A stretch of DNA of 64,000 nucleotides from a virus (taxonomy: Duplodnaviria; Caudoviricetes): the IMG/VR virus record IMGVR_UViG_2788499951_000002, positions 32,001 through 96,000 of that record; one strand, given 5' to 3'. Shown piece after piece: positions 1 to 64,000 of this stretch; position 1 is the stretch's first letter, and each line of letters starts with the position of its first letter. Below the pieces are notes generated by a model that saw nothing but the letters and a program-made list of their open reading frames with translations, was not told the origin of the DNA and searched no databases. Both the position numbers and the translations under genes were made by a program.

Positions 1-1321
1 TGAAGTCGGGTCTGATGCCTATCAGGGAATTCGCGACAAGATGTTTGAAATCCGTCAGCGAATCACCCAAGTCAACATCGAGATGCAGGCGACGAAGAAC
101 AAGTTCCCCGAGGGATACTCATACGCCGATTTCCAGCGCAAGGAGAAGAATGCACGTGACTGGAAAGAGACCAGCACCACCAAAGAGGATCCTCGTGATG
201 CTGCATTCAACGATGCGTTCGGGAAGTTCGCTGATGAGCAGGATCCCATGGTCGATAAGGCCGCAGAGCGTCGTATCAAGGCACTCAGGAAGGCGAACAC
301 TGCCAACTCTGCGTCTCCTGAGTATCGCGCCAGTGTCTCCAGTGACAGTCAGTCCGCATTGGCACAGCAGATCGCTCAGACCACTCAGAACATGCGTATG
401 GTCGCCAATGAGCGCGAAATCGCTCGTCGGAACGGGGGCGTCGGGTCAGCAAGTTCATATGTGACAGGTGAAGGTAACTTCTCCCAGATTACGACTGGTC
501 TCTATCAGAAGGTGTACAACACCAACAAGGTGCCGTCGTACAGTTCAATCGACTGGGATGACTATGCCATGAAGTTGGACACCGAACTGAAGTCGATGAA
601 CAGTGACTACAAGAAGACCATTCGCCAGAACAATGCTGAGGCACTGGCCAAGGAGTTCGGTACCACTGAGACGGTTCCGGAAATGAAGCGCAATGCCGCC
701 AACGGGAAGTACGGTCTGGGTGACCGTTTCAACGTCCTCAAGAAGGCCAATGAGGCGTTCGACCCGTTCACCAGTGGTGAGATTGGGAACGATGAGATCA
801 GACCACATAAGGGAAATACTGACGTCTCCGAAGTCCCTCAGATCGACGATTCGAAGGTTGACCCCAAGGTCAAACAGGCTCGTGATTTCGCCCAGAAAAG
901 TTCGTACACCCAGCAGATGCTGAAGTCTGATGTGGCCGGTGTTCTTTCCACCTACGACAGGACCAAGGTTCCGGAGACCACCCTGACACGGTCATTCATC
1001 TCTGCGATCCAAGGGAACCTTGGATTCCTTCGTGGACGTGAGGCTTCTGTCGAGTCACCTCGGTTCGGTCTTTGGAACAGGTTCAAGATGTCTCTGCGCA
1101 ACCAGTACTACCGCAGTGATTTCGTCATCGGGTTCAGTCTGTCGAATGCGATCAACATCGAGGTCTGGTATGTGACAGAGCCGGATCCAAACAACCCGAA
1201 GACGACCCTGTCCAGCTTCTATGTCTATGACGTCGAGGCCAACAAGATGATCAGGAAGTATGCCCCGTACTATCGCACAGCATTGCTGGTGGTTGTTGCG
1301 AAACTCGGGGTCAAACTCTAA
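1..1321 (+). CDS. Hypothetical (probably virion-associated) protein, 5'-truncated by the window
   Basis: The frame of the 41..1321 ORF is open back to the window start. It lies directly upstream of the tail/baseplate operon. No recognisable motif. Confidence 0.6.
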   Translation, partial: EVGSDAYQGIRDKMFEIRQRITQVNIEMQATKNKFPEGYSYADFQRKEKNARDWKETSTTKEDPRDAAFNDAFGKFADEQDPMVDKAAERRIKALRKANTANSASPEYRASVSSDSQSALAQQIAQTTQNMRMVANEREIARRNGGVGSASSYVTGEGNFSQITTGLYQKVYNTNKVPSYSSIDWDDYAMKLDTELKSMNSDYKKTIRQNNAEALAKEFGTTETVPEMKRNAANGKYGLGDRFNVLKKANEAFDPFTSGEIGNDEIRPHKGNTDVSEVPQIDDSKVDPKVKQARDFAQKSSYTQQMLKSDVAGVLSTYDRTKVPETTLTRSFISAIQGNLGFLRGREASVESPRFGLWNRFKMSLRNQYYRSDFVIGFSLSNAINIEVWYVTEPDPNNPKTTLSSFYVYDVEANKMIRKYAPYYRTALLVVVAKLGVKL

Positions 1322-1332
1322 GGAGAAAGTGA

Positions 1333-4300
1333 ATGGAACGTTCTTCAGATTTGGAACTCCTTCAGCAAGAAATCAATAATATGGGGGGCGTTGCCTCCCG
1401 TATTGACATGGGGATAACTGCCTTACATCGCGCTCGCCTTGAAGAAGAGGAAGCCGCCAAGAAGTTTAATGCCCAAAGTCGAAATCCGGATGGGTCATTC
1501 GCTCTCGATGGGTCGGCGGGTAACAGTGGGGATTATAAGTCCGTCTCTGGTATCGGAGAGATGCTTAGTGTCCGTATGTCGGATTGGGATCAGGAGGACG
1601 GTCTCAATCCTCTTCTCCACACCCTGATGAATGGTCTCTATGATGTCAACATCACGAACGCACTGACCGACATTGTCGATCCCCTGAGGGACGAAATGCG
1701 GGAATTGACTCATACCCAGATCAGAACCATCGAGCGCAACCACAAAGAGGACATGATGTGGCAGGCGATGCAACTGGGGGCCATGAAGGGCGGAGCAAAT
1801 GCGAACAGTGGTTCTCCTTTCCAGCGCATGTACCTACTCTGGAACAACTTCATGCGTCAGCCGTTCTGGAACTCCGTCAACTTGGGAATGCGTGCGATCC
1901 GGACAGTGATGTCTCCGATTGTCTCGTCGTTCAACCATGTTCTCTTTGGGGACAGAACACCGAAGAGTGACACTGATCGAATCGTCACTGCCATCGACAA
2001 GCAGACCCAGCTGATCCGTAATGGGATCATCATCGACAAGATGCCCTATGAGGACATGCACAAGTATGGTCTCGTGGGTGGTAGTTTGAAGTGGCTGGGA
2101 GAGAAAGCACTGTCCGGAGCGACATTCGGTAAGGTAAGCCGCAAGAATGCCCAGCGCATCGAGGATGACCGCGCACGCAGTAATCGTGGACTTAGTTCAT
2201 TCGAAGATTTCCTACTGAACCGCGTATTCACTGTGAACCGTCGCCAGACCAACCTCAGTGATCCGAACCAGAAGGATCCGAATGAGTCTTTGATCGAAGA
2301 GATCAAGCCCATGGTAGGTTCTCTCGTTGCCGTGGACATGAATGGAGTGGAGGCGGTCAACTACCTGAAGGAAATCAATGCCACTGTCGAGGATATCAGG
2401 ATGCTCATGCGTCCCCATCCTTCCACGTCCGGCACCCCCGAACAGGCAACTTCCTCACAGCGCAGTGAAGAAATCACGGAGATCATCAACCGTGTGAATC
2501 GTACATCTGTGAATCACACAACAGTGAATCGCACGGCATCGAATGACTCGGTTAATGTCGATGAGATCCTCAGCCGTCGTCAACGGGAAGAAACTTCCGT
2601 GGTGGACCTCACCGCTGAGAGACGCCGCAGGGAAGAAGAGGAATACTCACGCCGCAATATCGCAGAAGTCACCAGAACTCAACTGGTGGCAGGTGGTGAT
2701 GTTGTCCCCGTCTCCATCGTGGGAACCGGCACTGCCGCAACCCCCTCAATGTCCGATACGACTGTCGTCCCCATGAGTCAGCCGGAACGTCCGAAGGGAG
2801 GGGTGAATGGTGCACCACAGGGTCCGTCTGGATCACTCACTCCCACAACCCCCTTGGGTATGGGGGGACGTCCTGCCGAGAACAAGACACAGCAACGTCA
2901 TGAGACAACTCGAAACGCATTCGCCAGAAAGCACAACATCGAGAGCCTTGACTCCCAGATCAATCTTCAGGAAGCGGCTAATGATGAGCAGGAAGTAGGT
3001 AACAAACTATCCCGTAAAATCCTTCGTGTGCTCGAGAAACTCCACGGTGTGGCGGTCTTCCAGTCATTCATCGGCTTTGGTCGTACGGTCGGCAGTGTCA
3101 TCAGTGGCGCGTTCGACAAACTGTCCAAGGTTCTCACCGCTATTGGTGGTGCAATTGGTCTCAAGAAGCTCACGGGTGGATTGGGTAAGCCTTCCAAGAA
3201 TGTCGGCGGGAAGGCAGCAGGTAAAGCAGCAGCCGGTGCAGCCCGAGGTGGGATGTTGGGTCGTATGGGTGCGGCCATTGGCCGTGGTGCTGCCATGGGG
3301 AGTATGGGTGGTGTGTATGGGATCGCAGCCGGTGTCATCACCGCTTTGGCCTCAGACATCATCATCGGTCTGATCCCTCAGTCAGCACTAGATTCCGCGA
3401 ACGACAAACTGTCTGAGTTGTCCAGAAACATTCTGGATATGTCTGCCAAGTTCAAGTCATGGCTCGGTACCCTGTTCACTGGTACAAAGGGTGATCGGAA
3501 CGGAGCGCAGCAGATGATCTATGGTCTTACTGAGGAAGGACGTCGCGAAGCTGCAGAGAAGGAAGCACGTCTCACAGAACAACGCCAGACACAAACCCAG
3601 ATTCGTGAACGACTTCGTGTTCCGGAAGGTAAGACAATCAATGACAACTATGTCCCACTCTCTACGACGAGTGAAGAATTCATCCGCAAGAAGGAAGAAT
3701 ACTACCGCACTCGTAATGAGCTGACCAGTAAAGGCATCAAGGGCCAGATGGATGAGACAGGGAAGTGGGTTCCGGTTAAGGATTCAAACGGTAATCCCGT
3801 GCGACTCGACGGAACACGCCCCGAGATGAAGGCGGTCAATCCTCCCATCGAAAATTCGGCCCCTAAGCCGGTCACTGATGGACGAACTGCCCTTGGGGGT
3901 GCGGTTGCCTCTACTGTCGAAACTGCTCGTCAGAAAGGCTCACAGATGGTTCAGAGTGGACGTTCCATGTTTGATCGTCTGATGGAGAAGATGACCATCG
4001 CGGAGTCTGGAGGCAAGCAACACAATGCTGATGGATCCGTCGTCAAGTCACAGGTCGGTGCGACTGGTGTGTTACAGATCATGCCGAAGACAGGACCAGA
4101 TGCCGCCAAGATGGCAGGTCTCCCGTGGGACAAGTATCGGTTTGAGCATGACATCGACTATAACCGTGCACTAGGGATTGCATACATGCAGAACCTGATG
4201 AAGCGGTACAGTGGTGATGCTGTCCTCTCCACCGCTGCGTATAACTGGGGAATGGGGAATGTTGACAACCTGATCGCCAAGATCGGTGACCCCCGCACTC

Positions 4301-5055
4301 AGATGGTCAGCTACGGTGAGTGGATCCGTCATCTTCCGAGTGAGACATATAACTACGTGAAGAAGACGGCCATTGCTGCCAATGACGAGGCCCGTGCTGG
4401 AATTGGAAATGCCAAGAACTATCTGGCGTCCGTCGGTGCTAATGTCAAGAACGGTGTGGTCGGTGGGTATCAGACTACGATCTCTGGGGTGAGGGATATC
4501 GCAAGCGGTGTGAAAGACTATGCCATGAGTGCACCACAGAAAGCCCGCGATGGTTTCCGGATTGTGACCTCTGCAGTCAGTAATGCAACAACCGCAGGGA
4601 AGGAAGCACTGGCGAGACCCCAATACGCTGGTAACTATGGGTTGGAGGAAGCCGAGGGACAGGCTGCCGCAGCAGCCGGCGCAGCTGCTGCCATGCGCAA
4701 CAGCCAGATCACAGTGGCACAATCCAAACCCAGCACACCAGTGGTTGACACCGGCCCGCTGAACACGTCCAGAAACCCAGCTGAGATCTCTAGGGCGATC
4801 AACAAGAACAGTCGGATCAGCAATGCGGCCAAGGAACAGGCTGTTGCCAGTGTGCAGTCGAACACCATGGGGTCGGTCGACACTGCATCAATGGAGAGAC
4901 CGGCAGAGAAGCCACAGCCAGTCGTCCAGCCGGATAACAACAGTGGCACCATGGTCAAGATCCTCAGCAGTATCGATAACAAGCTCGGTCAGATTGCATC
5001 GAATGGTAACGTGTCGTTTGATCCGAACACAGTTCTTTCAATTTTCGGGAGGTAA
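1333..5055 (+). CDS. Tape-measure-like tail protein with SLT/GH23 lytic transglycosylase domain
   Basis: 1240 aa, helical and Ala/Gly-rich. Transglycosylase motifs IAESGG, GATGVLQIMPKTG and AAYNWGMGNV (about nt 3990-4370). AGGAG RBS; precedes baseplate genes. Confidence 0.8.
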   Translation: MERSSDLELLQQEINNMGGVASRIDMGITALHRARLEEEEAAKKFNAQSRNPDGSFALDGSAGNSGDYKSVSGIGEMLSVRMSDWDQEDGLNPLLHTLMNGLYDVNITNALTDIVDPLRDEMRELTHTQIRTIERNHKEDMMWQAMQLGAMKGGANANSGSPFQRMYLLWNNFMRQPFWNSVNLGMRAIRTVMSPIVSSFNHVLFGDRTPKSDTDRIVTAIDKQTQLIRNGIIIDKMPYEDMHKYGLVGGSLKWLGEKALSGATFGKVSRKNAQRIEDDRARSNRGLSSFEDFLLNRVFTVNRRQTNLSDPNQKDPNESLIEEIKPMVGSLVAVDMNGVEAVNYLKEINATVEDIRMLMRPHPSTSGTPEQATSSQRSEEITEIINRVNRTSVNHTTVNRTASNDSVNVDEILSRRQREETSVVDLTAERRRREEEEYSRRNIAEVTRTQLVAGGDVVPVSIVGTGTAATPSMSDTTVVPMSQPERPKGGVNGAPQGPSGSLTPTTPLGMGGRPAENKTQQRHETTRNAFARKHNIESLDSQINLQEAANDEQEVGNKLSRKILRVLEKLHGVAVFQSFIGFGRTVGSVISGAFDKLSKVLTAIGGAIGLKKLTGGLGKPSKNVGGKAAGKAAAGAARGGMLGRMGAAIGRGAAMGSMGGVYGIAAGVITALASDIIIGLIPQSALDSANDKLSELSRNILDMSAKFKSWLGTLFTGTKGDRNGAQQMIYGLTEEGRREAAEKEARLTEQRQTQTQIRERLRVPEGKTINDNYVPLSTTSEEFIRKKEEYYRTRNELTSKGIKGQMDETGKWVPVKDSNGNPVRLDGTRPEMKAVNPPIENSAPKPVTDGRTALGGAVASTVETARQKGSQMVQSGRSMFDRLMEKMTIAESGGKQHNADGSVVKSQVGATGVLQIMPKTGPDAAKMAGLPWDKYRFEHDIDYNRALGIAYMQNLMKRYSGDAVLSTAAYNWGMGNVDNLIAKIGDPRTQMVSYGEWIRHLPSETYNYVKKTAIAANDEARAGIGNAKNYLASVGANVKNGVVGGYQTTISGVRDIASGVKDYAMSAPQKARDGFRIVTSAVSNATTAGKEALARPQYAGNYGLEEAEGQAAAAAGAAAAMRNSQITVAQSKPSTPVVDTGPLNTSRNPAEISRAINKNSRISNAAKEQAVASVQSNTMGSVDTASMERPAEKPQPVVQPDNNSGTMVKILSSIDNKLGQIASNGNVSFDPNTVLSIFGR

Positions 5056-5058
5056 GAC

Positions 5059-5799
5059 ATGCAGTACAAGATGAAGGAGATTGATCCGATGTTCAGGATT
5101 CGGATCAGTTCAACACAAGGGGGCGTCGTGTACGCCCCTCTCCCCGACAATTGGGGAATGACAGTGGGGTCGGAATTCACGGCCCCCTTTGATGCGAACC
5201 TGTTAAATGGGATCCTTTCCAAAGGCGCGGCGGTTGCTGGTATCTCCAAGAAGACCGGTATGGCCACGCGGAAGATGTACTCCAATCCGGAGCCGACTGA
5301 GATCAGTCTGGACCTGCAGTTCGAGGCGTACTACTCCGCCAAGGAGGAAGTCGTCAACCCTGTGATCCAATTGATGGCAATGTCTCTGGGTACCACTCTG
5401 ACGGCAGAGAAAGCCGTACAGACGGTCAAGGAGATCATCAATGCGGGGGTGAACACTTTCGGTATCGATGACCTGTTCTCGACTGAACAGATCGATGGTG
5501 CCACTGAGGTGGCGACACAGGTGGATGAGAATGACCGCATCATGGGATTCATCAATTTCGTCCAAGGTCCACCGACCTGCACTGTCAAGTTCGGTAATGT
5601 CCTCAGGTTGAGTAATTGCTACATCACGTCAGTGGCTCCACAGTTCTCGAACGTTCTTGATGCGACAGGAATGCCACTGAGTGCGACTTGCTCTGTCACT
5701 ATCATTCTTGAGACTGACCCGAGAATCGATGACGAGAACTTCAAACAGTTCTTCGCATCAGGTCTGTCAACTGGTTCACTCGGAGGGGATTCATTGTGA
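5059..5799 (+). CDS. Baseplate / tail-tube initiator protein (gp48/gp54- or CIS tube-like)
   Basis: C-terminal GPPTCTVKFG...CYITSV...GMPLSATCSVT pattern typical of tube-initiator proteins; position between tape measure and gp53-like gene. Confidence 0.6.
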   Translation: MQYKMKEIDPMFRIRISSTQGGVVYAPLPDNWGMTVGSEFTAPFDANLLNGILSKGAAVAGISKKTGMATRKMYSNPEPTEISLDLQFEAYYSAKEEVVNPVIQLMAMSLGTTLTAEKAVQTVKEIINAGVNTFGIDDLFSTEQIDGATEVATQVDENDRIMGFINFVQGPPTCTVKFGNVLRLSNCYITSVAPQFSNVLDATGMPLSATCSVTIILETDPRIDDENFKQFFASGLSTGSLGGDSL

Positions 5800-6113
5800 G
5801 CATTGAGAAGAGAAAGTACATGTTCAGCGTCAAGAAGCTGGATGCGAACTACGAGTTGGATTATCTCGAGTCGCCCTATACGGATATGGATCTTTCAACT
5901 TCAGAAACATTCAGAATCACCGCCCCATTCGTGGGGCGGCCTGACCTGATATCCATGAAGTTCTTTGGGACATATAACATGGGATGGCTGATCTGTCTTC
6001 ATAATGACTTCATGGATCCCATCAATGATCTGGAGTTTGGGATTCAGATCAAGATTCCGGATCTCGATGAGTACTACCAATACTATAATGCCAACTCGAG
6101 GAGTTCAGTCTGA
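5796..6113 (+). CDS. Baseplate wedge protein, gp53/LysM-like
   Basis: GRPDLISMKFFG...W.I...N...DP...L..G..IKIP motif of gp53/tail-X LysM-like proteins. Confidence 0.8.
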   Translation: MSIEKRKYMFSVKKLDANYELDYLESPYTDMDLSTSETFRITAPFVGRPDLISMKFFGTYNMGWLICLHNDFMDPINDLEFGIQIKIPDLDEYYQYYNANSRSSV

Positions 6114-7462
6114 TGGCCGATTACACATTGTTCGAGGTGTTCATCGGGAAGAATGAGAAGGAAGACGAGGTGATGATGAAGCTGACATGTGATCAGGACA
6201 TCGAGGCTCGTCTGATAAGTCCGCGCAGGGTTAGGGTCTTCAACGGTCTCTCCATGGGGTCACCCATGGTGGCCATGGACTTCACGGACGGCGTGGGTGA
6301 TCTTGTCAACTTCCAGAAGCTGGACACTGCTGCAACGTACACACTTTACATGGGGACCAGTCGATACAAGTCGATTGCTCTCTCATTGAAGGTGGCAAAG
6401 ATCACATTCGAAAACAACACGGCGGGGAAGACAGAGAACTTCGCATTCACCGTCAACTTCGTCCATGCGTCTTGGAATGCGCTGTTCAATTCAAAGAAGA
6501 ATCGTGGATGGTCAAACATCAACCTCTCTTCAATTGTTGAAGAGATCATCAGTGAGAGCGGTGTGCCAATCAAACACATCACCCCAACGGCTGGCGTGTT
6601 CCCCCACGTGGTTCAGCCTCACTGGAACAACCTGACTCTCCTCCAATGGCTCAGAGCGCGGTCATATACCACCACCAACACCGGACCCACCGGTCATTAT
6701 GAATACGGGATCGACCTCACGGGGAACTTCTTCTTCACACCTTTCTCTCAGCTGTATCAACTTCAACTTGAAGTGTCCAAGTCAGGAGAGACACCTCCGT
6801 CAGAGAACCGGTTCCCTGTTCCTGTTCTTCGTCTCGACGGATCCAACCTGAACTCGAGACAGAGATCACAGAGCCTTGAGGATAACGGGTATGTCCCCAC
6901 CACCTTTGCAGCCTATGGGGTGAACGAGGATTACCTCGCATCAACTCTGCAGGGGGCCGGAGGAACATCGAGCATGCACTATGATTTCGATACAGGGACA
7001 TACGTGTCGACCACTCAAAACATCTCGAATTCTTCAATCCCACAGTTGTCCGAGTGGGCACTGGTTCAGAGTGTTGATGAGACAAACTACTACCGGAACT
7101 ATGGCGGTAGGGACACGAACACTCCGAACATCGGAAATAATCGCATGTCGGAAGTCTCATCATCCCTGCAGGAAGTGAAGATCCAAACCGAAGGGAACTC
7201 ATATGTAAAGATCGGAGACGTCGTGGAGGTGGTTATCCCCACCCAGCCCGATCAATACACCCAACCGTACAACGAGATGTACTCAGGTTATTACGTCGTA
7301 TCCGAGATCGAACATCTCTTCAGTCTTGGTGGACAGACATCATTCAACACCAGAATGACACTCAGCCGACAGGGCATCGACGGGAAGGAACACCCCAATC
7401 TGACCCGCAGTACGGTAGGGAAGATAAATGTAACTAACAACGCAACCGGCTCAATCACATAA
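6113..7462 (+). CDS. Baseplate hub protein (gp27-like)
   Basis: C-terminal EGNSYVKIGDVVEV...YSGYYVVSEIEHLF...FNTRMTLSR pattern; sits immediately before the gp5 spike. Confidence 0.75.
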   Translation: MADYTLFEVFIGKNEKEDEVMMKLTCDQDIEARLISPRRVRVFNGLSMGSPMVAMDFTDGVGDLVNFQKLDTAATYTLYMGTSRYKSIALSLKVAKITFENNTAGKTENFAFTVNFVHASWNALFNSKKNRGWSNINLSSIVEEIISESGVPIKHITPTAGVFPHVVQPHWNNLTLLQWLRARSYTTTNTGPTGHYEYGIDLTGNFFFTPFSQLYQLQLEVSKSGETPPSENRFPVPVLRLDGSNLNSRQRSQSLEDNGYVPTTFAAYGVNEDYLASTLQGAGGTSSMHYDFDTGTYVSTTQNISNSSIPQLSEWALVQSVDETNYYRNYGGRDTNTPNIGNNRMSEVSSSLQEVKIQTEGNSYVKIGDVVEVVIPTQPDQYTQPYNEMYSGYYVVSEIEHLFSLGGQTSFNTRMTLSRQGIDGKEHPNLTRSTVGKINVTNNATGSIT

Positions 7463-7468
7463 GGAGGA

Positions 7469-8092
7469 ATGATGTTCAATAAAACGCTCGACCGAAGTTC
7501 ATCCGAGCAGAAGTTCTTCGGTAACTATCGAGGTGTTGTCGAGGCAGACAATGACCCCCTCACCTCGGGGAGGATTCGCATCAGGATATTTGGGGTGTAT
7601 GACGACATACTGACTGGGGATCTCCCTTGGGCGATTCCTTCTGACCCTCTCATGGGCGGCATCAGTGGATGGGGAGGATTCATTGTCCCCGACGTGGGAA
7701 GCCACGTATGGGTGTTCTTCGAAGCAGGTGACCCAACACAACCTGTCTACTTCGGTGGAGCACCAGCACGCCCTCATGGCCCTCCTGAGGCCACTGAGAA
7801 TGGAACCTACCCGAGGAACAAGGTCTTCCGAACCAAAGCAGGTCACGTGATTGAGATCGACGACAGTGAAGGTGCCAATCGCATCAGGGTTCATCACTCA
7901 TCCGGTACTGATATCGCGATTGATGATGGAGGGAACATGACGTACACATGCGTCGGGAATGTCGACAGGGTCATCAAGGGAAACCTGACAGAGACGGTCG
8001 ATGGCTCCGTGAAGCGTCATTCCAAGGGTGGGACTGACGAAACATCTGATTCAGAAATCTCGATCAACGGCTCTCGTGTCAACATCAACTAA
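7469..8092 (+). CDS. Baseplate central spike (gp5/VgrG OB-fold, no lysozyme domain)
   Basis: YRGVV..NDP...GRIRIRI..LPWA..P.VGSHVWVFFEAGD..QPVYFG, then T.AGH.IEIDD beta-helix repeats. Confidence 0.9.
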   Translation: MMFNKTLDRSSSEQKFFGNYRGVVEADNDPLTSGRIRIRIFGVYDDILTGDLPWAIPSDPLMGGISGWGGFIVPDVGSHVWVFFEAGDPTQPVYFGGAPARPHGPPEATENGTYPRNKVFRTKAGHVIEIDDSEGANRIRVHHSSGTDIAIDDGGNMTYTCVGNVDRVIKGNLTETVDGSVKRHSKGGTDETSDSEISINGSRVNIN

Positions 8093-8103
8093 GAGGATCA
8101 ACA

Positions 8104-8619
8104 ATGGCATATGAATGGACGCCCCTTGCGGGCACTGTGATCATCTCTGGGACAGAAGGGAGGAGTGGATTCGATGTCACCATCAGGGCAAGTCAACTCC
8201 CCCATGAGGCCACTGATCCACCTACGCCCAACCCAAACCCTGTCCCTGCAAAGATGTCTGTCACTCTCCCCAATGGGATACCCAATGATGCAATCAACAT
8301 CACCACGACATCCAACAGTGTGAGGCTTCAATCTGATCTCATTCTCGGGTTCTTCCCCATCGAGATCGATTACCTACAGGGCAGATTGAACGATACTCGC
8401 GAGACCGCAAACTCATGGGCTGCTCTCCCAGAAGATGCTCAGGAAATCGTAAAGGTGAAGCCTGACAAGAATTCACCAAAGACCTACACAGTGAGTATCA
8501 CGGCGAGACAGTCGAACAACACGAAGCCCCAGACAGTCAGCTACCTGATGATCATTGCGAATAACTTCGATGCAATCAAGGAACGACTGCGCATCGAGTT
8601 GGCCAAACGAGAGGATTGA
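8104..8619 (+). CDS. Hypothetical baseplate-region protein
   Basis: ORF with GAGGA RBS between spike and PAAR genes (position analogous to T4 gene 5.1). Confidence 0.55.
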   Translation: MAYEWTPLAGTVIISGTEGRSGFDVTIRASQLPHEATDPPTPNPNPVPAKMSVTLPNGIPNDAINITTTSNSVRLQSDLILGFFPIEIDYLQGRLNDTRETANSWAALPEDAQEIVKVKPDKNSPKTYTVSITARQSNNTKPQTVSYLMIIANNFDAIKERLRIELAKRED

Positions 8620-8622
8620 TAT

Positions 8623-8904
8623 ATGGGAAATGCAACAGCAAGAGTCGGTGATTCATGCACCGGCCATGGTGATAAGGGACCACGCCCTATCGTCGAGGGG
8701 TCTGGCGATGTGTTCATCAATGGCCAACCAGTCGCACGAGTCGGAGACGATCTGGCTGATCATGGTCATGACGGACCCCTGAAGAAGATCTCATCGGGGT
8801 CATCAACCGTGTTTGTGAATGGTCAACCTGTCGCCAGAATCGGAGATGACGTCGAATGCGGATCAATTCTCGCAGAGGGGAGTGATAACGTGTTCACTGG
8901 TTGA
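8623..8904 (+). CDS. PAAR spike-tip protein
   Basis: ATARVGD, PVARVGD and PVARIGD repeats; His/Cys metal ligands; ends GSDNVFTG. Confidence 0.95.
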   Translation: MGNATARVGDSCTGHGDKGPRPIVEGSGDVFINGQPVARVGDDLADHGHDGPLKKISSGSSTVFVNGQPVARIGDDVECGSILAEGSDNVFTG

Positions 8905-8920
8905 CCAGACTGAGGTGCCA

Positions 8921-8926
8921 TAAATA
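8921..8926 (+). promoter_or_regulatory. Putative T4-type late promoter (TAAATA)
   Basis: Intergenic CATAAATAG upstream of the gp25-like gene; matches the core of the T4 gp55 consensus TATAAATA. Confidence 0.6.
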
Positions 8927-8953
8927 GTCTCATAACTAGAGGAATTTGCGACT

Positions 8954-9343
8954 ATGGCATCCAGCACATACGTGTACTCGGACTTCGAAAGAACGTTGTC
9001 CACACGAGAGGATGGTAATGTTGTGATTCTCTATGACTATGATGTCATAAAGCAATCCATCAGGACCATCCTCTCTACGCTTTCAGGGGAGCGTGTACGA
9101 TCACCCCTTGGGGCAAGTGTTGTTCGTTACCTGTTCGAACCCATTGACCCAGAAACCGCCCAAGATATCAAAGACACCATCTCCAACGCCATCCTCACCT
9201 ACGAACCCCGAGTGACCAACATCAACGTCGTGGTGTACCCGAACTATGATGGCAACTATTACGAAGTCGGAGTGTCCGTGAAGATCAAACAGATCCAACA
9301 GACTCTGACATTCAATACCAAACTTCGCTCCTTCAGCGACTAA
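8954..9343 (+). CDS. Baseplate wedge protein gp25-like
   Basis: YSD...IKQSIRTIL.T..GER...G..V..YLFEP...YEPRV motif. Confidence 0.92.
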   Translation: MASSTYVYSDFERTLSTREDGNVVILYDYDVIKQSIRTILSTLSGERVRSPLGASVVRYLFEPIDPETAQDIKDTISNAILTYEPRVTNINVVVYPNYDGNYYEVGVSVKIKQIQQTLTFNTKLRSFSD

Positions 9344-9358
9344 CCTTAGGAAATCATC

Positions 9359-11428
9359 ATGGATTACACAGCTTACGAATATGATGCACTCGTCGACCGT
9401 GTTACGACTGCATTGAAAAACAAAGAAGGATGGGGTGATGCATATGATTCTTCCACAGGTCAGATGCTCATTCAGACCCTCGCGGATGTGACAGACCATC
9501 TGTTCTACATGCTCGAGAGGCGCTCACAGGAAGTGTTCCTAGACACAGCCCGTCTGGACTCATCCATCAGGACTCACGCATCAGAGCTGGGGTATCGCCC
9601 CCGCCGCCGTGTGTCTGCCACCGGTACGCTTCTCCTGAAGCTGGTTGACTCTGATGGTGAACTGATTGCTGCAGAGGGTGAAGTCGTCATCGACAAGGGG
9701 ACCACCGTGTATCTGGGAGACAGTGAGTTCGTCACCATTGAGAACTATGTCATTCCGGAAGGGCAGTCAACCGTCGAGATCAATGTCCGTGAAGGGCAGC
9801 TCACCACTCTGAACGTCAACACTTCATCCGATGAGGAGTTCTTGAATTCAAACGAGATCGTCCTTGAGGAGTATGCCAATATCGAGGAGTACTCCCTCGA
9901 GGTGTCTGCATCCGATGGTGCATACAGTGATGTGGCATCCGATGAGAACGTGGCGAAGAACCTGACAACTCTGAGTTATGCTTCCTCGTCGGATCAGGTG
10001 TACGATATCAAATTCTCGAATGAAGGTATGCGAATCGTGTTTGGGGATGGGACGTTCGGTAAAATCCCTCAGGACACTATCGCTGTCACCTATGTCGAAT
10101 CATCAGGTTCGAACGTCAACGTCGTAAAGACCGGTCTCTCGTTCAAGTTCGACAGTGACACCCTCTACGATGAGCTGAATGTCACCCCGAGAAACACCTA
10201 CCGGTATGAACTGAAGAACACCACCGCAATCCGTGGTGGTAGTGAGGCGGAATCAACTGCAGAGATCGCAAGGAATGCACCCGACTTCACCCGTACCAAT
10301 AACCGCGCCATTACCTCATTTGACCATGAGTTCTGGGTGCTTCGTTCTGGTATTGGTGGGATCGTTGATGCCAAGGCGTATGGTGAGCAGGAATCCGATT
10401 CCCTTGTGTTCAACATGAACAACGTCATTGTCTCCTATGTGACCAGTGACCTTCTCCCGTTGACACCGGTTCAGGTTGAGCAGTTGGCAGCCTACATGGA
10501 GAACTTCAAGATTCTGACAACTCACTTGGCATTCCGAGAGGCAAACTACTTCAAGGTCATCTTGGACATGAAGTACAAGAAACTGTCCAGTGTCCCGATC
10601 TCCAACTCTGCGATGTATCAGTTCTTGGTCGATCTTCTTACGGAGTATTTCCAGATCAAACGAAATGCAGTCGGTAAGAACTTCCAGAAGTCAGAACTGA
10701 TCCGTGACATCCAGAACATGACAATCTCGGTTGATGGGGTGAAGTATACCCCGACTGACTATCTGGATCTTGACATCGAAATCGAATATGCACTGACTGA
10801 TCAGGATCTGTTCTACGACCTCTATGTGACGATTGACGACAGCTATGCACCAGTCGCGGGGGATAAGTGGAGACTGATCGTCGAAGGTGAAACATTCGAA
10901 GAAACGGTACAGTCAGGCGATACTCGACTGGACATCATCAACAGGATGCAGACCCAGATTCAAAACTCACTGCTGGCACTATCCGCAGTGGTGGATGGGG
11001 AACTCAGGATCAAGTCTCGCTTCTATGATGGTCTGTTCTCATTTGACAAGGATAGCACTGATGATATCAGCCAGTTCACCTCAACTGATGCCATCACCGA
11101 TATCCCGATCCCGAAGAGTGATGATAACGACGGTACTTTCTTGACTGGCAGTGTTTACATCATGACAGAAGACGGTACGGTTATCTTCCAAGATGATGGC
11201 GAGGGCATGATGGTCTCGACTGATGGTTCTGCCGATCCATTTGAGGTTGATTATGAGAACGGTCGGTTCTTCTCTCCCAACCTCCCTGATGGTGATCTCT
11301 GCCTCCGTTTCAAGCAGTCGGTGATCGGGAACGTCTACCCGAGTGACGGTGGTGTGGTGATTGCTCAGATCCCAGACGAGACCGACAATGCGGCTCCGAA
11401 ATCAAGAATTCAGATGGTGGGTTCATAA
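9359..11428 (+). CDS. Baseplate wedge protein gp6-like
   Basis: FLDTARL..S...HA..LGYRP, IVFGDGTFGKIP, GGSEAES..EI..NAP...NRAIT..D motifs. Confidence 0.92.
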   Translation: MDYTAYEYDALVDRVTTALKNKEGWGDAYDSSTGQMLIQTLADVTDHLFYMLERRSQEVFLDTARLDSSIRTHASELGYRPRRRVSATGTLLLKLVDSDGELIAAEGEVVIDKGTTVYLGDSEFVTIENYVIPEGQSTVEINVREGQLTTLNVNTSSDEEFLNSNEIVLEEYANIEEYSLEVSASDGAYSDVASDENVAKNLTTLSYASSSDQVYDIKFSNEGMRIVFGDGTFGKIPQDTIAVTYVESSGSNVNVVKTGLSFKFDSDTLYDELNVTPRNTYRYELKNTTAIRGGSEAESTAEIARNAPDFTRTNNRAITSFDHEFWVLRSGIGGIVDAKAYGEQESDSLVFNMNNVIVSYVTSDLLPLTPVQVEQLAAYMENFKILTTHLAFREANYFKVILDMKYKKLSSVPISNSAMYQFLVDLLTEYFQIKRNAVGKNFQKSELIRDIQNMTISVDGVKYTPTDYLDLDIEIEYALTDQDLFYDLYVTIDDSYAPVAGDKWRLIVEGETFEETVQSGDTRLDIINRMQTQIQNSLLALSAVVDGELRIKSRFYDGLFSFDKDSTDDISQFTSTDAITDIPIPKSDDNDGTFLTGSVYIMTEDGTVIFQDDGEGMMVSTDGSADPFEVDYENGRFFSPNLPDGDLCLRFKQSVIGNVYPSDGGVVIAQIPDETDNAAPKSRIQMVGS

Positions 11429-12963
11429 TGACAACACTCGACAAACAGTTACCGACTCGTGTCCCCTCAGCGGTAACAGGGGATAACGAACTGACCCAAT
11501 ACCTCGAGGCATGTGGTGAAGTCCTCGAGGAGTTCAAGGACTCGATCCGTGCATTTGACTTCTATAAGGACTACAAGTACTCCTCTGAAAAGCGTCTGGC
11601 TCTGATTGCCAGACGATTCTCATTTGATCTCCCTGAGCGCCTCGAAGAACATATCCTCAGGGGGATTGTTCGGGATCTGAGTTCCATCTACAAGACGTCT
11701 GGTATCACCAAGACCATCAACTGGGTGATGCGGATTCTGTCGTGGGATGCTGATATCGAAGAGCTGTGGTTGGTGTTCCCCGAGCGTTATCAGCAACAGG
11801 TGGAACTCGAATATCCAACCTTCTACACTGCTCCAAATTTGACATCGGAGCTGTCGAAGTACGAGGTATTCACCCCACTGGTCGGTCAGTCGTATCGTGT
11901 GGGTCTGGCTTTCCAGAACTATGCAGAGGACCACAGCAGGATCGTGGACGGGTATCTCCTTGTTGGAGAGAACTCACTTCTCCCTGAGGGTGCACTGGCT
12001 AACACCGACCCGTTCAGTATCGATGCGGGGTTTGCTGAATTCTTCGACGTCGACAGGGTGGATATTCGAAACTTCGTTGTCGGAAAGCCAGTGTATCGTG
12101 ACACTGGGGTCTACTTCAAAGGAAGAACCCAGTTCTCCGCAGTAGACAACCTATTCGACTTGCGAATCCTCGGAGAGAAGTACCCAAATGACCACGTCCG
12201 TCGTGAGCAGGTGGTGATGAAGACTCCTTACCTGTCCATCGCAATCACCTCAGATGACTACGATCAGTTCATCGATGGTGACGACTATACAGACAAGGAG
12301 AAGTACAACATCGCCAAGGAGCTGATCGAGTTCCTTCTGTATGAGCTGTTCCGCCCGACCAACGTCAAGTATGTCAGTCTGGTTGCCCCTCTGACGTTCG
12401 CAGAGTCCAGTGAGATTCATGACGAGAGTTATGAGCGTGTGGAGTTTGATGAGGATCCGTTTGTTGAGACGAATCCCTATTATATCCCCGAAGCAGACAC
12501 CTATATGCCGTTCGATAGTCATTCTGGTGTTCTGAACGTGCCGAAGTTTGAGAATGGATCAACCGATGCCAACCTTTACTTCGACTTCGACACCAAGACA
12601 TTCACCTCATGGGAGCCTATCCTGATTCAAGGAACCGACGAGACGACCTATGAGATCAACGGGTTGACTTTTGACGGGAACGGATACACCACCGACACGA
12701 TAGTCCTGAGGACACCGTCCGAGGTTCTTGTTGAGTCTACTGGGGTGTTCTCAATCCAGTACAAGAAGAATCGTTTGTCAGCATGGCAGACTGCTCGTCT
12801 GAACGTGGGATCTGGCACCCATAAATACCGGACAAAGGACATGTACCAGCTTCGATTCGTCCGTAATGATGACAGCACTGAGATTGATGTCACTGTGACT
12901 TGGTTGAGCCAGAAAGATGGCACCCAAGACTTCCCGCTGGTACCTTCACTGGAGAATGTGTAA
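11428..12963 (+). CDS. Baseplate wedge protein (gp7/tail protein I-like)
   Basis: N-terminal L..YLEA...L..IA..F...R..VR.L..IYK..G pattern; translationally coupled to gp6. Confidence 0.6.
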   Translation: MTTLDKQLPTRVPSAVTGDNELTQYLEACGEVLEEFKDSIRAFDFYKDYKYSSEKRLALIARRFSFDLPERLEEHILRGIVRDLSSIYKTSGITKTINWVMRILSWDADIEELWLVFPERYQQQVELEYPTFYTAPNLTSELSKYEVFTPLVGQSYRVGLAFQNYAEDHSRIVDGYLLVGENSLLPEGALANTDPFSIDAGFAEFFDVDRVDIRNFVVGKPVYRDTGVYFKGRTQFSAVDNLFDLRILGEKYPNDHVRREQVVMKTPYLSIAITSDDYDQFIDGDDYTDKEKYNIAKELIEFLLYELFRPTNVKYVSLVAPLTFAESSEIHDESYERVEFDEDPFVETNPYYIPEADTYMPFDSHSGVLNVPKFENGSTDANLYFDFDTKTFTSWEPILIQGTDETTYEINGLTFDGNGYTTDTIVLRTPSEVLVESTGVFSIQYKKNRLSAWQTARLNVGSGTHKYRTKDMYQLRFVRNDDSTEIDVTVTWLSQKDGTQDFPLVPSLENV

Positions 12964-13488
12964 ATGAACATGGACAAGACTGAAAAGGATACACTCGGTG
13001 TCGTTGGCACTGTGCGTATTGAAGAGATTGATGCGGCCACCGGAGAGGTGGTCGATTTGTACGATGAAAGAAACACGATCACTGCAGAAGGTTTTGATGC
13101 CATTCTCCGGCAGGTAATCAATAAGGATGGCATGGCGGATCAGAACCATTCGATCAAGACCATATACCTTGGTAATGACACTGGGGCGGGGTCAGCAAAC
13201 AATCCGGAGTCACCCTCGATTCTTTCTACCTATCTCGACCAGACGGTCGTATATGAAGTACCGGAAGATGAGATCATCGTGACATATCCGACAATTGGGG
13301 AATTCTCTTTGAGTGCACTACTGGATGGGGAGGCGATTGTTGATGCTGCTGGTGTTGAGGCCATCAATTACACCTCTGCTACCATCCGACTCAATAACGA
13401 TGAAGCTTTCTCGTATAAACGTTTCCCCATCAAGACAATCTCCCGCCTGATAAATATCCGCATCACATGGAACATCAAGTTCAGCTAA
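12964..13488 (+). CDS. Baseplate / fibre-attachment protein
   Basis: G.V.I...N.IT..G...GND.G...FSYKRFP..T...I.ITW.I.F pattern typical of proteins preceding tail fibres. Confidence 0.6.
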   Translation: MNMDKTEKDTLGVVGTVRIEEIDAATGEVVDLYDERNTITAEGFDAILRQVINKDGMADQNHSIKTIYLGNDTGAGSANNPESPSILSTYLDQTVVYEVPEDEIIVTYPTIGEFSLSALLDGEAIVDAAGVEAINYTSATIRLNNDEAFSYKRFPIKTISRLINIRITWNIKFS

Positions 13489-13500
13489 CAGGACACAAAC

Positions 13501-16500
13501 ATGCCAACTGATATCCGTTATATCAAAAATGGTGAGGCTCTCAACGAAGACGTCATTGCACGTCCGATGGAAGACATCGAAGCAAACCTCACTGAAATTT
13601 TCAAGGCCGGTATCCCCAAGTGGTTCTCCGGCACCACCTATGAGGCAAACTCATACGCACGGGTGGGTGATGACATCTACGTCGCCAAGCGCCAGAACCT
13701 GAACAAGTCACCCCTGAATAACCCGAATGACTGGGTTCTTCATGAAGGTAACCGTCAGGCGACTGCGTCTGACCGTGGTACTGTCACCATCAGTGATTCC
13801 ACCACCAGCAACTCCGCCGTTACCGCAGCATCGTCCAAGGCAGCCAAGACTCTGCAGGATGATGTGAACACGCGTGCCTATAAGGCCACCAAGATCAATA
13901 CTGGCGACGGTCTGAACGGGGGTGGTAACCTCGGAAGCAACCGCACATTCAGTGTGGATAGCTCCGTCCTGCGAGACTACCACCTGCAGACCGATGATTA
14001 CGACGGCACCGATGGTCGCATTCTGACCGTTGGTGCATTCGGTCTGGGTTCTCACACCAAATACATCGGCAATGCATCCGTCACCAACAACTCAATCGAG
14101 ACTGGTTTCTATGGCTATGATACTGCCAACGGTTCTTCCGGTGGACCGTCTACTGTGGCCCGAGGTTCCCTGATCCATCAACGGCGTGCGAGCGGTGGCG
14201 GCGAGACACAGATCATCATGACCGAGGTGGTTTCCAACAATAACCAGCGCGGTCTGTGGATTCGTTATCGCACCACCGGTGAATGGTCCGACTGGGAGAA
14301 GCATTTCCACACCGGTAACATGGGTGCAGGATCCGGTCTGGATGCTGATACCGTTGATGGCCTGCAGGCTTCCCAGTTCACTCGTTCTGACGTGGACGAT
14401 GTCATCATGGGTAAAATACTGTTCGGTGGTGATGGTCGACTGAACAATCAAACTGCTTCCATCGCACTGGCGCTGGGGGACTCTGACACTGGTTTCCGTT
14501 GGAATTCCGACGGGGACATTGACATTATGGCCAACTCTCAGGTGGTTGCGAACGTAACACGAGATGCATTCAATGTCGCTAAACCTCTCCACCAAAACGG
14601 TCATCAGGTATGGCACTATGGCAACATGGGTGCCGGTTCCAACATGGACGCCGATAAGCTGGATGGTCAGCATGGTTCCTACTATGCCCCGATCAACAGC
14701 CCCAGCTTCACCGGTACTCCTGACCTCAATGATGGTAAAGCTCGCACCATCGGGTTTGATAATATCGAGGCGGCCACCATTGCCGCTAAAGTGGACGGGA
14801 CCGTTTCATTCGACTCGTCACAGGGTCTTATCATTCGCCGTGAACAGGTCATCGGCGATGCGACCGGAGCGGGTGTTTATACAGTACTGGACAAGTCGAA
14901 CATCGCCGGTGGTGCGAACATCGCCCTCACCGGTAACACCAAGAATGAGGGAGGGACTGTACCACTCACCATTAGCGTTGTTCAGGGTTCTGGTTCTGGC
15001 CTTGATGCGGATAAACTCGACGGTCAGGAAGGTTCCTTCTACCGCAATGCGGGTAACCTGAATGCAGGTACTATTCCTCGCGGTCGTCTCCCGTATGCAA
15101 CGAGTACTGCTGACGGTGCTGTTCAATTTGCCACCAGTGGTGAGGATACGGCGGGTATCTCGGCGAACGTTGCTTCCACACCAGCTGGTGTCCGTGCGGC
15201 ATACGAACAGTATGGGCTGGGGAGTGCTGGAGTCTCAGTTAGCGACCCAAACGGAATCACCACCTCGGGGTTCTATAAGATCTGGAACTCTGCTTCTGGT
15301 GTCGTCAACATGCCAAAGTCCCAATACTGGACAATCCTTCATCACGACTTTGACCAGAATGCCGCTACCCAGATGGCGATTTCACTCGGGGGTGAATTGG
15401 CATTTCGAAAGCGTTCCTCCAATACGTGGGCACGATGGAACACTGCGTGGACCGATACTAACATGGGTTCTGGTTCTGGTCTCGATGCTGATAAACTCGA
15501 CGGACTTCAGGCTTCCCAGTTCCTGCGCAGTGATACAGATGATCGGATCCAACAATCCGCAGGTGGTGTTCGTTTTATCGGATCCAATAATCGCATGTAC
15601 CTTCAGGCTCTCGACGGCTCAGGCTCAAATGGTGAGTTTTGGTTCACCGGCCTGAACGCTCAGCAAGCCAAAGCCATCGAGTTGAGGGGGCAGTCTGTCA
15701 CCATCAATGGTAATAACGTCTGGCACACCGGCAACATGGGTTCTGGTTCTGGTCTCGATGCGGATAAGTTGGACGGTTTTCAATCAACCCAGTTCCTGCG
15801 CAGTGACACTAATGATATCTTCTCGGGCACCCTGACTGGTCAGGGTATGAATCTCGGCGGGGCGGCGATTCAGTCCGGTTCTGGAGCATCACTGCAGGTC
15901 AAAGGCTTCATGCGCACGGGTACCATCTACCTGCATGATACGAATTCGCCTGACGCAAGCAGTGACAGTACTCCACTTGAGCGCGATAACGGCAATCTCC
16001 GATGGGGTAACTCCCTCGTTTGGACATCCACCAATGACGGTGCTGGATCCGGCCTTGATGCTGATAAGTTGGATGGGTATCAGGCTAGTGACTTCTCTCG
16101 CTACAAGATCGTTCAAGATAATGGTCTGGCGAAACCCGTCGCCGGAGACTGGAACAACTACACTGAGACTGGGTTCTATACATCATCAAACACGACCAAC
16201 CAGTCTCCGTTCAAGGAACACGTATGGCAGTATACAGCGGTATTCCCGCACACTAATAGTTCTTGGAGTTATCAGCTTGCGAAGGGGTTCGGCAAACAGG
16301 ACGGTCTGAGCTACCGGTCCCGTGAGAATGATACATGGGACACCACATGGCACCAGATCTGGGATGACCAGCATATGGGTTCTGGCTCTGGGCTTGATGC
16401 TGACCTTCTGGATGGCCAACACGGATCATTCTACCGTAATGCCGGTAATCTGAATGCAGGTACTATCAACTCAGCTCGCCTGTCTGGCACGTACAACATC

Positions 16501-18732
16501 AACATCACAGGTAATGCCGGTAAGGTCGATAACCTTGAGGCTTCTCAGTTCCTGCGTAGTGATACCGGTAACGATGTCGTCCGGTTCAACAACAAGGAAG
16601 GTGGAAACTTCACCGGTGACGGTGATCTCTGCTTCGACCATTCCGATGGTCACTTCGTATACCGCACGTCTGGCACCGGTAGTAACTACGACGGAGCAGG
16701 TGCATATAGTATGATGACGGCTGCTGACGTGGTCGCTGGGGCTAATATCAACATCTCCGGAGGAAAGGGCGCGGATGGTTCACCGGTGACATTCAGTGTC
16801 CAGCAGGGTTCTGGTTCTGGACTGGATGCTGATAAGTTGGACGGTCAGTCCAGTGGGTTCTATCGCAACGCGGGTAATCTGAATGCTGGTACAGTACCAG
16901 TTGCACGGATGACTGGTAAGTATAACATTGATATCTCAGGTAATGCCGACACGTCATCTCAGGCAGTCAATGCCGATAAACTTGACGGTATTCATGGATC
17001 ACAGTTTGTGAGGAGTGACGTCAATGATGTCGTTAAGGGTAAAATCCTCTTTGCGGGTGATGGCCAATATAACAATCAGTCGGCGTCCATCGCATTGGCA
17101 TTGGGAGATGCCGATACTGGGTTCTCATGGATCGGGGATGGAAATTTCGAGATCACTGCAAACTCGACTTCAGTGGTCGACATCACCAAAGTTCATTTCG
17201 ATGCTTTGAAACCACTGAAGCAGAATGGTCATCAGGTATGGCACTATGGAAACATGGGTTCTGGCTCTGGTCTCGATGCTGATACTCTCCGTGGATTCTA
17301 CCCAAGTGACGTAGTACAGAGTGAAACGCTTGCCAGACGTGATAGTAGCGGTGACATTCGCGCTAGACTATTCCGTTCTGAATACTCAGTGGATAACGAT
17401 CAGCCGAACTACTTCATGACACAGAAGAAGCTCGGGACGAGTGATAACTATCTCCGCCCGTCGAGTGCATCAAGTGTCCGTGCGGCGGTGATGGATCCGT
17501 ATTACATCCGCAATGACCGAGGTGGTGAGACTGTCAAAGGTGACTTCCATGTGAACGGTGGTAAGTTCTATTGGGGTTCAAATCGCCAGCACAACCTGAT
17601 GGATAATGACGGGGCTGGTAACGTGGGTGTCCAGTTCAACATGGACAAGGATAAAATGACAGCAGACGGTGGTGCTATCGAGTTTGAAGGTTCCACTGAT
17701 AATAGTTCGAATCCGTCATGGAACATCAAGGTGTCTACCGGTGGTCAGGCTGAGGGCGACACCGTCAACTGGGCACATGAACTCAAAGGTGTGGCTGATG
17801 GTTCGTTCACATGGGACGACCATGAGATCTGGCATGCAGGTAATGATGGCTCTGGTTCTGGTCTGGATGCGGATAAGCTGGATGGCCTGCAGGCTTCTCA
17901 GTTCCTCCGCACTGATGCCAATGACACTAAAACCGGTTTCCTGAAATTCACTGATCAAGGTGTTGATTCCGGAATCATGTTCAGCACGGGTAATGATGGA
18001 GCTGGTATCCGATTCAACAACCCCAACGGTAACGACGGGGAGATGGAATTCTGGTCAGGAGATGACCGTCAGGAAGATTTCGTGTTCAGGCAATATACCC
18101 AGTCCAATGCGGGAGCATCCGGAAAGGGGGTTTCTGCTGAACTGTTGAGGATCGGAAACGGGGACGTGAAGTATCGTGGATACCGCATGATCCACGGTGG
18201 CATGGCTGATGTAAATCTGTCCAACATCAACGACCTGACAGAGTCGCAACTGTTTGGTTTCGGCCACGATTCCACTGGGGCATATTCCCGTGGTTCCTAT
18301 GATGCACACGGGATCCATATCGACGGTAACGGCCAGAAGACCCAGATTGCGTCTGCCGGTACGAGTGACCTTCGTTTCCGTAGTGATGATGGATCTGGAT
18401 GGGACGATTGGCATGAGATCGCCTTCAAACCCAGCAAGGAAACACTTCTTTGGAGTGGCCGGTCAGATCGCGGGAACAAAGCTCTGAGTCAATCATGGAA
18501 GAACTTTGACTGGCTGAAGGTGATTCTGGCCAACGACGGATTTGATTGGGCGAACACGTGCTGGATGCGGGTCTCCGAGATGATTGAAGCAGGTGACATC
18601 GTAGACGAACCCAACTACGGGTTCGGTGAAGGCACCACCCAGTGGATCGTGCGTACTGATGGTAACGGCAACACGTTTGTCGTGGCTCGTGAGAACTGTG
18701 CTATCGCCCGAATCTGGGGTGTCAATGAATAA
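13501..18732 (+). CDS. Long tail fibre protein with repeated GSGLDADKLDG joints
   Basis: 1743 aa; ten G(S/A)GS(G/N)xDADxxxG units plus two partial ones; AASSKA collar-type repeat; LALGDxDTGF modules as in T-even long fibres. Confidence 0.92.
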   Translation: MPTDIRYIKNGEALNEDVIARPMEDIEANLTEIFKAGIPKWFSGTTYEANSYARVGDDIYVAKRQNLNKSPLNNPNDWVLHEGNRQATASDRGTVTISDSTTSNSAVTAASSKAAKTLQDDVNTRAYKATKINTGDGLNGGGNLGSNRTFSVDSSVLRDYHLQTDDYDGTDGRILTVGAFGLGSHTKYIGNASVTNNSIETGFYGYDTANGSSGGPSTVARGSLIHQRRASGGGETQIIMTEVVSNNNQRGLWIRYRTTGEWSDWEKHFHTGNMGAGSGLDADTVDGLQASQFTRSDVDDVIMGKILFGGDGRLNNQTASIALALGDSDTGFRWNSDGDIDIMANSQVVANVTRDAFNVAKPLHQNGHQVWHYGNMGAGSNMDADKLDGQHGSYYAPINSPSFTGTPDLNDGKARTIGFDNIEAATIAAKVDGTVSFDSSQGLIIRREQVIGDATGAGVYTVLDKSNIAGGANIALTGNTKNEGGTVPLTISVVQGSGSGLDADKLDGQEGSFYRNAGNLNAGTIPRGRLPYATSTADGAVQFATSGEDTAGISANVASTPAGVRAAYEQYGLGSAGVSVSDPNGITTSGFYKIWNSASGVVNMPKSQYWTILHHDFDQNAATQMAISLGGELAFRKRSSNTWARWNTAWTDTNMGSGSGLDADKLDGLQASQFLRSDTDDRIQQSAGGVRFIGSNNRMYLQALDGSGSNGEFWFTGLNAQQAKAIELRGQSVTINGNNVWHTGNMGSGSGLDADKLDGFQSTQFLRSDTNDIFSGTLTGQGMNLGGAAIQSGSGASLQVKGFMRTGTIYLHDTNSPDASSDSTPLERDNGNLRWGNSLVWTSTNDGAGSGLDADKLDGYQASDFSRYKIVQDNGLAKPVAGDWNNYTETGFYTSSNTTNQSPFKEHVWQYTAVFPHTNSSWSYQLAKGFGKQDGLSYRSRENDTWDTTWHQIWDDQHMGSGSGLDADLLDGQHGSFYRNAGNLNAGTINSARLSGTYNINITGNAGKVDNLEASQFLRSDTGNDVVRFNNKEGGNFTGDGDLCFDHSDGHFVYRTSGTGSNYDGAGAYSMMTAADVVAGANINISGGKGADGSPVTFSVQQGSGSGLDADKLDGQSSGFYRNAGNLNAGTVPVARMTGKYNIDISGNADTSSQAVNADKLDGIHGSQFVRSDVNDVVKGKILFAGDGQYNNQSASIALALGDADTGFSWIGDGNFEITANSTSVVDITKVHFDALKPLKQNGHQVWHYGNMGSGSGLDADTLRGFYPSDVVQSETLARRDSSGDIRARLFRSEYSVDNDQPNYFMTQKKLGTSDNYLRPSSASSVRAAVMDPYYIRNDRGGETVKGDFHVNGGKFYWGSNRQHNLMDNDGAGNVGVQFNMDKDKMTADGGAIEFEGSTDNSSNPSWNIKVSTGGQAEGDTVNWAHELKGVADGSFTWDDHEIWHAGNDGSGSGLDADKLDGLQASQFLRTDANDTKTGFLKFTDQGVDSGIMFSTGNDGAGIRFNNPNGNDGEMEFWSGDDRQEDFVFRQYTQSNAGASGKGVSAELLRIGNGDVKYRGYRMIHGGMADVNLSNINDLTESQLFGFGHDSTGAYSRGSYDAHGIHIDGNGQKTQIASAGTSDLRFRSDDGSGWDDWHEIAFKPSKETLLWSGRSDRGNKALSQSWKNFDWLKVILANDGFDWANTCWMRVSEMIEAGDIVDEPNYGFGEGTTQWIVRTDGNGNTFVVARENCAIARIWGVNE

Positions 18733-18743
18733 GGAGAAATGAA

Positions 18744-19106
18744 ATGAAAGTCTACATCGAGAAAGAAAACACGCATAACTTCGTAGTCGTTCCTGCTCCC
18801 AGTGAGCAGGAACTTAAAGACTACCATATCATCGAAATGTCAGAAGAGGAAATCGATGCGATCCCTGTTACCCATCGGTACAATCCCAAGACAAAGCAGT
18901 TTGAAGAATGTCCCGTCCTCTGGAACAGGATCATGGCGGCTCGCCGCAAGAATGCGTTCGAGAAAGAAGCTGACCCACTGTACAAGGAATGGCAGTTTGA
19001 CCTCATGAGTGGGTCCGATGACGCGGACGAATCCAAGCAGAAATGGTTGGACAAGTCCAAGGAAATCAAGGAACGATTCCCGATGAAGGAGGTCGCCTCT
19101 GAATGA
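18744..19106 (+). CDS. Tail fibre assembly chaperone
   Basis: Follows the fibre gene; RR.AF..EADPL..EWQ.D...WL....EIKERFP motif. Confidence 0.8.
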   Translation: MKVYIEKENTHNFVVVPAPSEQELKDYHIIEMSEEEIDAIPVTHRYNPKTKQFEECPVLWNRIMAARRKNAFEKEADPLYKEWQFDLMSGSDDADESKQKWLDKSKEIKERFPMKEVASE

Positions 19107-19618
19107 CAACCGAAGACTGGTACTACAACACAGTCCGACGTTATAACCCGAGGAACCTGAAGCCGAGTGATGATTGTATCGAGATCCTCGCTTACTTCGA
19201 AGGGTTCAGAAAGCACGCCTACCAAGATTCGGTGGGCATCTGGACCATCGGATATGGATCCACTCGGGGAGTAAAGAAGGGCGATGTGATCACAGAAGAG
19301 GATGCCAGAGCACGGATGCTCAAGGAACTTGAGGAGGACTATGCATATGCAGTCCAAGTCAATGTCAAGGTTCCTCTCACTCAATATGAGTTTGATGCAC
19401 TGACGTGTTTCACCTACAACCTTGGAGCCGGTAACCTGAGACGCTCGACACTTCTCAAACTTCTGAACCAAGGTAAGTATGAAGAAGCCTCTGATGAGTT
19501 CCCCAAGTGGAGCAAGGCAGGAGGTAAGACCCTCAGGGGATTGTTTCGCAGGCGTATAGGTGAAGAACTCATGTTCGAAGGTGATGACTGGGAACGTTTC
19601 AAAGAAATCTCGGGGTGA
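19103..19618 (+). CDS. Endolysin, GH24 phage lysozyme
   Basis: FEG...AYQDSVGIWTIGYGST (catalytic E/D/T), FDAL..FTYNLG, GL.RRR..E. Confidence 0.96.
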   Translation: MTTEDWYYNTVRRYNPRNLKPSDDCIEILAYFEGFRKHAYQDSVGIWTIGYGSTRGVKKGDVITEEDARARMLKELEEDYAYAVQVNVKVPLTQYEFDALTCFTYNLGAGNLRRSTLLKLLNQGKYEEASDEFPKWSKAGGKTLRGLFRRRIGEELMFEGDDWERFKEISG

Positions 19619-19657
19619 TGATAGCGATCACCCCATCAACACAGGAGAATCAAATAG

Positions 19658-19996
19658 ATGAGTAAGATCATGGATAAACTGGATGCACTGGGGGTCAATG
19701 ACACAGTTATCGAACACACTGTCATCTCCCTTACTATCCAAGCAACATTGGGGATCGCACTGGCAGTGATCTTCGGCTTCACTCTCTTCACAGGAATGCT
19801 CGTGGCTGGAGCACTGGCTGCCGGTATCTTCCTCGGACGGGAGATCTCACAACATGAGTTCAAGGGTGGCGGCCCTAAGGTCGTCAAGTGGAGCTACGGT
19901 CTGACCAAGCATTGGACACGCGATTCTATCATGGATGTCGCAGTTCCTGTGCTCGCAATGGCCGTGCTCCTTCTCATTGTTGGAATGGTGATGTAA
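19658..19996 (+). CDS. Membrane protein of the lysis cassette (holin/antiholin candidate)
   Basis: Three hydrophobic segments; located between endolysin and spanins. Confidence 0.55.
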   Translation: MSKIMDKLDALGVNDTVIEHTVISLTIQATLGIALAVIFGFTLFTGMLVAGALAAGIFLGREISQHEFKGGGPKVVKWSYGLTKHWTRDSIMDVAVPVLAMAVLLLIVGMVM

Positions 19997-20260
19997 ATGG
20001 AACCCACATTACCAGTCAAGCACCCCAATGCAACCATTTGGTGGACACATCGCCGCAGGATGGCGTATGCGGCTGGTGTATGGATAATCCTTCAGACCAT
20101 TCTGTTTTGTGCTCTGGGGATCTTCTGGCCTTCCCTGATCGACACTATTGGTGTTGTCATTGGATGGTCATACGGGGCATCCGTCGGTGTGATTATGGCG
20201 TACTTCGGTAACACCATCGCAACCGATGTTGTCTCTACGAAAAGAGGACTCAACGACTAA
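19997..20260 (+). CDS. Holin candidate (two TM segments)
   Basis: RRRMAY N-terminal basic patch, two TM segments, AYFG motif, charged tail; lysis cassette context. Confidence 0.65.
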   Translation: MEPTLPVKHPNATIWWTHRRRMAYAAGVWIILQTILFCALGIFWPSLIDTIGVVIGWSYGASVGVIMAYFGNTIATDVVSTKRGLND

Positions 20261-20673
20261 TGATCTGGACAACACTTCTAGGATACCTGAAGTCTCCCAA
20301 GATCATAGCGACTATTGCCGCAGCAGTGTTTGTTGCGGCAATTTCGTTCTATGGGGTGAATCTCGTCAAGGAGAACACCCAACTCGAGAACAGACTTCAG
20401 ACCACAGAACAGACACTTGCCAATACCCGTCTTCAGCTTGAACAGGAACGAGATGAATACAAGTATCGGTTCACCACATATAAAGAAACGATTGACAGCT
20501 ATGTTGCACAGCTGAATGACTCAAATCAGAAGAATGCAGAACTCACCAAGTCCGTCAATGACCTCAAGACCCGAGAGGGAAATGAATGTCTCGCCAAGCC
20601 GGTGGGGGATGATGTACTGGATGCACTCTTCGGAGGGAAAGTCGTCAACGGGGAGAAGCTGAAAAATGATTAA
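20260..20673 (+). CDS. Inner-membrane spanin (Rz-like)
   Basis: N-terminal TM anchor, long coiled coil, C-terminal CLAKPV.DDV motif. Confidence 0.85.
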   Translation: MIWTTLLGYLKSPKIIATIAAAVFVAAISFYGVNLVKENTQLENRLQTTEQTLANTRLQLEQERDEYKYRFTTYKETIDSYVAQLNDSNQKNAELTKSVNDLKTREGNECLAKPVGDDVLDALFGGKVVNGEKLKND

Positions 20674-20944
20674 ATACGTAGGGATCATCCTTCTCACTCT
20701 GTTCCTGAGTGGGTGCCAGATCTTTGACACCCAACCAGCGGCCTCAGAGACGGTCTACGTGCCGTTCGATCCTCCAAGTAGTCTACTTGTACCCTGTACA
20801 CCCGAACGCCCCGCAGAGGCCGAATATGGCGATCTGCTGGTGTCTTTCAAAAGTGCACTGACTGCTTGTGATGACAAGATCACCACATTGGATGCTCTGA
20901 TCAAATCGCATAATGAGAAGTATCAGCCAACCGACGAGGAGTAA
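20666..20944 (+). CDS. Outer-membrane lipoprotein spanin (Rz1-like)
   Basis: Signal peptide with lipobox LSGC; PPSSLLVPC and ALTAC motifs; overlaps the i-spanin end by 8 nt. Confidence 0.9.
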   Translation: MIKYVGIILLTLFLSGCQIFDTQPAASETVYVPFDPPSSLLVPCTPERPAEAEYGDLLVSFKSALTACDDKITTLDALIKSHNEKYQPTDEE

Positions 20945-21005
20945 TCAATATGGCACTCAGTATTACGAGTAAAGACGAATTCATCAATGATGGGGATATC
21001 GGCTA

Positions 21006-21713
21006 ATGGCAATCACCACTGAACAAGTGGCGTTCACAGTGGGGAGGGAAACTTCCCCATATCAGGCCACACGACACACCGAAGACGAAAGACAGTTCGA
21101 CACTATCACAGTCGATGGTAATGACGTTCTGGTCGCCAGTCTGAATATCTATGACTTCCGGATGGTCAACCGACTCCTCAATGGTCAGATCGAATCAACC
21201 GACAAAGCCCCCAACGGGCTTACGTACGGGGAGATCGTCGAGAAGATGAGTATCACGTCACCCGAGGAGTACATGACCATCCTGCGGGATTATGGGAAGG
21301 TAGAAGGTGTCAACACGAACGAATCCCAGCGCCTCGACATGACCGAACCGATGACATTCGAAATCGATGCACCGGTGGGGTCCAGATCCGCAGTCCTTAA
21401 CATCACGTTCATCGACACTGATGGAACTGTCGCATATCCAACAATCGCTGATGGGTATTTCGATGTCGAGACAATCGACAATTCGGACCAGACAACAACA
21501 ATCACATTGGACTTCAGTGACGATCAATATCTGATCGAGGCTGGATCAGTCGTTCGTTCCGATATGCAATTCGGTGACACTCGTCTGGTAGTTGCTGGCG
21601 ACCTCCTCACTGAGGAAAGTACCGGTATCTCCCAGATCAATATCACCCCAGTTCCTGCGGAAGGAGCCACAGTAACGCCTGTTGAGTATCTGATTACTCT
21701 CAGCTACATCTAA
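21006..21713 (+). CDS. Hypothetical acidic (probably virion) protein
   Basis: 235-aa ORF in the late operon with a beta-rich C-terminal half; no recognised motif. Confidence 0.6.
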   Translation: MAITTEQVAFTVGRETSPYQATRHTEDERQFDTITVDGNDVLVASLNIYDFRMVNRLLNGQIESTDKAPNGLTYGEIVEKMSITSPEEYMTILRDYGKVEGVNTNESQRLDMTEPMTFEIDAPVGSRSAVLNITFIDTDGTVAYPTIADGYFDVETIDNSDQTTTITLDFSDDQYLIEAGSVVRSDMQFGDTRLVVAGDLLTEESTGISQINITPVPAEGATVTPVEYLITLSYI

Positions 21714-21725
21714 AAGGAATCAAAG

Positions 21726-23264
21726 ATGAGTACCCAGTATAATGTCGACTATGCGGTCGTAAAGAAACCAAATCAAGATGCCCCATTGACAGAATGGGAG
21801 GTCGAAGAATATATCAAGTGCTTCAATGACCCGATGTATTTCTTCACCAATTACTGTTATGTCGTGGGGGATAGAGGGAAGATGTTATTCCAGCCTCGCG
21901 ATTATCAGTCTGAGATGGTCGATACTGTGCTGGGTAATCGCTTCATTGCATTCAATGCTCCCCGTCAGGTTGGTAAGTCAACCGTGATGGGGTTGATCAT
22001 TCTCCACACGATTACTTTCACTCCCGACTTCGAAGCAGGAATCACCTCCTTCCGTCTCTCTGGTTGTAAGGACTTCATGAGCCGTATCAAGTTCTCCTAT
22101 GAGAACCTCCCGCAGTTCCTGAAGCAACCCGTGCTCCTCTACAACCAGTCAGAGGTCAAGTTCTCCAACGGGTCATCCGTCTATGCACAGGTGACATCCG
22201 ATCAGACCTTCCGTGGTAAATCGCCCAAATTGGCCGTGTGTGACGAGTTCGCGTTCTGCTCACCCTTGGTGGCGGAAGACTTCTATACGTCGTTCATACC
22301 GGCTCTGCAGGCCGCTGGTGAGGACTCAAAGACCAAGGTGGTGTTCATCTCCACCCCTAACGGTTCATCCGGTAAGTACGCTGATATCTGCTTCGGTGCC
22401 ATGTCAGGATCAAACGGGTTCGTCTATCACAAGGTGGACCATACCAAGATCCCGAACCGGACAGAGAAGTTCCGGCAGGATATGATCAACAAGCTAGGCA
22501 AGAACAAATATTCTCAAGAATTTGAAGGTGCATGGCTATCTGACTCAGGGACGCTGATCGACTCTCGAGTGCTGGAAGGAATCAAGACCAAGGATCCGAT
22601 TCGTTCATATGGTTCACTTGATCTGTGGTGTGATTCATTCCAAGGCCGCACGGTAGCAATGGCATGTGACGTGAGCGATGGTGTAGGTAAAGACAACCAT
22701 GTCATCCAATTGGTGGATGTCTCCACACTCGAGCAGATTGGGGAGTTTGCCAACAACTCAATGAACCAGACTCAGTACTTCAAGGAGATGCTCAAGATTA
22801 TCCATCTGATGTACAACGAGGGGGTTGGTGAGGTCTACTTCTCCGTAGAGAACAATGGTCTGGGGAATGGTGTCCTTCGATTGATAGATAACTCGGAAGA
22901 TCCCTACATGAATCAAGTCACCAAGATCAATGACGTGAACGAACAAGGGATGGCCACCGGTCGATCCGGCCTGATCACGACACACAAGACCAAGCTCGCA
23001 GGCTGTGCCCAGTTCAAGGATCTGGTCGAGTCTGAACGCCTGACCATCAACAGTGCCAAGCTCATTGTCGAACTCAGATTCTTCGTCCGGAGGGGTTCTT
23101 CCTTCGCTGCTGAGACCGGTGCAAAGGACGACCGTCCCATGGCAATGGTAATCCTGATGAACATGCTCAAGCAGATTGCAAACTATGAGGATGGGGTCTA
23201 CGAGGTGATGAACGAAGTCACACTCGACTCATCCGATGACGAGTACTGGGGGATTGTGTTCTGA
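21726..23264 (+). CDS. terL: Terminase large subunit (T4 gp17-like)
   Basis: Adenine-binding YQ, Walker A APRQVGKST, Walker B AVCDEFAF, ISTPNG, nuclease ACDVSDG and KDD. Confidence 0.96.
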   Translation: MSTQYNVDYAVVKKPNQDAPLTEWEVEEYIKCFNDPMYFFTNYCYVVGDRGKMLFQPRDYQSEMVDTVLGNRFIAFNAPRQVGKSTVMGLIILHTITFTPDFEAGITSFRLSGCKDFMSRIKFSYENLPQFLKQPVLLYNQSEVKFSNGSSVYAQVTSDQTFRGKSPKLAVCDEFAFCSPLVAEDFYTSFIPALQAAGEDSKTKVVFISTPNGSSGKYADICFGAMSGSNGFVYHKVDHTKIPNRTEKFRQDMINKLGKNKYSQEFEGAWLSDSGTLIDSRVLEGIKTKDPIRSYGSLDLWCDSFQGRTVAMACDVSDGVGKDNHVIQLVDVSTLEQIGEFANNSMNQTQYFKEMLKIIHLMYNEGVGEVYFSVENNGLGNGVLRLIDNSEDPYMNQVTKINDVNEQGMATGRSGLITTHKTKLAGCAQFKDLVESERLTINSAKLIVELRFFVRRGSSFAAETGAKDDRPMAMVILMNMLKQIANYEDGVYEVMNEVTLDSSDDEYWGIVF

Positions 23265-23284
23265 TTCCCCTCTAGGGACTAACC

Positions 23285-23327
23285 AAAAAGAAACCCCCTG
23301 ATCAGTTAAGGTCAGGGGGTTTCTTTT
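23285..23327. terminator. Bidirectional rho-independent terminator
   Basis: AAAAAGAAACCCCCTGA...TCAGGGGGTTTCTTTT between convergent genes. Confidence 0.9.
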
Positions 23328-23343
23328 GCTTCGGGAGAGATGA

Positions 23344-23547
23344 TTATATCCCTGCTCCGGCGATGCTGATCAGTGCTGAGATGGGAAGCCCAACCACCAG
23401 CATAGTGGTGATGACCACCTTGCTGATCAGGACATGGATCTCTTTCCGTGTCATTGGTTCTTCACTCTTACCACGAGCCGGAATGGTGAAGAGGTGTGCC
23501 AGAATGCCGGTGATGATCAGGTAGATTGCTGCGCCGATGGTTCCCAT
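23344..23547 (-). CDS. Small membrane protein
   Basis: 67 aa with two TM segments; AAGGAG RBS; upstream TTGACA-N17-GACACT on the minus strand. Confidence 0.7.
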   Translation of the reverse strand: MGTIGAAIYLIITGILAHLFTIPARGKSEEPMTRKEIHVLISKVVITTMLVVGLPISALISIAGAGI

Positions 23548-23613
23548 GATGTGTCTCCTTTGGTTTGTGTGAACTCAGTGTCGTACAGTGTGGTTGTCTT
23601 GTCAAGGACTTTC

Positions 23614-24120
23614 TTACAGAAGATCTAGTGCACTGAACAGGACGACTCCATCCCTTGCATGATAGTCTTCGTGGCTTTGGATGTCACGGGTTGAAGTCAG
23701 GGTGAATTCCTCATTCGGTCCTATCCCTTCACACCCGAAGTCCATGTTGATGAGAGTTGATTCGATGATGTCTCCGGAGGACATTTCAATCCTGACTGAA
23801 TGATGGGACGGCCCGCATGGAGTAACCTCGATGAGGCTGACCTTGTACAGTTGCTGTGGCGTACCGATGTGGTCTACCCCGCCCCACGAAACCCCGTTCA
23901 CACGGACCCAATTGGCCGGATCTTCAACTCTCCCCGAGATGACAATGACACCTCGTTCTCGATCTGTCTCGGGTTCGTATGTGTATATCACTATCTGGTG
24001 ACGACTGATATCACCATTACCAAACGTCGTGGACAATGGTAGCATTCTATTGAACTCAACACTCCTCACGTGCCATCTGAACGTGTAGCTGAGATCGGTA
24101 TTCATCTGCTGATTCCTCAT
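23614..24120 (-). CDS. Hypothetical protein, probable divergent member of paralogue array A
   Basis: Coupled to 24117..24581; similar size and beta-rich composition; ends LFSALDLL. Confidence 0.65.
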   Translation of the reverse strand: MRNQQMNTDLSYTFRWHVRSVEFNRMLPLSTTFGNGDISRHQIVIYTYEPETDRERGVIVISGRVEDPANWVRVNGVSWGGVDHIGTPQQLYKVSLIEVTPCGPSHHSVRIEMSSGDIIESTLINMDFGCEGIGPNEEFTLTSTRDIQSHEDYHARDGVVLFSALDLL

Positions 24121-24581
24121 AAACTGTCTGTAATGTCATACAGCTTACTGGTTCTTCCGACATCCCGCAAGAAACCAATACCGAACCACATGTTTCGCTC
24201 CGGTAACTTCCCATCAACGATCAGTCCCACATCGGCATCAACCTCGAGGATGAGACCATTATCGAAAGATACTCGAGATGTCATATGAGAACTCCAGACA
24301 TCGATATAATGGGACATGACCATAGCGCCCTTGAGTTGTTCTATCGGGTTGACAATCTCCCCGTTATACACTGACATGTTCTTCCAGTTGATTTCCTCGG
24401 AGACCCCATCCTCATGAATCACCTTGATAGTGTTCCGTTCGAAATGGGGCCAGCCGATTCGGATCCCAGTGTTCTCATGTGTGTCATTATCGGTAATGGT
24501 TATGCTGCAGTACGAGGAGTTTATCTTTCGACTGATATAGGTTTCCCCAATCACAAAGCTGTGTGCTGTGTCAGATATCAT
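24117..24581 (-). CDS. Hypothetical protein, paralogue array A
   Basis: LKGAMV...SFDNGLILEV motif shared with neighbours; ends LYDITDSL. Confidence 0.7.
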   Translation of the reverse strand: MISDTAHSFVIGETYISRKINSSYCSITITDNDTHENTGIRIGWPHFERNTIKVIHEDGVSEEINWKNMSVYNGEIVNPIEQLKGAMVMSHYIDVWSSHMTSRVSFDNGLILEVDADVGLIVDGKLPERNMWFGIGFLRDVGRTSKLYDITDSL

Positions 24582-24594
24582 TGGTGTGTCTCCT

Positions 24595-25098
24595 TTAGAG
24601 TGTGTCCAGAATGTTGTAGATAGTCATCGGTGGTACTGCGAACAAATACGAGGATCGGAACAAGCACCGATTCCCGTCACGGACGATCAACCTCCAGCTT
24701 GACACAGTCAGGCAGTACCCGTCCATGAACGTTATCTCTGAGATCCACCCGTCTCCCGCCTCCATCGCCACATGGGTAGCAATGGTCCGACCCTCTAGGC
24801 ATGTGAGGTCAACCGGTTCAGATGGATACTGATTGGCTTCATACTGAGCAGAGAACAACACATCAGAAGGATCGTCCTGATGGTAGACTGTGACTACGAA
24901 CGGGATGGACTCGACCTCCTCAAGGAATGGGCCTCCTGAGATTTGGACCCATACATCCACCCCCTCGTCGTCGGTAGTGATGTGCACCGATGGGGTGAAC
25001 TTGATGGCTCTCCCCTTTATAGGGAAGTTGATCATCGCACACCGGATAACCCCCTCATGCGAATCTGATTTCTCTCTCATTGGTGTTCTCCTAGTCAC
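24595..25098 (-). CDS. Hypothetical protein, paralogue array A
   Basis: LEGRTI...TFMDGYCLTV motif; ends IYNILDTL. Confidence 0.7.
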   Translation of the reverse strand: MTRRTPMREKSDSHEGVIRCAMINFPIKGRAIKFTPSVHITTDDEGVDVWVQISGGPFLEEVESIPFVVTVYHQDDPSDVLFSAQYEANQYPSEPVDLTCLEGRTIATHVAMEAGDGWISEITFMDGYCLTVSSWRLIVRDGNRCLFRSSYLFAVPPMTIYNILDTL

Positions 25099-25583
25099 AG
25101 GTCGTCCAGAATGTCAAATAACGTGTGGGGGAAGTTGATGGCACGCAACCGAGAGAAACCAGTCCACCCCGCCGATTTCGGAGATGTGAAGATGGTGTGA
25201 ATCCCTGCGAGTGACCTGACTGCCAACTGACACCCATTGAGGAATTCAAAGGTGATGGCATCCGCATCGTACCCATTGAGGATGGTGGACTTGGTGATCA
25301 TCGTTCCCTTTAGGTGACTTTCAAGGAATTCAGCCGTTTGGTGGCTCGGTGCTCCGAGGACATCAACCTCATTGGAGGTGCCATCTGCGGCGGTGAACCT
25401 GAAATAGATGTCAGTATCCATGTGGGAGTTGGCAGCAAACCCGATACCAGTCATCCCCCGACCATCGCTATCAGTGAACTGCACCTCGATGGTCCCTCCA
25501 CTGGCACTTTCGACCACCACGTTCACACACTGGATCTCGATCTGGTGTGCCTTCTTGATACTTGTCATTCCCATCCCCCACAT
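25095..25583 (-). CDS. Hypothetical protein, paralogue array A
   Basis: LKGTMI...EFLNGCQLAV motif; ends LFDILDDL. Confidence 0.7.
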   Translation of the reverse strand: MWGMGMTSIKKAHQIEIQCVNVVVESASGGTIEVQFTDSDGRGMTGIGFAANSHMDTDIYFRFTAADGTSNEVDVLGAPSHQTAEFLESHLKGTMITKSTILNGYDADAITFEFLNGCQLAVRSLAGIHTIFTSPKSAGWTGFSRLRAINFPHTLFDILDDL

Positions 25584-25605
25584 CAGTCATGTCATATTGA
25601 CGCTA

Positions 25606-25634
25606 AGACTAGGCCACCTCACAGACCCTGTCAA
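25606..25634 (-). promoter_or_regulatory. Sigma70-type early promoter for paralogue array A
   Basis: Minus strand TTGACA-N17-TAGTCT. Confidence 0.6.
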
Positions 25635-25644
25635 GGGGCATCGA

Positions 25645-25650
25645 TAAATA
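25645..25650 (+). promoter_or_regulatory. Putative late promoter (TAAATA)
   Basis: GATAAATAG upstream of the spike/fibre operon, divergent from the early promoter. Confidence 0.6.
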
Positions 25651-25674
25651 GTCGAACACTCACAGGAGACATAT

Positions 25675-26034
25675 ATGAAAGTTGTCACCAACATGGACAC
25701 ACTATACGACGTCATTCTCCTTATCGACATGGACGAAGTCGTAAACGATGCTGTCGAGATCACACAGCCATATGTCAAGAAAGGCAATCGGTACTTGATG
25801 TATGAAAGAGTCACAGATGAAAGATTGACCAGTTACAAAAGATTCAAAGGTGTCACAGTGCTGGCATCCAAACAATACATGAGGGGAGCTGATGTCAGTC
25901 AGAAACTCTTCATGCAGATATTCAAAGATCCTGAGATGAAGGATCAGTTCGATTCAGTTTACCCTCCTACAATTGAAGATCCTGAGACCGGAGAACAAGT
26001 CGAACGTTCTCAGATGTTCGGAAAGATTGCATAA
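25675..26034 (+). CDS. Spike/fibre-associated small protein (paralogue of 31773..32213)
   Basis: KGVTVL...QIFKDPE...FDSVY...MFGKIA aligns with KGIEIL...QIFDDTE...YKSVY...KFGILMGA. Confidence 0.7.
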   Translation: MKVVTNMDTLYDVILLIDMDEVVNDAVEITQPYVKKGNRYLMYERVTDERLTSYKRFKGVTVLASKQYMRGADVSQKLFMQIFKDPEMKDQFDSVYPPTIEDPETGEQVERSQMFGKIA

Positions 26035-26053
26035 ACAACCAAGGATTATTTAA

Positions 26054-29000
26054 ATGACGACACAAACTTCGAAGACGTTCTTCGATACTTTCGATTTCAC
26101 TCGAAACTCATCTGCCACCTATGTCGGCACTGATTCCCGTATCCATGTCATGGACGCGGGTCTTCCTCGTTATGAGCTTCTGGCTGATGGCGGGAGAAGT
26201 GGTATCGTTCTTGAACGTGGTGCCACGAACCTGATCCCGAACAACTCCGATCTGACCACATGGGCAACCAATAATCAGTTGGACGTGACTCCCATCTACG
26301 ATCCTGAATTGTTCAAGGTTACCAATGCCCGCGCGTACAGGTTCACTCGCACAAGTGACGACTCATACGCCGGTGCACATCACGCGGGCTGTAACTCTGA
26401 AGCCGGAAAGATATACTGCTTCTCGATCTACATCAACACCGACGACTCCACAGCCGAGGAAGTACAGCTGACCTTCCAACGGTTCAATTCCAGAGGCTGG
26501 CAGAATGGTGCCATCAACATCAATACCGGTGCACAACGTGGTGGATCCGGTCCGTATTGGCACGAAGGTGGCACCGAGGATGTTGGTTTTGGTTGGAAGC
26601 GCGTTTGGGCGTACTGTGAGGCCGACAAGGACGAATCCAACGCTGCCGTTCAGATACGAATTGCCGGTACCGACATGACCGGTTCTGTGTTAGTCGTGGC
26701 ATACCCCCAGCTGGAAGAAGTTGAATCAATTGAGTCACTCCCTTCCTCTCTGATCATCACCAATGGGGTACCAACCACACGTGAACAGGACACCATCAAG
26801 TATCTCCTCAACGACCCGACCATCAAGATGGAAGCCGGTACGTGGCTGTTCACTGGTGACATGACTAACGCCAACCTGTCGCAGGGTATTGGTGTCGACG
26901 ACGCACGCTTCACTGGTAGCGGTACGATTGCCTATGCATTTGACTCTGAGGGTGGCGAGGTATTCATCAATGGTCAATCCGCTCAGGTGACTCCCCCTGT
27001 CGTCGGTACCAACATCACTCAGGTGATCTTCGGTGGCGGTGATAAGCTGATCCTGTCAACCATCACCTATATTGACGGCGTGAAGGACATCGAAGGTGTG
27101 AGTGAGAACACCACGGGTAATTTCCAGTTCTCTACCACGTTCGTTAATGGCAACAGTCTGGTGATGGACATTGAGAATGAACGTTTCGGTAAGCGTTCTC
27201 TGTTGGATGCCAGTGTGTTCAACGATGGCAGTGTTCATGACGTTATTGAAGTGAATCGTGCGAGCTACGGTGGTAGCTATGACGAGAATGGTCAGTATGT
27301 TCTCGTCGGGGAGAACGAACCTCGCTATGGTCTGAATCCTGATGGATCTCGCTATCTTCTGATTGAACCAGAACGGACTAATATTTTTGCCCCGAACTCG
27401 GATGATTTGATTTCATCGATGGGAGCGCAGCGTCTGTCTAAGACCAGTACAGATATTATATCCCCTGCTGGGACGAACGCCGTCCAACTTACGGTGGATG
27501 AGGAATCTACATACTCATATGGTGCATACTCATATGCGGGTGCATTGAGGGATGTGACAAAGGGAGATTTGTTAACTTTCAGTATATTCGTCAGATCGCC
27601 GAACTCCGAACCTTGTGTGCTTCGGTTCTGGTCAGGGAGTGTTAGGGCATTTCGTAGTGAGCACGTTCAGGTGATGTTCCATCTTGACGACGGTGAATAC
27701 TCGATTATATCAGGTGCACCGGTCATCACCGGCGCGGGGATCACTGGCCTAACCGATGGGTGGTATCGAATCTGGATGTCGGCTCGGGCAGAAGGAACTG
27801 GAAACCCCTCACCCTCCTTCAACGCGTCGACTGCCATCGGTGTGGAGTATCTCATCGCAGCCCCACAGCTCGAAGTTGGATCATCCCCGACGTCCCCGAT
27901 AACCACCAACAGTGCGACTCCTGTCACCCGTCTGGCTGATGAGGTCACCACCACACTCGGATACGAGTTCAAGGAGACACAGGGCACATGGGTATTCCGT
28001 GGCAAGGTCGAGAATGGCCTTCTTGCAAGGAACCTCGGTCATGCTGGTCTGCGTTTGACTGGTGAAGGTACTGTCGTATTCACATTCACCGAAGAAGGTG
28101 GGTCCGTATTCTTCAATGGCGGTAAGATCTTCGACATCGCCCCGTACTCAGTCTCACCGAGTATTGTCAACTTCGGTATGGATGACGATACGATCCAACA
28201 GATGGAACTCGTGACATATCGCTCGGCGGTGATCAGCCATGAAGATGCAGTGGAAATGACTGAGGTTGGTGAGTTCGAATATGAGTATCTGTTCAAGGAT
28301 GATGTGACATTTGTTGCCGACGTGGTGAATGGTCATTATGGGGTTCTTGATGTAGTAGACCCCCTAGAGACCATCGAAGCGACAGAATTCACGTCAGTGG
28401 TCGACTTCACTCGTGCGAGCGGAGCTACGTCGGGAATCGCTGGTGTTGTCGTCGGAAACAACGAACCAAAGCTCAATGCAGATGGTTGGGTTTCCATCGA
28501 AACAACCGCGACAAACCTGTACCCGTATTCAGATGGGACCGGCTCTTCTGCTTCTGTCGCCGGTTGGAAAGGTAATGCCACACGAAGCCAAGACACTCTC
28601 TTGGGTGAACCTGCAACTAAGGTGGTGTTTGACGCTGGGACCAGTTACGTCTATGGGGCACAGGAGCACATGACTGCCTTGTATACTGACTATGTGGGTC
28701 GATCTACCCGTTCGATGCGCGTCAAAATCGAAGATGGTTTTTACTTCGGTATCCGCGTTGCGGGTATGACTGCTACTTCCTATTTTCCGGAAGACGGTCG
28801 TTATCATGCGGTGTTTGATTTGGATGATGGGACTCTTGTCTACGCCGGAACCTTGGTTAATGATAACGAGTACTCGATCACCAAGGTTTCCGAGGGGATT
28901 TTTGACGTGTCGTTTACATCTCCATTTTTCGGGGACAACCCCCATTACAACGGCATTGCGGTTGGATTGATCCCGAAAGATGGGGACGCCTCTGAGTGGG

Positions 29001-31759
29001 TCCACACAATCGATACTCCGACCACGATGTACATCACTCGGACACAGGTAGAGGCGGCTGATCATTCCTCCTCATATATCCCGACCAGTGGCACCAGTGT
29101 CACCCGTGTTGCGGACGTGGTGAGTAAGAGTATCGAGGATTTCCACTACAATACAGAGGAAGGCACTTGGGTTGTGACGGCAAACTTCATCGAATCTGTC
29201 GGATGTAACCTGAAAGGTATCGGTGTGGATGTTGTTCAATTCTCCGGTAAAGGGACCGTGGTGATCACGTATAATCGAGATGGTGTTCGTGTGTTCTCGA
29301 ATGAAGGCAGGGCAATGACCCTTCCACCAATCACGACTCCGACCGAACTGATCATCACTGGGACAGTTGATATTGGTTCCGTACAATATCGCAGCACTGC
29401 CCTAGATGATGCTGATGCGTCCGAACTGGCTGTTGGGGATGTCGTTACCTCCTCGCCTGTTGATGGTGATGTGGTGCTGGATTACAACTTCAACGAATCG
29501 GACTTCTCTGCGAAGTCATCGGTTGATTCGTTGGACTCGTTCCGCTCATCGGAGACTGAGTACCTTGATGTGAGTCGGACGTCCATTGGTGTCAACTTGA
29601 TTGATGGTGTGGATGGTTATATGCGTGGTGAGATGGTACAACCAAACAATCCACAAATGGTATTCGGTCGTCTGGCAGTGAACGACGCCGATGAGAACTG
29701 GGTATCATCTGATTTCTCAGAATGGTGGTACACGAGTGATGCGTTCACAAAATCAACCATCAACCCACTGTACACTGGTGGTCCCAATGGCATCCGAATC
29801 ATTAATTCGGACGACTCTCCATATGCATCGTACATATACCCGATTGATGACTTCGATCATGAATACATCAGCATGGCGATGGTAGTCTCCCGTGGGTCTG
29901 CTGATACTTTCAAATTCGGTCTCAGGGATAACACCTTCAGTGAGTGGGTGTTCGCGGTGGACTTCTCATGGTTGGATAACAAGGTTCGTCTGGCTTCATC
30001 CACCACTGGATACAACGTGTCATATGGCGTTCGTCAGCTCCCATCGCATCCGGTGGATCGCGGAGCGGAGACGTTCTTCGTCTGGGTGTCTGGTAAGCCC
30101 AAGTATCGCGATCATACTGGTCGTTTCTACTTCTACCCGAATGGTGCCGGTGCGTCGATGGAAGGTAAGTCTACCTATGTTCATCATGCGCAAATGAGTC
30201 CGACGCGGTATCCCCGTCTGGCACTGCCCGCAGTAGTCGGCACTGGGATGGAAGGACATACATCACTCAACCTCCCAGACAACATCCTGAGTGAAAACTT
30301 CGGCACCATTGCAATCGAAGGGTATGGAGATGCATGTAAGTTTGTGAAGAACCTCGGATTCGATGGCACGATTCTCAGTGGTGAAGGGACATTCGCGTAT
30401 CGGTGGAATTCGTCTGGTGGTGAGTTCTTTGCAAACGGAGCGAAGCTGTTCAATACCGCACCTCCGGCGTCCTTCAACGGTGAGATTGAATTCGCAGTTG
30501 GGGAGATTGGTCGCGTTCGGTTCTTCGACAAGTTCCTATCGTCGACAGAGACAAAGGCACTGACTGATGGGACATTCGACGTCGATTACCTGTTCATGGG
30601 CGGTGAAGTGTTTGTTGCTGACTTCTCTGCGGGTGACTTCGGTCGCCGAGACACAACAGACGGAGTGAATAGTCACCGCACCGACGCAGTCGGAGAGTAC
30701 ATCGACATCAGCCGTACCACCAGCGGGGCATCCAACACCTCCGATGATGTCATGGCACTGGTCAGTCAGGGTCAGCTCCGTTATGGATACACCGATACTG
30801 GTGACAAGGGGGTTCTGGTGGAAGGGGATTCCACCAACCTCGTCGTCGGGACCAACACGGCTCCGATTGCAACCAGCGGTGTGGACGTCACGGAAGAAGG
30901 AACTGGTCCTATGGTTGGCACTGTGGCTCACCGATTGACCCTTAACAAGTCGGGTGCGAACGAAAATGGGTACTGGGCGATCCCGAATGACCTGCTGGAT
31001 GAAGACTACACTATCAGCGTCTGGGTGAAGTTCGATACAGCCACCACCGTCAACCTCCGTTTGTGGCGTGGACCGTACACGGTATGTGACGGGATATTCA
31101 CTGGCAATGCCGGTGAGTGGAAACTCTGCAGAGTAACCAGTACGAACAATCAGGCAGGCGGTGCGGTGTTTCTGCGTGCTTACCCCGGTCCGCGCATCAG
31201 CCAAACTGCTGGGGAATCTCTGATCGTGGCAATGCCTCAGATGGAGAACAGCACGGTGGGGACGTCGTTCATTCCGACCACCGACGCGGTGGCATCGCGA
31301 GATCGCGACGTGGTCACTATCGACGGGTCGTTTGTCGATCCACAGAAAGGGACGTTCGTCATCGAGTTTGGTGAGATGACCCCTTCCACTGACGATCAGT
31401 ATCTGTTCGATTTGTCCCCATGGGGTAACGGTGGCTGTGGTCTGCGCTTGACGAAAAGTGGCATCTTCCGATTCTTCTGTTATGACTATGACAGCGACGT
31501 CATTGGACTGAACGGTGACTGGACCGGTTCTGAACGAAAGATTGTCATATCGTACAAAGCTGGGTCATTGGTGATGGCTATGGATGGTGAGGTGGTGAGA
31601 ACCAGTTCTGCCATCGACGGGGGCTTTGCGATGCCTTCCTCAGATAACACCATAGCAATCGGGTCTCGAGTTGAAGGCAACATGATGGCGAATACGGTGA
31701 TCAGCAAATTCAAATACTATGACACGTTCCACGATGTGGACACGATTATCAACCTCTAA
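26054..31759 (+). CDS. Giant head-spike/fibre-like protein with five tandem modules (carbohydrate-binding/LamG-like inserts)
   Basis: Five repeats of F(T/S)R.S...PR...(I/L)E...TN(L/I)...[variable insert]...Q(L/V/M)E...S.I.T...TR..D...GT(W/F); late promoter upstream. Confidence 0.75.
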   Translation: MTTQTSKTFFDTFDFTRNSSATYVGTDSRIHVMDAGLPRYELLADGGRSGIVLERGATNLIPNNSDLTTWATNNQLDVTPIYDPELFKVTNARAYRFTRTSDDSYAGAHHAGCNSEAGKIYCFSIYINTDDSTAEEVQLTFQRFNSRGWQNGAININTGAQRGGSGPYWHEGGTEDVGFGWKRVWAYCEADKDESNAAVQIRIAGTDMTGSVLVVAYPQLEEVESIESLPSSLIITNGVPTTREQDTIKYLLNDPTIKMEAGTWLFTGDMTNANLSQGIGVDDARFTGSGTIAYAFDSEGGEVFINGQSAQVTPPVVGTNITQVIFGGGDKLILSTITYIDGVKDIEGVSENTTGNFQFSTTFVNGNSLVMDIENERFGKRSLLDASVFNDGSVHDVIEVNRASYGGSYDENGQYVLVGENEPRYGLNPDGSRYLLIEPERTNIFAPNSDDLISSMGAQRLSKTSTDIISPAGTNAVQLTVDEESTYSYGAYSYAGALRDVTKGDLLTFSIFVRSPNSEPCVLRFWSGSVRAFRSEHVQVMFHLDDGEYSIISGAPVITGAGITGLTDGWYRIWMSARAEGTGNPSPSFNASTAIGVEYLIAAPQLEVGSSPTSPITTNSATPVTRLADEVTTTLGYEFKETQGTWVFRGKVENGLLARNLGHAGLRLTGEGTVVFTFTEEGGSVFFNGGKIFDIAPYSVSPSIVNFGMDDDTIQQMELVTYRSAVISHEDAVEMTEVGEFEYEYLFKDDVTFVADVVNGHYGVLDVVDPLETIEATEFTSVVDFTRASGATSGIAGVVVGNNEPKLNADGWVSIETTATNLYPYSDGTGSSASVAGWKGNATRSQDTLLGEPATKVVFDAGTSYVYGAQEHMTALYTDYVGRSTRSMRVKIEDGFYFGIRVAGMTATSYFPEDGRYHAVFDLDDGTLVYAGTLVNDNEYSITKVSEGIFDVSFTSPFFGDNPHYNGIAVGLIPKDGDASEWVHTIDTPTTMYITRTQVEAADHSSSYIPTSGTSVTRVADVVSKSIEDFHYNTEEGTWVVTANFIESVGCNLKGIGVDVVQFSGKGTVVITYNRDGVRVFSNEGRAMTLPPITTPTELIITGTVDIGSVQYRSTALDDADASELAVGDVVTSSPVDGDVVLDYNFNESDFSAKSSVDSLDSFRSSETEYLDVSRTSIGVNLIDGVDGYMRGEMVQPNNPQMVFGRLAVNDADENWVSSDFSEWWYTSDAFTKSTINPLYTGGPNGIRIINSDDSPYASYIYPIDDFDHEYISMAMVVSRGSADTFKFGLRDNTFSEWVFAVDFSWLDNKVRLASSTTGYNVSYGVRQLPSHPVDRGAETFFVWVSGKPKYRDHTGRFYFYPNGAGASMEGKSTYVHHAQMSPTRYPRLALPAVVGTGMEGHTSLNLPDNILSENFGTIAIEGYGDACKFVKNLGFDGTILSGEGTFAYRWNSSGGEFFANGAKLFNTAPPASFNGEIEFAVGEIGRVRFFDKFLSSTETKALTDGTFDVDYLFMGGEVFVADFSAGDFGRRDTTDGVNSHRTDAVGEYIDISRTTSGASNTSDDVMALVSQGQLRYGYTDTGDKGVLVEGDSTNLVVGTNTAPIATSGVDVTEEGTGPMVGTVAHRLTLNKSGANENGYWAIPNDLLDEDYTISVWVKFDTATTVNLRLWRGPYTVCDGIFTGNAGEWKLCRVTSTNNQAGGAVFLRAYPGPRISQTAGESLIVAMPQMENSTVGTSFIPTTDAVASRDRDVVTIDGSFVDPQKGTFVIEFGEMTPSTDDQYLFDLSPWGNGGCGLRLTKSGIFRFFCYDYDSDVIGLNGDWTGSERKIVISYKAGSLVMAMDGEVVRTSSAIDGGFAMPSSDNTIAIGSRVEGNMMANTVISKFKYYDTFHDVDTIINL

Positions 31760-31772
31760 GGAGAAAATTGAA

Positions 31773-32213
31773 ATGAAAGATGTAGTACTGTACGTAGAGT
31801 CCTTCACCAGTCTGGTGAAGGATCTGATGATCAGCAACCCTGAGTTACTGGATCAGAAAGAGAATGGGGACTTCGTGTCCCCGCCTGTGATCAACGCATT
31901 TGCTCGCACACCGGCGAAGATGAAAGGGGATGGCCTGATGGTCTATGCACGTCTCACCGACGCTCAGTACGCCCAGTGGAACGGTATGAAGGGGATCGAG
32001 ATCCTCGGGGAGGCTGACTTCGTTGGGACCGGTACCGCTGATACTGTCTACCAGCAGATCTTCGACGACACGGAGAAGCTCAGGAAGTACAAGTCGGTGT
32101 ATGACTTCACCCCGTATGAGGTCACAGTCGAGCCACCGGAAGGAGAAGAAGGGGAGGCGGAGGTCATCACGGTGACACCTCCTGAGAAATTCGGAATTCT
32201 CATGGGAGCATGA
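31773..32213 (+). CDS. Spike/fibre-associated small protein (paralogue of 25675..26034)
   Basis: Start moved to ATG 31773 after AAGGAG; similarity to 25675..26034 as described there. Confidence 0.7.
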   Translation: MKDVVLYVESFTSLVKDLMISNPELLDQKENGDFVSPPVINAFARTPAKMKGDGLMVYARLTDAQYAQWNGMKGIEILGEADFVGTGTADTVYQQIFDDTEKLRKYKSVYDFTPYEVTVEPPEGEEGEAEVITVTPPEKFGILMGA

Positions 32214-32351
32214 ACCGATAAAGTTCATAACTGAATAAATATAATTGATGATGCACAGGGTGCGGGGTTTCCTCCTTTTCCTCGCACTTTTCATTACGCC
32301 GAGAACCATGTCCTTTTCCTGCATGGCTCTCGGCTTTTTTGTGCCTGTCTA

Positions 32352-32513
32352 TCAGATAATCGCACTCCCGATCCCGAGGATTACCCCACCCACGAAGACA
32401 ATCACCCCGATCACCAAGATCATCACCTGCCGATCCAACTCAGTGGATTCTTCCTCATCGAGTTGCTCATCTGTCTTCCGGATGAAGTATCCATCATCAT
32501 GTTCGTCGTTCAT
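32352..32513 (-). CDS. Small tail-anchored membrane protein (53 aa, not in ORF track)
   Basis: MNDEHDDGYFIRKTDEQLDEEESTELDRQVMILVIGVIVFVGGVILGIGSAII; GGAGG RBS; abuts the upstream gene's stop. Confidence 0.6.
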   Translation of the reverse strand: MNDEHDDGYFIRKTDEQLDEEESTELDRQVMILVIGVIVFVGGVILGIGSAII

Positions 32514-32672
32514 CTAACGTCCCTCCCGTGTGTCGAATGTTCTCTCTACCCTATCACCCATATCCCCGACTGTCCAGTCCGACATCCCGAAGTCATCTGG
32601 GATCGACCAGTCTTGAGGCACGGCATAGAACAAGGCTATCAGGATCATGAATGTGATTAGTGCACCACGCAT
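32514..32672 (-). CDS. Small membrane/exported protein (52 aa)
   Basis: Likely start MRGALITFMILIALFYAV at 32672 with a GAGG RBS; N-terminal hydrophobic segment. Confidence 0.55.
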   Translation of the reverse strand: MRGALITFMILIALFYAVPQDWSIPDDFGMSDWTVGDMGDRVERTFDTREGR

Positions 32673-32739
32673 ATTGTGGCCCTCTTCAGTTTTCGATGCC
32701 CCATAATAACAAATGCCACCCGAAGGTGGCAAATGTGTG

Positions 32740-33126
32740 TCATTGCAGTGTCTTCCTGAGACGCTCTGTGAGGGCCGCTCTGCTGATCCCTTGTGATGCA
32801 TCGTCTGAGTCTTCACCGTCCTGTGAGGAGGCAGGTTGGGTGGTCTTTGTCCCGCTCCGCATCATCTTCTCCCTGTCCAGCTTCAGCTTGTCCCGTTTGG
32901 CCATGGCATCCTTCGCCTGTGCGAGGAAATCACGAGCCAGCTCCAGATACTTCAGCCGGTTCTTCGGTTCAATCAGATCGATGTCATCCATCTGCATCTT
33001 ATAGGTGTCGAGTGCGAACTTGATCACCAGATCGAGATCACGTTCTTCTGCGCTCTCTGGGATCTCTATTGATTCAAGGCGCTCTGCCTCTTCAAACCCG
33101 AACTCTTCATCAAGTGGGTGTGCCAT
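32740..33126 (-). CDS. Candidate terminase small subunit
   Basis: 128 aa helical protein (Y...MD...IEPKNR.KYLELA..FL..A..A..K..KLK) ending SRAALTERLRK, resembling gp16-type small subunits; under a late promoter. Confidence 0.45.
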   Translation of the reverse strand: MAHPLDEEFGFEEAERLESIEIPESAEERDLDLVIKFALDTYKMQMDDIDLIEPKNRLKYLELARDFLAQAKDAMAKRDKLKLDREKMMRSGTKTTQPASSQDGEDSDDASQGISRAALTERLRKTLQ

Positions 33127-33141
33127 GTTACTTACCTCTCG

Positions 33142-33648
33142 TTATTTGGTTGAGTTGCTATACTCGATGTATTGTTTCATTACTGTGTCATAATCAACCG
33201 AACTATGATGCGGCCAATGAGTGACATATGCACTGACGGCTTCTTCCAGATTACATGGTTCATCCATCAGGCGGTCACAGTAATAAATGTAAGTCATCAT
33301 AATCTGGAATGCCACATTATAAGACATCGCAATAAACAAATCATCCGGATGTGTGTTCTTGATATCGATGAGGCAAATATCATTGATGTTTTCGATCCAC
33401 CACTTATTGGGACGAACAACATTGAAGAGTACACTATCAAACATCGCGCGATTCATTCGGCTCAGTCCGTGGTACTCAATTCCCTGTGTGTCGACATCAA
33501 TGTAGCCAACCAGATCGGTCTGCATCAGGAAGGTGATCTCGATCAGTGAGACCTCAGCCTTCCGGATGGGGTGGGTGCGATTGATGGACTCGAGGGTGCT
33601 CTCAACGAGCTTTCTGGTCTGTTTTTCGTAGGTCGGTTTGGTACTCAT
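33142..33648 (-). CDS. Lysozyme/transglycosylase-like protein, apparently lacking the catalytic Glu
   Basis: Start MSTKPTY after AAGGAG. FLMQT..VGYI...YHGLSRM...YNVAFQIMMTYIYY...P...AY..HW parallels the phage (T.A.ES...G..QM...NL.YA.AM.R..Y...YWK) family. Confidence 0.45.
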   Translation of the reverse strand: MSTKPTYEKQTRKLVESTLESINRTHPIRKAEVSLIEITFLMQTDLVGYIDVDTQGIEYHGLSRMNRAMFDSVLFNVVRPNKWWIENINDICLIDIKNTHPDDLFIAMSYNVAFQIMMTYIYYCDRLMDEPCNLEEAVSAYVTHWPHHSSVDYDTVMKQYIEYSNSTK

Positions 33649-33677
33649 GCAGTCGTTCTCCTTTGTCTGTGTGCCAG

Positions 33678-33683
33678 TATTTA
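33678..33683 (-). promoter_or_regulatory. Putative late promoter (TAAATA) for the reverse operon
   Basis: Minus strand CATAAATAC about 30 nt upstream of ATG 33648. Confidence 0.6.
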
Positions 33684-33827
33684 TGCGGGTTCCTTGAGGA
33701 AACGGCCAAGATATATCTATCACCGAGATATAGGCTGAGTACTACCAACAAGACCTTCCCGTGCGAGACGGTCATACGGTGGATCCTGTATGAGGATGAT
33801 CAGGATGATGGATGTCATGAGAAGGGA

Positions 33828-33856
33828 TTGACACATGGGATCGGGGGTGCTAAATA
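33828..33856 (+). promoter_or_regulatory. Promoter upstream of phoH (TTGACA-N17-TAAATA; possible dual early/late)
   Basis: Consensus -35 box exactly 17 nt from a TAAATA box. Confidence 0.55.
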
Positions 33857-33931
33857 GGGATGTACCGATGCAGAGAAAGACCAATGCCTAGTTCCATATC
33901 GTAATCGGTACCACAACCAAAGGATCTCATC

Positions 33932-34690
33932 ATGTCCAAGAAACAGAAACTGCAAGTCGTGGGTTCAGCTGACGAACATAAAGCAATGGCGGGTAAGAAC
34001 TTCTCCGTGCATCACTTGGTATCATTCAAGGCGATGACCGAACGCCAGCAAGAGTTCATCAATGCGTTCTATGAGAGTGAAACCCCGATTATTGTTCAGT
34101 ATGGTTCCGCCGGTTCAGGTAAGACGGCCACCGCACTATATGCAGCACTCCATCATGTGTTCGATAAATCCACCGTATATGACAAAGTCGTCATTATCCG
34201 TTCAGCTGTTCAGGCACGTGAGATCGGTTTCCTCAAGGGTGATGAAGATGAGAAGGATGCAGTATATGAAGCTCCTTATGATGCACTCCTGAATGAACTG
34301 ACAACATTCAAATCAACCGCATATGCAAACCTGAAGGCACAGCATATTGTCGAGTTCCACAATACGTCTTTCCTGCGGGGCAAGACTTTCAACAACGCTA
34401 TCATGATTCTCGATGAGTTCGAGAACTGTACCTACCACGAACTGGCCACTGTCATTACCCGCATGGGCTACAACACCCGTCTTGTGATGTGTGGGGACCA
34501 TAAGCAGGTCGACTTGCACAAGCGGTCCGACAAGACTGGCTTCTTCAAGCTCCTTCGTATCCTGCGTCGTATGGATCCTGATCGTGCCAAGCTGATCAAG
34601 TACGTACCTGAGGACTGTGTACGATCAGGCATCGCCAAGGACTTCCTGCTTGCTGAGGAAGAAGACGCACTCGAGCATGGCGACGACTAA
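33932..34690 (+). CDS. phoH: PhoH-family ATPase
   Basis: GSAGSGKT, REIGFLKG, FLRGKTF, ILDEFEN, TRMG, GDHKQVDL, VRSG. Confidence 0.96.
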   Translation: MSKKQKLQVVGSADEHKAMAGKNFSVHHLVSFKAMTERQQEFINAFYESETPIIVQYGSAGSGKTATALYAALHHVFDKSTVYDKVVIIRSAVQAREIGFLKGDEDEKDAVYEAPYDALLNELTTFKSTAYANLKAQHIVEFHNTSFLRGKTFNNAIMILDEFENCTYHELATVITRMGYNTRLVMCGDHKQVDLHKRSDKTGFFKLLRILRRMDPDRAKLIKYVPEDCVRSGIAKDFLLAEEEDALEHGDD

Positions 34691-34704
34691 CGAAACGAAT
34701 GAGG

Positions 34705-34740
34705 CAAGGGGGAGATGTGAATCTCCCCCTTGTTTTGTTT
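34705..34740 (+). terminator. Rho-independent terminator
   Basis: CAAGGGGGAGAT-GTGA-ATCTCCCCCTTG followed by a T-rich tract. Confidence 0.85.
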
Positions 34741-34793
34741 AGGCACCCGTGGTATAAGTATCTGGGTACACCACTCACACAAGGAACCATCCA

Positions 34794-35414
34794 ATGAAAG
34801 CAATCCTTCTCAACGGACCACCTCGCTCCGGAAAGGATGAGATCTATCGAATCATCCAGTCCCTGTCTGACCACCGACACTCAATCGTGGAGGTACATCA
34901 TCATAAGTTCGCTGCTGCCCTCTCTGAGTCCGTAGCACGGCTGTTCGGGTATGATCCTCTGGAATGGGCATCCGTCTATGCATCGAAGAAGGACGAGCCT
35001 CTCCGTCGCCTCCGTGGGATGTCTCCCCGTGGTGCACTGATCTGGATGGCAGAGACCGTCGTCAAGCCCAAGTTCGGTGACGACTTCTTCGGTGTCTCTC
35101 TGGCGGCCAAGATCGAATCTGAACTTGACTCTGGGATGATGCCCAACGGTGATGGGGATCTGATTGTCATCAGTGACTGTGGTTTCATCGACGAGGTTCA
35201 GCCTATCGTGACAAGTATCGGTGTGGATAACTGTTTCTTGGTTCATACCGAACGGGAAGGCCGGAACTTCAAGGATGACAGTCGCGGATACCTCGGCAGT
35301 TCAGATCTGTGCATTCCCGAGAGTCAGTGCTTCCGTATCGTCAATGACGGTGGTATCTCTGATCTCGAATGCTCGGTGGCAACCATTCTGACTGAGATAG
35401 GGTACTCGGAATGA
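34794..35414 (+). CDS. Deoxynucleoside monophosphate kinase
   Basis: LNGPPRSGKD, KFA..L, SPRGALI, ISDCGF.DE. Confidence 0.85.
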   Translation: MKAILLNGPPRSGKDEIYRIIQSLSDHRHSIVEVHHHKFAAALSESVARLFGYDPLEWASVYASKKDEPLRRLRGMSPRGALIWMAETVVKPKFGDDFFGVSLAAKIESELDSGMMPNGDGDLIVISDCGFIDEVQPIVTSIGVDNCFLVHTEREGRNFKDDSRGYLGSSDLCIPESQCFRIVNDGGISDLECSVATILTEIGYSE

Positions 35415-36046
35415 ACGGTGGAGGAAGTGAGTACGATCTGATCCCGATCAACTTCTGGACGGACTTCTTCACGATGAACGGGTTCGAACTCACTGTTCGC
35501 CCGATAGAGGGGAAACTCGAAGATCCGTCCAATGTCGATTGGTCTGAATTGGATCGATACTTCACCAGTTCAGGATCTGCAACCGGTGAATGTGTGATGG
35601 GCTACGTCGTGAGGGAGTTGGTCAAGGATGGCGTTGATCCATCACATATCATTGACGCGACCAAGATGTTTGAGTATCTGTTGGTGGGAAGCACATCGAT
35701 CATGGATGACAAAGTGGGACAGACCTACACGTTCAGTCTCCTCTCGTTCCCCGCACTCAAGGTCTTCATGTCGCATGGTGATGGTGAGCTGATGACCGGT
35801 GATGACACGATGGAGGTTCAGCCTCGATTCCCCATGGTGGATGAAGCCGGTCAGATGGGGGTGATTGATATCTCCAGCATGGGGGCATACCCTCAGGACA
35901 TTTTCCATCATGTCCCTATCCTGAAGCTCCACGGCCCGTTGGGAAACTCAATCTCTGAGTCGTGTGGCCTGTATGCACTGCCCCGAACGATCAGGGACAG
36001 GATCACTGAAGAAACCCGTGTTTTGATCGGTATCGAAAATTTGTGA
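35411..36046 (+). CDS. Hypothetical protein
   Basis: Coupled ORF (ATGA overlap); ends VLIGIENL. Confidence 0.65.
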   Translation: MNGGGSEYDLIPINFWTDFFTMNGFELTVRPIEGKLEDPSNVDWSELDRYFTSSGSATGECVMGYVVRELVKDGVDPSHIIDATKMFEYLLVGSTSIMDDKVGQTYTFSLLSFPALKVFMSHGDGELMTGDDTMEVQPRFPMVDEAGQMGVIDISSMGAYPQDIFHHVPILKLHGPLGNSISESCGLYALPRTIRDRITEETRVLIGIENL

Positions 36047-36047
36047 T

Positions 36048-36076
36048 TGACACATTCATCAATGAGCAGTAAGATA
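36048..36076 (+). promoter_or_regulatory. Sigma70-type promoter
   Basis: TTGACA-N17-TAAGAT upstream of uvsX. Confidence 0.7.
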
Positions 36077-36102
36077 GACCCCGTCATCAAAAAGGAGAAA
36101 GT

Positions 36103-38076
36103 ATGAGCAACAAGATCGCATCCCTGCGCAAGTCCCTCGAGAAGAAAGAGATCTCAACCAAACTGTCCCAGCCGGACGACTGGATCTCCTTTGGCTCTCA
36201 TGCGCTCAACTACATCGCCACCGGTTCTTTCTACCGTGGCATCCCCAACCGTCGTCTGGTTATGAACTTTGGTCAGTCTGGCTGTGTCGATGGTGAGACC
36301 GAGTATCTCTCCCCGACTGGCTGGAAGAAGATCTCCGACTATGTCGAAGGTGACAAGGTCGCTCAGTTCAATCTCGATGGTGAAGTCGCAGAGTTCGTCA
36401 CCCCCAAGGGCTTTGTGAAGACACCGACTGACGAGTTCTTCGTTCTCAGTTCAGACACTGGTATCGATCAGGTGCTGAGTCCGGAACACCGCGTCCTCTA
36501 CGAGGATGACAACGGTGAGTTTCAGACTGATTTGGCGGCAAGCTTTGTCACCAATCACAATGAGGGTAAGCTGAACGGTGCCCGTATCCCGTGGCAGGTG
36601 AGTCTGGGTGGCACTGGTACTGGTCTGACAACTGACGAGGTACTGCTCCATACCCTGATGGATGCTATGCCTACCGTCGAGACTGACGAGGTGGTCAGTG
36701 TTGGGTTCCTGTCCAAGGATACTGATCAGTATCATCGTGCTCTGGACTTCAGCATGATTGTCTCGGAGATTGGCTGTGACACATTCAGCCTGAATGTTGA
36801 TGGTGGCGTCCCCACCGTTTCATTCGTTCCCACGGTGAGTCGTGAGAAGTGGCGAGAGGTACGCTGGAACATTGCAGACTCGGAACTCCCGCACATCTGG
36901 GGTGTCCTGCAATCACCGAACAACGGAACCCTGCTTTACCCGAGTACGAACAAGTCAGATGTCGACTTCGTGCAGTATGTGATGAATGCCGACGGTGAGC
37001 GAACCTCTGTTCTGACCTTTACTGATGAGGATAATCCGGAACTGGTTTGGCATACACTGGTCGAAGAATCATCACGTATGACTCTCGACGAGGACGAGAT
37101 CGGCCTGATTGAGAAGGAAGACATCGGCCATGACGGCTTCAAGTACTGCTTCGCGGTACCAAGTGGTTATCTGGTCATGCGCCGTAACGGCTCTGTCTTC
37201 ATCACCGGTAACACGGGTAAGTCTCTGATCGCTGGTCATGCTGCGAAGAACATGCAGGACAACGGTCGACTGGTCATCTATATCGATACCGAGGATGCGA
37301 TTGATCCTGACTATCTGAAGCGCATCGGGGTTGATGTGGACGATGAAGACAAGTTCATGCCGATCCGACTGAGCACCATCGAGGATCTGAGTGATGTCAC
37401 CTCTGAAATCTTCAGAACCTTCGAGAAGACGGACAAGATCGGTATCATCGTTGACTCACTCGGTATGATCGATACTCGGGACCGCACTGAGGCATTCGAC
37501 AAGAAGGGTGAGATGAAGAACGACATGGGTGTTCTCGCCAAGAAGCTGAAGCAGTACCTGCGTTCAATCGCTGCCAAGGTCGGTGAGTATGACTGCATGT
37601 TCCTCGCGAACCAGCACGTATACGCCAACCAGAACGTACTGGATGGGCGCGGGACTCACGTTCCCAGTGGTGGCGAAGCCCAGATCTACATCCCGTCCAT
37701 CAGTCTCATGTTCAAGAAACTGAAACTGAAGGAAGATGGTGCCATCACCGGTATCAAACTGAAGGCCACGACAGAGAAGACCCGCTTCTTCCAGCTCGGA
37801 TATGCGGTTCAGCTCGAAGTTCCGTATGCCACCGGTATCGATCCGTATGACGGCGTTCTGGAGATCATCGAGTCGAACTCTGACTTCCTGTCCAAGTCTG
37901 GTGCGTGGTATAGCTATCAGGACGACGAGGGCAACACTGTCAAGTTCCAGAAGAGCAAGTCCGAGGAACATCTGGACTACCTCATGGGACGCATGGAACC
38001 GTCCGAGGAAGAGCTTCTGAGTCGACTGAGTGAGAGTGAGGGTGAAGAAGAATCCTCTGAGAATGAAGAAGACTGA
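36103..38076 (+). CDS. uvsX: RecA/UvsX recombinase containing an intein
   Basis: WIS.GS.ALN, Walker A GQSG^TGKS split by the intein, YIDTEDA, Walker B IIVDSLG, ANQHVY, SGG. Confidence 0.93.
   Translation: MSNKIASLRKSLEKKEISTKLSQPDDWISFGSHALNYIATGSFYRGIPNRRLVMNFGQSGCVDGETEYLSPTGWKKISDYVEGDKVAQFNLDGEVAEFVTPKGFVKTPTDEFFVLSSDTGIDQVLSPEHRVLYEDDNGEFQTDLAASFVTNHNEGKLNGARIPWQVSLGGTGTGLTTDEVLLHTLMDAMPTVETDEVVSVGFLSKDTDQYHRALDFSMIVSEIGCDTFSLNVDGGVPTVSFVPTVSREKWREVRWNIADSELPHIWGVLQSPNNGTLLYPSTNKSDVDFVQYVMNADGERTSVLTFTDEDNPELVWHTLVEESSRMTLDEDEIGLIEKEDIGHDGFKYCFAVPSGYLVMRRNGSVFITGNTGKSLIAGHAAKNMQDNGRLVIYIDTEDAIDPDYLKRIGVDVDDEDKFMPIRLSTIEDLSDVTSEIFRTFEKTDKIGIIVDSLGMIDTRDRTEAFDKKGEMKNDMGVLAKKLKQYLRSIAAKVGEYDCMFLANQHVYANQNVLDGRGTHVPSGGEAQIYIPSISLMFKKLKLKEDGAITGIKLKATTEKTRFFQLGYAVQLEVPYATGIDPYDGVLEIIESNSDFLSKSGAWYSYQDDEGNTVKFQKSKSEEHLDYLMGRMEPSEEELLSRLSESEGEEESSENEED
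36283..37212 (+). mobile_element. Intein (310 aa) in the UvsX P-loop, with degenerate endonuclease region
   Basis: Begins CVDGETEYLSPTGW; block B LSPEHRV; ends YCFAVPSGYLVMRRNGSVFITGN with +1 Thr. Confidence 0.93.
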
Positions 38077-38097
38077 TCTGTGATGTGAAGTAAGTAT

Positions 38098-38131
38098 AGG
38101 GCTGGCTCCTCTGGGGTCAGCCCTTATTTTT
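38098..38131 (+). terminator. Rho-independent terminator
   Basis: AGGGCTGGCTCC-TCT-GGGGTCAGCCCT-TATTTTT. Confidence 0.75.
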
Positions 38132-38141
38132 GGAGATGACC

Positions 38142-38237
38142 ATGGACATTCTATGGCAAATTGCCCTTCTGATCGCAGTCTGTGTTTTCATACGTATGCT
38201 GGCAGCCGCCTTCTGGCATGATGATCAAGACTATTGA
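38142..38237 (+). CDS. Small membrane peptide (31 aa, not in ORF track)
   Basis: MDILWQIALLIAVCVFIRMLAAAFWHDDQDY preceded by GGAG. Confidence 0.45.
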   Translation: MDILWQIALLIAVCVFIRMLAAAFWHDDQDY

Positions 38238-38262
38238 CATCCTCCCATGACTTTGAGATAAT
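38234..38262 (+). promoter_or_regulatory. Sigma70-type promoter
   Basis: TTGACA-N17-GATAAT upstream of the uvsY-like gene. Confidence 0.65.
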
Positions 38263-38283
38263 CAACCATCAACTGAGGAGACC

Positions 38284-38733
38284 ATGATGGACGTTATTGA
38301 TATTCAGAACCGTCTTGCAACACTCGAGGCGGAGTTCAACACCCTGTTCAATGATACCCTTCCCCTTTTCGACCTGAGTGGCAACACACTCAAGGCATGT
38401 CTGATCAATCAGCTCCCGATGCAGGTCGAGTGGGAGATGATGGTTCGCAAACTCTCGTATCTGTTTGACGAATGTGAGATGGAGATGGAGACAGCATATT
38501 CCGCCTCGTTCAAGAATGAGATGTCGAACAAATATGTCAAGGTCTCGACTACTGAGGCCAAGGAGTTCGCAAAGGCCGACCCGACATATCAATCTTATCG
38601 CAGGGCATTGAACAAGGTCAGACAGGTACGCGATGAGGCTCGTGGATGTCTCGAGACTGTCATGTCCAGAAAGTACACCTGTAACAGTCTGACCAACGCA
38701 ATCGTCGCCGGTGTCGATTCAACTATCCTGTAA
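38284..38733 (+). CDS. uvsY: UvsY-like recombination mediator
   Basis: 149-aa helical protein (S.TEAKEFAKADP.Y) between uvsX and uvsW, the T4-type synteny. Confidence 0.65.
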   Translation: MMDVIDIQNRLATLEAEFNTLFNDTLPLFDLSGNTLKACLINQLPMQVEWEMMVRKLSYLFDECEMEMETAYSASFKNEMSNKYVKVSTTEAKEFAKADPTYQSYRRALNKVRQVRDEARGCLETVMSRKYTCNSLTNAIVAGVDSTIL

Positions 38734-38742
38734 GGAGACAAC

Positions 38743-39021
38743 ATGAACCCACTTCAGCGCATTTCCGAGATCCATGGTGATTTCGATCAATGTGACCATG
38801 AGTTGCTCCGTGCACTCAGCCAGAAGACAGACGCGGAGCTTGAGCAGTTCTTGACTGACATGATTCGTCAGTTGGATGGGATACGATCCCAGAAGAATCC
38901 AAACTGGATCAAGCAACAGGAAGAGATAGTGAAGGCCACCCAGTTGATGATGGAGTATCGTCAGCTAGAGAAGGTGATCAGAGAAGAACGAGACGACTTA
39001 GGAGGCACGACGTTGGTATGA
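38743..39021 (+). CDS. Hypothetical protein
   Basis: AAGGAG RBS; coupled to the helicase gene. Confidence 0.6.
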   Translation: MNPLQRISEIHGDFDQCDHELLRALSQKTDAELEQFLTDMIRQLDGIRSQKNPNWIKQQEEIVKATQLMMEYRQLEKVIREERDDLGGTTLV

Positions 39022-40466
39022 AGAAAACAATCACACTACTGGATGAGGTGAACTGTCAGTTTGATGGATTCACACGATCCGAGATATCGAAGATTTCCGA
39101 GTGCGTCTCATACCTCCCTGAGGGGTATTTCCAGATGGCCGCATACAAGCTTGGGAATGTGGATGCATGCAAGGAACGCCTGATGACCCCAGAGGGAGTA
39201 ACGTTCATCTACCTCATCCCCGAGATCCTCGACTACATGGATCTGATTGGTTTCAATACTGATGCGGTCGAGTTGGTTGATGAGCGACCTCCCGTTCCCG
39301 ATCTGGATATCCCCCTTGTCGATGAGAACTTCCTTCTGGAGGAGACAGGGTTCCCGCTGCGCCCTCATCAACAGGAAGGCATCAACGCGGTCATTCAGGG
39401 CCGAAAAGGGATCCTTGAGTACGCAACATCAAGCGGTAAGACATTGTGCACTGTGGGCATCTCCAAGGCGTTTGACGGGATACTGAAGAGTCTGGTCATC
39501 GTCCCGTCCGAGGCATTGGTCCATCAGACATATGAAGATTACGCGAAGACGAATCTCAATGCGATTGCTCTGACCAAGAAGATCAAGCCCGCCAAGCGTG
39601 CTCAAGCCTTCAAGGATCATGACCATGTGATCATCACCTCGAAGCTGCTGGCCAACTGCCTCGAACATGTCGACGGTGAGCAGTATGTGGTGATGCTGGA
39701 TGAGTGCCATGTCAACGGTCCTATCCTTCTCGATGCACTTCGATTCGAACTGGGGAATTGTCCGATTCGTGTTGGTATGACTGCCACCATGCCGACTCAT
39801 GAACTGAAGAACGTGAAGACCAAGGCCACCATCGGGGGTGATGTCCTCTCTGAGGTGACTACCAAGTTCCTGAGCGATGAGAGCATGGTGTCTTCCTCCA
39901 ACATTGAAGTCATCACGATTGATCACCCCGAGATTGACGACGTTTCGAACGGTGGGGACATCGAGTGGACGTGGGATCTGGAAAGTCACTATACCGGATC
40001 CAATGTTGATCGAATCGATGCCATCGCCAGTCACATTGAGAGTCTCCCTAAGACCAACACCCTGATCCTCTGTCATGCTGCTGTTGGTAAGATGATGAGT
40101 GATCGTCTCGGGTCGGACCTCATCGTGGATGAGACACCCACCAGTGAGCGTAAGGAGATGTTCACCAAGTTCGACGATTCGGATTACACACTGGTTGCGT
40201 CCTTCGGTACATCCGGCACCGGTCTCTCGATCAATCGCATCTTCCGAGTGATCCTGATCGACGTTGGCAAGAATGAGACGTATATCAAGCAGTCAATCGG
40301 TCGTGGTCTTCGTCTCGATGGTGACAGGAACGAGGTAGAGATCATTGACATCTCATCCAATACCAAGTATGCTAAGAAGCACCGCAAAAGTCGAATCAAG
40401 GTTTATGAACGAGATGAGTACAACTATTTCAATTCAGAAACCACCATAACCGTAAAGGAGGCGTAA
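39018..40466 (+). CDS. uvsW: UvsW-like superfamily 2 helicase
   Basis: LRPHQ, ATSSGKT, DECH, MTAT, GTGLSI, QSIGRGLR. Confidence 0.93.
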   Translation: MKKTITLLDEVNCQFDGFTRSEISKISECVSYLPEGYFQMAAYKLGNVDACKERLMTPEGVTFIYLIPEILDYMDLIGFNTDAVELVDERPPVPDLDIPLVDENFLLEETGFPLRPHQQEGINAVIQGRKGILEYATSSGKTLCTVGISKAFDGILKSLVIVPSEALVHQTYEDYAKTNLNAIALTKKIKPAKRAQAFKDHDHVIITSKLLANCLEHVDGEQYVVMLDECHVNGPILLDALRFELGNCPIRVGMTATMPTHELKNVKTKATIGGDVLSEVTTKFLSDESMVSSSNIEVITIDHPEIDDVSNGGDIEWTWDLESHYTGSNVDRIDAIASHIESLPKTNTLILCHAAVGKMMSDRLGSDLIVDETPTSERKEMFTKFDDSDYTLVASFGTSGTGLSINRIFRVILIDVGKNETYIKQSIGRGLRLDGDRNEVEIIDISSNTKYAKKHRKSRIKVYERDEYNYFNSETTITVKEA

Positions 40467-40470
40467 GCCA

Positions 40471-40938
40471 TTGAATTATATCGGAATTGACAACGAAGAA
40501 CTCCCGTGCACTGACGAGATCACTATCACGAAACGTCTGTTCGAGTTCAATGTAGACAAGCGCGACTACTTTCTGAACTTCAAGACGAACTGGAACATCG
40601 TTGAGACCAAGGGGTATCGATTCTCAATCGCCGGAGGGGACTTCATTCTCCCCAGTGGGTTCTTCATCATGCTGACAGACGACGTCGGTGAGATCGATTG
40701 GATCCCTGTTGATGAGAGCTTCGCTCGTCCTCTCGAGTTCGCGGCTTTCAATTCTGACCTCAACATCTGGAAGGCTGAATTACCGGTTGTCACTGGCTAT
40801 GAGGATGTGTCAATCTTCTGGCCCATGGGGAAGAACATCATCCCAGTGCAATCCAACGGTGTGGTGCTGATGATCAGTGACAAGGATCACTATCAGAAGT
40901 TCAAGAACTTCACGGTCGACGCCTTCACTATCAACTAG
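40471..40938 (+). CDS. Hypothetical protein
   Basis: TTG start with AAGGAGG RBS; lies between uvsW and the DnaE fragment. Confidence 0.65.
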   Translation: MNYIGIDNEELPCTDEITITKRLFEFNVDKRDYFLNFKTNWNIVETKGYRFSIAGGDFILPSGFFIMLTDDVGEIDWIPVDESFARPLEFAAFNSDLNIWKAELPVVTGYEDVSIFWPMGKNIIPVQSNGVVLMISDKDHYQKFKNFTVDAFTIN

Positions 40939-40947
40939 GGAGAGCAT

Positions 40948-41475
40948 ATGTACTTTGACGAGCGAAACCAACGGATTCTTCTCCGCGATGGACGCTCGGT
41001 CATGACGGAAGACGAATTTGCCCGTAGGGTTCTCAAAGACGAGAGTCTTGCGGGTATCTCTGTTTTGTCATCCCGAGCAACCGAGGTGTTTGATGAACGA
41101 TATCGACACGGGGGAGACCCAATCACTGCCGACGTGGAAGAGGTCGACGTCACCCCGACGGATAGCCATGATCACTCTGATGAAGACCTCAATCGCATCC
41201 TGAGGATCATCGCTGATTCTGACAGGATGAAGGACCGACCCGACGAATACTGGGACAGGATCGCAGATGAGATCGACTTCTTCTCACGGAGCAAGAACAT
41301 CGTCTTCCTGCAGAAGTGCATCGATCTTGTTGACAAGTTCAGGGAAGAGAAAGTCGTGTGGGGAGTGGGGCGAGGATCGTCAGCAGCGAGTCTGGTCCTC
41401 TATGTGATCGAGATTCATGACATTGATCCGATCCGCTATGGCATCCCGTTCAGTGAACTTTCAAAGGAGATGTAG
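40948..41475 (+). CDS. Minimal DnaE (Pol III alpha)-like polymerase, subunit 1
   Basis: Y..RI..E...VWGVGRGSSAASLVLYVIEIHDIDPIRYGIPF matches the DnaE GPGRGS..GSLV.Y...IT..DP motif. Confidence 0.85.
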   Translation: MYFDERNQRILLRDGRSVMTEDEFARRVLKDESLAGISVLSSRATEVFDERYRHGGDPITADVEEVDVTPTDSHDHSDEDLNRILRIIADSDRMKDRPDEYWDRIADEIDFFSRSKNIVFLQKCIDLVDKFREEKVVWGVGRGSSAASLVLYVIEIHDIDPIRYGIPFSELSKEM

Positions 41476-41476
41476 C

Positions 41477-42034
41477 ATGTCACCAAGGTCCAAGCGAAGT
41501 AACACCCGAATCCACACATCACGGCTGACAGAGGAAGGCCAGCGCATCATCGAGAAGTACGTCCCTCGTATGATGGACGCTATAGCGGTGGACGTCTCAG
41601 GTCCAGAGACTGTGAAGTCCATCCTTGAGATGACGATGGCATCACAGTGGGAAGTCCCAGATACTGCGAAAATATGGGCATTCCACACGGAAGGGACATT
41701 CGGGATCGAGTTCTTTCCGGCGGGTATCTCATTCCATGCCGACACTCCGGATCGTGTAACGACGTTGTCGGGGGAGATGAGACTCAACACTCCCTCACGT
41801 GCCTCGTATCCGTACTCCGCATTTGGTTTCACCCCTGATGAGATCCGAGAGATCACCGGTCTCATGGTGGAGATTGCATCCATCCTTCCGGTGAATCAAA
41901 CCACCTCCAAGAAGAAGCGAATGATCCAAGAGGACAGTACATATGAAGCTGGGCGGTTCTCCTTACCTCGCCAGCATCGAATCCTCATTGAGCATGAGGC
42001 TCTTTCTACATACAAGGCCATGGTGCAACTATGA
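41477..42034 (+). CDS. Hypothetical protein, paralogue array B
   Basis: Start after AAGGAG; G(I/V)(S/H)..., PY/PW and EI.E patterns shared with the next two members; ends YKAMVQL. Confidence 0.65.
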   Translation: MSPRSKRSNTRIHTSRLTEEGQRIIEKYVPRMMDAIAVDVSGPETVKSILEMTMASQWEVPDTAKIWAFHTEGTFGIEFFPAGISFHADTPDRVTTLSGEMRLNTPSRASYPYSAFGFTPDEIREITGLMVEIASILPVNQTTSKKKRMIQEDSTYEAGRFSLPRQHRILIEHEALSTYKAMVQL

Positions 42035-42174
42035 ACCGAACCGTATATTTCTGCCCCAAGTGTCGAGATGACTGGGCTGGCAAGTACGACACAAACCACC
42101 GGTGCACCCACTGCGGTTCACCCATCCACACACGAACCGAGGGGAGGAAAGATGAAACTGCCAGCCAAGTATAG
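42031..42174 (+). CDS. Small zinc-ribbon protein (47 aa, not in ORF track)
   Basis: MNRTVYFCPKCRDDWAGKYDTNHRCTHCGSPIHTRTEGRKDETASQV; ATGA overlap with the upstream stop. Confidence 0.7.
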   Translation: MNRTVYFCPKCRDDWAGKYDTNHRCTHCGSPIHTRTEGRKDETASQV

Positions 42175-42697
42175 GAGGCGTCGTTCGAGTGCCAGACTGT
42201 GTACCTACGACTTTCTGAATGAGACCAATCGAGACCATCTCGAACACATCATGAGTGCGGTCGAGACGCATCTTGAATCAGTCATGATCGATGTGTTCTC
42301 TGACCCTCAAAACACGGACGGGGTAGCATTTGAAACCCTAAGAGGGGCATATGGAACAACCGAGGTCGCCATCGGGCTTACTGCCTTTGGGGTGTCATTG
42401 ACGCCGACGAATAATATCCCCGAGCCGCACTGGGGTATTATCCCTTGGGTCAAATTGATGCCATATATCAATCGAGACATCGAAGAGATGGTAATGTCCA
42501 TCTCCCTGAACCTCGAAGAGGCCGTCAAGCGACCGACGCCCGTACGCATAGATGGCATCAGCGAAAGAGAAAAAATGTCGATTCATCTGGGATTCGCACC
42601 TCATAGACTGCATAGCCCCTCAGTCCCCTACTGTGCCAGAATCGTCATCCCGATAAATTCAATGTTCGAAGAAGCCAACGCGCTAGGAGATCTCTGA
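42152..42697 (+). CDS. Hypothetical protein, paralogue array B
   Basis: MKLPAKY...TYD...IIPW...LGFAP...NSM; GGAGG RBS; ends ANALGDL. Confidence 0.75.
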   Translation: MKLPAKYRRRRSSARLCTYDFLNETNRDHLEHIMSAVETHLESVMIDVFSDPQNTDGVAFETLRGAYGTTEVAIGLTAFGVSLTPTNNIPEPHWGIIPWVKLMPYINRDIEEMVMSISLNLEEAVKRPTPVRIDGISEREKMSIHLGFAPHRLHSPSVPYCARIVIPINSMFEEANALGDL

Positions 42698-43305
42698 TGG
42701 AACTACCAGAGAAGTACAAGAAGTCTCGCCAGAAGATGACGTTTGTGACATATGACCTGATCCCTGATGAGGCACGGGAGATCCTCCATGGTCTCGTGAA
42801 TCGCATCGAGGAAAAGATTTACGAGACTCTCGATCATATCTCTTGGACGACAGAGCACGATCTGAGATCAATCTGGCCGGTTGATGCACCGTTCTTCGTA
42901 CTGAAATCCATGGCGAAACATGAGATTGAACAGACAGTGATGATCTCGGTGTTGGGTGTTCACATCGATAGTGTGTCCCGCTCCCCGAACCGTTCCGATC
43001 CGCTTCCGGTCATCCCGTGGGCATGGCTGGGATATGACGATATTTCCGAGATCCGCCGGATGTGTGTCACAGTTGACAGGGCAATCTCAGAGATGTACGC
43101 TTCGACTGGTGGATGGGCAGACAAGGATGAGAATGACAACACTGTCGCGTATAAGCTGGGGTTCTCCCCCATCAAGGGAGAAGGCGACATATCTCCCACC
43201 CGTGCAGCGTCAGTGAGACATCAGCGCCCGAACAACGTGACATTCCCCGTCGTATTCCGATTCAACTCATTCATGTCAGACCTTTCTGCAATGTGCTCAC
43301 TATAA
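42697..43305 (+). CDS. Hypothetical protein, paralogue array B
   Basis: MELPEKY...TYD...VIPW...LGFSP...NSF; ends LSAMCSL. Confidence 0.75.
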   Translation: MELPEKYKKSRQKMTFVTYDLIPDEAREILHGLVNRIEEKIYETLDHISWTTEHDLRSIWPVDAPFFVLKSMAKHEIEQTVMISVLGVHIDSVSRSPNRSDPLPVIPWAWLGYDDISEIRRMCVTVDRAISEMYASTGGWADKDENDNTVAYKLGFSPIKGEGDISPTRAASVRHQRPNNVTFPVVFRFNSFMSDLSAMCSL

Positions 43306-43316
43306 AGGAGATCTAA

Positions 43317-43625
43317 ATGTCAGACCTTATCAATGCCCGAAAGATTCGCCCCCTTCATGCCGAGTTCCTGTGTGTTCGGACTCGAAAGCCGAAGGAATCA
43401 AACTCTTTGATCTACACTCCGGATGAAGACATGGACGACGCAGCGGGGACCACCTTCACTGTTCTTCGTGTCGGTCCAGAGTGCAGAGAACTGAAAGAAG
43501 GCGACACCGTCGTTATCAAGTTCCAGAGCATGACCCCGCCATTCTTGGCATCAGTCGATGGTGAGGAGAAGATGGTAGCTATCGGGCCGGAGAGTTCAGT
43601 TCTGGCCGTCCTGACAGGAGAATGA
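43317..43625 (+). CDS. GroES/Cpn10-like co-chaperonin
   Basis: IRPL...mobile loop SNSLIYTP...VLRVGP....LKEGDTV...E..VLAV. Confidence 0.8.
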   Translation: MSDLINARKIRPLHAEFLCVRTRKPKESNSLIYTPDEDMDDAAGTTFTVLRVGPECRELKEGDTVVIKFQSMTPPFLASVDGEEKMVAIGPESSVLAVLTGE

Positions 43626-43963
43626 ACATGAAAGACGACTCACATCTGTTCCCTGCTAGTAAAGAAGAATCACCGATGTACCACACCCTGTTCGGGATAG
43701 TGACTTCCACACCGGACCCGTCCATGCAGTCCAAGCCGTTCGTTATGGCCATCAAGGAAGGATCATTCGACACCGTCACAGGAGAGGAGGGTGAAGTTGT
43801 CGAGTACTATGACATGATGGAACCTGACACAGACAAGCTGAAGGGGTGCCTGATCACCATCTATCAGGCGCGATACGGGAACATGTGTGGGACTTTTTCT
43901 GTCGAACCCCATGGACTTGTCCGTGTTGCTGATGATATGATCGATGCATACAACGAACTGTGA
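43622..43963 (+). CDS. Hypothetical protein
   Basis: Coupled ORF; ends MIDAYNEL. Confidence 0.6.
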   Translation: MNMKDDSHLFPASKEESPMYHTLFGIVTSTPDPSMQSKPFVMAIKEGSFDTVTGEEGEVVEYYDMMEPDTDKLKGCLITIYQARYGNMCGTFSVEPHGLVRVADDMIDAYNEL

Positions 43964-43971
43964 GGTGTAAC

Positions 43972-44541
43972 ATGAAATATCAGAACAAACGTATCATCAC
44001 TGACGTCGATGGTGTCCTCCTCGCATACGAGAAGACATTCAGTGAACACATGGGGTGGGACTTTGATGAGAAGTCTGACTCTTATCGGTCATTCGAGTGT
44101 ATGAACAATGATCCGGCATTCTGTGTCGGATCTGCCATCCGTGACTTCAACTCGTCTCCGGAATTCTCCCGTATCCCTCCTCTGGATGGGGCGATTGAGA
44201 TGATCGAGGCTGCGTTATCCTCGGGGTACAAGATCGACGTCATTACCAGTTGCGGTGGGACAGAAGAGATCCATGCGGCTCGGATCAAGAACCTGAAGGA
44301 CGTGTTCGGTGACGTCTTCACCTCGATCACCTGTCTCCCCCTTGGGGCGAGTAAGCGGTCTTCACTCGAGCGGTACAAGAACCAAGGACACATCTGGCTG
44401 GATGACTCGATCAGCCACTATCGAGATGGGCTGACTGCTGGTCTGGGTTCTCGTCTGGTGACTACCCCGTTCAATCGCGGGCTGAAAGACAAGGTTCGTC
44501 GAATCGAGTCATGCGCAGATCTGATCCCGCATCTCGAGTGA
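43972..44541 (+). CDS. HAD-superfamily 5'(3')-deoxyribonucleotidase-like protein
   Basis: ITDVDGVL, VITS, K, WLDDS motifs; PFN. Confidence 0.85.
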   Translation: MKYQNKRIITDVDGVLLAYEKTFSEHMGWDFDEKSDSYRSFECMNNDPAFCVGSAIRDFNSSPEFSRIPPLDGAIEMIEAALSSGYKIDVITSCGGTEEIHAARIKNLKDVFGDVFTSITCLPLGASKRSSLERYKNQGHIWLDDSISHYRDGLTAGLGSRLVTTPFNRGLKDKVRRIESCADLIPHLE

Positions 44542-44590
44542 ATTGGTTGCATAACACGCAACACTGATATTCCAAAACGGTATCAAAAAA

Positions 44591-44632
44591 TTTTGGACTT
44601 CTTGAATCCTTGACATAAATAGAAGTCCAAAA
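44591..44632 (+). promoter_or_regulatory. 12-bp inverted repeat enclosing a TAAATA late-promoter box, upstream of the tRNA cluster
   Basis: TTTTGGACTTCT-N18-AGAAGTCCAAAA; TAAATA at 44616-44621. Confidence 0.65.
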
Positions 44633-44634
44633 CG

Positions 44635-44662
44635 GGGGAGGCCGAATCATTCCTCCCCACCA
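44635..44662 (+). ncRNA. tRNA acceptor-stem-like microhelix ending in ACCA
   Basis: GGGGAGG-(10-nt loop)-CCTCCCC-A-CCA, five nt before tRNA-Asp. Confidence 0.5.
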
Positions 44663-44667
44663 TATAC

Positions 44668-44743
44668 GGCCCTGAGACCAACTGGGATTGGTACCTGTCT
44701 GTCGAACAGGACGCTGCGAGATCGAAACTCGTCTGGGCCGCCA
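44668..44743 (+). tRNA. tRNA-Asp(GTC)
   Basis: Cloverleaf; anticodon arm CCTGT-CT GTC GA-ACAGG; G73; encoded CCA; T-loop ATCGAAA; one U-U pair in the acceptor stem. Confidence 0.85.
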
Positions 44744-44745
44744 AT

Positions 44746-44832
44746 GGAGAATTGGCTGAGTGGCCGAAAGCGCTGGTCTTGAAAACCAGAGGACGTGAAA
44801 GCGTCCCGTGGGTTCGAATCCCACATTCTCCT
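44746..44832 (+). tRNA. tRNA-Ser(TGA)
   Basis: GGAGAAT/ATTCTCC acceptor stem, CTGGT-CT TGA AA-ACCAG, long variable arm, GGTTCGAATCC; no encoded CCA. Confidence 0.9.
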
Positions 44833-44836
44833 CAGG

Positions 44837-44926
44837 GGAAGATTGCCAGAGCGGTCGAATGGGATCGGTTGCTAACCGATTAGAGGTTAGTCCCTCTCAA
44901 GAGTTCGAATCTCTTATCTTCCCCCA
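44837..44926 (+). tRNA. tRNA-Ser(GCT)
   Basis: GGAAGAT/ATCTTCC, ATCGG-TT GCT AA-CCGAT, long variable arm, TTCGAAT, CCA. Confidence 0.9.
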
Positions 44927-44933
44927 ACTTCAT

Positions 44934-45008
44934 TCCGAGGTAGCTCAATGGTAGAGCAGACGGCTGTTACCCGTCAGGTTGTAGGATCGTGCCCTACCCT
45001 CGGAGCCA
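44934..45008 (+). tRNA. tRNA-Asn(GTT)
   Basis: TCCGAGG/CCTCGGA, GACGG-CT GTT AC-CCGTC, G73, CCA; atypical T-loop ATCGTGC. Confidence 0.9.
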
Positions 45009-45020
45009 AACAAAAAGGTG

Positions 45021-45049
45021 TTGACTTCTGGAACCGGATAGTCGATACT
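45021..45049 (+). promoter_or_regulatory. Sigma70-type promoter
   Basis: TTGACT-N17-GATACT upstream of the ORF at 45095. Confidence 0.6.
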
Positions 45050-45094
45050 GCAGTTGTTCCACATCAAACATTCTCCCGAACGCAGAGGTTCAAC

Positions 45095-45616
45095 ATGAAC
45101 TATCTTCAGAATCACATCTACTGCCATGATTCGAACTGGGGTGGTGGTTATGACTGCCGACATGTTGTCACAATCAGCTCTTACGAAGATCATGACGTTG
45201 AAGACTGGGAGAATCTCTTCCTGACTGAAACGGTTGATGTGTTCCGAGCTGAAGAGTACAACCGGATGCGTGAGTTCGATCAGGATACTCCTGAGGAGCG
45301 GTTGAAGCGATACTACACCACTCCCGTCCGTCGCCTCAACCCCGAGGTGCTTGAGTGGCTGGAGGAGAATGTGAAAGACCGTCCAGCTCGTCAGGCTGAA
45401 CACTCCGGTGAAAGTCCGAAAGGATGGTGCATTCCCTCTCTTGAAACCAGAGCGATGTGCACAACCGGTATGAGCTTCTACTTCCATACTCGTGGCAGTG
45501 CGATGAACTTCATCCGCCGCTTCAGTAAGTGGAAGAAGCCGGTACACTACTGCCAGTACTTCACAGATGTGCGCAAGACGTTGGATCTGGAGACAGGCAA
45601 GTACGTGAAAGAATGA
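45095..45616 (+). CDS. Hypothetical protein inserted in the tRNA cluster
   Basis: Start moved to ATG 45095 (GAGG RBS), because the track start at 44948 lies inside tRNA-Asn. Confidence 0.7.
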   Translation: MNYLQNHIYCHDSNWGGGYDCRHVVTISSYEDHDVEDWENLFLTETVDVFRAEEYNRMREFDQDTPEERLKRYYTTPVRRLNPEVLEWLEENVKDRPARQAEHSGESPKGWCIPSLETRAMCTTGMSFYFHTRGSAMNFIRRFSKWKKPVHYCQYFTDVRKTLDLETGKYVKE

Positions 45617-45623
45617 TAGAAAT

Positions 45624-45698
45624 GCCTCGTTAGTTCAATGGTAGAATACTGCGCTTCCAACGCAGTGATAGGGATTCGAATTCTCCTACGAGGCTCCA
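45624..45698 (+). tRNA. tRNA-Gly(TCC)
   Basis: GCCTCGT/ACGAGGC, CTGCG-CT TCC AA-CGCAG, U73, CCA; irregular T-stem. Confidence 0.85.
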
Positions 45699-45703
45699 AA
45701 CTT

Positions 45704-45779
45704 GGAACTTTAGCTCAGACGGTAGAGCGGTGGTTTGAAAATCCACAGGTCGCTGATTCGATTTCAGCAGGTTCCACCA
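45704..45779 (+). tRNA. tRNA-Phe(GAA)
   Basis: GGAACTT/AGGTTCC, GTGGT-TT GAA AA-TCCAC (U-U at 31-39), A73, CCA. Confidence 0.85.
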
Positions 45780-45782
45780 AAT

Positions 45783-45859
45783 AGCGGGGTAGCTCAGCGG
45801 TCAGAGCAGATGGCTCATAACCATCAGGTCGAGTGTTCGAATCACTCCCTCCGCTACCA
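45783..45859 (+). tRNA. tRNA with CAT anticodon (elongator Met or Ile2)
   Basis: AGCGGGG acceptor strand, GATGG-CT CAT AA-CCATC, GAGTG-TTCGAAT-CACTC, ACCA. Confidence 0.85.
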
Positions 45860-46340
45860 TACCGATGTCCACATGGGGCAATAAGAGCCGAAGTGTCGAC
45901 ATTGAAGTACGTGCATTCATAGATGGGTTATGCACGCTAAACAAACAACCCATCACGACGCCGCCCTAGAGCTTCCTCTCCCATACATTGTTGGTGATGA
46001 AACTAGGTAAGAAGATGTAGCCGTTTAGGCACTTGCCACCACCGATGTGCCAATTGCTGTGTGCATGTTGGTCTTTGTCGCTCGCTGAATCAAGTAGGTT
46101 GGTGAGGTGGCTTCTAAAGAGGCCGGAGGACGCTCCGGAAGTCGTGGACTGTCAGATCTGACGCCCTCCCCCGCACACTTACGGTGCGGCCATTGTTGGG
46201 TATTGACCGGCATATTCTGCGCAGTTGGAAGGGTATATCCGTCCCCAGATGTGAATCCGTTTGCATCAGAATCGGTATACTGGTCCACCCGTGGCCGAAT
46301 CAGTACACACGGGGAGTGACATGGTCATGAACATGTTGCG
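45860..46340 (+). ncRNA. Large structured non-coding RNA candidate (multi-pseudoknot), family not identified
   Basis: No convincing ORF; nested long-range helices close the 5' and 3' ends; three pseudoknots and several hairpins found by hand (see findings); bounded by a tRNA 3' end and a terminator. Confidence 0.7.
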
Positions 46341-46346
46341 CAAATC

Positions 46347-46371
46347 AGCCCTCGCATATGAGGGCTTTTTT
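46347..46371 (+). terminator. Rho-independent terminator
   Basis: AGCCCTC-GCATAT-GAGGGCT-TTTTT. Confidence 0.9.
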
Positions 46372-46382
46372 GTGTCTGAATG

Positions 46383-46411
46383 TTGACCCCGTCCTTGGAT
46401 TGTCGTATAGT
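46383..46411 (+). promoter_or_regulatory. Sigma70-type promoter
   Basis: TTGACC-N17-TATAGT. Confidence 0.7.
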
Positions 46412-46434
46412 ACCCAGTAACAAAGGAGGCCACC

Positions 46435-46734
46435 ATGAGTGACATGATTACCGAAACCGTTTCATCCTGTGCATATCGGGAGTTCCAGAACCGCTATGAC
46501 GTCTTCGTCGAGAAGGGAGAGATCCAGCCACTGTTTCATGATCTCCCTGTTGACAAATACTCCCAGTCACTGTATGCTGGTGACCAGATCGAGGACATCC
46601 TTGATGCCATCTATCTTCAAGGTGTGACTGATCTTGGCAAACTGATGGCTGTATCTCGGGGCTTCATCAACCCCATGCTCATCATCAATGAACTGAACCA
46701 CTTCACCTCGTGGTCAAACGGAGAAACCCAATGA
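46435..46734 (+). CDS. Hypothetical protein
   Basis: AAGGAGG RBS, own promoter. Confidence 0.7.
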   Translation: MSDMITETVSSCAYREFQNRYDVFVEKGEIQPLFHDLPVDKYSQSLYAGDQIEDILDAIYLQGVTDLGKLMAVSRGFINPMLIINELNHFTSWSNGETQ

Positions 46735-47312
46735 TCGATTCAACTGCCATGCACTCCATCGTCACCGAGATTCTCTCTGTCTCTCGAGCCATCAATCAGA
46801 ACCGCAACATCGAGGGTGTCAATCTTGCGCTGATGTCCGAGGTTGGTGAACTGGCTGAGGAGATCCGCATCAAAGAATACCCCTTCCACAAGAAGGCAGG
46901 GAAGGATGGCATCATCGGGGAGGCGGCTGATGTTGTCATCGCGACCACTGACATGATCTACATCTCCGGACAGTCGGAACTCGTCGACAATGAGGCATAC
47001 TTCTTCTCGTATGACGCCGATGACGAGAAGTATTCAGGTTACGTTCTGGGGTGGACAGGAGAGGCGATATTCGGTGATGACGACATCACCACTGCGCAGA
47101 CTCTGGCAGACATGGCGACCGGCTCAGGGGCCATGTTCGCCATCCCCTTTGCACCTGATGAGAACAAGAAACTGGCACTCGTCGGTGACGCAGCCGCTGC
47201 GATCCTGAATGCTGTCATGATGCTCTCTCGCAAGGAAGGATTCGATTTTGATGAATTCGCTGAGATCATCACCGACAAGCTGGAAAAATGGAAGACCAAT
47301 TACTCAAACTGA
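46731..47312 (+). CDS. MazG-like nucleotide pyrophosphohydrolase
   Basis: LMSEVGELAEE...IGEAADV acidic motif and terminal KLEKW; start at ATG 46731 (ATGA overlap). Confidence 0.75.
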   Translation: MIDSTAMHSIVTEILSVSRAINQNRNIEGVNLALMSEVGELAEEIRIKEYPFHKKAGKDGIIGEAADVVIATTDMIYISGQSELVDNEAYFFSYDADDEKYSGYVLGWTGEAIFGDDDITTAQTLADMATGSGAMFAIPFAPDENKKLALVGDAAAAILNAVMMLSRKEGFDFDEFAEIITDKLEKWKTNYSN

Positions 47313-47315
47313 GTG

Positions 47316-47344
47316 TTGACAGCAAGATCGACCTGATGTAACAT
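47316..47344 (+). promoter_or_regulatory. Sigma70-type promoter
   Basis: TTGACA-N17-TAACAT. Confidence 0.65.
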
Positions 47345-47395
47345 TCATCATGTTGAAGCAAGTACCAAACCAGACCAAACGAAAAGGAACACATC

Positions 47396-47812
47396 ATGTC
47401 CAAGACCAAACAAGGCCAGTCTCAGTCCGCACAGTATGCCACCTACAAGAACTCTGGTCGTTATGCGAAGAATCGCATTGCGAAGCTGGAGCGTCACCTC
47501 AAGAAGCATCCTGAGGATGGGGCGGCTGCCAAGGCTCTGGCGAATGCCAAGGGTTCCTCCCCGCGTCGCAAGACTCCGAACAACAAGGTCTGGAGTTCCA
47601 CCGCACGCCAGAAGGCCCAGCTGTACAAGATGGCTGGTTTGAACGGCAACATCGGTCTCGGTGGTAAGATGGAGGCAGACCACAAGGACAGTCTGATCGG
47701 CTATGGTCTCGAGATCGCCACCCATCGCGACACTTCCTACGGGAAGGAACAGAAAGCAGAGAAGGCGAAGAAGGCCAAGGCTGCAGCGAAAGGCTCCAAG
47801 AAGACCAAGTGA
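47396..47812 (+). CDS. Highly basic Lys/Ala-rich protein (putative nucleic-acid binding)
   Basis: NRIAKLERHLKKHP motif and KAEKAKKAKAAAK tail; monocistronic between a promoter and a terminator-like hairpin. Confidence 0.7.
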   Translation: MSKTKQGQSQSAQYATYKNSGRYAKNRIAKLERHLKKHPEDGAAAKALANAKGSSPRRKTPNNKVWSSTARQKAQLYKMAGLNGNIGLGGKMEADHKDSLIGYGLEIATHRDTSYGKEQKAEKAKKAKAAAKGSKKTK

Positions 47813-47826
47813 GTCTATGACCTCGA

Positions 47827-47850
47827 AAGCCCCTCCCCGTGAGGGGCTTT
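47827..47850 (+). terminator. Terminator-like hairpin
   Basis: AAAGCCCCTC-CCCGT-GAGGGGCTTT. Confidence 0.75.
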
Positions 47851-47916
47851 CCTCGTTTCAGGGTAGACAAACCGAACTTAGTGTTGTATCATTCCCACAT
47901 CATCAAAGGAGACCCC

Positions 47917-48849
47917 ATGAAAAAGCTAAAGTCACTGCTCGTTGAGAAGTATCGTCCCACCACCATGGAAGAATATGTCTTTCCCGATGAGGAGACACAG
48001 CAACTGGCTCAGGGCTGGGTCGATAGCGGACAGATCCCCAACCTGATGCTCTCCGGCTCTGCAGGCGTCGGCAAGACGACATTGGTCCGTGTTCTCATCA
48101 ATGAACTTGGCATCCAGCCTTCCGATGTGAAGCAATTCAACGCGTCCGAGAAGGGTATCGACTATGTCCGTGATGTGATCCAACCGTGGACAATGAAGAC
48201 CTCATTCTCTGGGTTCAAGGTCGTGGTGATGGAAGAGGCAGATGCCCTGTCACCTCAGGCCCAGAAGGCACTCCGCGCGATCACCGAGGAGAACACAGAT
48301 TCGGTCCGTTGGGTGATCACCTGTAACTATCCGAAGAACGTCATTCCACCATTGCACTCGCGTTTCCAGCATATCCACATCGACAGTATGAACGAGCCAG
48401 ATGTGATCGATATGGTAGCGGGTATCATGGAGAAGGAAGGACTTGACGTGGAGCAGAATGACCACTTCTTCACACACATCGACGCATACAAGCCGGACAT
48501 CCGCAAGATCCTCAATTCAATCGATCAACACGCTCATGAAGGGTTTGTTGCCCCTCTCCGTGGTGTTAGTGAGTCATCCGACATCGACGAGTGGGAAACC
48601 CTCTGGTCCAGTGAGGGTGAACTGGATCTCGACAAGGCGATGGCCATTGCTGATTATGCCGACGGGAACAACTTCGACAATCTGTATCGCGTGATGTATG
48701 AGAACCATCACAAGTTCAGTGATGTTGGATCTGCGATGGTTCACCTGAGCACCTATCTGGATCGTGCTCAGACATCAGCAAACCAGCCCCTGCATCTCAA
48801 GGCGTTCCTCTATCACGTGTTCGTCGTTGAAGGGGGTGATGATGAGTGA
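47917..48849 (+). CDS. Clamp loader large subunit (gp44/RFC-like)
   Basis: VEKYRP, PNLMLSGSAGVGKTT, NAS, EEADAL, TCNY, LHSRF; start at ATG 47917 after AAGGAG. Confidence 0.95.
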   Translation: MKKLKSLLVEKYRPTTMEEYVFPDEETQQLAQGWVDSGQIPNLMLSGSAGVGKTTLVRVLINELGIQPSDVKQFNASEKGIDYVRDVIQPWTMKTSFSGFKVVVMEEADALSPQAQKALRAITEENTDSVRWVITCNYPKNVIPPLHSRFQHIHIDSMNEPDVIDMVAGIMEKEGLDVEQNDHFFTHIDAYKPDIRKILNSIDQHAHEGFVAPLRGVSESSDIDEWETLWSSEGELDLDKAMAIADYADGNNFDNLYRVMYENHHKFSDVGSAMVHLSTYLDRAQTSANQPLHLKAFLYHVFVVEGGDDE

Positions 48850-49261
48850 TCTTCATCGATTCTTTGATGCGATGAATGCAGGAGATTACGGGTATGTGGA
48901 TCGTATGGGGGACGATGAGGTCAAGAAGGTGTCCCCCTTCGTGATGCTGATGTGGATGCAGGGAGCCAAGACATGCACAGCCTACCACACCATCATGACG
49001 GACATGTTCTGCAACGGGGTAGTGTTCAGCCTCAACAAGCACCCCAGACTGCTCCTGAAGCTCTTTGTGGCGGCGAACTCGGACATGGGGGACACGCGGT
49101 ATGGGTTCGTCAAGCCACCCAAGAAGGAAGCCGAGAAGCACCTGAAGTTGATCGCTCATCACTATCAGGTCTCATTGAGAGAGGCGAAGGATTACGATAT
49201 GATCCTGACTGATGAAGACCGCAAGTACCTAGAATCCATGTACGGGGATATCGACATATGA
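48842..49261 (+). CDS. Clamp loader small subunit (gp62-like)
   Basis: SPFV...HP.L..KL...IAHHYQVSLREAKDY..IL pattern; overlaps the gp44-like gene. Confidence 0.75.
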   Translation: MSDLHRFFDAMNAGDYGYVDRMGDDEVKKVSPFVMLMWMQGAKTCTAYHTIMTDMFCNGVVFSLNKHPRLLLKLFVAANSDMGDTRYGFVKPPKKEAEKHLKLIAHHYQVSLREAKDYDMILTDEDRKYLESMYGDIDI

Positions 49262-49947
49262 AGAATCTGAACGAGTTCAAGGAAATCAGTGAGATCTTCG
49301 AGGGTAAGGAACTCATCCATCACAGCGACACCGATTTCGAGTGCCCAGTGTGTGGCAAGCACTACAAGACTGAGAAGGGAGCCATCAAGCACCTAAGTTC
49401 TCGGTCTTGTGCGAAGAAACAGGATATCTTTGGTGGGTCCATGTATGAGAGCAACGCATTCATCATGTACACCAACATCGTCCATGACATGAAGCCGAAC
49501 GCCCGAGTCACGATCAAGACCTTCAGAAAGTCACCGATGTACGGACTTGTCATCGACTTCGTCCTCTCGACATCTCTGTTCGAGATCAAGGATCGCGGGC
49601 TATACTTCTCATACCTGCGGGACATTCGTGATCTGCATCCAAACAGCGCATTGAAGGCTGGCACCGAGGAAACAAACGCACGGGAGTTCCGGACGTTCCT
49701 GCAGGTCTACCCGAAGTATGTTGACAGTGCCAAGTTCTTCGGCCAGTATGGTGATGACCTGATCGAAGACGATGAGTTCTTGGTACGGTCTATCGAGAAG
49801 TCAGACATCACCCTGCGCTGGCTCATGGACTGCAGGAAGCACAACTTCGAGAAGATGCTGGATGAACTCCCGATTGGCCTGTCGATGCGAATTGACGCGG
49901 TCGTAACAGCAATGTCAGAGATGGAGAAAGCACATGCGAACCTCTGA
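49258..49947 (+). CDS. Hypothetical protein with a C2H2-like zinc finger
   Basis: FECPVCGKHYKTEKGAIKHLSSRSC. Confidence 0.65.
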   Translation: MKNLNEFKEISEIFEGKELIHHSDTDFECPVCGKHYKTEKGAIKHLSSRSCAKKQDIFGGSMYESNAFIMYTNIVHDMKPNARVTIKTFRKSPMYGLVIDFVLSTSLFEIKDRGLYFSYLRDIRDLHPNSALKAGTEETNAREFRTFLQVYPKYVDSAKFFGQYGDDLIEDDEFLVRSIEKSDITLRWLMDCRKHNFEKMLDELPIGLSMRIDAVVTAMSEMEKAHANL

Positions 49948-51160
49948 ATCCCGTCTGGTGACACATCGCCAGCATCCGACTCTCCCGATTGAGATTCGGT
50001 CATACAACAAGCGAGCCTTCTTTCGCAAGGCTTGGAACGAAGAGACCATCAACTCACGTGGTCACGTGGTCACGCTCGATGGGACTCCTGTGTCCCGCCC
50101 GTTCACCAAGTTCCTGAATATCGGTGAGACGGACGAGTTCTCTCGGGAGAATGTTGAGCGTATGATCGAACTCCATCGAGATGAAGTCCTCTTCAATCCA
50201 AAGTTGAATGGGCACTTCGCTCAGCTCTTCGAATACGAGGGGCAGTGGATCAATACGACCAAGGGATCGTTCGAGCACGACTTCATCGAGCCAGACCGAG
50301 CACTCATTGAGCGTGCTGGATTGACGGATGATGCACTCGCACGAATGAATCCAAACTGGACGTTCCTCTTCGAGATCCTCGGTAACCATGATCGCCACAT
50401 GTTGCACGATATCGATGTGGAGTCATATGCCCACGAGGGGGAATCTGAAACCGCTGTCATCATTGGGGTGTTTGATCGTCAGACATGGTCAGAAGTGCCT
50501 GAGCGTGAAGTCTTTGAGGTTTTGCGCAAGACAGCTGACGTCTTGGATCTCCCGATCCCGCCGATGGTGGAGGGATTCACATATGGTGAAGTTGCATCGG
50601 CTCTGTTGGATCTGAATGAGGATAGGGCCACACCCTCCCAGATTCTGGATGCCCTGTATGATTCAGTGAATTGTGAGGGCATGGTGATCCAGATCCCGTC
50701 ACTGTGTTGGAGGGTGAAGCTGAAGACTCACTGGTTCATCCGGAATCGTTACATGCGCCAGATGACCAACACTCGGGTAGCTCAGATCATCAAGAAGCAG
50801 CGTGAAGACGAGAAGATCTATGCTCGCATCCCCGAGGAATTGCATGATGAGATGGACGAGATCATGTATGGGGTGAAGAATCAACATCGTATCTTCCTCG
50901 AGGAATTTCACCACCTGTCGACCTGCCTGCATGATGAGGGGTTTGTCACCAAGGACGAAATGATCGATGAGTATCGCCGGACCAGTGATGTGGAATCATC
51001 AGACGTCTGGATCACCACCAGCCGTACAATCGACCTGATCATGTTCAAGGCATTCTTCACTGGACATGACGCACTGTTCGATGCTACAGTCGACATGTAC
51101 ATGGCGGCAACGCCGGAACATTCACTGGTTCGAAACCACATGAGAGAGGATTTGTTATGA
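49934..51160 (+). CDS. RNA ligase 1-like (T4 Rnl1 family)
   Basis: SRG, PFTKFLNIGE, motif I KLNG, TKGSF, TFLFE, motif IV EGMV, motif V VKLK. Confidence 0.9.
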   Translation: MRTSESRLVTHRQHPTLPIEIRSYNKRAFFRKAWNEETINSRGHVVTLDGTPVSRPFTKFLNIGETDEFSRENVERMIELHRDEVLFNPKLNGHFAQLFEYEGQWINTTKGSFEHDFIEPDRALIERAGLTDDALARMNPNWTFLFEILGNHDRHMLHDIDVESYAHEGESETAVIIGVFDRQTWSEVPEREVFEVLRKTADVLDLPIPPMVEGFTYGEVASALLDLNEDRATPSQILDALYDSVNCEGMVIQIPSLCWRVKLKTHWFIRNRYMRQMTNTRVAQIIKKQREDEKIYARIPEELHDEMDEIMYGVKNQHRIFLEEFHHLSTCLHDEGFVTKDEMIDEYRRTSDVESSDVWITTSRTIDLIMFKAFFTGHDALFDATVDMYMAATPEHSLVRNHMREDLL

Positions 51161-52353
51161 TTATCATCCTTCGGGGAGTGTCTGGGGCGGGGAAGGATTC
51201 CACCATTGCCGCACTCCCCTCACTGAAGCATATGGTGATCTCGAGTGATGACTATCGGGAACGATGGTTTGGGACTCGAGATCTCCCACCCAATGCGACC
51301 TCAATGATCTGGGGCAAGATGAAGGCTGAACTCGAAGAACGATGTTTGCGGGGACAGAACACGATCATCAACGCGACCAACTGCAGCCTGAAGAGCATCA
51401 ATGGCTGGACCAAGATTGGTCTCAAGTATGGCCATGCATGTCATGTGATCAGTATCGATGTACCGCTTCACGTTCTCAACGAGCGACTGGAGGAGCGACG
51501 TGCCAATGGTGTCTTCGCTAAGGCTCCTTTCTCGTTCGTCGAGAATATGCATCGCAAGTTCATTGAGGCGAACACTGCGATCCAGAAGACCTTCGGTGAT
51601 CGCCATCATATGGTGAATGACTGCATCGATGCTGCATTGGTCATCTCCGACCTCATCGCGAACCATAACGTGATCACCGTGCAAAAGAAGTTCGAGGATA
51701 AAATCTTCGTCATCGGTGATATCCATGGTGAGGTTGAAAAGCTGGATGAGTTGCTATCTCGCTACCTTCCGTGGGATGCCATGTTCTACACGCTGGGCGA
51801 TGTGATCGACCGTGGTCCGTCTTCCGTTGGTGTTCTGAGGAGACTGTCATCCGAATTCCGGTGGCGTGGTGCGATTCGTGGTAACCATGAATCTGCATTC
51901 ATCTCTGAGCGGCTTCAGGGTACGCCCTGCCGGTCCAAGGCACGTCAGAACACTCACCTTGAGTTCGACGCATTGAAGCCAAAAGAGCAGGAAAAGCTGA
52001 CCATGTTGATGGCGACGTTCACTCCGTTCCTGCGTCTGGAAGGGGAGGATAAGCGGATCCTGTTGACTCATGCAGGGTCATCATTGACTCGCCAGTCCGA
52101 CCTGTTCCGTCTGTCAGCATTCCCTGTATCAGGGGATCACATGCTGCGTATTGATGACTGGGAGCCGGAAGGTGCCTCCGACTCAATCACGCATCAGGTC
52201 CATGGTCATTCGTCTTGGACATACACTGGTGACTTCTCCGGTCCGGTCGTGAATATCGACTCTGGGTGCGGGAAGACCGAAGAGGACGAGAGTGGGTCAC
52301 CTCGAACCCTGACGGCTTATAACCCCTTCACAGGTGAGACAATCACCGTATGA
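51157..52353 (+). CDS. Polynucleotide kinase fused to a metallophosphoesterase (Pnkp-like end-healing enzyme)
   Basis: P-loop GVSGAGK, ISSDDYR, NATN; then GDIHG, GDVIDRG, GNHE, THAG, HGH, NIDSG. Confidence 0.9.
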   Translation: MIIILRGVSGAGKDSTIAALPSLKHMVISSDDYRERWFGTRDLPPNATSMIWGKMKAELEERCLRGQNTIINATNCSLKSINGWTKIGLKYGHACHVISIDVPLHVLNERLEERRANGVFAKAPFSFVENMHRKFIEANTAIQKTFGDRHHMVNDCIDAALVISDLIANHNVITVQKKFEDKIFVIGDIHGEVEKLDELLSRYLPWDAMFYTLGDVIDRGPSSVGVLRRLSSEFRWRGAIRGNHESAFISERLQGTPCRSKARQNTHLEFDALKPKEQEKLTMLMATFTPFLRLEGEDKRILLTHAGSSLTRQSDLFRLSAFPVSGDHMLRIDDWEPEGASDSITHQVHGHSSWTYTGDFSGPVVNIDSGCGKTEEDESGSPRTLTAYNPFTGETITV

Positions 52354-52368
52354 ACTGATACACTACTT

Positions 52369-52393
52369 GCCTCTCCTCGTGAGAGGCTTTTTT
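52369..52393 (+). terminator. Rho-independent terminator
   Basis: GCCTCTC-CTCGT-GAGAGGC-TTTTTT. Confidence 0.85.
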
Positions 52394-52408
52394 GGTTAAA
52401 GGAGACCA

Positions 52409-53014
52409 TTGATGACTGAGATTCGGAGAACGTTCGACGTCGACATTGACGTCAAATCCAACATGGATAAGTCAGACTTCGGGACGAGAGGTATGGTGTA
52501 CAACGAGGACACTGCAAAGATCATCCCCCACCCCTCTGCATTCTTTCTTGAGTTCGTCCCAGTGGACCCACTCACGGGTAATGCTGCAATCGATCATAAG
52601 TATGCAGAGGCACAGGGGTTCATGAAGGTCGACCTTCTGTCCAACACCACCTATGACAGTTTCAGGTCAAAGAAGGAGGTGCTGATGTCCTTGGAGAAGG
52701 AACCGGATTGGTCGATGTTGGAAGACAGGGAATTCGTTGAGACGCTCCCTCATCTGGGAAAGCACTTTGAGATCGTGCAGAGACTCGAACCGCGTTCGAT
52801 TGAAGACATAGCAGACGTTCTAGCACTCATCAGGCCGGGCAAAACACACCTGATCGATGCATATCAACGCAATAAGGCTGATGTTCGTGTCAACTTGTAC
52901 AAAAGACCGAATGATGGGCAGATGTACTTCAAGAAGTCACACGCCATCAGCTACGCTGCGATGATCGTGTGCACTATGAATCGGAAGTCTGGGAGAAATA
53001 TAATCCTTTGGTGA
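52409..53014 (+). CDS. Minimal DnaE (Pol III alpha)-like polymerase, subunit 2 (catalytic Asp triad)
   Basis: FDVDIDV, HPSA, GFMKVDLL, LALIRPG and FKKSHAISYA correspond to DnaE PDxDxD, HAGG, KxDxLG, ALxRPG and FNKSHxxxY. Confidence 0.9.
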   Translation: MMTEIRRTFDVDIDVKSNMDKSDFGTRGMVYNEDTAKIIPHPSAFFLEFVPVDPLTGNAAIDHKYAEAQGFMKVDLLSNTTYDSFRSKKEVLMSLEKEPDWSMLEDREFVETLPHLGKHFEIVQRLEPRSIEDIADVLALIRPGKTHLIDAYQRNKADVRVNLYKRPNDGQMYFKKSHAISYAAMIVCTMNRKSGRNIILW

Positions 53015-53318
53015 TTCGACTGCGTTGGTGTCGTATCACGGTCGTCTCGATGTTGACAGAGGAATCAATGATACTGCGGCGCGGGATGAGAATGACATCG
53101 ATGTCAAAATCCGGATAGTAGAGTGCCTTGAAGATGGAGAACCGCATGCCCTGTGTTGACATTCGCCAACTGGTGACCACCAGAATCAGATCAGGGCATG
53201 TGTTGTTGGTAAGATCATAGAATGTGACGTGTTTCTTGTTGGAGTAATCGATGACACCGTGATAGACTCCGTCTGTCGTGGTGATTGAGTCTAAAAGACT
53301 CTCGCTATTTGAATTCAT
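52974..53318 (-). CDS. Hypothetical protein under a late promoter
   Basis: 114-aa ORF with an exact TATAAATA about 50 nt upstream on the minus strand. Confidence 0.6.
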   Translation of the reverse strand: MNSNSESLLDSITTTDGVYHGVIDYSNKKHVTFYDLTNNTCPDLILVVTSWRMSTQGMRFSIFKALYYPDFDIDVILIPRRSIIDSSVNIETTVIRHQRSRITKGLYFSQTSDS

Positions 53319-53330
53319 GAGGGAACCTTA

Positions 53331-53687
53331 ATGTTGTCATATTGGAGGGAACTAACCAAACCTGATCGTATTTATAAGCTAGTCACGAGCGGGTTCATAG
53401 TGACGCGAGTGGCTGGTGTCTACAACCTACAGGGTGTAGAACAGTGCACAAACCTCGCCCCGACGTTTGTCCTTGGGAGGATTTTACGGAGCGCGGACAG
53501 TGACTTGCGAATGATCACAGGGATTTGTTACACTGATCCATATGGAGATGTTCGCCTCGGTGAACTCGCCAACCAAGAGCTGATAGATGCCGCGCTGAAC
53601 TTCATGTCGAACATGGATGACGCGGAGAGAGACTTGTTCATAACCCCGATGAGGTTCCATGAAATCCAAGCAATTATCCGACTTTGA
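53331..53687 (+). CDS. Hypothetical protein (start uncertain)
   Basis: ORF ending EIQAIIRL and overlapping the next gene. Confidence 0.5.
   Translation: MLSYWRELTKPDRIYKLVTSGFIVTRVAGVYNLQGVEQCTNLAPTFVLGRILRSADSDLRMITGICYTDPYGDVRLGELANQELIDAALNFMSNMDDAERDLFITPMRFHEIQAIIRL
53369..53376 (-). promoter_or_regulatory. T4-type late promoter TATAAATA
   Basis: Exact T4 late consensus on the minus strand. Confidence 0.65.
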
Positions 53688-54147
53688 AGAAATCATCTCA
53701 GAGACCCGTATTGAACTCATTGAGACTATTGTCCTGAAGGATAATGGTACCCCTATAGACGTGTTAGCATCCAAACACTTTCAGATCCTTCCGGTGCCAG
53801 TCTCGGTTGTCCGACGATTTCGGGCAGTGGATCAAACCAAGCGAATCATGGATATGATTCGCTCACTGTTGGAAGGAACACAGGGGGAAGACGCCCAGAC
53901 GCGAAAGAGAATGCTCATAATCGGCTACGGAACCACCGAGAATACCCGAGATGTCCTACTGGTCACCAAGGATACAGAGACAGGTGAGTATTGGATGAAT
54001 CGTGTCCCAGCAGACCAATTCACCCTGTTCGAGCATGCAATTTCGTTAGACGACCGAATCCTCGCCGGTGTCATCATGAAGTGCTCAGATGAGGACTCTG
54101 AGTTTTCCGAGGTCATACAGGAGACTATTGCACTGTGGAGACTGTGA
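53659..54147 (+). CDS. Hypothetical protein
   Basis: GAGG RBS; ends ETIALWRL; directly before the primase-like gene. Confidence 0.6.
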   Translation: MKSKQLSDFEEIISETRIELIETIVLKDNGTPIDVLASKHFQILPVPVSVVRRFRAVDQTKRIMDMIRSLLEGTQGEDAQTRKRMLIIGYGTTENTRDVLLVTKDTETGEYWMNRVPADQFTLFEHAISLDDRILAGVIMKCSDEDSEFSEVIQETIALWRL

Positions 54148-54148
54148 C

Positions 54149-55108
54149 ATGAGTGTCGATACCGACTTTGAACAACTGAAGATGGACATCATCAGTGCAT
54201 GCTCACTCGGGGCATCCGAGGCGACCGGCTTTCACTCGATGTATTGTCCAGTATGTGGGAAGACATCCAGAAAGACAGCAGGGTTTCGATTTGATCAGGA
54301 CTCTATCGGGTTCAACTGCTTCAGGGCATCATGTGACAGTTCTACCGTCATGGAGAAGGGTTCACCGATCTCTCGCAAGTTTCGGTCACTGATGAACACC
54401 GTGGGTGTGACAATCCCTGTCACCCTAATGACAGCCAAGTCGAAGATCCAACGCCTCATGGAGGAAGAGCTGGATGCTAGGCTGTATGAGAAGAACTTCT
54501 ATACCGAGATGAAGCTTCCGGATGACTGGGTGCCTCTCGACCCTGACAATCCGAAACATGACTGGTGGGTTGACTATCTGGCCAATCGTGCTTGCTCTCA
54601 TCATGGTGTGTTCTACATCAATGAGGGATACCATAAGGACCAGATCGGTATCGGGATGTGGTACTTCGAGAAGCTGATTGGTGCCCAGATACATGAACCA
54701 GACGGGAAGGTGAAGTACATCACCGTCACACCGAACGAATCCCCGATCATGGTCAGGGATAAGTACCTCGATGATCCTGTCATCTTGGTTGAGGGTGTGC
54801 TGGACTCATTGTGCTTCCCGAACACAGTCGCCACATTGAGAAGCAGAATCTCCCCGAAGCAGGCTTTCTTCCTGAAGGGAAGAAACGTTATCATGCTTCC
54901 TGACCGGTCCGGCAACGAGTTCATCGACCAGATGAAGGACTATGGCTGGTCCATCTGCATCCCACCGTGGGACGAGAAGGATCTGAACGCAGCGGTGATT
55001 CGTTATGGTGTCCCGACTGTTGCACGGATGATCAAAGACAACATCATCACCGACCCAGTTCAGGCTCGGGTACGGTACAATCTATGGATCGAAAAGGAGT
55101 CCAAATGA
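54149..55108 (+). CDS. DNA primase-like protein (Zn ribbon plus TOPRIM), possibly degenerate
   Basis: CPVC...NCFRASC, ILVEGVLDSL, PDRSG (no DxD), KDLN; adjacent to the helicase. Confidence 0.85.
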   Translation: MSVDTDFEQLKMDIISACSLGASEATGFHSMYCPVCGKTSRKTAGFRFDQDSIGFNCFRASCDSSTVMEKGSPISRKFRSLMNTVGVTIPVTLMTAKSKIQRLMEEELDARLYEKNFYTEMKLPDDWVPLDPDNPKHDWWVDYLANRACSHHGVFYINEGYHKDQIGIGMWYFEKLIGAQIHEPDGKVKYITVTPNESPIMVRDKYLDDPVILVEGVLDSLCFPNTVATLRSRISPKQAFFLKGRNVIMLPDRSGNEFIDQMKDYGWSICIPPWDEKDLNAAVIRYGVPTVARMIKDNIITDPVQARVRYNLWIEKESK

Positions 55109-56499
55109 GCGAAGAGAATCAAACAAACAAAGAACGCATTCTGGTTGAGTATCTGCTGGGTGATCGAGAGTCATTCATCACGGCGTATGGGGTTCTGAAA
55201 GACTCCTACTTCGAACCCCCTTTGAATCGTGTGGTGAAGTTCACCCTCGACTTCTTCAATGAGTACCGAAACCTTCCAAACCTCGACATCATCGAGGCTG
55301 AGACGGGGGTGGCTCTGAAGGGGAGAGCAGTCAACAAGGATGAACGCCAGTGGGTCATCGATGAGGTGGAACACCACTGTGCATCATCCGCCATGATCGA
55401 TGCGGTGATCAAGGCATCCGAGCTGGTAGCGGACGGCAAGAATGAGATGATTCAGGACATCATTCGGGAAGCCCTGTCGGTCAAGATTGACAAGACACTC
55501 GGCACCGATCTCTTCGAGGATCCTGAGATTCGAATCGAACTGGCAGACGCAGATAAGGACCGCCGTCGGATCGGTATCGATGCAGTTGACGATATGATCG
55601 ATGGTGTCATCCGTGGTGGCCTCTACCTGTACGCAGCGGCTACCAGTGTCGGCAAGTCCGTCATGTTGGCGAACACTGCCACTTGTCTGTCCAAGCAGAA
55701 ACTGGACAGTCTGATCGTATCTGTTGAGATGGACGAAGCCAGCTACTCACGACGCATGGACTCAATCGTCACCGGTCTCCCGATCAAAGGGGCAGAGACT
55801 GAAGATATCGTCGCATCATTGGCTCAACACAAGGATGGGTATGGACGCATTACGACCAAGCGTGTCGGTGGTCGATTCAGTGTCAATGACCTGCGTATCC
55901 TACTTCAAGAATACAACACCCGCTACGGTAAGTATCCTGACGTACTGCTGCTGGATTACCTTGATATCTTTGCCAACGGTGCGAACACTACTGGGATGTC
56001 AAAGTTCGACTGGGATGAATACAAGACTCATGCGATTCGTGACCTGATGCAGGAATTCAACATGTACGGCTTCACCGCTGCCCAGCTCAACCGTGACGGC
56101 TATGGCCTTGAGGATGTTGGCCCTCAGCACATTCAGGGTGGTATCTCGAAGACACAGGGTGTCGACGCGGCCATCGCAATGACAATGTCTGAGGAAGACA
56201 TCGAGAATGATCAGATCCAGTTGAGGGGGATCAAGGTCCGTGACGCGGCCAAGACTGCTGGAGCCAAGACGGTCTATCGTTGTCCTCGAACTCTCCGGAT
56301 CACGGACAACCCGAGTGCAGCAGGATCCAGCTATGCACCAAAGTCGACTGCGAGTCCTCTGAAGTCCAAAGTTGCCCCCAAGAAGGAGAAGACAATCCCA
56401 GACCGGAGCAAGTCGTCCACCGATACACCACCCAAGGCGGAAGAGGCGGCATTGAAAGGAAAGAACAAGCTCAGGGCTGCACTGAAAATGAATCGATGA
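55105..56499 (+). CDS. Replicative DnaB/gp41-like helicase
   Basis: AATSVGKS, VSVEM, LLDYLD, TAAQLNR, K.R; start at ATG 55105 after AAGGAG; basic disordered C-terminal tail. Confidence 0.93.
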   Translation: MSEENQTNKERILVEYLLGDRESFITAYGVLKDSYFEPPLNRVVKFTLDFFNEYRNLPNLDIIEAETGVALKGRAVNKDERQWVIDEVEHHCASSAMIDAVIKASELVADGKNEMIQDIIREALSVKIDKTLGTDLFEDPEIRIELADADKDRRRIGIDAVDDMIDGVIRGGLYLYAAATSVGKSVMLANTATCLSKQKLDSLIVSVEMDEASYSRRMDSIVTGLPIKGAETEDIVASLAQHKDGYGRITTKRVGGRFSVNDLRILLQEYNTRYGKYPDVLLLDYLDIFANGANTTGMSKFDWDEYKTHAIRDLMQEFNMYGFTAAQLNRDGYGLEDVGPQHIQGGISKTQGVDAAIAMTMSEEDIENDQIQLRGIKVRDAAKTAGAKTVYRCPRTLRITDNPSAAGSSYAPKSTASPLKSKVAPKKEKTIPDRSKSSTDTPPKAEEAALKGKNKLRAALKMNR

Positions 56500-56505
56500 C
56501 CGAGA

Positions 56506-56545
56506 CCCCGTGCTCATTGACGAATCGAGAGCACGGGGCTATGAT
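56506..56545 (+). promoter_or_regulatory. Sigma70-type promoter embedded in a 10-bp inverted repeat
   Basis: CCCCGTGCTC...GAGCACGGGG with TTGACG in the spacer and TATGAT 17 nt later. Confidence 0.7.
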
Positions 56546-56571
56546 ACCAAACACACCAAAGGAGACATTCA

Positions 56572-57348
56572 ATGTACATCAGCACAGCTCAACCGCCACG
56601 TGTGTATACCATGATTCTTCTCGATCAGAATCGGTCATATGCGCACATCTCCCCCAAGACGTCCAAACCGGTCACGATTGCCGAGTCACTTCCACCGTCA
56701 TCACGGAACATTGACCGGAAGGTATTTCGGGAGTTCCTTCATCAGTTCGATGACATTCCCCATGCATTCGCCGTCGGGGCAAACACATGGAGTGATCTGG
56801 GGCAGAAGATTCGAGATCGCATCCTTGAGAATCACACCGTGTTTGTCTCTTCCGCGTCCGAGATCCTGAAGGTGACCAAGACCACAACAGAACAAGTCTG
56901 CCGGATGTCAGGGGAAGCCCGATTCATCAAGTGTGGCACATTGTCGAATGTCGTCACGTCTTTCTGCCATGAGAACGGGAGTCGTCTGACGCCCATGGGG
57001 ATCGTGGTGCTCGGTGGGAAGAGCGTCTACATGTCGTTCGCCGGTCAGTATACAGACGTGTTCGTGTGCAGGGGACAAACGTCCGAGGTGGGGACTTTCC
57101 TGCAGTTCCCTCCTTTCCGTTCCGTTTTTCTTCGCCCTGTTCCTTGGCCCTCTCAGGATGATTTTGAAGACGCGTACTACCCGAAGAAACAAGATCCTGA
57201 TGAAAACGATCAACTCACATTCATGACTGAATATCACTCGAATGTAAGTATCAGGAAAACGTCGACGTTCGATATCGTGGGGCATCCAGTGAAAACGATG
57301 CTTTACACAGTCACACACTATCAGAGAGGAGAAGAGAATGAGCAATAA
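56572..57348 (+). CDS. Hypothetical protein
   Basis: AAGGAG RBS; own promoter. Confidence 0.65.
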   Translation: MYISTAQPPRVYTMILLDQNRSYAHISPKTSKPVTIAESLPPSSRNIDRKVFREFLHQFDDIPHAFAVGANTWSDLGQKIRDRILENHTVFVSSASEILKVTKTTTEQVCRMSGEARFIKCGTLSNVVTSFCHENGSRLTPMGIVVLGGKSVYMSFAGQYTDVFVCRGQTSEVGTFLQFPPFRSVFLRPVPWPSQDDFEDAYYPKKQDPDENDQLTFMTEYHSNVSIRKTSTFDIVGHPVKTMLYTVTHYQRGEENEQ

Positions 57349-57580
57349 CGTACCAGAATGGTTGATCGAAGAAACCAAGGCGGAGATGGCAGCATCTTTC
57401 GTCCTCACCGAGGGGATCACCGATGAAGATTTCCGCATTGAATGGGAGGTCAAGAATCGCCCTGATGGTTCAGTTGGTCTTTACATGCGAGGGGTTGTGG
57501 GAGAGACTGTCATCTCTCAAGTCAGATCCCTGCAACCCATCATCGAACGAACCGAAGAGGAGAATCAACTGAATGGCTGA
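57338..57580 (+). CDS. Hypothetical protein
   Basis: Overlaps both neighbours; GGAG RBS. Confidence 0.6.
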   Translation: MSNNVPEWLIEETKAEMAASFVLTEGITDEDFRIEWEVKNRPDGSVGLYMRGVVGETVISQVRSLQPIIERTEEENQLNG

Positions 57581-58478
57581 ATACGACCTGCAGTACCGCC
57601 GGAACCTGATCGAGATCCTGAACTCAGGACAGGACTGTCCAGACCGAACTGGGACAGGTGTCCGCAAGATATTTGACGCCAACATGAACACCGATGCATC
57701 ACCGACTGAGGGAGACAGACTCCGACTCCCCGCATTGACTCTCCGGAAGGTGTTTCCCCGTAGTGCATGGTACGAACTTCTGTGGATGTTGCGTGGTTCA
57801 ACTGATGCCACAGAGCTACAGAACAAAAGGATCAAGATCTGGGACGGTAACACCTCCCGCGAGTATCTCGATTCAATTGGTCTGAATGATGTCGAGACCG
57901 GCCATGGCGGGAAGATCTATGGCTATCAGTTCCGCAACTTCAACGGGTCTGTCGATCAGGTCAAGAATGTGATTGAATCGATCAAGACCAATCCGAATGG
58001 TCGACGTCACTACATCAGTCTCTGGAATCCGTCAGAGCTGGGTGAGAGTGCCTTACCGCCTTGCCACGTTTCGTATCAATTCGTGGTGATGGGGGACACC
58101 CTGAACCTGAAGTACTACATGCGGTCAAACGACTTCATGCTGGGTCAGCCGATGAACCAGATGTTTGCGACGTTCTTCTTGCAGCTGATGGCATCGATCA
58201 CAGGGTATCAGGCAGGTCGTGTGGCGGTCTCTATCGCAGACTGTCACCTCTATCACAATCACCTCGATGCGGCTCGTGTGGTGGCTGAGAGACCACCTAT
58301 TGAGCATGTTACCAGCTATTCTCCTCCGTTCTCGAAGGAGATGTACGATGAGATGGGCCTTGATGCAATGCTGGACTCCCTGTTCTTTGATTGCTCATGG
58401 GAGAATGTGATTGCACCATCTCTCGACTATCAATCACATGACAAGATCGACCCTTCACTGCTGAAGATGGCAGTCTGA
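57573..58478 (+). CDS. thyA: Thymidylate synthase
   Basis: DRTGTG, ELLW, IWD, YGYQFR, RR, LPPCH, RSND..G.P.N, HLY.NH. Confidence 0.93.
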   Translation: MAEYDLQYRRNLIEILNSGQDCPDRTGTGVRKIFDANMNTDASPTEGDRLRLPALTLRKVFPRSAWYELLWMLRGSTDATELQNKRIKIWDGNTSREYLDSIGLNDVETGHGGKIYGYQFRNFNGSVDQVKNVIESIKTNPNGRRHYISLWNPSELGESALPPCHVSYQFVVMGDTLNLKYYMRSNDFMLGQPMNQMFATFFLQLMASITGYQAGRVAVSIADCHLYHNHLDAARVVAERPPIEHVTSYSPPFSKEMYDEMGLDAMLDSLFFDCSWENVIAPSLDYQSHDKIDPSLLKMAV

Positions 58479-58481
58479 TAG

Positions 58482-58507
58482 AAGCCCCTCCATGTGAGGG
58501 GCTTTTT
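58482..58507 (+). terminator. Rho-independent terminator
   Basis: AAGCCCCTC-CATGT-GAGGGGCTTTTT. Confidence 0.85.
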
Positions 58508-58512
58508 CGTTG

Positions 58513-58540
58513 TTGACATCCAGTCCGGATCAGGTATGAT
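58513..58540 (+). promoter_or_regulatory. Sigma70-type promoter for the rII genes
   Basis: TTGACA-N16-TATGAT. Confidence 0.65.
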
Positions 58541-58590
58541 GAACTCTCAGCTGAATGACAAACTGACCCAGTAAGAACAAGGAGTAAACG

Positions 58591-61164
58591 ATGAAGATCC
58601 ATCAGACCGACACCATGGTCATCAGCAATGGTAAGGAACGCTCATCCATGAGCATGGTGAGCAATGCTCAGGCGTTCCGTGTTCTGAGTGACAGCCTGTA
58701 TGAGCACAAGATCGCCAGTATTGTCCGTGAGCTGTCCTCTAACGCGAACGACTCTCATCTCGCAGCCGGTAAGAAGGACACTCCGTTCCGCTACCATCTT
58801 CCGAATTCACTGACCAGCACGTTTGGTGTTGAGGACTTCGGTGTCGGTCTTGATGACGAAGGCGTCCGCACGGTCATGTACAGTTACTTCCAGTCCACCA
58901 AGGACAACAGTAACCTCGAGACCGGTTGTCTTGGCCTCGGGTCCAAGTCTCCTCTGGCATACACTGATGCGTTCTTCATCACTGCTCGCAAGGATGGGGT
59001 TGAGCGTGTCTATACCTCGTACTGGGGAGAAGGCGGCATTCCTGAACTGAACATGGTCCATCAGACACCTACCACCGAGTGTGACGGTGTCAAGATCGAA
59101 CTACCTGTTCAAGAGGGTGATCGCCGTGAGTTCATTCGCTGTGCATCCTTCATGGCGAATCTGTTCTCTGTGACTCCTGAGTTCGTCGGTGGTGTCCCAA
59201 ATGACGGCACTATGAATCTCATGAAAGACTTCAGTGCGAAGGTCGAGCAGGGCGGGATGTTTGACTTCAATGCACGGTCCGACGCTATCCCTGTCCTCTA
59301 TCGCGGTAGCTCCATGTGGGTCGTCATGGGGTCAGTGATCTACCCTACTGTTGTCGACGACATCATGGAATCTCTGGATAAGTCGACTCGTGCGATTGTG
59401 CACAACCGCCTCGGTGGTCGCAACACCATCGTCGTGCCGGTTGGGATGGGAGAGGTTGATTTCTCTGCATCACGGGAGAAGCTGTCGCTGACTCCTCGTA
59501 CGATGGAACGTGTGGCTCAGGCCGTCGAGGCGTTCGCCAAGGAGACTATCTCCCAGACGCAGGAGCTTGTCGATCCGGAGATATCCCCCATCGGGAATGC
59601 GTTTCGTGTGGCAAAATTCATCTGTGCTTCAACGGGTCATCAGCTTTCGTCGACTGTCCCAACTGCATGGATGAAAAAGACGTTCATCCCAACTGATGAT
59701 GGCGAGAAAACCGTTCATGCCATTCTGTATGATAAGATCGGACACACCCACAATGAACTTCTGGGTCGTCTGGGTATGACTCGCTTCACCCCCGTCCGTC
59801 GTGGTACATGGCGAGATGGTGCATGGGTCATGACGTCAGACGAGATGGGATCCTACATCGACCATCGTCTGTCTGGTCTCGTGGATGAAGATGGGGAACC
59901 AGTCCGCAAGAAGGTTCGTACTGCGTCTCGGGAACTGACACCTGCCGGTCTGTTCAGCTCGGCATCAATCGGATCCATCCGTGTTGGTCCTCTCGCTGAC
60001 AAACTGTTCGACGTCAACAAGAAGATCGCAGTGTTCTATGCGTCTGGTGCAACAACGAATCATCGGAAGTACATTCGCTCTCATGTCATGGGAGTGAACG
60101 GGGACGGTCCTCTCCACATGGCTGCATTGTTCATCTCTCGGCCTAACCTGTCGAGCCGTGTGATCGAATTGATCAAGTCTTTCTTCGGGGAGGAACAGTT
60201 TGAGTTCTATGATGTCTCTGTGATTCATGCCGAGGAAAAGGAACTCCGCAGGAAGAAGCGTGAGCATGTCGTCAGTCTGACGGGAGGGAAAGGTGAGTCA
60301 TCATCCGATACCGTGCGTGGTAGTAACACCAAGGTTCGTGGTAACATTGCGGAGTTCAACATGGTGTTCTCATCTCGCACTGTCGGCATCGGGAACTTTT
60401 CGACCTCAACCGTGATCGATACTGCGGAAGAGACGGTATTCTACATCGATCCCGAGAATCCGATGATCAAGGGGTCGAACATTGCAGACACTATGGCGGT
60501 GTACCGGTACAACGGTGCCAAGTCACTGGACGCTGTGCGAACGAAACTCATGGGTTCGATTCGAAAAACGTTCGACATAACTCCCAACGCCCTGAGAAAA
60601 GACCCGAGCCTGAAATTCTCAGGGAAGCTGATCATGGTCAACAACACCAACCGCAAACGCATCATTGGATCGAATGCCATCGATATCACAGGTCTTCTTG
60701 CGACGCGAGAATCAGAAGAACAGGTGATGTCCCTGAAGGGTATGAAGGGTCCATCCTATATCCCATCAGCCAAGGACATTCTAGGGGCACATGCGCCGAA
60801 ACATCGCTCAATCGGTGATGAAGCTCTGGTGACCCTCATGAACTGCATCAGGGACAGGATCACCGACTGCATATGGGAACTGGCGAATGTCAAATTCATC
60901 AGCGAGAATGAGTCTATCCCGTGGTATCGCAGAGACGGTGTGAAGTCTCCAGAGTTCCACAATGTCCATCTTCACTATGAGGATGGCATCGACGATGCAG
61001 AATGGCACAACCGGTTGGCGTCCATGATCTTCGAACGGTACCCAATGGCATATGAGATCATCCTGTCGGGGAGTGAAATCGGTGAAGAAACCATCAAGGA
61101 CTATGTCGAAATGGTTGACGCCTACGAACGCATGAGCGATAATGAATCCAACAAAGGAGAGTAA
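58591..61164 (+). CDS. rIIA: rIIA-like protein (GHKL/HSP90-type ATPase N-terminus)
   Basis: LSDSLY...IVRELSSNA.DSH, EDFGVGL, STK, G.LGLGSKSP.AYTD, SREKLS. Confidence 0.9.
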   Translation: MKIHQTDTMVISNGKERSSMSMVSNAQAFRVLSDSLYEHKIASIVRELSSNANDSHLAAGKKDTPFRYHLPNSLTSTFGVEDFGVGLDDEGVRTVMYSYFQSTKDNSNLETGCLGLGSKSPLAYTDAFFITARKDGVERVYTSYWGEGGIPELNMVHQTPTTECDGVKIELPVQEGDRREFIRCASFMANLFSVTPEFVGGVPNDGTMNLMKDFSAKVEQGGMFDFNARSDAIPVLYRGSSMWVVMGSVIYPTVVDDIMESLDKSTRAIVHNRLGGRNTIVVPVGMGEVDFSASREKLSLTPRTMERVAQAVEAFAKETISQTQELVDPEISPIGNAFRVAKFICASTGHQLSSTVPTAWMKKTFIPTDDGEKTVHAILYDKIGHTHNELLGRLGMTRFTPVRRGTWRDGAWVMTSDEMGSYIDHRLSGLVDEDGEPVRKKVRTASRELTPAGLFSSASIGSIRVGPLADKLFDVNKKIAVFYASGATTNHRKYIRSHVMGVNGDGPLHMAALFISRPNLSSRVIELIKSFFGEEQFEFYDVSVIHAEEKELRRKKREHVVSLTGGKGESSSDTVRGSNTKVRGNIAEFNMVFSSRTVGIGNFSTSTVIDTAEETVFYIDPENPMIKGSNIADTMAVYRYNGAKSLDAVRTKLMGSIRKTFDITPNALRKDPSLKFSGKLIMVNNTNRKRIIGSNAIDITGLLATRESEEQVMSLKGMKGPSYIPSAKDILGAHAPKHRSIGDEALVTLMNCIRDRITDCIWELANVKFISENESIPWYRRDGVKSPEFHNVHLHYEDGIDDAEWHNRLASMIFERYPMAYEIILSGSEIGEETIKDYVEMVDAYERMSDNESNKGE

Positions 61165-61165
61165 C

Positions 61166-62374
61166 ATGAACAAGACAGAAGCAGATTATGCAGCCCAGAT
61201 CCTGACGACTCCCAATGAGTTCTTCGCGTATGCGATGTCGAAGCTCGCAGAAGGGATTCCGAAGGCCGTCATCGCTCGAATCCTCATGGTCTCGCCCCGT
61301 ACCGTGGGTCGAATGGTTGAGCGAGTCGAATCAATCGTTGGTACCGGCGCACTGGTAAGTGTCGAGGACTTCAAGAAAGCCCATACGGCCATGAAGTCGA
61401 AGTTCGATAGCGGATGGACTCCGTGGAATCTCCTCAGTGAGAAGATCGGTCGCGAGGGATACAAAGTCAAATGGACCAAGTCCGATCCGTCAGAGACTGT
61501 TGAGGAGCCGCTCTGGACCAAGGCCGAGCCGTTATCGGAAGAAGAGTCTCTTCCGGTTGAAAAGGTGACCGAGGATACCACCGAAGAGGACGCCACGTAC
61601 ACATTCGTACTGACGTCTCGCTCACTGGTCATCACTCGTCATCCCGATGGCACTGAACGCCCTGAGAGCATCACGATTCTTCCAAGTGATAAGGCGTTCC
61701 AAGACGCATGTGCGGAACTGATGATCATCGCCACCATGGGTGAGGATCCTGAAGCCGAGCAGCGAGAACTGAAGGCACTGTTCAAGAAGCACTCCAAGGT
61801 GGAACGCCTCAAGGAGATCAATCTGGGTAAGGTCCATGTCGACTTCGAAAAAGGCGTGGTCATGGTCAAGCTGTCTGATGGCAGCACAGTACCGGCATCC
61901 GGTGGGGTTGTGACTCGCATCCTCGAAGAGGAAGGGGACCGACTGGTCAAGTTCCTCGACAATCTGTACGAGAATCCGTCATACACCGCCATCACTGGCC
62001 TGTTCGACTTCCTCGAGGCAACAGACATCCAGATCGACGATGAAGGGTATGTGATTGCGATGAAGGTCATCACCCATGACTATCTCGACAAGCACACACG
62101 GACGATGGACAACTCCGTAGGGACGACAGTGAAGATGGATCGCCGTCTGGTCGATGACAATCCGGATTCACTGTGCAGTTCCGGCCTACATGCATGCAGT
62201 GAGTCATACATCGAAGGGTTCCGCAGTGGTAATGATCGACTCGTCAAGGTCCGGATTCACCCCAAGGACTTCGTCTCTGTCCCGAAGGCTTACACCCGAA
62301 CCGTCGAGGGCGGAAGTGTGGCATCAAAGGCCCGCGTGTGTGAGTATGTGGTGATCGAAGAAGTCAAAGATTGA
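61166..62374 (+). CDS. rIIB: rIIB-like protein
   Basis: N-terminal HTH (IARILMVSPRTVGR); FL.NL..NPS, LF.FL, D.HT...DNS.G..V.M.R..VDD, CSSGLH, P.DFVSVP, K.RVC.Y.V. Confidence 0.92.
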   Translation: MNKTEADYAAQILTTPNEFFAYAMSKLAEGIPKAVIARILMVSPRTVGRMVERVESIVGTGALVSVEDFKKAHTAMKSKFDSGWTPWNLLSEKIGREGYKVKWTKSDPSETVEEPLWTKAEPLSEEESLPVEKVTEDTTEEDATYTFVLTSRSLVITRHPDGTERPESITILPSDKAFQDACAELMIIATMGEDPEAEQRELKALFKKHSKVERLKEINLGKVHVDFEKGVVMVKLSDGSTVPASGGVVTRILEEEGDRLVKFLDNLYENPSYTAITGLFDFLEATDIQIDDEGYVIAMKVITHDYLDKHTRTMDNSVGTTVKMDRRLVDDNPDSLCSSGLHACSESYIEGFRSGNDRLVKVRIHPKDFVSVPKAYTRTVEGGSVASKARVCEYVVIEEVKD

Positions 62375-62388
62375 TGTCAATTTGGCAG

Positions 62389-62416
62389 TTGACATGTGCA
62401 CAATATGTGGTATGAT
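62389..62416 (+). promoter_or_regulatory. Sigma70-type promoter upstream of nrdA
   Basis: TTGACA-N16-TATGAT. Confidence 0.6.
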
Positions 62417-62424
62417 GTGTGCCT

Positions 62425-62451
62425 ATGGGGGACTAAATAGTCCCCCATTTT
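62425..62451 (+). terminator. Terminator-like hairpin with a TAAATA box across its loop
   Basis: ATGGGGGACT-AAAT-AGTCCCCCAT-TTT. Confidence 0.6.
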
Positions 62452-62489
62452 GAGAAAGACATAGCAAAGTTATCCCAACAGGAGAAGTC

Positions 62490-64000
62490 ATGACAGCACC
62501 GATCAAAGTCACCAAGCGTAGCGGCAAGACAGCAGAACTCGACATCGAGCGTATCCACAAGGTAGTCGAATGGGCATGTGAGGGGATCACCGGTGTTTCC
62601 ATCTCCGACATCGTCCTCTCAGCCAAACTGAAGTTTTACAACCGTATTCCCACCCGTGAGATTCATTCATCCCTGATCGACACTGCAGAAGAACTCACCA
62701 CTGTCGACACACCCAACTATGACAAGGTCGCCGCCCGCCTCTATGGCTTCGATCTCCGCAAGCGAGTGTATGGCTCATTTGAGGCACCTGAACGTTACAG
62801 CAAGCTGTTCACTTCTCTGATCAAGAAGGGTCTCTATACCAAAGAGTTCGGTGACATCCCGAAGGCATTCATCGACCGCCTGTGGGACAAACATGTCAAA
62901 CAGGATAACGAGTATGAGATCCCGTGTTATGGTCTCAAGCAGCTCGAGAAGAAGTACTGTGTGACCAGCCGCACCACAGGAAAGGTACACGAGACGCCCT
63001 CAATGGTGTACTTCCGTGCAGCACTGGTTGGGGCCATGCAGCGACATGTGAAGATGGATTACATGTCTGAGGAGTATCTGAATGCCGTCGAGACGACTTT
63101 CAAAGTTTACCTCGACCAGTTCGCAAACGACGCAGAGAACAGTCTTCCGTCCCCGATCATGAACGGTGTCGGTACTCCTCTCCGTCAGTACTCCAGCTGT
63201 ACTGGTATCGATGTGGGTGACTCCATCCCCTCGATCAATGCGGGGTCTGCGTCCATCGTGACATACGTGACCCAGCGTGCAGGAATCGGTGCAAACGTGG
63301 GGCGGATTCGTGCAATCGGTGAGGACGTTCGTGGTGGGGAGGTTCGCCACACTGGTCTGGTGCCGTTCATCAAGAAGCTTCAGGGTGATGTTCACTGTGT
63401 CTCTCAGGGCGGATACCGCAAGTCAGCCGCAACGATGTTCTTCCCAATCTGGCACTTCGAGTTCCCCGAACTGGTCGTGCTGAAGGACAACACGCTGGTT
63501 GAAGAGACCACGGCTCGCCATCTGGACTATGGCATCACGATCAACGGGTACTTCTATGAGAAGCTCCTGAGAGGAGAGGACATCACACTGATCTCTCCGC
63601 ATCATGAGAATCATCGTCTGTATGAGGCATTCGCACTCGGTAAAGACGAGTTCGCCGAAGTGTACGAAGAGATGATTGCCAATCCGAAGTACCGCACCCG
63701 TCGCTACAGTGCTGCTGAGATCTTCACCCAGATGTTCCTGATGCAGCGCAAGGAAACCGGTCGGATCTACTTCGTAAACATTGACCATGCGAATGCTCAT
63801 GGTGCGTTCGATCCGACAAAGGCTCCGGTTCACTTCAGTAACCTCTGTGTGGCCCCTGAGACGCTGATCCTGACTGACCAAGGGTATCAGGTCATCTCGG
63901 AGCTGGAAGGGCAGGAAGTGGCCGTATGGAACGGTGAGGAGTTCTCCAAGACCACGGTTCAGAAGACCGGTAAGAACCAGAAGCTGATCACGGTCAAGAC
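62490..64000 (+). CDS. nrdA: Class I ribonucleotide reductase alpha subunit with ATP cone, 3'-truncated (absent from ORF track)
   Basis: MTAPIKVTKRSG ATP cone; ETP, LPSPIM, QYSSC, RAGIG, SQGG.R, ETGRIY, SNL followed by an intein. Confidence 0.95.
   Translation, partial: MTAPIKVTKRSGKTAELDIERIHKVVEWACEGITGVSISDIVLSAKLKFYNRIPTREIHSSLIDTAEELTTVDTPNYDKVAARLYGFDLRKRVYGSFEAPERYSKLFTSLIKKGLYTKEFGDIPKAFIDRLWDKHVKQDNEYEIPCYGLKQLEKKYCVTSRTTGKVHETPSMVYFRAALVGAMQRHVKMDYMSEEYLNAVETTFKVYLDQFANDAENSLPSPIMNGVGTPLRQYSSCTGIDVGDSIPSINAGSASIVTYVTQRAGIGANVGRIRAIGEDVRGGEVRHTGLVPFIKKLQGDVHCVSQGGYRKSAATMFFPIWHFEFPELVVLKDNTLVEETTARHLDYGITINGYFYEKLLRGEDITLISPHHENHRLYEAFALGKDEFAEVYEEMIANPKYRTRRYSAAEIFTQMFLMQRKETGRIYFVNIDHANAHGAFDPTKAPVHFSNLCVAPETLILTDQGYQVISELEGQEVAVWNGEEFSKTTVQKTGKNQKLITVK
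63846..64000 (+). mobile_element. Intein N-terminus in NrdA at the catalytic SNL^C site
   Basis: SNL|CVAPETLILTDQGYQVISELEGQEVAVWNGEEFSKTTV is an intein block A in place of the expected CxEI. Confidence 0.88.

Follow-up and report, generated by a model that had tools for sequence, protein, structure and literature searches.

The 28-nt element at positions 44635-44662 is very probably the remnant of a class-II tRNA-Tyr(GUA) gene that formerly stood first in the tRNA operon of this phage, lost 55 nt from its interior and now persists as an inert leader hairpin. The window analysed here (64,000 nt) corresponds to bases 32001-96000 of an IMG/VR virus record that is 157,856 bp long and carries direct terminal repeats. 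Its gene content, which includes rIIA, a UvsX-like recombinase, baseplate wedge, large terminase and RnlA-like RNA ligase genes, identifies the genome as that of a marine T4-like myovirus, and the same genome is contained in Tara Oceans assemblies. Comparison of the locus with two related phages shows, at the level of sequence, that an internal deletion in a tRNA-Tyr gene gave rise to the element, and the remnant has no decoding capacity.

The first-pass annotation had described the element as GGGGAGG, a loop, CCTCCCC, A and CCA, and the window reads exactly so at 44635-44662. Its placement is equally accurate: five nucleotides (44663-44667) separate the element from tRNA-Asp, whose start is called by ARAGORN at 44668, and a palindrome with a TAAATA box (44591-44632) lies directly upstream. 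The features of the locus are as follows.

44614-44622, + strand: CATAAATAG box resembling a T4-type late promoter, conserved in the relatives L229 and L146; putative promoter
44634-44662, + strand: remnant of the tRNA-Tyr(GTA) gene, from alignments to L146:1858-1942 and to the L229 remnant; position +1 in the original tRNA register is 44634
44635-44658, + strand: present-day 7-bp hairpin with a 10-nt loop, one pair inward of the original acceptor stem
44635-44641, + strand: acceptor-type 5' strand GGGGAGG, read directly from the window
44642-44651, + strand: loop CCGAATCATT, in which CGAAT is the 3' part of the T-loop and CATT(C) the 3' strand of the T-stem
44652-44658, + strand: 3' strand CCTCCCC, read directly from the window
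44659 and 44660-44662, + strand: discriminator A (A73) and encoded CCA, inherited from the tRNA-Tyr gene
44663-44667, + strand: 5-nt spacer TATAC between the remnant and tRNA-Asp
44668-44743, + strand: tRNA-Asp(GTC), called by ARAGORN and scoring 41.1 bits with Rfam; now the first intact tRNA of the operon
44746-45859, + strand: remaining array of tRNA-Ser(tga), tRNA-Ser(gct), tRNA-Asn, the ORF at 45095-45616, tRNA-Gly, tRNA-Phe and tRNA-Met

As an RNA, the 28-nt element is predicted to form a 7-bp hairpin (-13.1 kcal/mol, z = -2.3) that folds separately from the tRNA-Asp cloverleaf. ARAGORN called no tRNA at 44634-44662, and a cmscan search of 44560-44760 at E <= 10 placed no Rfam family, tRNA included, over the same positions. 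The D, anticodon and T arms that define a tRNA gene under RF00005 are lacking, as is a score at the gathering threshold of that family (29 bits). ARAGORN finds seven tRNAs in the operon, with tRNA-Asp first, and no tRNA-Tyr anywhere in the 157,856-bp genome.

The origin of the element becomes apparent in L146, a Logan contig of 1,979 bp whose end falls within tRNA-Asp. This relative is collinear with the window at about 70% nucleotide identity, with four upstream genes in matching order; the homologue of the nearest upstream gene (43960-44541, a HAD/5'-nucleotidase-like protein) is 75% identical in protein, and 43 of 44 nt agree in the 5' half of tRNA-Asp. Where the window has the 28-nt element, the alignment gives L146 55 extra bases, and at this place, L146:1858-1942, lies an 85-nt tRNA-Tyr(GTA) (ARAGORN; 51.9 bits with Rfam RF00005), separated from tRNA-Asp by the spacer TGT in place of the window's TATAC. 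The 3' end of this tRNA reads GAATG-TTCGAAT-CATTC-CTCCTCC-A-CCA, and cmscan of L146 assigns the T arm as GAAUG / UUCGAAU / CAUUC. The run CGAATCATTCCTCC, which covers T-loop, 3' T-stem strand and acceptor sequence, is identical in the window and L146, so the loop CCGAATCATT is in fact T-loop and 3' T-stem strand. CATTC occurs as T-stem in no other phage tRNA-Tyr among those seen. We also considered the opposite polarity, in which the L146 tRNA had been inserted into an older hairpin, and rejected it because the loop in the window already carries T-loop and T-stem sequence.

A second allele of the remnant is found in L229, a strain with 97.1-97.3% nucleotide identity to the window. Here the remnant reads GGGGGAG-TCCGAAT-CATTC-CTCCCCC-A-CCA, which divides into 7 nt of acceptor 5' strand, 7 of T-loop, 5 of T-stem 3' strand, 7 of acceptor 3' strand, the single discriminator base and the 3-nt CCA. 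These 30 nt sit in the exact register of the 85-nt tRNA in L146, from which it follows that the deletion spans positions 8-53 and removed 55 nt. The L229 hairpin (GGGGGAG/CTCCCCC, 12-nt loop) retains G1:C72 followed by A73-CCA in the original register, and one compensated pair (A3:T70 to G3:C70) is all that distinguishes its stem from that of L146. L146 carries GTT at positions 7-9 and again at 53-55, and we infer a microhomology-mediated deletion at this trinucleotide as the simplest route.

With L146 as the outgroup, the window copy has undergone two changes relative to L229: the T at the deletion junction has become G, and the 3' C-run is one C shorter. The original G1 (44634) has thereby been left without a partner, and seven base pairs are regained through a new inner G:C pair (44641:44652). 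The 'perfect acceptor stem' of the window is thus offset by one pair relative to the original helix, and from 44635 it happens to present a G:C pair and ACCA. The remnant therein retains the acceptor 5' strand, what is left of the T-loop, the T-stem 3' strand, the acceptor 3' strand minus one C, the A and CCA. Against L229 it shows one substitution and one indel, the latter being one of just two small indels across 2.9 kb, and in this alignment its conservation does not exceed that of the flanking sequence.

The stem itself is of a recognisable kind. We scanned IMG/VR for GGGGAGG followed after 52-80 nt by CCTCCCCACCA and tested the matches with ARAGORN. Full tRNAs with those ends numbered 37, of which 32 were tRNA-Tyr(GTA), and phage tRNA-Tyr genes with a GGGGAGG-type stem encode ACCA. 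The acceptor-type stem, the discriminator and CCA are therefore sequence inherited from the acceptor end of a CCA-encoding phage tRNA-Tyr gene. A three-pair difference between the stems of the window and L146 was entertained as a sign of selection and discarded, since the L229 register reduces it to one compensated pair and full-length phage tRNA-Tyr genes use both stem types.

The element accordingly carries the marks of a pseudogene. An intact tRNA stands at the orthologous position in a related genome, L146; homology extends beyond a plain hairpin, through CGAATCATTCCTCC and the exact tRNA register of L229; and essential parts, 55 nt at positions 8-53 with the anticodon included, are gone. 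A collapsed tRNA gene had been the fallback of the first-pass annotation, and this proved correct; L146 and L229 allow it to be specified as tRNA-Tyr(GTA) minus positions 8-53. The intact gene is known from one relative only, the short L146 contig, and a search of IMG/VR for further relatives (using the T-arm/acceptor signature with or without the extra base, and the 5' half of this lineage's tRNA-Asp) gave 0 matches. In INPHARED, blastn with the 2.1-kb region returned generic tRNA matches and no relative; a search of IMG/VR for loci related by ORF 45095-45613 found none; and for the HAD-like protein IMG/VR and metagenomes yielded only relatives of about 33% identity that are not collinear at the locus. 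Homologues of ORF173 at about 50% identity (L230, L233, L234) have no tRNAs nearby and are uninformative on the locus.

We propose that the deletion most likely occurred between the GTT microhomologies at 7-9 and 53-55, removing the D arm, the anticodon arm, the long variable arm and the 5' T-stem strand and fusing the acceptor 5' strand to the T-loop. As the acceptor strands can still pair and the CCA is encoded in the gene, the leftover resembles a microhelix. In the strain represented by the window, the helix later shifted by one pair through the T-to-G substitution and the shortening of the C-run. Transcription from the putative TAAATA promoter would still include the remnant, as the leader at the 5' end of the tRNA operon, and it would fold there as a stable hairpin; RNase P maturation of tRNA-Asp would cut this hairpin off, after which it would presumably be trimmed or degraded. 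Beyond being a harmless, self-contained leader hairpin it probably has no role, and an inert remnant is the most likely description.

It is conceivable, although we regard it as unlikely, that selection has kept an element of remnant origin for its structural contribution to the operon leader, in which case any resemblance to a tRNA end would be irrelevant. A 5' hairpin could shield the primary transcript, or could stop the orphaned G- and C-rich strands from mispairing with downstream tRNAs, and the predicted hairpin does stay apart from the tRNA-Asp cloverleaf. Both alleles form a perfect 7-bp helix followed by ACCA, holding exactly seven pairs despite two changes of which one offsets the other. 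By parsimony, with L146 as outgroup, both window-specific changes fall on one branch, and the substitution restores the pair removed by the C loss. The two changes may reflect selection for a stable helix, but they amount to one apparent compensatory event, and an 8-bp ancestor may instead have decayed independently in the two strains. Short hairpins directly 5' of tRNAs are, moreover, common in phage arrays, with 89 distinct cases in the loci examined; against this, L146 has no such hairpin, because its putative promoter runs directly into tRNA-Tyr.

The 89 cases are perfect hairpins of at least 6 bp within 10 nt upstream of tRNAs, collected from loci L151-L228 and L236 onward. Typical examples before tRNA-Asn are TTGGAGA-TTTA-TTCTCCAA-ATTA and GAAACC-CTAA-GGTTTC-TTA, and such short hairpins upstream of phage tRNAs may serve as processing or insulating spacers.

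The more striking proposal, that the element is a mimic of a tRNA end, appears very unlikely on the evidence assembled here. It would have the RNA processed to a free microhelix-Tyr with CCA, acting as a substrate for TyrRS or as a decoy or substrate for tRNA-3'-end enzymes or defence toxins. Bacterial TyrRS reportedly charged microhelix-Tyr in the 1995 work of Quinn, Tao and Schimmel on species-specific microhelix aminoacylation. With the encoded ACCA, a spacer of 5 nt and the RNase P site of tRNA-Asp, the 3' end could be matured in the manner of a tRNA, and G1:C72 and A73 are bacterial tyrosine identity elements (PMC1934993). Yet the register shifts between strains that are 97% identical, so that the original G1:C72 is lost in the window strain, and in the single case studied of a defence that attacks tRNA-Tyr, the tRNA-Tyr-degrading retron-Eco7, rescue by a phage tRNA-Tyr needed the anticodon and stems intact (PMC11555353).

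The phylogenetic distribution also speaks against a mimic. A functional microhelix RNA would be expected to persist in its short form, with compensatory changes, as genomes diverge. We found that form solely in strains of 97% identity or more (L147-L150 and L229) and, in our IMG/VR scans, in no diverged genome; the relative at 70% identity carries the complete tRNA. The presence of such a tRNA in related phages was named beforehand as an observation that would count against a purpose-built mimic, and L146 provides exactly that. The suggested 28-nt mimic, decoy or aminoacyl carrier is therefore left unsupported by L146, and L229 removes a further argument made for it, which concerned a shared 10-mer.

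The first-pass annotation had noted that ten letters of the element recur in a large ncRNA candidate downstream and raised the idea of a shared binding partner. The string GGCCGAATCA is indeed found again at 46293-46302, but this recurrence is at chance level. Any fixed 10-mer is expected 0.14 times in the window, the element holds 19 different 10-mers of which 7 recur within the window, and 94% of random 28-mers drawn from the window contain at least one recurring 10-mer. Nor is the match conserved: the L229 remnant reads GTCCGAATCA while its counterpart of the 46293 site is unchanged, so that the match is absent from this 97%-identical strain. As this 10-mer was the sole support for a common partner, we rejected the link to the large RNA, and with it one more argument for a mimic.

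Four unrelated phage arrays (L027, L137/L338, L175 and L187) contain comparable hairpins with stems of 7-8 bp and an NCCA tail, placed 1-2 nt before a tRNA. One could imagine that NCCA microhelices derived from collapsed tRNA genes, among them the microhelix-Tyr described here and the elements of these four arrays, form a recurrent, selected class of small RNA in phage tRNA operons, matured like tRNAs and then charged or engaging 3'-end enzymes or defence factors; we regard this as very unlikely. Among stems of at least 7 bp beside tRNAs, NCCA follows in 3 of 14, against a background of 1.7%, an enrichment that is partly biased by the way in which the loci were collected. Decaying tRNA genes account equally well for such hairpins, and the spacers of L175 and L187 are full of degenerate tRNAs.

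These elements are individually varied. The hairpin at L027:5036-5063 (- strand), before tRNA-Ile, has a tRNA-Tyr acceptor stem, as does that at L137:366-391 (- strand), before tRNA-Asn, which is shared with two identical IMG/VR loci, including L338, of a cyanomyovirus family. The L137 loop, GAGCAA, matches the start of the D arm of cyanophage tRNA-Tyr, which implies that a separate deletion with other breakpoints occurred there. On the minus strands of L175 and L187 stand the related GGCCCCG..CGGGGCC-ACCA and GCCCCGA..TCGGGGC-GCCA, directly before tRNA-Ser-gga and tRNA-Pro-cgg. In Synechococcus phage S-CAM1 (L140:1357-1407), the spacer that separates tRNA-Ala from tRNA-Asn reads GGGGGAG...CTGTA...CCCCCTCCCA just before tRNA-Asn; it bears a weak resemblance to tRNA-Tyr and may be a further-decayed remnant at the place where L137 has its hairpin. 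An exact scan for the hairpin pattern, with fixed or variable loop, returned mostly unrelated hairpins, many of them antisense terminators or intergenic, with only L027 and L137 adjacent to tRNAs. In INPHARED, a search for relatives of L027 gave no match, and one for relatives of L137 matched at the tRNAs only.

A chance origin of the hairpin and its CCA, with no relation to tRNA, has a negligible probability and is already refuted by the L146 and L229 comparisons: hairpins of this quality with NCCA do occur about six times in the genome, as in shuffled sequence, but this one stands 5 nt before the first tRNA, carries tRNA-Tyr acceptor sequence with T-loop and T-stem sequence inside, and is orthologous to an intact tRNA-Tyr. 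The 158-kb genome contains six distinct perfect hairpins of at least 7 bp followed by NCCA, and first-order Markov shuffles give an equal or higher count, so that the shape of the element alone is within chance expectation. Its non-randomness rests on its position, its tRNA-Tyr-type stem and its homology to the intact tRNA of a relative.

The decay of tRNA-Tyr has a parallel in the same operon. L229 is without tRNA-Gly, tRNA-Phe and tRNA-Met, which were lost in a clean 306-nt deletion between 9-nt direct repeats, AAGTACGTG, located at 45599-45607 and 45905-45913 in the window (counterpart L229:2853-2870). On these alignments, the phage lineage is still shedding tRNA genes. The same deletion alters the final codons of the ORF at 45095-45616, and the roughly 480-nt non-coding stretch downstream retains about 98% identity.

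Several further observations concern the operon and its surroundings. The palindrome around the CATAAATAG box differs in sequence and geometry between the window (44591-44632) and L146 (1818-1852): in the window its arms TTTTGGACTTCT/AGAAGTCCAAAA enclose the box, and in L146, where they read TTATGCAG/CTGCATAA, the right arm overlaps it. The tRNA-Asp of the window has a T6.T67 mismatch in its acceptor stem, and the L229 copy is fully paired through changes at 2:71 and 67. Both tRNA-Asp (41.1 bits) and tRNA-Ser(gct) were missed by an Rfam run at the gathering threshold. An RnlA-like RNA ligase is encoded at 49934-51157 (phrog_562, E 6e-32), 4 kb downstream of the tRNA operon; the T4 RnlA-type ligase repairs tRNA cut by anticodon nuclease.

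Taken as a gene remnant, the element corrects an attractive impression: the striking CCA-terminated microhelix is a tRNA-Tyr with its middle deleted, and pursuit of a new mimic is unwarranted on present evidence. It also provides a snapshot of tRNA loss in a marine T4-like lineage, in which a probable microhomology deletion removed Tyr and, in a sister strain, a repeat-mediated one removed Gly, Phe and Met. For annotation the lesson is a modest one, namely that tRNA finders are blind to such remnants, which can pass for designed minihelices. The recurrence of hairpin-NCCA remnants in unrelated phage arrays is a minor thread.

T4 species 1 and 2 RNAs (rnaC/rnaD) are about 120-140 nt long, conserved and known to accumulate. 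The element resembles them as a small structured RNA (putative in its case) co-transcribed with the tRNAs of a T4-like phage, but it measures only 28-30 nt, and the nearest diverged relative has a full tRNA instead. With the intact phage tRNA-Tyr(GTA) (RF00005, L146:1858-1942) it shares the acceptor stem type, T-loop, T-stem 3' strand, A73, CCA and operon position; unlike that gene it has no D, anticodon or variable arm and no 5' T-stem strand, and hence cannot decode. Synthetic microhelix-Tyr and minihelix substrates of aminoacyl-tRNA synthetases (Quinn, Tao and Schimmel 1995, ref. 27 of PMC1934993; tRNA identity review PMC9976931) have in common with it a 7-bp acceptor-type helix, A73, CCA and a stem derived from tRNA-Tyr. 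These substrates were made in the laboratory, with a tetraloop and an unaltered acceptor stem, whereas the element, a putative RNA, has slipped by one pair and is closed by a leftover T-loop.

The closest likeness in kind is to the tRNA pseudogenes of phage tRNA clusters, for which 'pseudo' tRNAs called by tRNAscan-SE have been tabulated in T4-like phages (PMC1524935). Like them, the element is a decayed tRNA gene in an array beside working tRNAs; its origin is shown by the intact orthologue of a relative, and the lineage is losing other tRNAs too. Most reported pseudo-tRNAs retain a recognisable cloverleaf, whereas this one is reduced to acceptor helix and T-loop, which is why tRNA finders miss it completely. 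The remnant is a more extreme tRNA pseudogene than those tabulated, and the product of ordinary gene decay.
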